From the NCBI RefSeq assembly GCF_052425735.1, contig NC_135763.1, forward strand, positions 32,736,001-32,800,000: a DNA stretch of 64,000 bases, given 5' to 3'. Each line of letters opens with the position of its first letter. The stretch's first letter is position 1. Both the position numbers and the translations under genes were made by a program. Under the pieces are notes generated by a model, which saw nothing but the letters and a program-made list of their open reading frames with translations, searched no databases and was not told the origin of the DNA. The stretch is from Oculina patagonica (lineage: Eukaryota). Below are positions 1 through 64,000 of the stretch, piece by piece.

Positions 1-1259
1 CTACTCGGAATAACTGTCTCTTGTCCAGTGATTTTATCGACACCGTCTGAGAAATTTTCGCGATCTGTTGGAATTATTGCTATGAACTGAGGTGACTTAA
101 GTTATTTGTTCTTCCACCATGAACGGCTACAATGCAAAAGGATCCGAAATTGTGTCGTTCAATTAGGAAGTTGAGAATTTTTTCCTCCACAAAGAACGAT
201 TAGAATGCGAAGAAATGCGAAGTGTAAATCACAAAAGTTTGTCTAATGAGATCGACGCTTCTGTCACATGGAAGGTAAAGGTGACAGTGAAGGATCTTTA
301 TGTGCATCTAGGCCCGCACTTTCTAACCTGTGGTTACCACTAGTTTAGGTAATATGCAATAAAAGGGCTATTTCTCTGGTGTTCATAAATGACACAGGCT
401 TGATAGCCTGCGTAGCAGGCGCCGTAGTTTCCAGCGCGCGTATTCTCGCGATCGCGCACTCTTTTAAACACACTAAAAAACGTACACAGATGTCTGTTAC
501 GCTAACTTGAACGGTCAAGGATTATTTGGAGACAAAATTTTTAATCACGTTAACATTACATTTGCCGTTAGAAGCAAACAACTTTTGACTTTCTTGTGTG
601 TATGACATGCAGTAATTTTAGTGAGCGTCGCTTTGAATTGATGTTATTCCTACGCGGAGCGAAAATGCGTGCCAAATAAAATATAAACGGTATTTGATTT
701 GGAATAAATCATCGGTCAAAAATTACTATAAACACAATCAACACTAAAAGGAAGCATTTACCCGACTTCAGCATTCTCATAAGTCAAGAAAACTCTATTT
801 GAAGTCAACAGTCCGTTTTGATTTTCATGTCTCTCTCTTCGATCGTAAATCAAAGGACTCCAAAGTGGAAAGAAAATTCATCGCTTTGAAGACCTTGATG
901 TTCATTTTTTCGGCGGTCGAATATTCTGTAGGGTATTCTCTTTCCTAAAGGTGTATTTATCGGTAAAGGGATGAATGACCACATTGAAAATTTTAACAGC
1001 GAGCCGCGTGGACGCCATTTTGGTCATTTGCTCTCTAGCAAGGAGTGAGAGACTGGGAACCAGTTGGGAAGAACAATACAACCCAAATATGGGGTTTACT
1101 TACACCCAAATATGGTCAAAAAAAAAGTCCCTTACGCAGAACGTAAGATTTTCTCTGCCTATACACTCATACGCACACGGCTCTATGATTCTGCCGCCTC
1201 GACAGCCTCACCTCTTGGCTCGGCTGTCTCGTTGGCAATAAAAACGGCTAACTACCCAA

Positions 1260-1668
1260 CTGAGTGCGAGCGTGAGTGAGTGAGTGAGTTAGTTCTTAAT
1301 TAAAGTGTCAAAACCTTATAGATAGCCTGGGAATAATACACCATACTAATTAAGGGACACTGCTAAGAACTAAAAACTACACTAATACTAATATCAATAC
1401 AATAAAAATATATATAAGTGATATAAAAATGTTATTGTAATCTATGATATAAAAAAATGTTGAAATCTTTAACTAATTTTAAAATTATGACTAAAAAATA
1501 TGACTTGAAAGGCATTATGTGCAGCATAGGATGCAGCCCTTACAGCCGGTGTCCATTAAGCGAGTTATGTCAATTTTGCGAATACAGTTTAGTAAAAGCC
1601 TGCAGTGTCTTGGCTGATCTGTCAGCCGTAGACATTTTGCCCCAAAGTTTGGGTCCTACATAACGCAG
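1260..1668 (-). mobile_element. 3' end of a 5'-truncated CR1/L2-group LINE with (TCAC)n tail
   Basis: The minus strand reads LRYVGPKLWGKMSTADRSAKTLQAF, then after a frameshift IRKIDITRLMDTGCKGCILCCT*. This is the typical RT-ORF C-terminus of this LINE group. An AT-rich 3' UTR and a (GAGT)n microsatellite at ~1260-1290 follow. Confidence 0.7.
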
Positions 1669-2419
1669 AAAAGTGCTTTCCCTCTTCGCCATGTCGAGCA
1701 AGAACCGCGCGTTTCTGCCCTTAGTTTTTCGCGCGGCCATTTTTCTTACATCCTTTTCATTCGCTTCCCCTAGACGAACTAAGGGAAACAGAGACTTCTC
1801 GTAGTTTACATACCCAGTAGCACTTATGTTTGTTTTTAACTTCGACGTGATGTTAAGGTAACAGTTGAATCAAAAGCTTGTATAATCAGTGGCTGAGTGG
1901 GAACGCGGAAATCGAAAGCGGAGATAGGGATAACCTGCTGACGAATGTACGTTTCTTTATAATTGCATCATTGGTCGTGTTCATTCGCGTTTTAGGTACT
2001 TCTATGTTTTAAATGACTGTTGGTTAGCGAGATATGCGGAAATGACGGTGCACTAAAATGGCCTGACGTCAGCATGAATCGCCATGTTCAGCGGACTGTA
2101 AACCTACACTGATCGACATATCAATCCAAGCTCGAGGTGAGTTTGAGTCTGTTATAAGTATTGTAGATTGAAATAGTTGTAAGGAAACCTCCTTTGATAG
2201 CGAGAAAAGAAATTTTGCGCATGCGTTGTGTTTTCTTTATTCGTCTGTCCCTTTACTGATTATGACATACGTCACATTTGATCATTTTCAGGGGCACGCA
2301 ACGAGCAAATTTTACTACAGGTGTCGGAACACCGTTTTTACGTTATAAGTGTCCTTTTTGTGCGATTTAAAGCCTCATTTGTAAATGCTAAGAAAATTGT
2401 ATCTTTTTGGATACGCTAG

Positions 2420-3387
2420 CATTCTCGTTCCCAGAGCCTCCGTTTCTTTTGGTCACGTGGTCGGCGAAACGAAGGGCTCTGGTAACACTGACTACCGGAT
2501 GTCGTAAAATCCACGACATCCGGTAGCGCATGCCCTCTGCATAAATGTTCGTCTGCGCCTGCTCAGTAAAAGAAAGGGGAAGGCTGGGGCTGACTGAGAC
2601 GAGAAGAAAGCGAATTTTGAAAGCTGGTTTTGGCAATTCAAGTCGTTGATATTTTAACTTACACAATTCGATTCGTTTGGAACTCATTGAATTGCATGGC
2701 TGATAGATGTGTTGATGTTGTTGTGTCGACTCTACACGCAATATTATCTGACGGCAGATAGAAAAGTTAGAATCCAGAGGAATTGGAGTTATAGTGTACA
2801 TGGAGTCGTGGATATCATCAGCTGATAACATTCCGACGGTTGATGATACTGTGAAATTTATTTATGGCCATGCGGAGGTATTGTAGAAAATTCAGAACCA
2901 AAAAAGCCGCTGATCGACGACGTATCATTCTATTGAGCAGCGGTAAGAAATATCACATTGAATTTCAAAGTCTTCATGTATTCATGAACTCCTTTTAGTG
3001 TGTATATCTTGTATAAGCTAAGTTGATGGTGCAAATGTTTGCACCATCAAAATGTTTGCAATAAAAAGTTCAACCGAGTTATACCTTGCAAGAGATGTAC
3101 TTGTCATTCGTTCATAAACGAAGGTCTGCTTCGTGAATACGTTATTCCAACAAACTCCCAGTGTTATTCGGTCTTTTTCCGGTAACATTTTCAAACTTTC
3201 CGCTGCATCTTCAATTGTTTCGATGACCGGAAGTATAACCAAAATTGCGTAGAAGCGTTTCGTTTTTTTACCTAATTACGCATGCAGTTTTTATCAGCCA
3301 ATCAAAAAAATCATATTTTTTACCGTTACCAGGGCCACTACGTCATGTCATTTAAAAAAAATACGCGTGGCCCTGGGGAAGAGGATG
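2420..3387. mobile_element. Non-autonomous TIR DNA transposon with 10-bp TSD (AcademH-like termini)
   Basis: Left end CATTCTCGTTCCCAGAGCC; right end GGCCCTGGGGAAGAGGATG (imperfect inverted repeat). GATACGCTAG is duplicated at 2410-2419 and 3388-3397. Confidence 0.8.
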
Positions 3388-4953
3388 GATACGCTAGCTG
3401 AACTTTCAAACTTCAGAAAATTTTAGGGAATGAAATACTATTATCTGAATTTACGAGCCGCCGTTGCCTTCTCGAAAATCGCAGCTGGCCTTTTTGGTAC
3501 CCTAAACGACATTTTTCTCTTTCCGAAACAACAGGCGTTACTTTTCCATTGTCATGAAAGTTTGAGGTATAGAAAACTCTAGTTTTTCGTCAAACTTTTA
3601 TCCGAAAATCGTAGGCAATTATAGGTCTTTCGAACACATATTCACCGAAACGGTCTGTTGGGTGCCTCTGCGTTTTGAACATTTGCTGCAGTTCAACGAG
3701 GTGAAACCGACTGGGTTCACAGATTATTTTGCCTCATTAGCATACTACTTTGCATAGAGAAGGCATCATGCTATATACAAATTCACTCTGTATGTTCAAA
3801 GAGCGTGAGAAACCTAATTATCAGCGATATTAGCTTTCAAAAATTGCAAAATTTCTGGGTGGCAAAAGCGCTAACGAACCCATACATTCTTTGTAAGATT
3901 TGAGTTTTCAAACACGCTTCACAGAAAAAAGTATTTAATACATCAGGCTCAAATTTATAGCGAAAGTTAATCGTGCCAAGTGTCACCAAGTGCATCCAAT
4001 ATTCAGAATTGATATATTTTTAGCTCGATCAGAAACTGAAGCGCTTATGCTAATACGGCAAATATTGTAAACAGAGATTCCACAATAGAGAGGCTGTAAA
4101 CCGTCTTAGGGGGCGAGGGAACCACACAAAATGCCCTGTCCGTCTGAACAGTTTGCTGATATAAATTAAAGGCCATTTCCGAGATGCCTTTCTTCGTCTG
4201 TTGACCTGATTGAGTGCGCATACGTTAAAATTTCCCGCGTTTTTATCACGTGACCACTATTATTATTCGACATTAAAAGAGCTTCTTCAAGCACGTGTAC
4301 GCGGCAAGGCACAGTGAATTCTATGTTGTCGTGTTAACAGCTTCGAGCCATCATTCTTTGCGGTGAGTACTTGAAATATGGGAGATAATAAGTAAAATCA
4401 ACGTTGTGCCGATAATTCAAGCAATATACAAGCGGCTGTTGTACTTTCGACTAAGTTGAATGGAGCGATTGCGCTGGAGTACCTTAGAGGTCGTATTCGT
4501 AAGACGACGGGGCTGCTCAAAAGCACGAAAAATTTCGTGGGCAGGATAGTATATTTACAGGTCATTTAACAACACAATGAAAGACCTCAAAGAAGAAGTT
4601 TTACACCAGTCTACTACTTAAGATTAATGTTTCAAATCCATACAAAAACACACCAGTACATGTATGTTGTCTTGTACGATTTAGTTCAAATTATGCGAAC
4701 ATCACACAATCCTGTCACAAACAGCTCATGCAGTTCTCAGTGGTCATTGCATTTCTGAATTCACCTTTTCCATGTGGTTTTGCCTTTTTAAATTTTTAAA
4801 TTTTCTGTACTTTTTTCGTTTTTAAATTTTTAAAATCTTACAGGACCCCTATAATCACAGAACTGGGTTTAGCCAACCAATTAACGAATCTTTTTTAAAA
4901 GATTCGTTAATTAAGAGGATTGCACAATGCTGCAGACTGCTACTGTCTGAGGC

Positions 4954-5825
4954 TAAGGTGCTGACACCCGAAGGACATGTTACAGGGAGATGCCGTAGGG
5001 ACAAAATCACAATGTTTACACACACAAGGATTTGTAGCAGAAAACACGTTGCAGCAACACGTCCCCCTGAAAAGGATCAGCAACATGTCCGCCTCATTTT
5101 CTTGTGTGTACGTGACGTTGGCATTTTGTACGAGGGTCTGAATGGGGTTAAGACAAAGGGCGAAAAATTTAACTGAAAGCCGACAAAGTAAGATTTCCGA
5201 TTTTTATTATTTCACACTATTTACAACAATTAAACAATATTACACACTATTCAGTACAGAAAATACATTAATTAAAATAAGGAAAATATAACAATACATA
5301 GAGCCAAAATAAAATGTGCTCAGTGACCAAAGAAGCATATGCTATCGTGTTGGTCCCTGGCACGTTAAAAAAACAAACAAGACACATCAACTACTAGAAA
5401 TAATAGAATATGAATATCGAAAGTATGCATAATAAACATGTTTAAGGATTAATAAATTAATCATAAATATAAGCCATATGCAGAATACAACGAAATAATG
5501 CACAAGAGTAAGATTGAGTATTAAGGAGGTATAGTTTATAGTGCTTGTAAAATTTAATTAAAAGTAATTTAATTTTAACTGACTACTGACCGACATGAGG
5601 ACCCTCCAATTCGTGAGGGTGACTAGCGTACAAATTACGTGACTAGCGACAAATTAAAGGGCGAAAAATATACCTGACAACAACCGACAAAGTAATAACA
5701 TTTTTAAAACTGACTACCGACATGTGGACCCCCCCCCCCTGCCCCGCCCCCATTCATACCCTCTTGTACCTAAAACATGCTGCAGCATGTCCCTGCGACA
5801 TGTTCCTTCAAGTGTTAGCGCTTTA
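4954..5825. mobile_element. MITE (TAA..TTA ends, PIF/Harbinger-like) interrupted by a nested element
   Basis: TAAGGTGCTGACAC..GAAGGACATGTTACAGGGA at the left end is an imperfect inverse of TCCCTGCGACATGTTCCTTCAAGTGTTAGCGCTTTA at the right end. Confidence 0.6.
5132..5763. mobile_element. Nested TIR element with 6-bp TSD
   Basis: Inverted ends GAGGGTCTGAATGGGG ... CCCCATTCATACCCTC. TTGTAC is duplicated at 5126-5131 and 5764-5769. Confidence 0.7.
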
Positions 5826-6910
5826 AAATCCAATGTCCACCCCAGGTCCATTCCATACATTCTCATTTCCTGAGGTGCTCATTATATTAAATGCGGAATT
5901 TTTTAGAGTATCGATAACCCAGATAACCTCGAACATTAGGGTTTCGAATTCCATTAATAACTCGACACTGAAGATTTCTGCTGGAGATCAAAAAACAAAA
6001 CAGCAAACCACAGTATCCAGTCGCGTTTTGGGAAAATGAGCCCGCGAAATCGAACCTTGCTTCGTTCAGGTAGACTTTCTAAAAGTCGTTCGCTTCTCGT
6101 TTCCGGTTTGGTGGTAGTAGACCCCGGTGCGAACGCTCCGCGCTCGAGCACTCGCGCTCTCCGCTCGCTTTCGCTCTCTGCGCTCTGTGTGCTCTCTTCG
6201 CGCTCTTTGAGTTCGACTTGTAGGCAAGTCTACGTTCAGGTAGAAATGATGCAGAGAAAGCTCCCGTTGTTTGCTACTTGTCGAGACTGACAGATTTAGA
6301 TTGACAACCCAATGTTTAATTATTTTGTTCACAAGGCCACAAGGCGTTCTGCATGATAAATGATCTGAAACTGAAATAGAATTTCCTTTTGTCAACAGTA
6401 ATTAAATTTTCCAACCACATAAACAAAAGAGTCTGAACTCTTTATCGTTCTTTGTTGAACAGCGCGAACCTTCACAAACAGTGAATGCAGTTTTTTCTGG
6501 GGGGGGGGGGGGGTGCTGGACGACACGGATTATCGGCTTTTTGATACTTATGTATGTGTGCATAGACGCCTACAGACGTTCACTGCATTGTCTTTTCTCA
6601 GACATAATACGGTATCCTGTGTGAATTGTCTAAAGATAACTTTATTGCCACTGACAAAGAAATATTTTCTGTGGGAAAGGTCGCCTTACTGGTATTTAGG
6701 TTTCATTTTCGTTTTGTCACTATAAAACATCCCTCTGTGCTCAATTGGACCCAAAAAAACCAGCAACTAAGGTAATTTTCAGTCTTTCTTTGAAAAAAAA
6801 AATCATCTTTTTCCTTTTGCACTCTATTCGCAGTTTCATCTCTTGCCTGGACAGCTGAAGGCTCGTATTACCTTGCACTAATAGCTACCAAACCAAATAC
6901 TGAGTCTTTT

Positions 6911-7063
6911 CAGTTGGTTAGAGCGCCAACCGGTATCTGGGAGGCCATGGGTTCGATTCCCGTCGGGGACTCAGATTTTTTCTTTGTCCCACGCTCGTGT
7001 CATGTAGAATAATTTCTTCACTATTTATCACCGAGCTTAAAATCTACCATCTTTATTATTTAT
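6911..7063 (+). mobile_element. tRNA-derived SINE with 13-bp TSD
   Basis: Partial A box (CAGTTGGTTAGAGC), B box (GGTTCGATTCC) and a (TTA)-rich tail. TACTGAGTCTTTT is duplicated at 6898-6910 and 7064-7076. Confidence 0.85.
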
Positions 7064-10000
7064 TACTGAGTCTTTTGTTTTGCAATATGTAAAAAATTTC
7101 CAGGGTCCTCTCTGTTCCTTTCTCAAGAAGTACTTTAATGGCTAGTGAAATTTTACCTCTTAAACAAAGAACATATATTTCCAGAAACAAGAAGAGCAGC
7201 TCATAATTACTACAACCGCAAAGTTTCAGCGTACTTGGTTGAACGTTGGAAGAGTGGGGTCAATTTGGAAAACTGGCCACGCCAATCGAGCGTTCCTTTT
7301 AAGGTCTTTTAAAAGAGACCGTGAAACATTTTTTCTATGAAACTGCTCGAAAATATACAAATATGTGGGATATTTTTTTTCAGCGTCGACCAGTAGTAGT
7401 TTTGGTCATTGATAGTCGTACATTTTTTTCGTTGGGGTTTTGATATTTTGGGCCTTTACTCGGCAGACAAACCAACTCTAGAACTCGTGAACTTTCCTTA
7501 CTCCAGTTATCATCAACTGAGTGCCAGCAAGATAAGACAAAACATAAATACTATATCGCAAGTTAAACTCACTGATAATGGGTTAATCAGAGGATTTAAA
7601 TTTACGTCTGCCTGTCAATTATGGTATCTGTGCATTCTTGATTCTAGAATTGGAAGCCAACTAATAATTTTCATGTGGTACTTTTTTTTCTAGCCATCTA
7701 ATCGATTCAGCTCTTATGACCACAAAGTGTCAGGCGGGAGCGAGAAAAGCACCACGACAACCTAAGCGACTGGAGAGAAGAATCAAGGCACAAAGTAGGA
7801 CTTGAAAGGTAAGCTAACGGACTGCCAGCGAACCATATTATTCCTTCTGTAATAGTCGAGGGATCGGTGAGCCATAGAACGCTGGAATGACGTTCTTTGG
7901 GGAGGAACGCGCGACAAGCCCAAAGAACGTCTGCGTAGGAACAATGTAGGAGAAAACCAAATCGTATTATTACAACTTGGTGACGCTTACGCAGGCATTT
8001 GACATTAGGATATGTGGAAAATTTTCCGAGACAGTAGTATGTGGCATGTTGAAGTTCAGTACTTGCGTCAAGTAAACCGTCGGAAGTCGGAAGGGTTGGT
8101 TTACCGCAATCGATGAGGGTGCCCTCCTTGCGCCTTTCTTGCAACCGAAATCTGAAGTCAAGTGCAATTCTAGTCGTACCTCCATAGCAATTATGTCACC
8201 ACACGCGAGGGGTGAGAGATCCCAATACTATGTAATATATTATACTCTCATTAATGCACATTTCAAGTCTTTGCATTAAATTGAAAATAAATAAAACTTC
8301 TCAAACAAATGCGGAAGCATCTGCGCGGGATGGTTTCATCATCAACACTTTTATCTTGATTTTTTTATTAAAATACCCTTTAATGCGATCGGAAACCAAG
8401 AAATGATCTGAATTACGCAATGACCTCGCAAAAATGACAAATTTATTAGTCTTGATAAACACGTCAGAAGTGAATTTTAAAATTTCGCTGCTGGTCTTGA
8501 TCTTCAATGGGACTTTTTGAATGTCAAGGAAGTCAAGCTGAGGCAAATAAGGAAAGCGCACAGTTGCGTGATCTCACAATCAGGATCTTTGTCAAGTATT
8601 AAAGTCAAGATATCACAAATTTACTTAGGAAAATACAACTTTTTTAAAATCTTACATCGCAATCTTTCGGTGCTTTCTTTTGTTAGTAGTCTTAGTACAG
8701 TGCGCATACGTTTTGCACATCGCGAGACTGAACCCTGGGTGTTTACCGTTAAACAGAAAGCGTGATAGTACATTTGTTTTTATGACATGCGTATACTACC
8801 GGGCACTAATAAAAGAAAGCACCGTCCTTAATAGCTTCTCAGAAAGTCTTAAGTATAAAGTCCGAAGTCCTTAAAGGCAAGGTCTTATCTGACCCTACAA
8901 TGCAAAAACAGCTACTACAACTTTGAATCGCATAGCTTTTAATGTACATTGCAATATACAGTACTCCAGAAAGGTGGATTAAATAAGAGGTAACAGTTTT
9001 CAGATAAAAGATAATCGATTACACTATTCTGCTGCGTCAGCGGTAAGTGAAACGCTTTGCATTCGTGATTTATATCAACTTGAAGTTGTCAAAATCAACC
9101 GCTTTGGCGAGCTGTGGCGAATTTGGAAAGCAGCCCTTTGTCAAAACAAACGAACAAAAACGACGCTTCATCACCAAACCAAACGACCAGGGCCAAACGT
9201 TCGACGATGGCTCCGCTGATGCTCAAAACGTCAGCGTGCCAAATTTCCAACGGCGGTCGTTTACCTTTCTAAGAAAAAATAAAATATTTCACTTCTTCGA
9301 AACAAAACCGATAACGAAGAAACCTTCGAGACACAGATGACTTCAAGGAAAATGCAAATAAAATATTGCGGGGGTATTATTAAAGTTTCATGACTGTAAA
9401 CGATTTTGACATTAAGAAACCGAAAGCGATGCACATGTTTATTTTAATAAACCGGGGATTTTTCCCGTTACTTTCGGTTATCTGTGTACTATAACGGGTG
9501 TACCAACTGCTGTCGAAATCCTAAAACATTTTTTGTCTTGATCACTACAAGAAAAAAAAGTGCCCCACTACTTTAGTGTTGCTGTAAAATTTACCTTAAA
9601 AAAAACCCTCGAGGAACTATTTGTTCAGTTTCGTTTAGTTTGTTGATGTATTCCGAATAGACCGAATATATAATAGTTTAGCATGCAAACCGAAACTTGC
9701 TTATTTGTCAAACGCACTATTTTATGGACAGATGCCTAAAGCCACAGTACTATCAAGATTGAAGCCATAATATTTTGAAACTCTCGTGTTTTGTCGCCGG
9801 TTCGGCTCGGTTTTTCGGTAGTAGTTTGAATGATATGAAATTACTAGCTGTCGGCGTTGATAGTGAAGCCAGATTAAATGTGGCATTTCTTGAAGCTGTT
9901 GGTTTGTAAACTTTCATTTTGATCACAAATTTTTAACTGCTTGTTCATCTCCATACTCAGATTGCCGCTTGGCAACTAAAAGGAAAATGGTAAGAGTGAT

Positions 10001-13000
10001 AACTCAAGTCTCGATGTGTTCAATTGATGCCGTTTTAATACGCTCAAATATATTATACTTGTTGTCGTTTTGTATAAACGACACCCAGCGGTGTTTTCAT
10101 TTGAACGATTCGCTACTTTGACCTGACTCCCGTTTCCGCCTTTTTTCTGAGAAACTGCAGCCGGACGCTGTTTTTGATTATCAGACGCTGACGTTGCAAT
10201 TCTTGTTTATGCTTTGCTGGGCCGGAGCTTGCAAAAATATGCCGTTCATGTAAAAAAGAAATATATATATACACATGTGAACTGCGGATAAGCAGCGCAA
10301 GCTCATCTTACTCGTAAAAGAAAGGGTGGTTAGGTCTGTTTTCTTCAGGCTAAACTGAAGAAAAGAAGCAGTGAAGCGAAACTGGTTTGGTTTGCTCTTA
10401 GGTTTCAAAGCGGAAAGAAAGCCGACCTTGCAATCACAGCTCTCTGAAACTCAGCTGTTGCAAGCTACGCTGTCTCTTCTCGATCTGATCGTATCGAACC
10501 ACATACATTTGCAAGGTACGCCATTATGACTGTATATATGTAGACTAAGGGTGATTGACCTGAGACGTTTTAACATATTTTGATGCGGCAACATACAGCA
10601 GGTTTCTTAACTGTCTTCAAATATCTGCAATCTTGTTATTCAAAATTTTAAGATTGCACTAAAAACAGACGTCAAAATATACAGTAAAATTTCGAAAAAC
10701 TGAACTGACCTATTGGGCCTGTTTCAGGTGGGTTTATTTTCAAATAGCGCTTGTAGATGTCGGGTCTTTTTCTCGGGTGGAAATTTGCGTTTAAAAACTC
10801 TTTGGTATCGGTGGTGTTCGTTCTTTAGAGTGAAAAACGTTTCTCGCGGGAAATTGTTTTGCCTTGTTTTCATTTTCTTTCTTCGTGAAAAAATCGCAAA
10901 AATTTGTAATCTGGCTATTGTGGTAAAGTACCGCCGCCGCATTTACAATCGATCCGACGCTAAGCGGAAAGCGTTATGTCTCCCCCAGCAGTTTCAAAAA
11001 AAGGCCTCTGAATCATCTGATAGACTTTTGTCCGCGAATTTGACGGCCGGTCTGTGGGAGCGGATACACCGAACATCGCCGGAGACCTCTCCACCTCATG
11101 CGAGAAAAGTTTGTAAATTTTTTTGTTTTCTACTTTTATCTTCGGGTGACCACTTCTTGGATTCTGCAGGAGGGAAACTGTAGACCTTGAACTTCAAACT
11201 CGTTACTTAGAAATTAAGTAGTAGAGTGTTTGTACGGAAATTGGGTTTGGATTATTAGTCTAACGCAAGATACCTGTCAAAAGATTTGAGGGGTTTCATC
11301 AAGTTGTTCTGGGAAGAGTTCAGTCGCGATTTTTGGAATGAGTTTTATTTTTTCTTGCTTTTTATAAAAAAATGTTAAATGAAGTAAAAGGGGAGACAAA
11401 TGTATGAAAAATTAAAATCACAGCAGAACACTTCTCAGCAACTTCTAAGTCCCCAAATTTGGTCAATCAAATATTATGCTAAATATATAGCTTTGAGGAT
11501 GAAGTGATTTTCATCGGATCCCGCGCGGCCGTGACCATACATGGATTACAACGATTACAATTTTTTCGCGCTGACCCTCACGTAGCAGAAAAAATTATTG
11601 CAAGTCTTCTTGTCATTTAAACTGGGGCAATTGCGCAAATAGCGGCCGATTGATTTGAAAGCTTTTTGTGGTTCTTGTGGTTTTTTACTTCCTGCCTTGT
11701 GAACATTCCTTCATACACAAACTGAGAACCATTTGGAACCTCCAAAGAACGCATGTTGTGATCTTTGCCTTGAACAAGACGGTGAGGAATTGAAAAAAAA
11801 ATTAGTGCTACTCTTATCCGTACTAATTTTCGCGGGACCTCAATTTTGCGAACTGGATGAAACAGCTAGGCCGCCTTTTCCAGAGAATTTTGCGAGACGA
11901 AGATTTCGCCATTTGGCAGAAAATCCTGTTGAAAGGAGCTAAATTGCGCGAAAATTTACCAAACACCTTTTAGTGTTAACAAACATGCAGTAGCCGCCTC
12001 AAGCAATGATACTAAACGTGCAGAACCAAAACATAACTTAAAGGATGGTATGTAGGTTTGGGACAACGAAAAACGTTATAATACACGGGTCAGCATTTGT
12101 AATATGTCATCTCTGTGGAAAGTTTTATAAGAGAATCTTACTAATACAGCAGACAGAGTACTAAATTTCGCGTCATTAATTAATGGCGGGAATTCGCAGG
12201 AGTCTTAAATTTCGCGATTTTTCAGATTTTTGCTATGAAAATTTAACAGTACGAATTGAAAAAGATAATCAAAAGGCCCTAATGGCAAGGCAGTCTAAGC
12301 CTTGTGTTACAAAAGTTCAGTATTAACGAGCCTCCTCGGGTTGATATTGTGCCTAGTGGTAAGGTGTTTTTCTAGTAGTAATTAAGGTGCAAAGGTATTG
12401 GCCACTTTGCAATGATGAGAATTCATCCATTTTTTGTTTATCCATTTGTTCTTGCAGATCTCTGGTAGGGCACTTATTTAAGCTTTAAGGAGGTGAGTAA
12501 TTAAAAAGAAATTGGCGTATTCTTTTCCCTTGTAGATAAGCCTGAACATTTAAATTCAGTCTTGTTTGAATGCCGACGTGTTAAAGATCCATATTGGCTC
12601 TTTTCGTTTTGCTTTATTGCTAAGTTATCCGACATTTACAGTTTTAGTCCGTTCATCGGAGAATTGGACTTTTATCATTTATCTTGCTTCTTTGTCTTTA
12701 CAACACTTATTTAAGCTTAAAACTGATACCATTTGAATCCTACACATAAGGTGCGTTCCTTTTAGCAAGATATGTCAGAATACGAACATCTCTTTGCATT
12801 GTTAGACAGTAATTTTGGTCAGCTTTGGCATACATTTTCTCTTAAATTAACTGAAAACTTGACTCAAATGTACGTATGTAATTTAAGAAAGTTTGACTGA
12901 GTAGATTCAAGAATCTGATTCACTCCTTGATAAACATCAATTACGTTTACAGAATGCAATGACAGTGTAAAATTCTTGAAAGGCGAGATCAAAGTTCTCT

Positions 13001-13164
13001 CTAGTTAGTTTTGGTACTAATATCGGTAAATAAAAATAGTGTTTATAAAGAAAATGAACAAAAAACGTAATTAATGTAATGGCCACCACCTTGGCATTTA
13101 TCTTCAATAATATAATTGTAGGTTCCAACGTAATGAATCCCGGCTATTTCTTAAATGACTGATC

Positions 13165-13167
<3 letters not shown>

Positions 13168-13198
<31 letters not shown>
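13168..13198. repeat. (TTA)n microsatellite
   Basis: About 10 TTA units. Confidence 0.9.
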
Positions 13199-13199
<1 letters not shown>

Positions 13200-14572
13200 T
13201 TTTGAGTTTTTCCTTCTGATCAATGAATTTTGGGAATTTCGCCAAAACGATTTCCCATATTGGTTAAATGGCGCCCGAGTGTTTATCGTTCGAGACGAAC
13301 TTTTAAGTTTATATATTGATTTCCCCATACTGGGTGTTTTCCTTTTGATAGTCATGTTCACTCAAGTGATAACAAGATCTCGCACTGAACTGTCCTTATT
13401 GAGGACTCATTTCAAGTATATCAGGTCTTTCAGTACTCTCTCATAGGACTCCTTGCCACTTTTTAAAGTTATGTTATCTTTAATTTTGGTTTTGTACTCT
13501 TAAAAATATTGTGTGGGCAAAGCGATAACAGGTTGTTGCTATCCTGATTCAGGTGTTAGAAGTGTTAAAAATACACAAGCTGCGTTGTTTAAGCTTTCTA
13601 CCAAAATACGCCAACAAAATCATGCAAGGCCCCTATAACATTCGATTGCAAACTAGATCTAGGTAAGCATGCCGTATATATATTTTTCGCACTGTGCTGA
13701 ACAACAATACTGAAGGACGACAAGAACAACAATTTATTGTGGTATTAGCTAAGCATTAAGTTATTTTTTATTATGCTCATTATTTATACAGTAGTGCTGA
13801 GTACATTACCTGCTTACAATACGTTACCGACTGGCTACATTAATTATAAATAACTCACTCCGCACTGATAGAATACTTATTTACAATACAATACTTCAGT
13901 TACTATACTTGTTTACCATACGTTACTAACATACGTACAGTGCAGTACTTGCTTACTTACATTACATTACTTTTTTTACAGTACAATACTTCCTTTTATA
14001 CATTACTCACACCAAGCTCATTTGTTAAGTAATTACTAAATTCGGGAATAAGTCCCGCGGTGAAAAACTTTCTTTTTCGTCATCTTTATTTCAAAGTAAA
14101 ACTGAAAAAAGTCGCAAATCTTTGAGGAAAATCGGTGACGGGCCAAGCTTAACAACGTTTTATGAAGATCATTACACTATTGCAGGGATTCTTCAGATTA
14201 AGTTATTAAAGCTTGACATTCTGGAAATAATAGAAATGACCACTGTATGTTCCATATGGAATCACTCTCGCCGCAAAAATCAAATTGTAGGTCACACGTT
14301 ACCCCAGAACCATTCAGTTCCTTAAAAGGTTGTAGGATTGAATGTAGCAGCTTGAAATTAATCATCAGCGCTCTCTCAGTGGGTTCTATATTTATGTACA
14401 CCACAACCTCATCCCCAGGGCACAATTATTTTAAAAATTTGCTTACAGTGCATTTTTCTCTGGCCCCATCCCTCCTGCTCCCGGGATTTTCGTGTATATA
14501 ATTGTAAAATTAAAAAAATAATAATAAAATAAATGGCGTCACTGATTCTAAAATCTCTACACATAGGCTTAC

Positions 14573-14933
14573 TAGTACTGCACTGGACTGGACTAATAAA
14601 ACGAGGACTTGTAAAACGAGGACTAAAAAAACGGACTTATAAGGCGCGGACTAGTAAACGCTCTGAAAACGCGGACTTAAAAATTCGCGTAAATTTAATA
14701 CACGTTATTATCTGCAAAACCGGTCTGGTCAAAATGAGTTGAAAAACGTGCTACACAGGAACTATTTATTATCATTCTACCCCGATCACACACCTTGATG
14801 AACATGCTAAAGTCCGCATTTTACAAGTCCTCATTTTACTAATCCTCGTTTTACAAGTCCTCGTTTTACTAGTCCTGATTTACAAGTCCTCGCTTTACTA
14901 GTCCTCGTTTAACCCGTCCAGTCTAGTCCAGTC
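14573..14933. mobile_element. Foldback-type MITE with modular subterminal repeats
   Basis: Left arm is repeats of GGACT..TAAAACGA; right arm is the inverse repeats TTTTAC(A/T)AGTCCTCG. The right end appears to resume at ~15307-15319 (AGTCGTCCAGTGC) after the next element. Confidence 0.65.
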
Positions 14934-14934
14934 G

Positions 14935-15300
14935 GCATGTACTAAAACCCGAAACACCGAAACGAAACGACCGAAACGAAACGACCGAAACCACCGAAAC
15001 AAAACCGCCGAAACGAAACGAAATTACCGAAACAAGCAAAACTAATTACAATTATTGAGAGCTAACCGTAAACAGGCTAACCGGAGTGCATAGTAGGCTA
15101 ACCTAAGTGAAAGTAGGCTAACCGGAGTGTGTAGTAGGCTAACAGGAGCGTATAGTAGGCTAACAGGAGTGTATAGTAGGCTAAACGGAGTCTATAGTAC
15201 GGTAAGTGGCGAAAATATTGAAGTTTTGCTTGTTTTGGTAATTTTGTTTCGTTTCGCTCGTTTCGGCGGTTTCGTTTCGTTGTTTCGGGTTTTAACATGC
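14935..15300. mobile_element. Foldback MITE with (CGAAA)n arms and an internal 20-bp tandem array
   Basis: GCATGTACTAAAACCCGAAAC... is inverse to ...GTTTCGGGTTTTAACATGC. The centre holds ~6 copies of AGGCTAAC(C/A)GGAGTG..TAGT. Confidence 0.75.
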
Positions 15301-18300
15301 ACTTTCAGTCGTCCAGTGCTCTATAAATTTGTTTTTCCGCGGCAGCCAATCAGAGTTCGCCGTGTTCGGTTTGGTTTGCATTTGGATCATTTTGCGCCTC
15401 GGCAGATTGCAAGGGAGAGACATCGCGAGGTACAGTGTATTGGATACTGGATTATAAACATACATAGCCAAAACAGAGGTATGACATTTACGATGTAACT
15501 TTTTGAAAAACATTTTAGAGAAGCTTTTTTGTTGTTTATACTGGGAACTGAGGAGTGCTTCTCAAGTTTAACCTACATCGTGTATCTGACTGGTTGAAGC
15601 AAAGCATTTTGTCAAAACAAGTGTTTCTTTGAGCTAGGAGGCTTAGTTTATTATAATTTTCAAGTGTTTCACGAATTGTTGGAATATTGCAGTATGTCTA
15701 GCGTTGTTTACATATTTTATACTAGCTATACAACATGTACAAGTAAGCTCGGTGCCAAGATGTCTGCTGCTCGCTGTCGACTCAACCGAATGGCCGCACG
15801 TATCGAATACGAAAGTGAAAGGAAAAAACCAAAACGAAACAAAACAAAGCAAAAATAAAACATTTAAACTGAATATAAGAATTGCTTCTCGTAATTTATA
15901 ACGAGTTGACGTGGCAGATTCTAGAATGCTTATATCTGAGTATCAGGCATTTTTGTCATTTTAGTTCACGGTCGATTTGAATTCTACCTCGTTTGCTTTT
16001 TTCACGCGTACGTGCAAGCATTTGTATATGTGTTTAGTGCTGAATGAAAGAGTTTTATCGTTTCACAGTTGCGGTAAGAGCTATGTTGGTTTGAAAATAT
16101 CACTACATGTAGCTGTGTACTTACATCGAGATATTTGTCTTCATTCTGACGTCGTGGTCAACTGGTGCGCTCGTGCAGCTATATAGCCCTATTTCGCCGT
16201 TGATTTTCGGCGTGAACAGAACGTGGTAAATGCTTCATGGACTAACTGAAATTTCGAATTAATTGCAGTAAACCTTTTGTGCGGATCTCTTCTATCTATG
16301 CTCCTGGTGGTTCAATTTTTTAAGTTACATTGCATTGCAGTCGAGGTTCCTGTATTGTAAGAATAAAATGTCACTCCAGTGTTCTCCTTAACTTGAATTG
16401 TGCACTGAATTCTTCAGCCAAGATGGTGATGTCCTTTCCCAGTTCTTCAGCCCACTAACTTGGCCATAAGTTAGTGGGCTAGAGGCCTTCGCTTGCAAAC
16501 AAGCACTCTCTTTATAGGAATATTTCAACTGCGTCATTGTCGCCTTGAGGAAAAAAAATTGTTGTAACCTCATGTGCATGTGATTGGTTCAATAATATCA
16601 CATGAGAATTGAGGAAACCAATAGCAATGAAGTGTTTTGAATGTGCGCAAGGACCCGCAGATGCCTTTGTCGTGCTTGTATGATAAGTTCAAAGATGTGA
16701 CTTGCTACTTATAAATTATTCTATTTTGGGTGTGCAATTAGCCAATAAATCGTCCTTGTGTGAGTTCGAATAGAAATGTCTTGACAGAGAACCTCTTAAT
16801 ATTAAATAGATAATTACTGACGCTCACAGCATTATTGGGTATATTGCAGGCAGCTTCGGCCTGCGCCTGTGAGGCGAAGTAATTTTCTATTATAATTATT
16901 GACTCTCCTAAAACCCTATTTTTTCTCTGTAAACTACATGGTCGATTTCAGTCGCTTCCACACTGATGTTTTGATTCATGGCTGCAATATTCGATATATT
17001 GCAGAGAGAAAACAATAGGATTTTTGTGGGTCAAGAATTATTGATGTCAGTCGACTGTTCACAGATTTCAATATTATATATTTAAATACTCGAGGTTGTT
17101 TACAAGTGTTGATTGTTGATTAAGGTTAATAAACTGCTGTAGCGAATTTTAAAAAGCTGATAGCCGTGTCTGAAGCATTAGCCCTTCATGACTTTGCTCT
17201 GACAAAGGCGCAGCTAATGCTTGAAACATCAGGTTTTCAAAATTTGCTATGGCAGTTTGTTTACCTTCATCAACTTCTAGTTGATAATTGACTTGGTGTT
17301 TCACTTAATTGCCTGTTGATGCGGTACAACAGTTCTTTTAGAAATTAATAACTTAGTTCATATTAGCTGTAGTTTGTGACCGCACGTGATCGGCCTACCA
17401 TGCTGCAAACCCATTCTCTCTCCAGACAAAGTGGGCAGTAGTTGATACTCGTACATGTATGCCTTTCATTGTTTGTCAACATAATGAAATATATTTGCAG
17501 TGACTTTTACTGAATCCCCACAGGGAAGTTAAATTCATCTTTTGCGCAAATTTTCAGTTGTGCAAAATAGTATACCAGTCTTCAACAATGAAAAACAAGA
17601 TCGAAGTATATTCAGCAAATGTAAAGAGCAGACAAAACTAGTATCACTGCAAAATGTGGTTACAGTTAAATTTAGTACATGTATGTATGGTGTGTAGTTT
17701 TAAGTGATTTGATTTTGCTTTGTCTTGTTTAGTTGTTTGATTATCATCACAATGGGTCCACCTCTGTTCTCATGTATGGCATGGGACCAGATTAGAACAT
17801 TCTAAAAATAATTATAATAATAATATTATTTTCTTATTGGATATTTTGTTGATAAGGTCAGGTAGTTGTAAAGAAGTCTAAACACACACAATTGATTTTT
17901 TATTCATTTTTTATAATTCTTGATTCTCCCTACTTTGTTCATTGAGCTAGAAAACATTCCCCTTGATGTTAAATTTAGTTTATGAAACTGCTGTGTAAAT
18001 AAAGCAATGTGTTGGGCTTTCTGCCAATGTCAATCTGTTTTCTGCTGTGGCGTGGCATGGCGTGGCGCCAGGAAAAGGAGCTTTTTTGTTCTCATTGTTA
18101 TCTTTTGACAACTGGGTCAGACAAATGGGATAAAAGATAAACAGAATTAAAGGTCACAATGAAATGAAATTAAGATTCCTGTGGTCACAGATCATTGTTA
18201 CGGTAATTTAAAATGTTGTGCATAACATACTGACATGCTAAAAGGCTGTTTCTAGGGTTTGCAAATGTGAAGTTTTTCACATTACATGACTTTTGTGCAT

Positions 18301-19490
18301 TGCAGAGATTTGAACACTAGATTATACCTTTTGTAAGTTACCAGATCTGTAAATGGATGTGTTATTAGTTTTGTTTGGGAAGCAGGCAGCAGTCTTGTAA
18401 AATGTAGTTAATTTGTGAGATCCCTTGTTGTTCATGCTTTATCTCACAAGGAAAGAAAAAAATGCACCTTGTTACCTTTGTCAATTATCTTAGAATTTTC
18501 AAAGTCAATAACATATATGTTCACAAGTCCATGCATGTTTGGAAATACTGGAGTCTAAGCACACTTTTTTATATCAGGCATAACCAATGGGAATTTGATA
18601 AATCACATTACAGTGTACATTGATCATCATCCAGAGTTTAAAACTTTGGAACAGGAAACTCTTGAAAGCAATGAGCGATTGAACAATGTACTTTATTCAG
18701 AATATAAACTGTGTAAAAATACAAATATATAAACTAGCAAAGGTTCAGGGTTGTCAAAATGATTTGAAGTAGCAGGAGTAGACGGCACCACGGAGGCAGG
18801 AGACCCCCCCAGCATGCAGGGGGGGCAGGGGTCTGGGGGCCACACAGCCCCCCTGTGGGTACAGGGGCAGTGCCACTATGGGGGTCCAGGGGGCAAAGCT
18901 ACACTAGCTGAAATTGCCTTTCGTCAGAGCAATTCTTACAATTATATATCTCGCTTTCTAATGGAAAATTTAGTACTATGACTTATTATAGGGTTTGTCA
19001 AGGCTCATTTTCGCTAGCCCGCTCTTTTTTTCTCACTTTCCAAGATTTGCCTTGTGTACTGCTACACGTACTGTTACACTGCAAAACTGACTTTAATCTG
19101 AATGAATGAAATTCAAAGCCCATAACAACGGGTAATCACCCATCCAAATATTAACTCCGTCCAGCAGAGCTTTAACAAAGCAAATGCTTTGATTGTGGTA
19201 CAGTGTATATGGAATTACTCTAGTCTTTTAAGGCCCAGTAATATGGGCAACATTTTTGCCCTCAATTGCCCTTGCTACTGGTATTATCATGCATCATATT
19301 CTAAAACCTAGGTGTCCTCAAATTTCCTGAACCTTTATCATTTTGGAAATGAAACACTATTTCTTTTTGAAATAGCTCCTTCTTGCATCTAAAACATATT
19401 TTCTTTCTTTTTGCAGGTATTTTGGCTCAACTGGTTGTAATTTACTGCACTTGATTGAAGAATCTTGGAGAAGACACTTTGTGCACAATA

Positions 19491-20381
19491 ATGGCACCGT
19501 ACTCTGCTGAACAACTTAACTATTTCAAGTTTGCTTTTATGGTGCTAAATATGTTCCCAAATGCCCTGCGGCGAGTCTTTGTCTTCATGTGGGATAACCT
19601 GTTTGCCCATACACCTGGTTGTCAAAAATGGGATGACTCTGCAGTGTTAAGAAGCATGTTACTTGCAAAGGAGGGTGGTAAGACTAAACACATACCAACT
19701 GATAAATCTTACATGAAATGGGACTTTGCTGCTCTGTTTCAAGCGACTCTCTTTTCGAAAACCTTCGCTTTGTCAGATGGGCATGGAAAGCTTCATACAC
19801 TATACCAGTTATATGTTAAGCCTCCTCCAAGTGGGGAATTTCATGACTCTGTTCAGAGTCCCACTGGCAACACAGCTGAGACAACTGCCTTAGCATTGGA
19901 TCAGCTTCGCTTGTTACGAAATGCACTTTGCCAGATGAGTACCCAAAAGATTGACAAGACGACCTTTGATTTTTATATGAAGTTGGCAAAAGATGCCTTA
20001 ACTGCACTTGGACAAAACAGTATTATGAATGGGGATACTGGAAAGCTGACTGCAGAAGCCTTCCCTACTGCTAAGATTCAACAGTTGGAGTTTGACTTAG
20101 AGAGAGAAAAAAGTGTTGTCTTAGAGTTAAAGCAGAACGTCAGTCACCTTAATAATAAAAGCAAATCTCAAGTTGAAAATCAAGTTTCTAGTAATAAATC
20201 TTGGTGTTCCCATATGGCCTTCTCATTTCTAAATGATCTAATGTGCATACCATCAGAGGACCAAAGTGATGAAAGACAAAAGTATCTAAATGCATTCTTT
20301 AGCCATTTACAGCAGCAAAAAATGGATACTTTGGAGAATTTATATGATGCAAGCAAAAAGCCGCGTATGTATCTTATGTAA
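19491..20381 (+). CDS. Gene A 5' ORF: DZIP3-like HEPN domain plus short coiled coil (296 aa), ended by a frameshift-derived stop
   Basis: Acceptor TTTCTTTTTGCAG at 19416, ATG at 19491. MAPYSAEQLNYFKF...WDFAALFQATLF...LALDQLRLLRNALCQ...FYMKLAKDALTALG resembles the HEPN_DZIP3-type N-terminal domain common in cnidarian NLR/TPR proteins (recognised by eye). The last ~60 codons are already homologous to gene B. Confidence 0.7.
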   Translation: MAPYSAEQLNYFKFAFMVLNMFPNALRRVFVFMWDNLFAHTPGCQKWDDSAVLRSMLLAKEGGKTKHIPTDKSYMKWDFAALFQATLFSKTFALSDGHGKLHTLYQLYVKPPPSGEFHDSVQSPTGNTAETTALALDQLRLLRNALCQMSTQKIDKTTFDFYMKLAKDALTALGQNSIMNGDTGKLTAEAFPTAKIQQLEFDLEREKSVVLELKQNVSHLNNKSKSQVENQVSSNKSWCSHMAFSFLNDLMCIPSEDQSDERQKYLNAFFSHLQQQKMDTLENLYDASKKPRMYLM

Positions 20382-22437
20382 AGAGTGGATATCTGGCAGA
20401 GCTGTATTTTATATTTTGACTTCGGATCATGTGCCGAGCCCTTCAGAAGCTGACAAAAGCCTGAACTCTTATAGTGTGTATACTACACCAGAATCATACA
20501 GTAAAAGAGATGCAAATATGTTCCTGCTATCACCAAATGACCACAAAGAGATCTTTCATTTTGGTGTGGAAGACTCCAAGAGCTTTGGAAATGAAAGAGT
20601 TGAGTCACTTGCAGCTCTGCCTTGCACGAGAGTGTTCACATCCTAATTTTGCAACATAAATTGAAAAAAGTTTTTAAAGATGGTCAGGATTTTAACTTGG
20701 AACTGACATTGCCAGCATCTGGTTGTGCTATTTCTTCACTGTGCAACCAGGTTGACCAACTTCCTCTTCTTGTTGAGCAGGAGTTATCAGACTCATACAA
20801 AGAGTGCAGCAACATTAACTCTGTTGTTAATCCTTCTTTAATATCATCTTTTAAGCCTTCGATGCATGTTTCATACTTTTCATATAGATTATCAAGTCAG
20901 CGCCAGGCAGAGTTTGTCTTTGATTACTTGATTTGTAGCTTACATGTTGGTAAGACACTGGCACTAACTGGTGTGCAAGATGCAGTGATTTCCTCTGTGC
21001 AGAATGAAGCCTTTTTCATTTTTCAAGAACCTTTAGGCAGCAATTGTTCTTTATCCATTGTTGCCGAGAAGAAGTCAGTTACTGTGAAATGCCGCACTGT
21101 AAGTCAATCTGAGTCAAAATGTATTTGTTCATCAGTAAGAACTGCCCTAGAGAATACAATGGAATCTCTGCCTTTTGGTGTCAGTCTAAGCTTGAAGTCA
21201 GTTCTGCAGTTGCCTTGTGAGGAAATAGTTGCAGTGGTTGCTGTAAAGAGAGAAACATCCTGCTCTAGATTTGCACCAGAAACTTGGAAGTCGTGTGCAT
21301 GTGCATGCGGAAGAGATCCTGAAGATGTCCGAGGTGGGAAACAATCCAAGGCCATGTCACGGAAAATGAGGTACATGAACAGTTTACTTTGTAAGCAGAC
21401 CTTTTTATTTTACCTTTGGTACCTAAACCTTAGGGGAGTTGTAGCATAAATAGGGGATTCGTTGAGGATTGGAGAGGAGAGTTTGTTTTGACCGGAAAGT
21501 ATAGTAGACCCCACCCTCTGGTAAACTAAGTATTTAATTTAAAAATAATGTGATATTACAGCTATAATCTGCCCGGGGGGGGCCCGAAAAATGCATGAAT
21601 GGCGGTGCCATTTCCCGAGAAGTGATGCCATATCGGAGTGGGTGGAGGGGGGGGGGTCCAACAAGGTGACACTTTTCATTGCTTCAAGCTTGATAAAAAA
21701 AATATTCCTGAGAGGCGACAGGTCTTTTATAGATAAGGCAACCCCTTGCCTTCTAATGGGAGTTGCTGCTTTACAGCATTTGTGGGAGATGTCACCATTC
21801 ATAAGTGTTGCTGAGTTGTAGGCTCTCTTGCACAGGATGTTGTCTTCTGGAAGGTGTCCAAGGGTAGAGGTTAACAACAACAACAGCAACAATGTACATG
21901 TACATATACCATTTACAATGTACATGCAGAGATAAATATACTGTTCTCTGTTATTTAATTCATGAATTTTCTCTTGCTTTATTAGGATGAGGCAAACACC
22001 AAACATGCTGACCTTGGAGATGACCAAGTACACCCAGTGGTTGAGCCTTTGTGGTGCATTCTTGAGTACCCAGGCTTAGACAGCAGTTTCACAACATCAG
22101 ATGTGCAAGCTTCAGGCAGCAATGAACATGTTCCCTACAGACACTGCCTGTTTTGACGAAAGCAATGAGCTTAATGCCTCTTTGTTATCAGTTGACTCCG
22201 CATCATCCCTGAACTCGTACCCTCCAAGCCCATCTGATCCTGCAGATGAGATACCTGTTTTCCCCTCAAGTATGTCACCAGCTTCATTTGTTTGCAGTGA
22301 ATCGGGTTTGACCTTACAAGACAAGCAGTTATCTGTTGGAGGCAACATGCTCCAAGTTGCCATGTTATGATGTCAAGTTATGAAGAAGGTTTAAGTTCAG
22401 GTCCAGAAGAAGACTGCCTGATGCAAAAGCAAGAAAA
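20200..22437 (+). pseudogene. Gene A disrupted exons homologous to gene B's unnamed domain and Ser-rich exon
   Basis: Homology to B is split across frames. WISGRAVFYIL..NMFLLSP lies in ORF 20290; RSFILVWKTPRALEMKELS in ORF 20474; GQDFNLELTLP..HVSYFSYRLSSQ..VKCRTV in ORF 20622; SLLSVDSASSLNSYPPSPS in ORF 22101. Conserved donor AATGAG|GTAC at 21370 and acceptor at 21985. In-frame stops include TAG at 22077 and TGA at 22368. Confidence 0.75.
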
Positions 22438-25400
22438 GTGGAGCCATTAGAAGATACTGTTGAAGGGACTCCAGAAGATCACAAACATGGTGCGCAGACT
22501 GTTCATCCAGGCCACAACACTGTACCAGAACCTCAGGGAACTCCAGACCCATCTTTTCCCACAGTTTTACAGGGAAGTGAAAAAGCAACCATTTCCATTG
22601 ACAACCTAATTAAAAAGTTACAAAGTGATGTTGCATTCTATCAGGATCAATGTGATGAATTGAGGCAACAAAATAGCCAGCTGGAGGAGAAGTGGAAGCA
22701 GAGTGAAAGAGTACTCCAGGACCTACAGGCTGAAGTAGGAAGACAGCAGTTCCTTGAGTGTAGAGAGAAGCGCAGTGAGAAAATTCTGCGGTCATCCATG
22801 GAATATGTGAGCGAGCAGAACAAGTCTTCCACAGCCAGTGGTGGAACTTTTGCCTTTCCTGGAATGGAAGGAAAACTTCTTGGTGGAGAAGGTCCTCTAC
22901 AAGAGCCATGTAAGCTAAACTTACATAAAGGGCTCCTTAATAATTTGCATAATAGGACTACATAAAATTCTGATGTTAAGTGCGCCCTCCACCAAAAATA
23001 AGCATTTTATAATACCTCCCCCCCCAAAATAAAGCTCTCAAACATCAATCCTTCTTATAAGCCCATGGGCTATTAAAGTTTATTAGGTCCTAAACAGAAG
23101 CGACTACTCTTGAGGTTGTTTTGTATAATTTTTACTGGATATTTCGGGGACTTTCAATGTTCCCTGTTAACTGTAAAACTTAAAGATTTATAGAAAATTA
23201 ATGTTCCAGATGCTTATTCCTTTCCAAATGTACAAGGCCAACATTTTTTTAAACTTAAAAATTCCATTTTTACATTAGCCTGACGTAGAATACATGTGCA
23301 GTGTATATGCTCACAGAAGCCCAGGTTTAGTATCAGAATTATATACAATCATGGGTAAACAACACCTAGCAATATTCAAATGGGTATACCAGCAACATAC
23401 TGTATCTGAAACAGTACTTGTTTTTACCATTTTTACTGCAGGTTTTGCACTGCAACAAAGACTCCTGGAAATTTCAAACTCCTTATCAGAAGCTGAGCTA
23501 GGGCAGATGAAGTTCCTGGCCAAACCTAATATCAGTTGGGTTCGACTTGCCAAGATCAGGGAGGGTTTTGAGCTGTTCGAAGAATTGGAAATCAGAGGCA
23601 AATTGTCATTGACCCATGTGAAAGAGCTACTTCAAGGAATTCGACGTTTTGATCTTCTGGAGAAACTTGATGTTCCTTTAGCTGACAGTGCAGGAACTGG
23701 TAAGAAAAACTGTTTTCTCTCAAGGTGTACTAAACTGTGAAAGTGTAAATACATGAATGAACCAAGAGTAGTCAACTTTGTTTGGTATGAGATCGTTGCC
23801 AAGTTAAACTGTATATTAAGATAATAAAACTGTTGCCTGGGACGTACATGTATAGTTAACAGTACCACAACTTTCTCATAGCAAGTCGTTAAGTATACTG
23901 TAACCAGATTAATGCTCCAATGGGCATTGTTTGTCACACAATTAAGATACATTTTGTACAAGTTATAGAACATTTTTGGTGGCTACCACCCATATCCCTC
24001 TCACATTTTGACAACAAGAATAAATCTAAAATTGTAATAAGATGTCAAGCAAGCAAACTAATAATCGGTTGTACAAAAGTAAAAATTCAAAAAACGTGAA
24101 TTATATCAATGCCTAAACAACCAGTGAAAAGACAAACTTCCCCAAAAATCCCAGAGGTAAATTCCAGAGGTAAATTTATGTTGCCACATGCAGTTTACAT
24201 AAGATTGTTTACTCTACATGTCACAATTTTACGTGCGTTAGTGGGGGATTATTCATTCATAAACAAGCTGCAATGGCGGTTGTCTAAAGATAGCACCTTT
24301 AAGATTCTAATGTTTTTTTTTATTTCACTTTTGATCACTTAATTTATAGCATGGTATCGTCCAAATGATGAGAGAAAGTTGGATAGAATTCCATGTAAGA
24401 AATCACCAGGTAAAGACTCCAGTTTATCACTGCCATCAGTAGTCATCCATTCAGAAGAAGAAAAACGGGATGTATTGCCCAAAAGCCATGATGATGCAGC
24501 TAATGAACCTTCAGATGGATTACATCTGCAGGATAATGAAGAGAATGACAGGGTGTCAAGCTCTAGTGAAGCAGACTCTGGTTGCAACTTGTCCAGTGGA
24601 AACTCAGAAAACAGTGGAGGTGACATGGATGCCTTGACTATGAATGCTGATTGTGACGACTCATCCGTACAGAGTGAGTCCAGTGCTGAAGAACACACTC
24701 GCTTCCCTGCCTCATCTAATGGTGGTTTCCTGTCAAATGAAAGTTCTACCACAGCTGATAGTTCATCTGAGTTATCAGCTAGCTCTGAAATGATTGTGCA
24801 ATCCTTCAGTGATGATTCAACTTCCTCTTCATGCACCTCACAAGATGTGTGTGTTAGCGCAGTGAGGGTCATGCAAGATCTTCCTTCTGATGTGAAGAAT
24901 CGAGAAAGCTCAAGTGATAGTTCACATAACCCAAAAAGCAGCGAAGAGGAGATTTTGGATTGTTCTCCGTTTCCAAATGATACAGATGAATGTGAAAGTG
25001 AAGGCATGGTTACTGCAGAAGCATGTGGTAGAATGGAGAAAGTCTCGGAGTCTTCTGGTGACGTTTGCGATGGTCCAATGAAACCACCTCATTTGGAGGC
25101 GAGGTGTGCTGCTGGTGTAGGAAAGGATGTTGTAGACAGTGGTCCTCTTCATGGTCCTAACAGGCTGCGAAGTCGCTCAAATTCAGGCCACATGCCTGGC
25201 TTAATGAAAGATGCTCTTCCGGATGGAGACATATCTGTGGAACAAAATTGGTCTGGTGCACGCAGTGGTGTTGGAAAAGACTCCACAGTAGATCATTCGG
25301 TCTCTGATGTAAGCACACAATCAAATAAATGGGAGCGCTTAGGAGCTAGACCAAGGGACAGACCCCCTGTGAAAATGGCCCCACTAGCACCCTCACTGGT

Positions 25401-37176: not shown

Positions 37177-39232
37177 CATCATGTATGTCATTAGGAATTA
37201 AAGGTAAGACGTAAGAGTTATCTTTGGTTTGAACGTTATAGACTTTGTTCCCATGGTGTGTATTAAGCAAAAAATTACTATTACTTTACATGTTCCATAA
37301 GTTGTTAGAATTAATGTTATAAATTGGTTTGACAGAGTTTTCTGGTCTGGTGTATGACTGGTCACAATGACCAGCAAACCTAACATTTGCCTGGACAAAT
37401 CATCATCTTGGCCGGACATTGTCTTTTGACCAGCGTTATTTTGAGCCCTGGTATCGGGCAATTCCAAAAGTGGCCATCCCCCCTCCCTCAGGCATTTGAC
37501 TTTTTTGAAAAATTTTAGTCAAATTCCCCATGCCACAATGTTGGCAGTTTAGACGGTCAAATACCCCACCAGGCAAGGGCTTCACAGAGCGTCAAATTCA
37601 AAACCCTTTCCAGAATTTAAAAACAAAACGGATAAACTAAAAAAAAGAAAAAAGGCCAATGTTTACTTTCGCTCTCTGTGTAGCTTGAAATCACTTTTTC
37701 TATCTCTGCTTATCAGTTAAGCTTAACTATCAGAATTATCTGCGAAAGGTTTCTTGTATTAAATACCTTATCGATAACACTTTACAAAAATTCAATGAAT
37801 TCGTGAGTAAAATTTTGCTATTAAAGATTGATCTTTAAGCTTATTTCACAAAATATGTAAATGTACACTTTCAGAAAATATCCATATCCACCATATTTGG
37901 AAGTTCCGAGGGAGTGGGGGTTTCAGAAGCCAATTAAAATTTTTAGAGGGAAGTATGGAGCCTAACTAGAATTTCCAGAGGGTTTGCAGGGATCCATATT
38001 CATTTTTTTCTCCAAGTCGTCAGCCGGGGAAGTATGCAAGATGACATACTTGCCCTGGCAAAATTTTACTTGCCCGTTCAAAAGTGAAAAATGGCGACCG
38101 TACAACAAGTAAATGAAAAGTTGACTTTTTTGTTATTATCACATGTATGTAACACTGTGTATACATGAAATCTTCAAGACAACGAATCTGTTTTAATAAA
38201 GTTTGATTCACAAGTATTTGTTAATGAGACTTTTTACTTGTCTACCTTGGCTGCCGGTTTACAAATTTCACAAAACATCACGCCCCCAAGCGGCTTGCGA
38301 TGTTGCGGAAGCGTATGATGCGGGCACAAATGAAAGCCAGGGCCTCTTCGACTGCAACCATGGAAGAAAAGAACGCTTTTGCTCTTCTTATTCATATTTG
38401 GTTTGTTTTTCTGAAGTGTTAACATTGCTTTTTTTTCTTTGCTGGCAGCGCCAGACCGAGATAACGGCAAATTTTGATCAAAACATCAGCTGATGCGATC
38501 GCTTCGTGTTTTCGCGGATGCAGCTGCAGTACAAAATATCAGCGGTTGAGAGCTTGAAAATTGAGCCTGCAATGATTTCATTGATGGAAAATACCGCATC
38601 AGCCATGATGGCGGCCAAAATTATGATTTTATCGCGACAAAAAGTTGCAAATTATGTTCTGTTTTCGAAAAGTTATGAATGGACATGTTCTTTTGTGTGA
38701 TTATCAATTGGTCATCAATTGGCAGACGCTGATCGATGCCAATTGACTAACTGTAATCAACTGCCATCCATTGACAGATTTCAGTTCAGGGATTTTCATT
38801 GTTTGTTCAGGCCCTGCTCTACATGCATGACACGCAGGAATTATGTTAGTTGTAGCTGTTGTAAAACAGTAAATAGACAGTACAACCTTCTGTTTGGTGA
38901 AAAAAAACTGTCTTGAATGTGAGCACCAGCTAGAAACAGTAAGGTTGATTACAGGGCTTGAAATTGCGATTTACTGGTTGCCAATTGATGCAACCAACAT
39001 TTCTTCCTTGGCGACTTAAGATTCTGGTTTAGGTGCCAATGTGGTGACTTCATTTCAGTCTCTGTGTTAAGATGAAAACAAATTAACAGTCCTTTCGCAG
39101 GTGTTGTGTCCTTTGGTCCTTCCAGAAATTTATGCTGAATGGAAGATCCTTGCTCCAATCCACCTTTTTTGCTTTACCGCAAAATATTCTATCACATTAT
39201 TTTTGTGATAGTGTAAGGCTGCGTAACACCTT

Positions 39233-39453
39233 GCAACCCTCCAAGTTTACTTTTTTCCTTAGTGGCCATTTGGCCACCAACTTCTCAAGTTTTGGTCGCC
39301 AGTGAAAAATTTTAGTCACCAAATTAAGCTGATGCTTTCAATCATTCCTCTCAATTTTAGTCGCCAGGCTGGCGACCTTGGTTTAAATTTAGTCGCCAGC
39401 TCCAAAATTTTAGTCCCCATGGCGACTAAAATGGTCTTAACTTGGAGGGTTGC
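39233..39453. mobile_element. MITE with 3-bp TSD
   Basis: Perfect 15-bp TIR GCAACCCTCCAAGTT / AACTTGGAGGGTTGC, with CTT on both sides. Internal TTTAGTCGCCA repeats. Confidence 0.75.
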
Positions 39454-39581
39454 CTTGTAACACTGTGTAACACTGTGTTACACCTGGACATCAAATTTTT
39501 GCTTTTACATTGTCTGGTTTAAATACTTTATTATTTTTTCAGGTTAAAGGAACATCTGGTATTTGCAAGTCTTGAATCATC

Positions 39582-42500
39582 ATGTCTGCAAAAGACACTG
39601 CAGATGGTTGTTCGGGCCTCCTAGAGAAGCTACACGCTTTTTTGCCTCATGATAAGATTTTGGTTGGAGTTAACAACTTTCAAAAGCCTCTCAAACTCCT
39701 TGCTTCGATTGATGGGCTAGGCAAGGGCCCAAGGTTCTTTAAATCCATACAAAGCTATGTTAAACAGTCTATTCTGAAACCCTTGAGTGATTGCCAAGAC
39801 AAGTTTATTATTCTAGTTCACCAAGATGATGCCTTTAGTAAACTTAATGTCCTTTCCACCTTATGTGCACTTGCTTATGACATGGGTGACAAAGTTTGTT
39901 TGGAAGAAATAGCAGATCAATATCAACACTACGTTGGTGTTGGCCATCAGGTGAACAACCTTGGAGTGATGTTTACTGAGAGGATGGACTACAAGAGAAG
40001 TGAGACTTGCTTTGTAAGTGCCAAAAGATGCTTTGAATATGAACATGACAATCTGGGAAATGCTGTTGCCACTTTGAACTTAGCAATTCTATACAAGCTC
40101 CTTGGAGACTATCAAAGTGCATGTTCTTGCTGTGATGGTGCAGCTTCCTTGTGCCATGATGTCTCAATGAGAACAACAAACGATGTTGGCCTGCTCTGGA
40201 AATTGCTAACAAGAGTTGCTGGTTTGTGCCAAGAATTTGGAAACTACAAGCGGTATCAAGATATTCTACAACTTGGTGTGTTCTATGACATTGGCAGTGT
40301 CAGTGAAGCCTCCCAAGTTAACTTGACAAAGCAATTGATGACTTTGCAGCTTCAGGAACAGTGTGGTGAGAAAATTAAAGGTGAAGAACTGGAAGACTAT
40401 GCCTCCTGTTTGTTTTTGTTGATGGATCAATCCAGTACAGAAAAACTTTCCAAACCAGAGTTGATAAATGCTGACTTTATAACAATAGTTATGACTGTGG
40501 CAAAGATGTACCGTGATATTGATCACCTTGAAGAAGCATGCAAGTTACTAGAGAAGCTTGAAGCTACATTCCTGCTGGTACATGGCAGAAAGCACTCTCT
40601 CTATGGCTCATTGCTGTACCAAATTGGTAGCTTTAAACTTGGTGCTGGAAACGCAGCTGAAGCTTTTAAAACTCTTCAACAAGCTGAAGCAATTTTCGTC
40701 CATAACTTTGGCAAAGGTCATCACATAGTTGCATCATGCAAGAGTTTATTGGGTACCTGTGCCCTGGTGAAAGGCCAGACTAAAGAGGCATCTACTCATC
40801 TAACTGAAGCTCTAGTCTTGTTCAAGAAAATGAACCATCATCACCCAGAAGTAGCAGAGATATTTTTAAAGCTTGCCCTCCTGTCTAGTGAAGAAGGAAA
40901 TTTCCAGAGTGCCAAAATAACTGTGCAAGAAGCAGTCAATATTTTCATATCAGCTTGTGGTGACGTCTCCTTAAAGACAGGCAGTGCATACTTTCAAGCA
41001 GCAGTGATCTTGCAGAAGGCAGGAGAATCTAGAGCAGCTGTGGACAAAGTGAGGAAAGCCATTGATATCTTTCTTCAGCTTGGGCTGCGATGTGACCATC
41101 CAGATGTCAAGACTTGCCGTAGTTTACTTGGAGCATTGCAGCTCTCCCTGGGCGAGGTTGATGAAGCAGAGGAACAATTTACTGAAGTGCAACAGCAGGT
41201 ACCCTTACAAGATGAACCTTGCTTGACAGCGAAAGTCATTGCCCCTGAAAACACCAACATGTTCTTTCAAGCCAAGACTGGCTGTGGTACAGGTACATGT
41301 AGATACATGGGCCCCTGTCTTGGTGCTCAAGTGGTTTCTCTTGTCAATCTGGTGCGCATGAAAATGGGCCAGGAGAGAAGAAACCATCTGAATACACTGC
41401 TAAGCTGTTTGCAAGGGCATGACACAGGGGAGCCAATAGTATTAGATTTTGCAGGCCAGTCTGTGTGTTACATCTCACATCAACTTTGGACATCTGGCAG
41501 ATGTGTATACTGTATTGCAACTTCAGCTCCTCCGCCAGACTGTTTTCAAACTGATCATTCCATGAATGCTGATTATACATCATTGGAGTCTGAAAGTAGC
41601 AAACATCCTAATGTGTTCTTGTTGTCACCATCAAATGGCTATGGAAGAAGGCCATGTTCTATTCTGTTGTTGACGTTTCCTGAAGGTTTGGAAATGAAAG
41701 AGTTAAGCATCTCTGCCCTCTGTGAGAGTGTTAAAATGCTGTTTTTGAAACCAAAGTTTAAAGAAGTTTCTAACACAGAGGGGCAGGACTTCTACATGGA
41801 ACTGACATTGCCAAAAGATCCTTTTGCTTCTTTTTCACTGTCTGCTCAGATTGACCTCCTTCCTCTTCTAGTGAAGCTGAAACTATCAGACCTACACAAA
41901 GAATCTGGCGACATTGACTCAGTTGCCCATGCATCTTTGACCTCTGTTGTTAAGCCTTCAGCCCATGTCTCATACTTTTCATACAGACTTTCCAGTCAGC
42001 CCCAGGCTGAGCTTGTTTTTGGTAGTTTGATTTTCAGTTTAGGTCAGTCATTAGCACTTGCTAAGGTGGAAGGGATTGAAGTTTTTAATGGTTCTGCTGT
42101 GGATGATGGAGAATTTTTCCTTTTTCTGGAGCCAAGCAATTCCTCTATATCTGTTGTTGTGGAGAAAGAATCTGTTCTTGTGAAATGCCGGACTGTAAAT
42201 GAGTTTGAGTCACCTTGCATTTGTTCACTGGTAAAAAACATTTTGGATTGTACAATGGAGTCATTGTGTCATGTGGTCAGAGTGGCATTGGAAGCATCTA
42301 TGCAGTTACCTTGTGATAATGTTGGTAGTGACTGCATGAAAGAGTCAGCAAACTGCAGTTGTGGTTGTAGAGATTTCCAAAGTGAGTCTTGCTCTGGCCA
42401 TTCTTTGGAAACTTTGAATTTGCGTGCACACAAAAGAAGCCAAGAATTGGAATCTTATCACCTGGAGGGAAACCCATCTGGGGTAGAGTTGCAGAATGAG

Positions 42501-45500
42501 GTACCTAAAGTTTAATTTGTAAGCAGACTATGCTTGTTAATACACTGTAAAATGATTAGCTGGGTATAGTATGTCAACGATGGAGTGATTTTTAATGACT
42601 GCCATAACTAAACCATTAACCATAATGACAAAAGCTACAAAAAGTGCCAATCAGAATTTGATTTAACAACAGTGAATAATTTTAAATGCAATACTGTAGG
42701 TGTGAAGTGTAGGATGTACATGTATATGTATGTTACTTTACCATCTTAACACTTTACATCTAACCCATTCAATTTTAGCCATTGGAAAGACACTCTTAAG
42801 TATTTACTGTCAAACTTTTGTCAAACAGACACCTTTGGGGAAATATCACTCAGAGAAGTTTTCATATAAACTACCTTTCTTGCAAGTTTAAATGTGTGGA
42901 CAAAAATATAAAATAGCTTGGCTTGCCATGTCCACTGACAATATATTGAATTGACACCACAGTTTAATAACTTACCACCAAAATATTAGCTGGTGAAAGA
43001 TGTCACCTTGGGAAGTGTTACTTTTAATGGGGGTGGTGGCTTGATGAGGTACATGTATCGCTTTACATAATAGGAAGTGTTGTGACATAGGATTGAAGTG
43101 TTGTCTTAATGAAAGACCTCAAGAAGATTTTGTTACGTATTTCATTCAGTAAAACAGTGCTTTGTTTTTATAGAATGAGGAAGACATCCCATTTTATGGC
43201 CATCCTGATGACAAAATTAGTACAGAGGTTTGTGTGAGCCTGCTGGAATGCCTCTTGAGTAACAGACACGTTTCATCAGAGAGGCAGCAATCAGGCACTG
43301 GTGAGATGTCGTCAACTGATGCTTCATGTTTGGATGGAAGTATGCAGCTTAAGAGCTCTCTGTTATCACCTGGCTCCACCACATCACTGAACTCATTGCC
43401 TACAAGCCCATCCAATGCTGCATATGAAATGCCTGTGTTCTTGCAGAACATGTCACCATCTTTGGAAAAAGTGGAAGCCGAATCTTGGGATGAGACAGAT
43501 GATTCCAGTACTGGCCATTCGTCTGAGAATTCGTCAACTTCTTGTGTTGGTTGCAATGAATCATCTTTGAACTCGCAAGAGAAGTTATCCAATTCAACTT
43601 TTAGAGTCAACTTGCTCCAAGATAGCTCTGGATATGGAGAAGGTTTACCTTCAAAAGAAAGCTTTAATGATGTGGAAACAACACTGACCATGCAATTTAA
43701 AGATGGTACTGGATTAAGTAAAGATGAAACTCGAGTTCTTAAAAGTGAGGGTGAATATTTTCAGAGTCAGTGCTATGAACTAAAGCAGCAAATAATTGAG
43801 CTGGAGGAGCAGTTGCAACAATGTGAGGCAGAGAAACAGCAGCTTGAATTAGAATTAGGAAGGAAGTCTTTCTTTGAAGATAAACAGAAGCGCAGTGAGA
43901 AAGCTTTGCTGTCATCCAGGACACATGTCAGTGAGCAGAGCAAGTCTTTTACAGCAAGTGGTGCATCTTGTGCTTTTACCAGTATGGAAGGAAAACTACT
44001 GGGTGGAGGAAGTCTTCAACAAGAGACAGGTAAGTTACTGAATACTGTGACGTTTCTTCCAGTGTTTGCAGCAACATAGCCTGCGAGCAGGCTCTCTATT
44101 CGGGGGCAACGTGAGTATTGAACTGCTCGAGCGCCATCCCGCGAGTGCCGAAGGCGCGAGTGCGTGGGCGAAGCGGGCACGCCGAGGGAGAGCCTGCACG
44201 CGCGCCATTGAATTTCAAATCCGGCCCCTCGAAATGTGACAACTTGTTGACAACTCGCTACGCTTCCGGTGTCAATATATAGATCGAATGCTCGCGCGTT
44301 TATTTCGAAAAAAAGTTGTAAACAAAGAGAGTGAATGTTACTTTATCTGCAAGTGTACATTTTTGGTAAAATATGGAACTGGTAAATCGGTTCGCATGTA
44401 AACGGAAAATTTATTTGAAGCGTCAAATCGCGATGGGAGCCGCGGACAAGTGACGACAGATGTACGAACAAATTGAAAAACAATTCGCGATATTGTCTAG
44501 TTTGTCCAGCCGTGTGTTCGATTCCTGTCCCCAAAAAAATCAGAAAATCGAACTTAACTAGTGAGCATCACTCTGCGAACGGCATTTGGAAAGCTGCTTT
44601 ATTCTCCTGCGCGTTTCGTCCGACCGTCGCGGACTTCTTAGCCGATGCAAATATTAACTGCGTACTGACGCTCGTAACGCCAGTTAAATCTCGCAAAGCA
44701 ACACAGTTCAAGTTCTTCACCTGGCCCCGGGCACCTGGTCTTCAATTATGCTGGAAAGTGGGCATATTACTAAAACGATAGTGTCTGAGAGTCGCTCGTA
44801 AACTTTCTTCTCCACCATTGCCACTGCAAAGAGTTGAAATACATGTATGAAGCAATTGCCGTAACCGGTTTGGATAACCGCAAAAACATCTCGTCCCTCT
44901 AGAAGATCATTTACCGCATCTTCCTGTTCTTGTTTTAAGTTAAGGAGATCGTTAGAATCAAGCGAAAGTTTCCAAAATGCTTCATGATCGCTGCTGAACG
45001 AACTCGCGTGCCTATTCACGGACGCCGGCCGTAGTTGATTTGGCTTTGATGTGGACGCTGGTTTTTTCTCACATTAATTGAGTCTGTCATTTTTGACCAA
45101 TCAGAGTGCTGCGTTCGTGGACGAACGCGCCGGATTTAAAATTCAATAGCGTGCGTGCAGGCTCTCAATTTTAATTGCGGGCTCGCTTCGCTCGCCGACT
45201 CGCGCCTTCGGCACTCGCGGGATCGCGCCTTCGGCGCTCGAAGAGTGCAATATTCACGTTGCCCCCAAATAGAGAGCCTGCTCGCAGGCTAGCAGCAACA
45301 TGCTTATAAAACAAATTGTTTGATCTAAATCAAGCATGAATCATGCATGTGATTTTTCTGCGACAAAATTGTGCTGGTATAAATTGGACCAGTGTCGTGT
45401 TCTAAGCATGTAACATCCACTGTTGTAAGCAAATATCATGTCATATTTATTTTCCCCTTACGCTGGTGCTTCATAATTATATAAGGTACCTTCTACAAAT

Positions 45501-48500
45501 ATGCTACAAAGTCACTTGAAACAAATCAGCAGTTTTATGAGTGCAATTCTTGTTACAGTATATAGCACACAGGTTATTCATAACGTTCAGCTGCCTACTT
45601 GGTGTATGTACATGTACCTTTTTATATTTGCAAACATAACTTACAACTTACATTCAGTAACTTACAAACAGCACAATGCTTAAGGTTATTCCCCAGTATT
45701 GCATGGTGCTTCCCTACTGCGCATAATTTCATGCATGATTAGTGTACATGCACCAAAAATGGCAGCTTTTTCTTTACGGCTGGACCTTGCCAGACAGGTA
45801 AATCATTATTTTTTCGTAAATGAGTATTGACCTATCATTCTATCATTTTTTCTGTTGTTTCGAATTGAGTAGTAACTTTTTTCTGTAGAATAAATATGGA
45901 CCAATTCTCAGTGTAGAATAAGCAATAATCGTCGGAAACGCAAGTTAAGCAAGCCATGGTGACTATAAACAAGGTGCTGTTGCTCGTAGACTAACACGGG
46001 CACCCCCCCCCCCCCCGTTTTTATTTTCAAAATTTAAGTTTCTATAACATAAACAATCAATAGGCAAAATTTAGCAAAAATCTCAGTGCAGGTTCTATTT
46101 CAGTGGAATAACCTTAAAACAGTATTTTACATTACTAGCTTACAAAACCTTGCTTACAATGTTACAATACCTGATAACATTGCTGTACAGTACGTGCAAA
46201 TTATTGCTTTCAATATGGTACATGTACATTAGCTATTAAGTTACAACATTTCTTACAGTGCATTATCTAACAAAATTTTTAAGCACACTGAATTATAAAA
46301 GAGTTATATCTTGGGATGTCTTTCATTAAATTTGCAGGGCCAAATCAAAGAATCTTACCACCACCTTAACTTAAGCACTCTTGTTCTCTTGATCAGGTTT
46401 CTCACTACAAGGAAGACTCTTGGAAATCTCCAACTCCTTGTCAGAAGTTGAGCTGGAGCAGATGAAGTTCCTGGCCAGACCTAAAATCGGTTGCGTTCGA
46501 CTTGCCAGGATCAGGGAAGGTTTTGAGCTGTTTGAAGAATTGACATGTACCTATGTTAGAGAGCTACTCATAGGAATCCAACGCTTTGATCTTCTGGAGA
46601 AACTTGACCTGCCTTCACATGACAAAGAGGAAAGTGGTAAGTCAAATGCAAAACAAAAGAGATAATACTACGAGAGCAGCTGAATGTACATGTATACCTT
46701 AGTGATTTTTATTGCGACTCTTTCATTGCAGGTATTTCATTGGTGTTTGTGTCATAGAACATCACATTGTCACTTAGAGATAGGAAAATTTGCTTCTTGG
46801 GTTGAAAAAAAAAATTCACTTGTTTGCTACTCTCACTTATGAAATATTTTTCAACACTCAAAAGGAAATCTCTGTGCAGTCATTTCACATCCTCAATTTA
46901 TGTTTCTCAGTCAACACAATGATAACAATAGCAAAAACAGCTAACCAATGGATCAGTAGTCTTGATTTATCACCAAATTCCCATAACTTACGTTAATAGC
47001 AAAGATGTCAATCAGTTAGGAGAGTTGATAGTTCCCTCTTTTTCTGTTAACCTTTTTTGTAATGAATGTCTATTTTACTGTTCAAAGGTCATAGACAAGA
47101 TGGTGAAGTGAATGAAGACAACAATGGACTTCAAGAAGAACATTTTACTGCAGCTTTACCGGGTGGAGAATGTAGTGCCAATGACAAAATGGTTCTATCA
47201 ACTGCAGATAGCACACAAGGTTAGTAGGCCTTTTTATTCAACAAGACACTTAACTCATGCAGTATTTCTCTCTCCGTGCAGTCAAACTATAGCTAATATA
47301 CATGTATGAAAAACACACAAAACAAAGACATTTACACTTGTTACAAAAAAATTGAAAGTTACTTCCAGTCTTTTATGCGTTCTCGTCCCCAGAGTCGCTT
47401 GTCCCTCTTAGCTGACTGAGCCTGGGGCTCGAGGAACAAGTGGCTCTGGGGACACTTGATTTGATTGGCTAGTTTTTTTTTACAAAGGAAATTTAAATTT
47501 AGAAAATCAAATCAACCTTTTTAAAACCCCTTTGCTGAAAGGGATTTTACTATGGTAGAGACGAGTTGATAATATTTTTGTGGTAGTTATGTGGAGGTTT
47601 GGTGGGCTAATGGTTTTGAATCAGACTAAAGATCTAGAAGTTGTCAGTTGGAAGTCTGGCAATGTGTTATGCTATTCAGCAAGACACTTAACCCTTAGAC
47701 ATGCTTAGAGTATCTCTTTTTCACAGCGTTGAAACATTATTGATTGAAAAAAGTAAATTGGTCCCTTGCATTTTTGTAGGTTGAAAGGTTTGCTTTTACT
47801 TTGTTTTTGTTTTTGTTTTTGTTTTTTTTCTTTTTTCGTTTCGTTTTTCTTTTTTTCAAAGGAAGGCTGCCCTTTTTTGTAATATGATGTGATATGCAAA
47901 GAATATTGTTCAGTGGCAGAGCCAGACCTTTAGAAAAGTGGGGAGCCCGATCATCCAGACCCTGGAATAAGTGGGGAGGGGGCGCTCTCGAAAATAATTT
48001 GTCACAGCCCTACTGGCCCTCTTTTTGGCCTAAAAATGAGGTAGGGGCTGGGGGGCCCTCCTATAGTTCCACTTCTTTTGTTAGCACAGTTGGTATTTTC
48101 AATATGTCATTGATTGCTGGAGCATGAACTACAACACAAAGAAAAAGTTGATTTTATGTGCCGCCATTTTATTTATGAGTTCCTTTTATATTTATTATAG
48201 ACTCATCAGGAGACAGCCAATTTACCAATAGAAGTACAGAAGGATCAGGTAGTATTAGAAGAAGAGAAGATCATAGTAGCTCTTCAGACGAAAGCGAAGT
48301 GGTTGAGGCGAACAGTCCCACAAGAAACTCTTCAGCATCCTTGAGTATGTGGGAACGTTCAGGGGCAAGACCAAAGGACAGAGCCTCCATGCAAAGTGCC
48401 CCAGGGAAGTGGTTACTGACTGAAAAAGTACAGCAAGACCCTGCTGGTGTTGATGACATCCTCGCAAGGCGCCATTGTCAGGGCATAATAGAAAACAATG

Positions 48501-50071
48501 AGTCCATGCCAGTGGGAGCTGAAGCCTCGAGAGTGGCAGATTCTACCAGTACACCTGTCAGTGTTTGCTGGTGGGAGCGGTCTGGAGCTAGACCAAAGGA
48601 CAGAGCCCGTCTGCAAGGGGTACCAATAGAGTCATCACAGGCTGAACAAGTAAGGCAAGAACCTCCTGGTGTTTATGAAGTCTCAGCAAGGCACCAATGC
48701 GAAGGTGGGACAGAAGATGACGAGCCTATGCTACAAAGAACTGCAGCCTCAAGAGTGGCAGATTCCACCAGCACAGTTCTGTGCACATCTCTGGTTGTTC
48801 ACAGTACATCACATGGTGATACAGAGCAGCTTGACACCAGGACGGATAGTAGTTATGATGAAGATGAAGAATGTCTGCCAGTACCACCGCATTCAGCCAC
48901 TCTCCCTACTGGCGTTAATGACTGTATAAGTGAATCTCTAGAGACCACAAACAACAGTCGCCTTGCCACAAGAGAAGGTATGGAACAGCCGAACGTTGTG
49001 CAAGGTATTGCGCGGGCGCTAGCTCAGCAACAAAGGGAGAGAGAAGAGCAAGATAGAAGGTGAGGATGTTTAATTTTATTTCTGAAGTAAGAACTTCATT
49101 ATAGCAATAGTTCTGTCCATCTGTCAAAGACCTGAAATTGTTCACTGGCCAAAGTTGGAATTAATTTTTCTTCTGTATGCTATTTACAAGGCTAAAAGGT
49201 TAAAAAATTATAAAATTAAAAAGTTGAAACCAAACGTTTTCGGCTGTTTGCCATCATCAGGGTTAAAAAATGACCATCCGCACGCATGCATAAATCTCTT
49301 ATGTAATTCCCGTTGGGAAAAGTTCTGAAACATAAGAAATAACTTGTTTGTTCAAGCTGGGGCGGAATTGTTGGATCATCAGCCCCTCAACGATCCTACG
49401 CTTGTGGAATGTTTGTGCTGAGAGGAGAACACACCAGGTGAAAGAATGTGAAGGGTTTTCCCGCGGGTATTTTGCAGGTTCAGAGGTGTGAGCAGGATTT
49501 GAATGTTCCGCAATTCGCACTGCCAAGTTTTTTCTTCTGTTTAGAAATTATGTGGCACTTGAACATAATGACTTTGAATTTTCTTATTTCCATGGCTATG
49601 TGTTTTAACTCTGAATCAGAAGTTCAATCCTGGCTCAGGTCCCCAGGTTTGCATGCAATGGACTAGCATCCCATCCAGGGGGTAAAGCAACAGTTCAGAC
49701 TATTAGTAAAGCACCACAACATCGATACAACACATAACACACACATTACTCTTTAGATCTCTTGGACCACAACAAACGTAAACAACCATGTCCTAACCCT
49801 CATATGTGATTTGTTTGTGTTCGTTTTCATTGACTGGGTTGAGTTAAGTTTTCGGTGAAATATTCCACTTTAACAGCAAATACCATGCATGTCTTTCTCT
49901 GATGTAAAAGTCCCGTCTAGTCGTCCGGGACTAGTAGATTTTGCTCTCTTAAAGTAACTTTTTATGCTCACTTGCCCATTATTTTAACAACAGGTAAATG
50001 ATGAACTTTCCTTTTACGTTTTAAGACTTAGGGCCATGTGTCCTCACTCCGGGCTGATTCCTCGACTGTGA
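39582..50071 (+). CDS. Gene B: TPR array - unnamed domain - coiled coil - DED - disordered tail (~1670-1680 aa); paralog of gene A lacking CHY-RING
   Basis: Phase-compatible exons: 39582-42500 (acceptor 39542, in-frame TGA upstream of the ATG), 43174-44029, 46397-46636 (DED), 47088-47219, 48201-49059, and a tentative 50026-50071 (alternatively read-through to TGA at 49063). It has ~42-aa kinesin-light-chain-type TPRs, e.g. HPEVAEIFLKLALLSSEEGNFQSAKITVQEAVNI and HPDVKTCRSLLGALQLSLGEVDEAEEQF. Confidence 0.85.
44077..45291 (-). mobile_element. AcademH-like non-autonomous DNA transposon with a RecQ helicase remnant, in intron 2 of gene B
   Basis: TIR TAGCCTGCGAGCAGGCTCTCTATT..GGGGCAACGTGA / TCACGTTGCCCC..AATAGAGAGCCTGCTCGCAGGCTA. 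Perfect 9-bp TSD GCAGCAACA at 44068-44076 and 45292-45300. The minus-strand ORF LKQEQEDAVNDLLEGRDVFAVIQTGYGN..IVLVICPLSSIIEDQV carries RecQ Q/I/Ia motifs. Confidence 0.85.
46397..46636 (+). CDS. Death effector domain exon of gene B (6-aa internal deletion relative to A)
   Basis: FSLQGRLLEISNSLSEVELEQMKFL...GFELFEELTCTYVRELLIGIQRFDLLEKL. The exon is 240 bp versus 258 bp in A. Confidence 0.85.
48350..48790 (+). repeat. In-frame 222-bp (74-aa) tandem duplication in gene B
   Basis: WERSGARPKDRA...ASRVADSTST occurs twice, with the Trp codons at 48350 and 48572. Confidence 0.9.
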
Positions 50072-50845
50072 TGTACCTCAACTGAAGTACAAGAATGGTG
50101 TTGATCCTTCCAGGTTTCCGCTGATAACGTGGAAGACGTGGCCCAAATTAAACTAAAATTCATTTTTCTGAGACATTTGACAAAAGGGGAGAAGCAACTG
50201 CTTGTTGCAGTTAGAAACGAGTTTTTAGAAATAAGATCATATCAAACTTTCATACCTCTGCAAGTTTCAGCACAGGAAAACGCGCAAGAGTCTATTTAGC
50301 AGGAGCCATAAAAGCTCCCTCAGTATTTTCAGTACTCTTGGCTCATATTAACCCTAGTGTACTAAAATTGTCGATGTACTCAGTTTTGATGTGATCTTCT
50401 CATCTTTGCAGTTGCTCGTCGGTTTTGGGAGGAATTATTAAACGTAGGATTGACAATAATTTTACTACTTAATAACAACATTATCTTAATGGCAAATGCT
50501 GCAGTATTTATCATTATTGTATGGCTTGAGGGCCGTGACTAAAACGAATACTTCAAAATCTGAAATCCGCTGGCAGACTGGAACCCATTTCTACATATTG
50601 TACTATTCTTCATTCCAGAGAAATGAATGCTAACTGCAAGCAAACTGGAGTGGAACTAACCGGATAGCCGCAAGCACACTGGAATGCTTTGGTTCCAGTC
50701 CCTCAACGGGTTTTATTCTGATTTTGCATTATCCATTTCAGCCACCATGGCTTTTTGTGCTTGTTTAAATATAACGCACGCTGTGATAAGCTAATAGTCG
50801 GAGCCGAATTTTTTCCTATGATGCCCATGGGCATCATGACTGGTT

Positions 50846-51130
50846 GCCGACTGGTTAGCTGAGTTGGTTGAGCTCCGGACTCCCGTGCGGGAGGTCTCGG
50901 ATTCGACTCCCAGACCAGACCAAAACTCAGGGTCTTAAAATAACTGAGGAGAACGGTGCTGCCTTTGCGACAACATCTGCAAATGGTTAGATGTTCTAGT
51001 CTTCTCGGAAAAGGACGATAAACCGTAGGCCCCGTCTCCTGCATCTTCAGTGTTATGGTCAGCATGGGACGTTAAAAAATCCACACACTTATCGCAGAGT
51101 AGGGCACGAAGTTCCCGTTGTTGTGGTCTG
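50846..51130 (+). mobile_element. tRNA-derived SINE
   Basis: A box TAGCTGAGTTGG and B-box-like GATTCGACTCC. The body CAGGGTCTTAAAATAACTGAGGAGAA..GGACGATAAACCGTAGGC..GGGACGTTAAA..AGAGTAGGG is of a type I recognise from cnidarian SINEs. Confidence 0.75.
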
Positions 51131-51226
51131 ATCTTTGCCTGTTCGGTACTGGCAAGGTTTAGGGTGGTAATGCTTTAAGTCATCAGCTCATAAAGCTGCC
51201 GAACAATTCCGAGGTTAAATGAGGTA

Positions 51227-51401
51227 CAGTTAAACCCCGGTAATTCGAACTCTGAAGGGAAGCGAAAAACAGTTCGAGTTAGCGGGGTTTTCGAGTTAAC
51301 GGAGTAAAAATGACTGAAAACAGGTCCAAGGGAAATGGAAGTTAGTTCGAGTTAGAGGTGTTGTTCGAGTTATCCGAGTTCGAGTTACCGGGGTTCTACT
51401 G
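51227..51401. mobile_element. Tc1/mariner(pogo)-type MITE, TA TSD
   Basis: TA|CAGTTAAACCCCGGTAATTCGAACTC ... GAGTTCGAGTTACCGGGGTTCTACTG|TA. Confidence 0.85.
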
Positions 51402-51713
51402 TATTCCTGTTTAAACCATTAACTTCTTATTTACTGTCGCTAGCTCGTGACCATACAAGGAGAATGTGGCCCTCAGTCTGTACGGACCTCGTTCGGTCCA
51501 TACCATATCTTCGGTCCTGTGGTTACATTCGCGATAAAAGCAACTCTGAGGGGAGGAGGAAATGTTTTGCTTAGTTATAAGATATTTTCGGCGAAAGTAG
51601 AAAGCCATTAGCTTTTTAATGGATATTTTCTTATTAAATAAGGACCATGAGCGTGTACTAAGTTCACGAGAATTTTCCATTTTACTTCAAAGTTTAGCAG
51701 CATTCCAGTAGTA

Positions 51714-52447
51714 CAGTGGAACCTCCTGAAAGCGGACACCCTTGGGACCTGATAAAGTGCCCGCTAAGGAGAGGTGTTCGCTTATGAGGGTTTAAAAATG
51801 TATTGTTTGTATGAAGCTGGGTCCATGTGCACACTAAAGAGAAGTGTATGCCTGAGGGTGGTAAAATGTGAGTTTGTATGTGGCTGGGTCCATAACTTAA
51901 GGCACACTTAGGAGAGGTGTCTGCTTATGGGTCGTAAAAATATGAGTTTGTAAGTGGCAGGGCCCATAACTAAGTGCTTACTTAGGAGCTGTCTGCTTAT
52001 GGGTGGTAAAGTTATGAGTTTGTAAGTGGCTGGGAGGAGAGGTGTCTGCTTATGGGTGGTGAAAATGTGAGTTTGTATGTGGCTGGGTCCATGGCTAAGT
52101 GTCCACTTAGGAGAGGTGTCTGCTTATGGGTGGTGAAAATGTAGTGTTTGTATGTGGCTGATACCATGACTAAGTGCTTACCTGGGAGAAGTGTCTGCTT
52201 GTGGGTGGTAAAAACGGTAGTGTTTGTATGTGGCTGGGGACCTGCCAACTTGTCCACTTAGGAGAAGTGTCTACTTATGGATGGTAAAAACTGTAGTGTT
52301 TTTTTTATGTGTGTGGCTGAAACCTTGACTAAGTGTCCCATTAGGAGAGATGTTCCCTTATAGAAGCTTCAAACAGTAGTGTTAGTTAAGTTCTGATTAG
52401 AGAGGTGTCCGTTAGTCTGGAGTTGTCCGTTAGCGGAGGTTCGACTG
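51714..52447. mobile_element. Tc1/mariner-type MITE with an internal ~60-bp tandem array
   Basis: TA|CAGTGGAACCTCC ... GGAGGTTCGACTG|TA. About 10 diverged copies of CTTAGGAGAGGTGTCTGCTTATGGGTGGTAAAA..TTTGTATGTGGCTGG. Confidence 0.8.
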
Positions 52448-52619
52448 TAGTTTTTTTCCTATAAACTGAAAATCTTTGGACAACGGTATAAGGGAGCTTA
52501 AGCAATGACAGTGGTGACACCGAGAACAACGCCTAGTTAAAAATGACTTCATGTTTTTCTTACGAATCTCGCTCGCAATCATCAAGATCGATTGAGTACA
52601 TCTGTCGGCTTACGAACTA

Positions 52620-52783
52620 CAGTGGAACCTCGATATAACGACTGGCAAAATGTGTTCGCTATATCGAGGTTTCGTTATATAGCGGTTCTTTTCCATATAT
52701 CTTGCTATTACTGGGACGAAAAATATCGTTCGTTATATCGAGGATTTCGTTATATAGAGGTTCGTTAAATCGAGGTTTCACTG
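52620..52783. mobile_element. Tc1/mariner-type MITE nested in an older TIR repeat (~52490-53026)
   Basis: TA|CAGTGGAACCTCGATATAACGA ... TCGTTAAATCGAGGTTTCACTG|TA. The host element has degenerate ends AGGGAGCTTAAGCAATGAC..GAGAAC / GTTCTCGTTGCCGTT..AGCTCT. Confidence 0.8.
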
Positions 52784-54466
52784 TAGCTCCAGCTGAAAAT
52801 GATAAGACAGTGCGGTTCAATTCCATACGGAATTACAAAAGATAAGCCCTTGCGGTTTACGTTCTGCGAAAAGCTCTTGGGTCATTTCATGTTGTTTTGC
52901 CAAGGACGGCCAAGAAATGAAACAAGAAAAGTAACGCACGTTCAGAGCTATTGTTCTGCTCATTAAGCCTTTTGTTTGGCGACGTTCTCGTTGCCGTTAC
53001 CATTGTATTTCTACTTTAGCTCTATGTTACATGTGATTTAAAGGAGCTACTTCACGGACAACTCATTTTGAAAAAATGGCATCGTTTTTCGAAATTGTCG
53101 TTGAAAATGTGTCTTAATCTTTATTAGTCAGAACTATTCTTGGTTATTTTCGCCTTTTTATCACTCCTTTGTTGTTTTTCTATGTTAAAAAACTATTATT
53201 CCGAGGTTTCCTTCAATTTGAGGTTTAAAGGGTTGTTTAGAAAGATCAGACTAAAGTTTCAATACGAAATTAAACACAATGAATTCTTTATTGTTTAGCC
53301 TTTGCTAAAAGTTTGTGACTCAATCTTGTCTTCCATGTGTGAGCATGGCTTGAATTGCTACTTTTTATGCTGTGTTTCTAGTCTGGTCCTGAACAAGGGT
53401 ATACCATATTTCGTCGAATAAGCGCCCAGTCACTTATTTCAAACTTTGATTTCATTACTATTTAAGAAAGTGATGAGTGTGGAGGGGTCGGTTATTTGAG
53501 AGAGGAGGAGCATATTTGCTTTTTGGCGCTTATTCGAGGAAATACGTAAGCTGTTTTGCTCCTGTTCGAGGGGGGGATGGGGGGGGGGGGGGGGGTGGCG
53601 CGAGCACTGATCAAGACATCAGAACAAGACAGTTTTTTTTGCATGGTACTTAATTACTTATTACTTGTCTTATTTTACTTTTGTCTTCTTTTATGTACAA
53701 CCTTGTCAAAGCAATTACATTTTTTTGTAACTACTCAGCTTGTTTAGTTTATTTCTATTCTGGGTAGTTTTTTTGCCTATTTTAGTTAATTTATGTTATG
53801 CTGTAATTTTTTTTTCTATTTAATTTAGCAAAATAAAATGGTTGTTGTTGTTGTTATTGAGTGTTGGCGATGGGTTGAAGAATATGAATATTGTGCAATG
53901 AAGGTAAATTGTAAGAAACATCTAGAAAATTTTTATTTTTTTTAGCGAAGGCTATCAATAAAAGTGAATTGTTGAAGGTTTGTGTTGTGGTTGCTTTCCT
54001 AGAAATTTCCTTTTTTTTTTTTTTTTTTTTTTTTAATTGTATGGTTTTAAATCTTATGCAATCATTACCCTATTCGCACGTATCTTTTCCCGCGCTCTCG
54101 CCACAGGCTGTTCCAGACGTACAGAGAACGTGCTAACCAACACGTTCTTAGTTCATACCAGTAAACTGTTTTTTTTTTCTACGGATGCATGATTCGTGAC
54201 GCGATAGTGTTCATCCGCGGAGACACTGTAGTGCTCGTCCGAGAAAAATACCCGCATGGACAGTACTCGGCAAGCGGGCCTACAGACAAAAAAATCCTCA
54301 CTTCATTCACTGCATTTTTGTGGGTTTCTTGTCTAGTTTTGTTTCGTTTGTTACATTTCGGCTTTCCAAAAAGTAAACAAATGATTCAAGATGCTTGTTT
54401 TTGATTGGGCGCGTGGAAGAAAGTTTGAGTGGTGAACAATAAAGACGAAAGTGTGTTTTTTGTCTC

Positions 54467-54608
54467 GGAACTATTGGTCTGATAGTTGCCCCTTGGAAAT
54501 TTGATTTTCTTAAAACTAGCATATTAACCCTCAAAGCCTCGCTTCTCGGAAAAATATTTGTTTTAAGAACATCAAATTTTTGCGGGTCAACTATCAACCG
54601 ATAGTTCC
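54467..54608. repeat. Palindromic (hairpin) repeat element
   Basis: GGAACTATTGGTCTGATAGTTG..AAATTTGATTTTCTTAAAAC is inverse to GTTTTAAGAACATCAAATTT..CAACTATCAACCGATAGTTCC. Confidence 0.75.
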
Positions 54609-55507
54609 TCGAAAGACACACTATATTGACTCAATTGTTTAGATAGAGTAAGATGACTTCAAAGCCGCCAAACTTAACTGGGCCAAACAAGCTTGAAACC
54701 CGACTCGAAAACACTATCGAAAACTGTGTTTGTCGAGTAGTTTGATAACACCACGGGAAATCCATGAATGGCGAGTGAACACTAAGCTTGAAGAGCATTT
54801 AGTGTAGGAAAACGGTCTTTGCGAGAAACAATTAGGGTTTACTTGTACAAGCGAACAAATCAGACTTTGTAATAATTTCCACGAGTGGCGCGACGCAGCC
54901 ACTAGTGGAAATTAGAAAAAGTCCGATCTGCTCACAAGTACAATTAATCCCTTTGAACGTCGATGAAGATGAGCTTTTTATTGAAAAGGCTACTTAAATC
55001 TTACCTTAACGCATTCTTGTTCCCTCCTTTCTGTTCCATGTTGAATTTGTTGATAAAGACCATCGACGTTCATCGTTTTCAGATTGATCTTTGACGATTT
55101 CTCACACACAAGGCCGCGAGTGAAGAAGACTGGAAACGAGTTGTGACAGTGGTGCAGCCGCGTTTTTTGGCGCGAAACTCTGAGCGTAATACAGTTGATT
55201 TTAAATTGTTCAGCTAGTGATACTTTTTGGCAATTTTGGGATAAATTGTTCTGCTGTCGACTCATCAGATGCCAGTAGTTACGGAAGCATTATTATTTTT
55301 TTTAAAATGGAGTAAACACCCCTGGTACACATATAGATAGAATACCACACTGAGGATAATTCGTTTCTAAAACTCGACTTCCAGCTATCTGTTCCGACCT
55401 GGAATATAAACCGGCATGGGACTAACTTTTCTGCACTCAATTCATGTCGTGAGACGATAGCGAGCACCTCATGACATATTTATACCACGTTACACTCAAT
55501 TCACGTC

Positions 55508-55622
55508 GGTTAGCCTAACTAGCGCTCCAGTTAGCCTGAATAGCACTCCGGTTAGCCTAAATAGCGTTCAGTTAGCCTAACTTGCACTCCGGTTAGCCTA
55601 AATAGCACTCCAGTTAGCCTAC
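55508..55622. repeat. 20-bp tandem array, reverse complement of the array inside the 14935-15300 MITE
   Basis: Six units of GGTTAGCCTAAATAGCACTCC-like sequence. Confidence 0.85.
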
Positions 55623-55662
55623 TTTAGCTTGGGTTGCTTGTGGTTAGCTTTTGTAATAGGGT

Positions 55663-55740
55663 TAGCTGGTTGTCGGTGGCCTAGTGGATATAATTCCCGC
55701 TCGGTATGCCGGCGACCCGGGTTCGAATCCTCTTGGTCTC
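55663..55740 (+). pseudogene. tRNA-derived sequence (SINE head or tRNA pseudogene)
   Basis: A box TGGCCTAGTGG and B box GGTTCGAATCC at tRNA-like spacing, followed by a T-run. The acceptor stem does not pair well. Confidence 0.55.
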
Positions 55741-56534
55741 AATTTTTTCTAGCTTAACTTATACCTCGTGTATGAAAAAATAAGTCTCACGACTTGAACT
55801 GAGTGCGGAATAGTCACTTCCTAACCAGCATACTGAGTTTTCTTGACGACATAATCTTAATTCGTGCTCCCATTCGAATCAATACTTGATTCGATGGTCA
55901 GACATGAAAACAAGATTCTTACGTCTGACCTCATTAGTTTGGTTCTCTTTCACACTAAAATGCAGAGCACGCATCAGCGTCGAGCGTCGAGGGCGAGCAG
56001 GCCCGTCGTCATCCAAAGCGTGGATTCTCCAACACAGGAAGTCGCTGATAAAGAAGAGGTCGGCCTGTTTACATGACGGGAGGGTAACCCTCCTAGAAGG
56101 GTTACCCTTCTTGAAGAGTCAAAAGATAGCCGTCTTTTACATGTATAGGGTTATCCCTAGGGGTATCTCTGCCAAAAACTCGACGGAAACCTGAAGCCGT
56201 TACGGATTGGAAAAAAAAATAACACCGATCAATTTCTCAAAATTTCCTGTAAATCGAACTAAAGGTGGTTTGTCTTTGATTAATTTCACTCAGACGAACA
56301 CTGCAATATTATCCCGAGGTTTCTCAAACTAATTTTCGTTCCCTTGGTCTACTCTAGGCCACGCTTAGACTTTCTCCAGGGAAGTAGCCGCTTTGAGACA
56401 ATCCGAGGCAATTGCCTGAGTCATGTTTTTAGTTTTTGCTGTTGTTTTCTTTTTGAAGAGGGAAAGTAAATACTTAGAAAGATAATTTAACCATGGACAC
56501 TGCCTCAGTTATAATTTTCTTCTGGCTACCGCTC

Positions 56535-59305
56535 TGGATACGCGGAGACGTGGATACGCATTTGAAAAGAACAACCTACCCTTTAGATAAGGTAGGTATA
56601 ATTCTGAGCGGATACACAGAAACGCAGTAGAAGAAAGCAATATAGTCTTTAGATAAGGTAAGTAAATTTTTGACTGGACACGCAGTGGATACGCAGTGAA
56701 TACTCAGGGGATATTCAGTAAATACGGATACGCTGTGGATACGGGGTGGATACGTTTTGGATCAGGAGTAGATGAGCAGTGGATACGTTATGGTTACACA
56801 GTCGACACGCAGTGAATACGTTGTCAATAAATAGTAGATTCGTGGCCGATACGTGGTGGATGCGGAATGGATTCGTAGAGGATACGCAGAGCATACGCAG
56901 TGGATAAGTGGTGGATACGCAGTCGATACGGAGTGGATGCGCAGTGGATACGTGTTCGATATGCAGTGGTACGTGGTGGATACACAGACGATTCCTGGTG
57001 GATATGTGGTGGATACCCACTGGATACGTGGTGGATAAACATTGGAAACGTGGTGGATACGCAGTGCATACGTGGTGGATACGCAATTGATACGTGGTGG
57101 ATACGCAGAGGATACTTGGTAGTACGCATTGCATACGCAGTGGATACACAGTGGTGGATACGCAGTGCATTCGTGGAGAATACGAGAATACGAGTGGGTA
57201 CGTGGTGGACACGCAGTGGATACGTGGTGGATAAGAAGTGGATACTTGGTGGGTACGAAGGGGAAACTTGGTGAATACGATACGTGGGGGATACAAAGTG
57301 GATACGTAGTGGATACTTGGTGGATACGCAGTGGATACTTGATGGATACGCAGTAGATACTTGGTGGATACGCAGTGGATACTTGGTGGATACTTGGTGG
57401 ATACGTAGTGGATACTTGGTGGATACGCAGTGGATACTTGATGGATACGCAGTGGATACTTGGTGGATACTTGGTGGATACGTAGTGGATACTTGGTGGA
57501 TACGCAGTGGATACTTGGTGGATACGCAGTGGATACTTGGTGGATAGACAGTGGATACTTGGTGGATACGCAGTGGATACATAGTGGATACGAAGTGGAT
57601 ACGCAGTGGATACGCAGAGGATACATGGTGGTTGCGCAGTGGATACCTAGTGGGTATGCAGTGGATACTTGGTGGATACGCAGTGGATACATGGTGGATA
57701 AGAAGTGGATACTTGGTGGGTACGCAATGGATAAGAAGGGGATACGTGGGGGATACAAAGTGGATACGTAGTGGATACTTGGTGGATACGCAGTGGATAC
57801 GCAGTGGATACTTGGTGGATACGCAGTGGATACTTGGTGGATAGACAGTGGATACTTGGTGGATACGCAGTGGATACGCAGTGGATACATACTAGTTATG
57901 CAACGCTTTCGAGTGGTATACTATGGAATATCCCACGAGTCACTTGTATTTTCTCGGTATACACACGAGCCTTGGTGGATACTTGGTGTATACGCATTGG
58001 ATACTTGGTGTATACGCAGTGGATACATAGTGGATACGCAGTGGATACTTGATGGATAGCCAGTGGATACTTGGTGGATACACAGTGGATACTTGGTGGA
58101 TACGAAGTGGATACTTGGTGGATACGAAGTGGATACTTGGTGGATACGCAGTGGATACTTGGTGGATACGCAGTGGATACATAGTGGATACGCAGTGGAT
58201 ACATAGTGGATACGCAGTGGATACTTGGTGGATATGCAGTGGATACTTGGTGAATACGCAGTGGATACTTGGTGGAGACGCAGTGGATACTTGGTGGATA
58301 CGCAGTGGATATGCAGTGGACACATAGTGGATACGCAGTGGATACATAGTGGATACTTGGTGGATACTTGGTGGATACGAAGTGGATACTTGGTGGATAC
58401 GCAGTGGATACTTGGTGGATTCGCAGTGGATACTTGGTGGATTTGCAGTGGATACGTAGTGGATACGCAGTGGATACATAGTGGATTCGCAGTGAATACT
58501 TGGTGGATATGCAGTGGATACAGAGTGGATACGTAGTGGATACTTGGTGGATACGCAGTGGAGACTTGGTGGATACGCATTGGATACTTGGTGGATACGC
58601 AGTGGATACTTGGTGGATACGCAGTGGATACTTGATGGATAGGCAGTGGATACTTGGTGGATACGCAGTGGATACTTGGTGGATACGAAGTGGATACTTG
58701 GTGGATACGCAGTGGATACTTGGTGGATACGAAGTGGATACTTGGTGGATACGAAGTGGATACTTGGTGGATACGAAGTGGATACTTGGTGGATACGAAG
58801 TGGATACTTGGTGGATACGAAGTGGATACTTGGTGGATACTTGGTGGATACGCGGTGGATACTTGGTGGATACGCAGTGGATACATAGTGGATACGCAGT
58901 GGATGCTTAGTGGATACGCAGTGGATACTTGGTGGATATGCAGTGGATACAGAGTGGATACGTAGTGGATACTTGGTGGATACGCAGTAGATACTTGGTG
59001 GATACGCAATGGATACTTGGTGGATACGCAGTGGATACTTGGTGGATACGCAGTGGATATGCAGATGATACATAGTGGATACGCAGTGGATACATAGTGG
59101 ATACTTGGTGGATACGCAGTGGATACTTGGTGGATACGCAGTGGATACTTGGTGGATACGCAGTGGATACATAGTGCTTGCGGAGTGGATACTTGGTGGA
59201 TACGCAGTGGATACATAGTGGTTGCGTAGTGGATACTTGGTGGAGACTTGGTGGATACTTGGTGGATACTTGGTGGATACGCAGTGGATACTTGGTGGAT
59301 ACGCA
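56535..59305. repeat. 11-bp satellite GTGGATACNNN (mostly alternating TTG/GCA, giving a 22-bp dimer)
   Basis: More than 200 monomers; degenerate at the left, homogeneous at the right. Interrupted at ~57890-57972 by unrelated sequence. Confidence 0.97.
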
Positions 59306-59414
59306 GGGCAACCCTCCTTCCATTTAAACACGCCGTTAGTTAATCACATTGGAAAGTTAAAGCGGTTTAATTAAATGCAGGGTAGGTTCCATGCCTTGTC
59401 TTTTATCTCAGTGA

Positions 59415-59730
59415 CATCCTCGTCCCCAGAGACGCTTGTCCCTCCTTGTCGGCGCGGCGGAGCCTGTGCACGAGATATCAGTGGCTCTGGGGACGCATGA
59501 TTAAACTAGCTAGATTTTAGCAAATGTAGTTTCAAATCTTGCTTATGAAATCAACCGCTCAATCTCTGATATAACTAAGGGATTTTAAAACGGTTCATCT
59601 GATTGGCAGTTCTTTTTGTTTAAATCCAGCCAATTAAATCATTTTTCACCAGAGCTTACAGCCACTTGTTTTGCGTGCACAGGCGCCAACAGTTATTAAA
59701 GAGGGACCAGAGGGTCTGGGGACGAGAATG
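59415..59730. mobile_element. Non-autonomous TIR element with 9-bp TSD (same terminal family as 2420-3387)
   Basis: Ends CATCCTCGTCCCCAGA / TCTGGGGACGAGAATG. Flanks are TCTCAGTGA and TCTCATTGA (1 mismatch). A related partial copy lies at ~47378-47460. Confidence 0.75.
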
Positions 59731-60102
59731 TCTCATTGACAGAACTTGAAGCGCGCAGACTGATTGGAGCACTGGAATAGTTAGTTGCCAGCCTTTTTCG
59801 CTAGAATGAGTCAGCACTGGAAAGAAACATTTATTCCGACTTCTAAACTGATTGCGATTCAAGCGATGATTTATGCTCATTCGTAGTCGTAATTTAGAAA
59901 ACTTAAGGAAACGTTGATGGAAGCTATATAAAGAAGTATAAAGGGAACAGTCAAACAAACGCTGGCAAGTCTCAAAAATACAAATTCATCGTAACATCGA
60001 CAACAATTTCATCAAAAGGTAGGCAATACTGTATATCTGAAAATTAGGTATATAAATATATAATCACGATTGCAGATATTTATGATCAAAAAAAAATGAA
60101 TA

Positions 60103-60404
60103 TAGTAGAACCCCGATTTCTCGAACATCCAGGGGAAACGAAAATTTCTTCGAGAAATCGGAAGGTTCGCGAAATCAGAGATGCAATTACAGAGAAGTAC
60201 TATTCAAGGGAAACGTAAATTGATTCGAGAAACTGGGAGGTTCGAGAAATTTGGGATGCAATTACAGAGAAGTACTGAAACGAAAATTGGTTCGAGAAAT
60301 CAGGGATAACATTACTAAGAAGTACTATCCAAGGGAAACGGAAATTGCTTCGAAACATTGGGAGTTTCGAGAAACCGAGGGTTCGAGAAATTGGGATTCT
60401 ACTG
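60103..60404. mobile_element. Tc1/mariner-type MITE
   Basis: TA|TAGTAGAACCCCGATTTCTCGAAC ... GTTCGAGAAATTGGGATTCTACTG|TA, with internal TTCGAGAAA repeats. Confidence 0.8.
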
Positions 60405-60823
60405 TATTTATGTAAAATTTTATCACAAGGCAATATTATCAATTAGTCATCATAGAATGAGCGCATGTAGCCAAAATAGAATGGCAAATTTCAACATCTG
60501 GTGTATTGTACTACTATACCATTACCCACTGATCAGCTGAGATCGAATATAAATTATTTTCTGAAGATTGTTAACAGCTGAGGACTAGTGAGAAGTTGGA
60601 CCTCGCAGACACGTTTCTGCTCTGCGCTACATGTAAATTGCTGTAGTGCGTGTAACTTAATGACGCACGTGGAATTTCAATTTCAATTGATACGACGTGT
60701 TCTTTTCCTCGTTCTCCACTACAAACCTGTTCAAATAGGAATTGTTGTCAATCTTTCAGAACTGACTCCAATCAAAACATCAGCTGGTTGTTCAAAACAT
60801 AAAGCAGTGATTAATTAGCTTTA

Positions 60824-61811
60824 GCTTTTTACCTGTAGAGTCATCCACAACGGAGTTCTTTCAGAACTGTTTGAGATGCTCACTGGAGTGCGCCAGGGTT
60901 GCTTGCTGTCGCCCTTCTTGTTCCTGCTTGTCATCGACTGGATAATGCGGAGGACGACAGAAAAACATCAGGATGGCATACAGTGGACACTCACGACCCG
61001 GTTAGAAGATCTTGACTTTGCCGACGACATTGCCCTTCTTTCACATAACCACAGGAGCATGCAATCCAAGCTAACAAGACTGGCAAAGATCTCAATGCAG
61101 ACGGGCCTTAGGATCAGCAAATCCAAGACGAAGGTGATGAGGGTTAACACCAAGAATGCAGATAGGATAGAACTAGATGAGGATGAATTCGACGAGGTGG
61201 AGGACTTTGCGTACCTTGGAAGTAACATCAGCAAGGACGGTGGATCTGATCAGGACATACGAGTGAGGATCGGAAAGGCAAGAACTGCATTCACCATCTT
61301 GACACCTGTTTGGAGATCAAAAGTGATTTCCAGAAAGACCAAACTACGGTTATTTAATACCAACGTAAAGTCAGTCCTCCTTTACGGCTCTGAAACGTGG
61401 AGAGTAACAAAAGCGAACTCCACCAAACTGCAGACCTTTATCAACAAATGCCTGAGATCCATCATGGGCATCCACTGGCCAGAGGTCATAACAAATGAAG
61501 AGCTTTGGACAACAACTGAGCAGGAAAGGATCAACATCCAGATAAGAAGGCGTAAGTGGGGTTGGATTGGGCACACCCTCAGGAAAACAAACTGCAATGT
61601 CACCAAGCAGGCACTGAGATGGAACCCACAGGGGAAGAGGAGCCGAGGCCGTCCCAGAAACAGCTGGAGGAGGACGGTAGATGACGAGGCGAGCAAAGCA
61701 GGCTACACCTGGACGCAGATTGAAAGGATAGCCCAAAACAGAACACGATGGCGAGCAGTGGTTTCCGTGGACCTATGCTCCATGGGGAGCGAAAGGGTTT
61801 AAGTAAGTAAG
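60824..61811 (+). mobile_element. 5'-truncated RTE-clade non-LTR retrotransposon (RT C-terminal half, uninterrupted)
   Basis: The frame is open from 60825 (LFTCRVIHNG..TGVRQGCLLSPFLF..LDFADDIALL..YLGS..KRSRGRPRNSWRR..) to TAA at 61802. (TAAG)3 tail. 12-bp TSD TAATTAGCTTTA at 60812-60823 and 61812-61823. Confidence 0.95.
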
Positions 61812-61957
61812 TAATTAGCTTTAATTTCTGTCAGGGCAGAACTTGCGAGTGTATTTCATCGTGAAAAGCATAAAAATGGGAAAAATCAAAACTAGAGAAG
61901 CTTAGACATTTTTCTCGGAAAAGCAGAAGTTGGCTCGCCCCCAGGCCCCAAAAGTTA

Positions 61958-62403
61958 CAGTAAAATGTATGGGACTGAGCCCCGATATAACGATGTTCGA
62001 TATACTGAGGATATTCCCGATATAACGATGAGAATTTAGCGGACCGAACGTAAAATCCTCCCGATATAACGATATTATCAGTTCACAGTCACAATTTATT
62101 TGCAAAACGTCGAATTTAATGCAATAACATCACAGTTATTAAGTGATCTCTAACGTTTTTTAAACAGCATTGTACGATGATATACGTAAATGATACTGCG
62201 TTCTTTATCAAAATTATTCTCTTTATCCTCCTTTTATATGCAGTAAAAGTACTTTTAAGTTTACCCCGATATAACGATATTTTCGGTTATTTTACGGCCA
62301 TATCGTTATATCGGGAGTTTCGATATAGCGATTCCTCGATAATTATAACGATATAATTTTGCTGCTCCCTTGGCATATCGTTATATCGGGGTCCACTGCA
62401 CTG
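61958..62403. mobile_element. Tc1/mariner-type MITE with CCCGATATAACGA repeats
   Basis: TA|CAGT..CCCCGATATAACG ... CGTTATATCGGGG..ACTG|TA. Confidence 0.7.
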
Positions 62404-63166
62404 TACTGACTTTCCCTACCCGAAGGCAGTCCACGAACAAAAAATTGTGAAGCTTTACTGGATTGATGCAGTCCTTTAGATGAAATGTGTGCGCTTCTCT
62501 TTTAATATTAGCGATCTACACAATATTACAAGATATATAAATATAAAGACTGTAAGTCAAATTATCTACCAAGTCAGCGGAATTACCCCACCCATGTCAT
62601 ACGGGACTCATTCGGCAACGTTATTCAAACTACTGGAATAGAACGGAACTGTGTGTGAATTTTCCAACCATATTTAGTCTTCTGTTTTCCCGGCTTTTCT
62701 TGACCTTAAATGTAAACGAGTTATAATATTATATTGCCGAACGTGATCTTTAAAGGAAATTGTCGGTGGGAAGTGAAAGGCCGAAAAAAGCACATTATAC
62801 ACTCAATCTTTTTTTTACTGATCTGACTCGTAATTCAGTATCTTCACTGTACATTATCTTACTAATAAAATTTTCCCTTTGGTGATCTTTGCCTTTATTC
62901 CCTTGACCTAACTTTTTTATTTCGTTTATGGATGATCAACTTTCAGGAAATTGTTTTTTCTTTCTATAAACTGCAACTTAACAAGGAAACGGAAAAGGTT
63001 CGACATATGACGTATAACAATAAAAATAAGTCTGCCAGAAACACATTGAACACGTGCCAGTCACTTTATTTGTCAGGTTTCGCTTTCATCGAAGGCTTCT
63101 TTCTCTGACGCTCTTGCTAAAACGTACTCTCATACTTTTGCAATTGCCAAGGTAAGTCGTGTATTA

Positions 63167-63358
63167 CAGTCAAAACTCTCCTCACGGACACCTCCGTAAT
63201 ACGGGCACCTCTTTTATACGGGCAGTTGACTCGGTCCGAAAATAAAGAGACCAAATTAAAATTCATTTACACACTACCTCTGTACTGAATACAGACACCT
63301 ACATAAAACGTACACCCGACCCCGTCCCTTTGGTGTCCGTATTAAAGGGGTTCTACTG
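63167..63358. mobile_element. Tc1/mariner-type MITE
   Basis: TA|CAGTCAAAACTCTCCTCACGGACACC ... GGTGTCCGTATTAAAGGGGTTCTACTG|TA. Confidence 0.75.
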
Positions 63359-64000
63359 TAATTAATGAATAATTCGCTAACCATAGGCAGGTTCATCGTG
63401 TAGCATAACTTTAACTGTCCTCTGGCATCCCTGAGGACTATCACGCTGTTCCGTTGTTCTTTACTACCTTGTTTTGTCGCATAATTGTCCATTGTCGCAT
63501 AATTGTGGCGCGCGATAAACCAGAATTTAGTCTCCGCGCTGTTTACTTGTTCGCTCCGGCGAGAATTAATCAATACCGCACAGATATACCCACCATTGAA
63601 TTAAGGTAAAATTTATTTCTTTGTTCTATCTTACAAGTAAGCTTCGATGCAGGCGAAATATCTCAGTGTAAGCAAATCGACTTCAGTGTAGGCGAAACAT
63701 CTCAGATCGATCGTGTCGGTGAATCGACTTGTAGGCGAATCATCCGGATTCCGGCCGCTGAAAGGTCCTGAAACTGAGCAGTACAGTTGTGACAATAGAC
63801 CATTTGCATTATGACGTAAAAGCGCAAAGACTTCTGGTAGTTGTAGTTAGGTTCGCGGGAAAACACCATTTCTGCCTTATGATTGGCTAAGGGCAGCCAA
63901 GCGTGAAGGTGGACATCCAAGACTTTTATTTTGATCTGAAGTTGAGCTGCAAAGTTTACGCTCTTGTTGCTTCGAAATTTGTTTATACATTTATTTTTTC

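Follow-up and report, generated by a model that had tools for sequence, protein, structure and literature searches.

Two tandem genes with different heads on a common body

The question raised by this locus is how two neighbouring genes that share one body came to begin, within the same exon, with different N-terminal modules. The window, that is the whole stretch of 64,000 nucleotides analysed here (Oculina patagonica C6:32736001-32800000), contains the tandem paralogs A (ATG at 19491) and B (LOC144656632, ATG at 39582), A lying 20 kb upstream of B, and both genes follow a common exon plan (Table 1). The body that they have in common consists of a rare domain of about 340 aa, referred to as domain X, followed by a coiled coil and a DED, after which A runs into the exon of a CHY-zinc-finger ligase. 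At the DNA level, similarity between A and B spans 20558-21131, 22622-22917, 23439-23704, and 25330-25403. The first exon of A starts after an acceptor AG and ends before a donor GT, and the first exon of B contains an intact ORF of 977 aa with 100% identity to RefSeq LOC144656632, the product of which (P0001) comprises 1683 aa. The DED of A scores above the cut-off of 35.9 bits, and the DED of B (28.7 bits) stays under it. Evidence for the ligase in A comes from the zf-CHY match, the RING (zf-RING_2) being known here from orthologous models, and the large exon of A has the CHY zinc finger, the start of the predicted Pirh2-type ligase part, at its end.

Table 1. Features of genes A and B in the window (nucleotide positions are those of the window)
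Feature	Position	Strand	Description or basis
Gene A first coding exon	19415-21370	+	HEPN, coiled coil, and domain X in a single exon
Gene A divergent DZIP3-like HEPN (predicted), aa ~5-180	19503-20030	+	hhalign, AF2 model, Swiss-Prot fold match
Gene A coiled-coil helix, aa ~193-235	20067-20196	+	last stretch resembling the HEPN-coiled-coil (NLR-head) family
Gene A junction interval	20196-20260	+	resembles neither donor family (profile boundaries)
Gene A domain X	20260-21290	+	window frame 3>1>2>3, breaks near 20368, 20539-20545, and 20612
Gene A exon 2, Ser-rich stretch and coiled coil	21986-22909	+	RNA contigs
Gene A DED exon	23442-23699	+	PF01335, 53.6 bits; RNA joints 22909 to 23442 and 23699 to 24350
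Gene A large exon, CHY zinc finger at its end	24350-26973	+	zf-CHY 34.2 bits; loose ends of RNA contigs map to 24350
Gene B first coding exon	39582-42500	+	N-terminal region, TPRs, linker, domain X
Gene B TPRs, aa ~160-545	~40059-41216	+	TPR_12, 100.9 bits, 5 stretches
Gene B domain X	~41319-42401	+	follows the linker after the TPRs
Gene B downstream exons	43174-44031 (coiled coil), 46393-46638 (DED)	+	P0001 mapped to the window
Gene B further exons	47087-47218, 48200-49060, 50024-50068	+	P0001 mapped to the window

A third tandem paralog of the TPR-X-coiled-coil-DED type is located about 43 kb beyond the end of the window (G000:C6:32842614-32848950, L040+L041); it shows 65% identity to B, with a range of 60-78%, has frame shifts within its first and coiled-coil exons in this assembly, and is spanned in part by GenBank model ACROYT_G023457 (P0051, 601 aa). 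In an intron of B, the minus strand of 44717-45019 carries an ORF of 100 aa with the RecQ-like helicase motif VICPLSSIIEDQ, which is probably a fragment of a mobile element. The window also contains a reverse-transcriptase fragment (RVT_1 and DUF6451) at 60876-61799 on the plus strand and, at 56715-59331 on the minus strand, long ORFs without any Pfam family.

An earlier note on this DNA had claimed that A and B become alignable abruptly at a shared sequence and that no intron lies at this junction. The boundary was examined with two profiles, one of 103 HEPN-coiled-coil proteins and the other of 29 TPR-type relatives. The HEPN-coiled-coil profile covers A-type proteins (HEPN-coiled-coil-X) from aa 1 to about 225-250 and ends at window nt ~20196, and the TPR-type profile begins, at its position ~590, to match A-type proteins at aa ~255-265. 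By these profiles the junction is situated at nt ~20196-20260 in A and at nt ~41320-41350 in B, inside an exon in both genes, and similarity changes within about 20 residues just where the abrupt switch had been proposed. Beyond the junction A contains ERQKYLNAFFSHLQ (aa 261-274, nt 20271-20312) and B contains ERRNHLNTLLSCLQ (aa 598-611, nt 41373-41414). The 8-mer TCTTGGTG, which the note had taken for the point of transition, is indeed present at 20199 and 41318 and recurs at 22878; its significance as a shared breakpoint did not stand, because it is read in different codon phases (TCT TGG TG in A, (TG)T CTT GGT G in B) and the homologous codons downstream of it are 5 nt out of register between A and B, so that it is a chance match and was ruled out as a recombination scar. 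RNA contig X4 is colinear with 19485-21360 and the RefSeq model of B with 39582-42500, in agreement with the lack of a junction intron, and the RNA contigs exclude a hidden intron as well as a transposon at this place. The TPR matches of B occupy the region where A has its other module, and no TPR remnant was detected near A in the window. Of the two explanations that had been offered, an intra-exonic domain swap is supported by breakpoints that lie inside exons in both genes and by RNA that is colinear over the junction of A. The observation of swapped heads on a shared body is confirmed.

The head of gene A and its relatives among NLR-like genes

The head of A had been assigned to the HEPN domains from its sequence alone. 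Scores for HEPN_DZIP3 in Pfam (PF18738) are 17.1-17.3 bits for window A and 20.4 bits for its orthologue P0035, below the gathering score of 27 bits; 20 of 24 members of the head family match PF18738, all under 27 bits, and it is the sole family that is matched repeatedly. At least 150 canonical PF18738 modules, scoring up to 227 bits, are present in the O. patagonica genome, and a profile-profile comparison of A1 with 20 of them by hhalign resulted in 92.9% (E 3.7e-7, 55 columns), the match spanning the catalytic helix (R-x-H) and the next helix. The AF2 model of the head (pLDDT 75.7) shows a helical structure that closes with a long helix at 193-227, and when it was compared with 550,129 Swiss-Prot models, mouse and human DZIP3 were found at ranks 1 and 2 (probability 0.95 and 0.90, TM 0.47 for the top match). 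Exhaustive alignment to the PDB (VIA-align) gave modest Z values, with Csm6 (Z 7.1) and AbiF (Z 6.1) on top and sacsin HEPN, AF_0298, and LsoA further down the list; Foldseek against the PDB returned nothing usable. A CXorf38-like HEPN was not among the Pfam matches or the fold matches of this head. A helical bundle with a chance R-x4-H and no relation to HEPN could account for Pfam matches that all stay below the cut-off, for the empty Foldseek search, and for Z values not exceeding 7.1, but it leaves aside the hhalign match on the catalytic helix, the first two ranks held by DZIP3, the joint presence of the five proteins just named in the VIA-align list, and the invariance of R and H in 103 family members, and it is considered very unlikely. 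On the basis of profiles and structural models, we accept the head of A as a divergent, DZIP3-like HEPN domain that is sub-threshold in Pfam.

A search of the O. patagonica genome with P0035 detected the head (aa 1 to ~230-300) in at least 50 copies, arranged in tandem arrays on C4, C5, C9, C13, and C1, and in the same search domain X was confined to the present locus. At three loci or arrays a NACHT (P-loop) exon is found 350-650 bp after the HEPN-coiled-coil exon, and in the annotated protein P0181 (972 aa) matches to AAA, NACHT, NB-ARC, and nSTAND occur together with the HEPN-coiled-coil head. The head of A is about 55% identical to this NLR-head family, which matches A-type heads with E ~1e-100, coiled coil included. 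It had been noted before that the A/B case resembles the shuffling in cnidarian NLR-like genes and that no NACHT or NB-ARC domain is visible. The Pfam scan of the exons of A and B agrees, as these domains were detected solely in the head paralogs, and the likeness turned out to be stronger than claimed, the same HEPN-coiled-coil module being the first exon of NACHT genes elsewhere in the genome. DZIP3-like HEPN is the commonest NACHT partner in anthozoans according to surveys (Emery 2021, PMC8260672; Noel 2023, PMC10236652), and a HEPN survey described fusions of the DZIP3 clade to TPR, RING, DEATH, and NACHT (Anantharaman 2013, PMC3710099); this kind of event is therefore already known.

In the donor family, whether free or NACHT-linked, the R and H of LRLLRNxLCH are invariant (103/103). 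At 19917-19934 the sequence of window A is RNALCQ, the catalytic H being replaced by Q, and the R-x4-6-H catalytic motif is absent. Among A-type proteins the R...H pair is intact in 5 of 15, and in the rest R is exchanged for Q, K, or W, or H for Q. In the HEPN exon of Porites lobata (L039 3001-3618), which reads YTN...RC, both motif residues are lost. Conservation of the pair would have ended once the HEPN joined the ligase body, and its decay there would indicate a non-catalytic role of the head, which in many species including Oculina is probably a binding or dimerising module and not an RNase.

Reading frame and transcription of gene A

As written in the window, domain X of A is interrupted by frame breaks, the first of which (~20368) is the reason for the stop at 20381, where the interval 19491-20381 ends. 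From these breaks A was at first read as a pseudogene, a reading that was dropped after run contigs proved to lack the extra letters. Contigs were obtained from four runs of four studies, two of them DNA and two RNA-like (zero intron depth). In comparison to the window, each of the four runs is short of 1 nt at 20368, 7 nt at 20539, 3 nt at 20675, and, in exon 2, 1 nt at 22125; X12 additionally lacks 1 nt at 20612. An X12 contig free of mismatches contains 11 gap letters in 20381-20792 (7+3+1), and for the X4 contig the net loss amounts to 36 letters, which is divisible by 3; in X1, X3, and X4, and for the allele closest to the window, the third frameshift was settled just indirectly, via the gap totals of 36 and 11. 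When the indels of X12 are applied to the window, one continuous frame is obtained that agrees with the orthologues. Altogether, short insertions in the window and two T>A changes distinguish it from the contigs of every run (20189, 20368, 20539, 20675, 20880, 21443-21591, 22125). Both DNA runs skip 149 nt at 21443-21591.

RNA contigs X4 and X12 are colinear over the first exon and continue from 21370 (GT) to 21986 (AG) and over the two further joints given in Table 1, and at its 5' end X4 includes a short upstream exon near 15456-15476 that is joined to 19415. By these joints the head exon of A belongs to the DED-ligase transcript, and gene A is expressed in O. patagonica, its first exon being spliced to the exons for the DED and the ligase. 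GenBank model ACROYT_G023453 (P0077, 488 aa) places an intron at 20217-20696 that removes a third of domain X, and this intron is contradicted by the colinear RNA contigs.

If A were a decaying pseudogene, or its junction an assembly chimera, the architecture would be meaningless in the species. Such a view could invoke the three frameshifts in domain X and the one in exon 2 of the window, the false intron that P0077 requires in order to dodge the shifts, and the frameshifts that the third tandem copy also has in this assembly. However, the extra letters at 20368, 20539, and 22125 are missing from four runs of four studies, the frame is continuous with the X12 indels, the whole exon is covered by spliced RNA contigs, the private differences, mainly indels and 2 substitutions, resemble error more than decay, and the junction is kept in at least 16 clusters, so that decay or chimerism is judged unlikely. 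The differences of the window point to indel errors in this part of the assembly or to an unusual haplotype here, and its frameshifts most likely stem from mistakes in the assembly or from a private allele; since the private differences are mostly indels with 2 substitutions, assembly error is favoured over a broken allele and is regarded as likely. The case thus exposes indel problems in the O. patagonica assembly and a wrong public gene model.

Origin of the HEPN head on the ligase body

The N-termini of homologs were surveyed by an exhaustive profile search among 1.84 billion representatives, in which just 22 clusters with domain X were found; those clusters that were checked, either with a domain scan or from where X lies in the protein, are of the TPR-X or the HEPN-coiled-coil-X type. 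Intact ORFs of 606-669 aa that correspond to A-type first exons are present in at least 16 protein clusters derived from assemblies and transcriptomes of other corals. Another coral assembly (L036, L038) has an intact A-type exon with coiled-coil, DED, and CHY exons after it and a TPR-type gene about 10 kb further on, which is the same A-then-B order as in the window. TPR-X is one exon in Oculina, Porites, and further coral assemblies, and TPR-type genes with a full ligase were found in Stylophora (P0185) and Porites (P0214 and P0215). A third context of domain X was observed in P0052-P0064 and at L037 6001-10098, single ORFs of 1338-1373 aa from ENA assemblies in which TPR and X are followed by a GT4 glycosyltransferase.

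The domain X tree comprised 77 rows and came from a quick search, with SH-aLRT as its sole measure of support and the TPR-X-glycosyltransferase group chosen as root; in it, A-type forms a single clade (SH-aLRT 99) nested among 62 TPR-bearing rows. It lies within a well-supported group together with TPR genes of Stylophora/Desmophyllum and of the Oculina type, and Porites-type as well as several TPR-bearing groups, including TPR-X-glycosyltransferase fusions, are placed outside this group. The A-type heads, too, group in one clade (99) when a tree is built from the heads, and the branching inside this clade agrees with that in the X tree; the head tree is unrooted, and the donor family could in principle descend from the A-type head. 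The coral group carrying the A-type was delimited from few anchors (Stylophora, Desmophyllum, Porites, and Oculina). As one A-type clade is nested among TPR-bearing relatives, the TPRs would have been replaced once, long ago, and not differentially lost.

The second explanation in the earlier note had been an ancestral HEPN-TPR gene; on this view the TPRs were deleted from A, which retained the original HEPN, and the HEPN was lost from B. A HEPN-TPR form of the gene does exist: models P0214 and P0215 from P. lobata and P. harrisoni (2379 and 2396 aa) contain a canonical HEPN_DZIP3 (E 1e-46) ahead of TPR and X, then DED and CHY, with RING seen after CHY in P0215, and the HEPN occupies an exon of its own, 0.8 kb upstream of the TPR-X exon. 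The head of A is barely like this exon, however, as the NLR-head profile, which fits A-type heads with their coiled coil so well, matches the Porites exon with E ~0.03 only, and by this comparison the Porites HEPN appears to be of a subfamily other than that of the A head. Moreover, no HEPN remnant was detected in the 10-12 kb preceding B, either in the window or in L038, to go with the lack of TPR remnants near A, and the TPR-type models of Stylophora and Oculina begin without HEPN. Because of the different subfamily in Porites and the absence of such an exon upstream of B, differential loss is not accepted as the source of the A head, and we hold it to be improbable.

The junction, the single A-type clade, the synteny, the splicing, and the decay of the pair are observed; the direction and mechanism of the TPR replacement, and its function, we infer as follows. 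The older form of the gene, restricted to corals, would have encoded TPR, domain X, coiled coil, DED, and a CHY/RING ubiquitin ligase of the Pirh2 type. In the ancestor of one stony-coral group, a duplicate would have lost the entire TPR-coding stretch and gained, in frame and in the same exon, a HEPN and the first ~40 coiled-coil residues from the family of NACHT-gene first exons. As both breakpoints lie inside exons, the swap was not clean intron-mediated exon shuffling; the donor exon usually extends through more coiled coil to a splice donor of its own. The mechanism may have been illegitimate recombination, or capture of an upstream head exon and then one in-frame deletion, the two-step course being equally possible, and the fusion would afterwards have been inherited vertically with the A-then-B order retained. 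Taken as a whole, an old replacement of TPRs by HEPN-coiled-coil, followed by vertical inheritance and later decay of the Arg/His pair in a gene that is transcribed in O. patagonica, appears probable to us. Two independent HEPN recruitments to the gene are possible, and tentatively it might be proposed that the X-DED-CHY/RING body recruited HEPN twice, as a canonical exon in Porites and as an NLR head in the Oculina group, with loss of Arg/His each time. If this were true, an animal HEPN would have been reused as the non-catalytic recognition or dimerisation head of a death-fold ubiquitin ligase, and the design of DZIP3 would have been re-created by convergence.

Several known systems resemble gene A in part. 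Anthozoan HEPN-NLR genes (PMC8260672, PMC10236652) have the head module in common with it, which in O. patagonica precedes NACHT exons, whereas A is without NACHT/NB-ARC and carries the head, with a relaxed catalytic pair, on domain X, DED, and a CHY ligase. DZIP3/hRUL138 (HEPN, coiled coil, RING-H2; PMC3710099) is the best fold match of the A head and is similar to A in its DZIP3-clade HEPN, its coiled coil, and, as predicted for A, its RING-type ligase end; unlike it, A is non-orthologous, possesses a putative CHY/Pirh2-type ligase as well as DED and domain X, and represents a separate HEPN fusion. Porites P0214 and P0215 share with A the X-DED-ligase body, the exon plan, and an N-terminal HEPN without the R/H pair, but their HEPN is canonical and in its own exon and the TPRs are kept. 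RCHY1/Pirh2 and A have the CHY zinc finger in common and differ in everything upstream of it. Nothing specific was found in the literature on the combination of DED and CHY in corals. The A/B case is a real, old, and expressed module swap. Swaps of this kind have been catalogued before for HEPN heads in cnidarians, and what is new here is the ligase body, the position of the breakpoints within exons, the decay of the Arg/His pair, and the other HEPN form present in Porites.

The case illustrates how a coral immune-type effector head probably moved from NLR-like genes to a death-domain ubiquitin ligase, with a single, dated origin and with gene order kept, and the nuclease residues would have been freed from constraint after the transfer of the head. 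A TPR head and a HEPN head on one body also constitute a test pair for the function of the abundant cnidarian HEPN heads. As for domain X itself, its model reached a pLDDT of 66 and Foldseek against the PDB yielded nothing usable; a fold match was obtained for the C-terminal half alone, which resembles the spermine-synthase N-terminal/AdoMetDC-like sandwich (Z 11.1) and the COR of Roco (Z 9.1).
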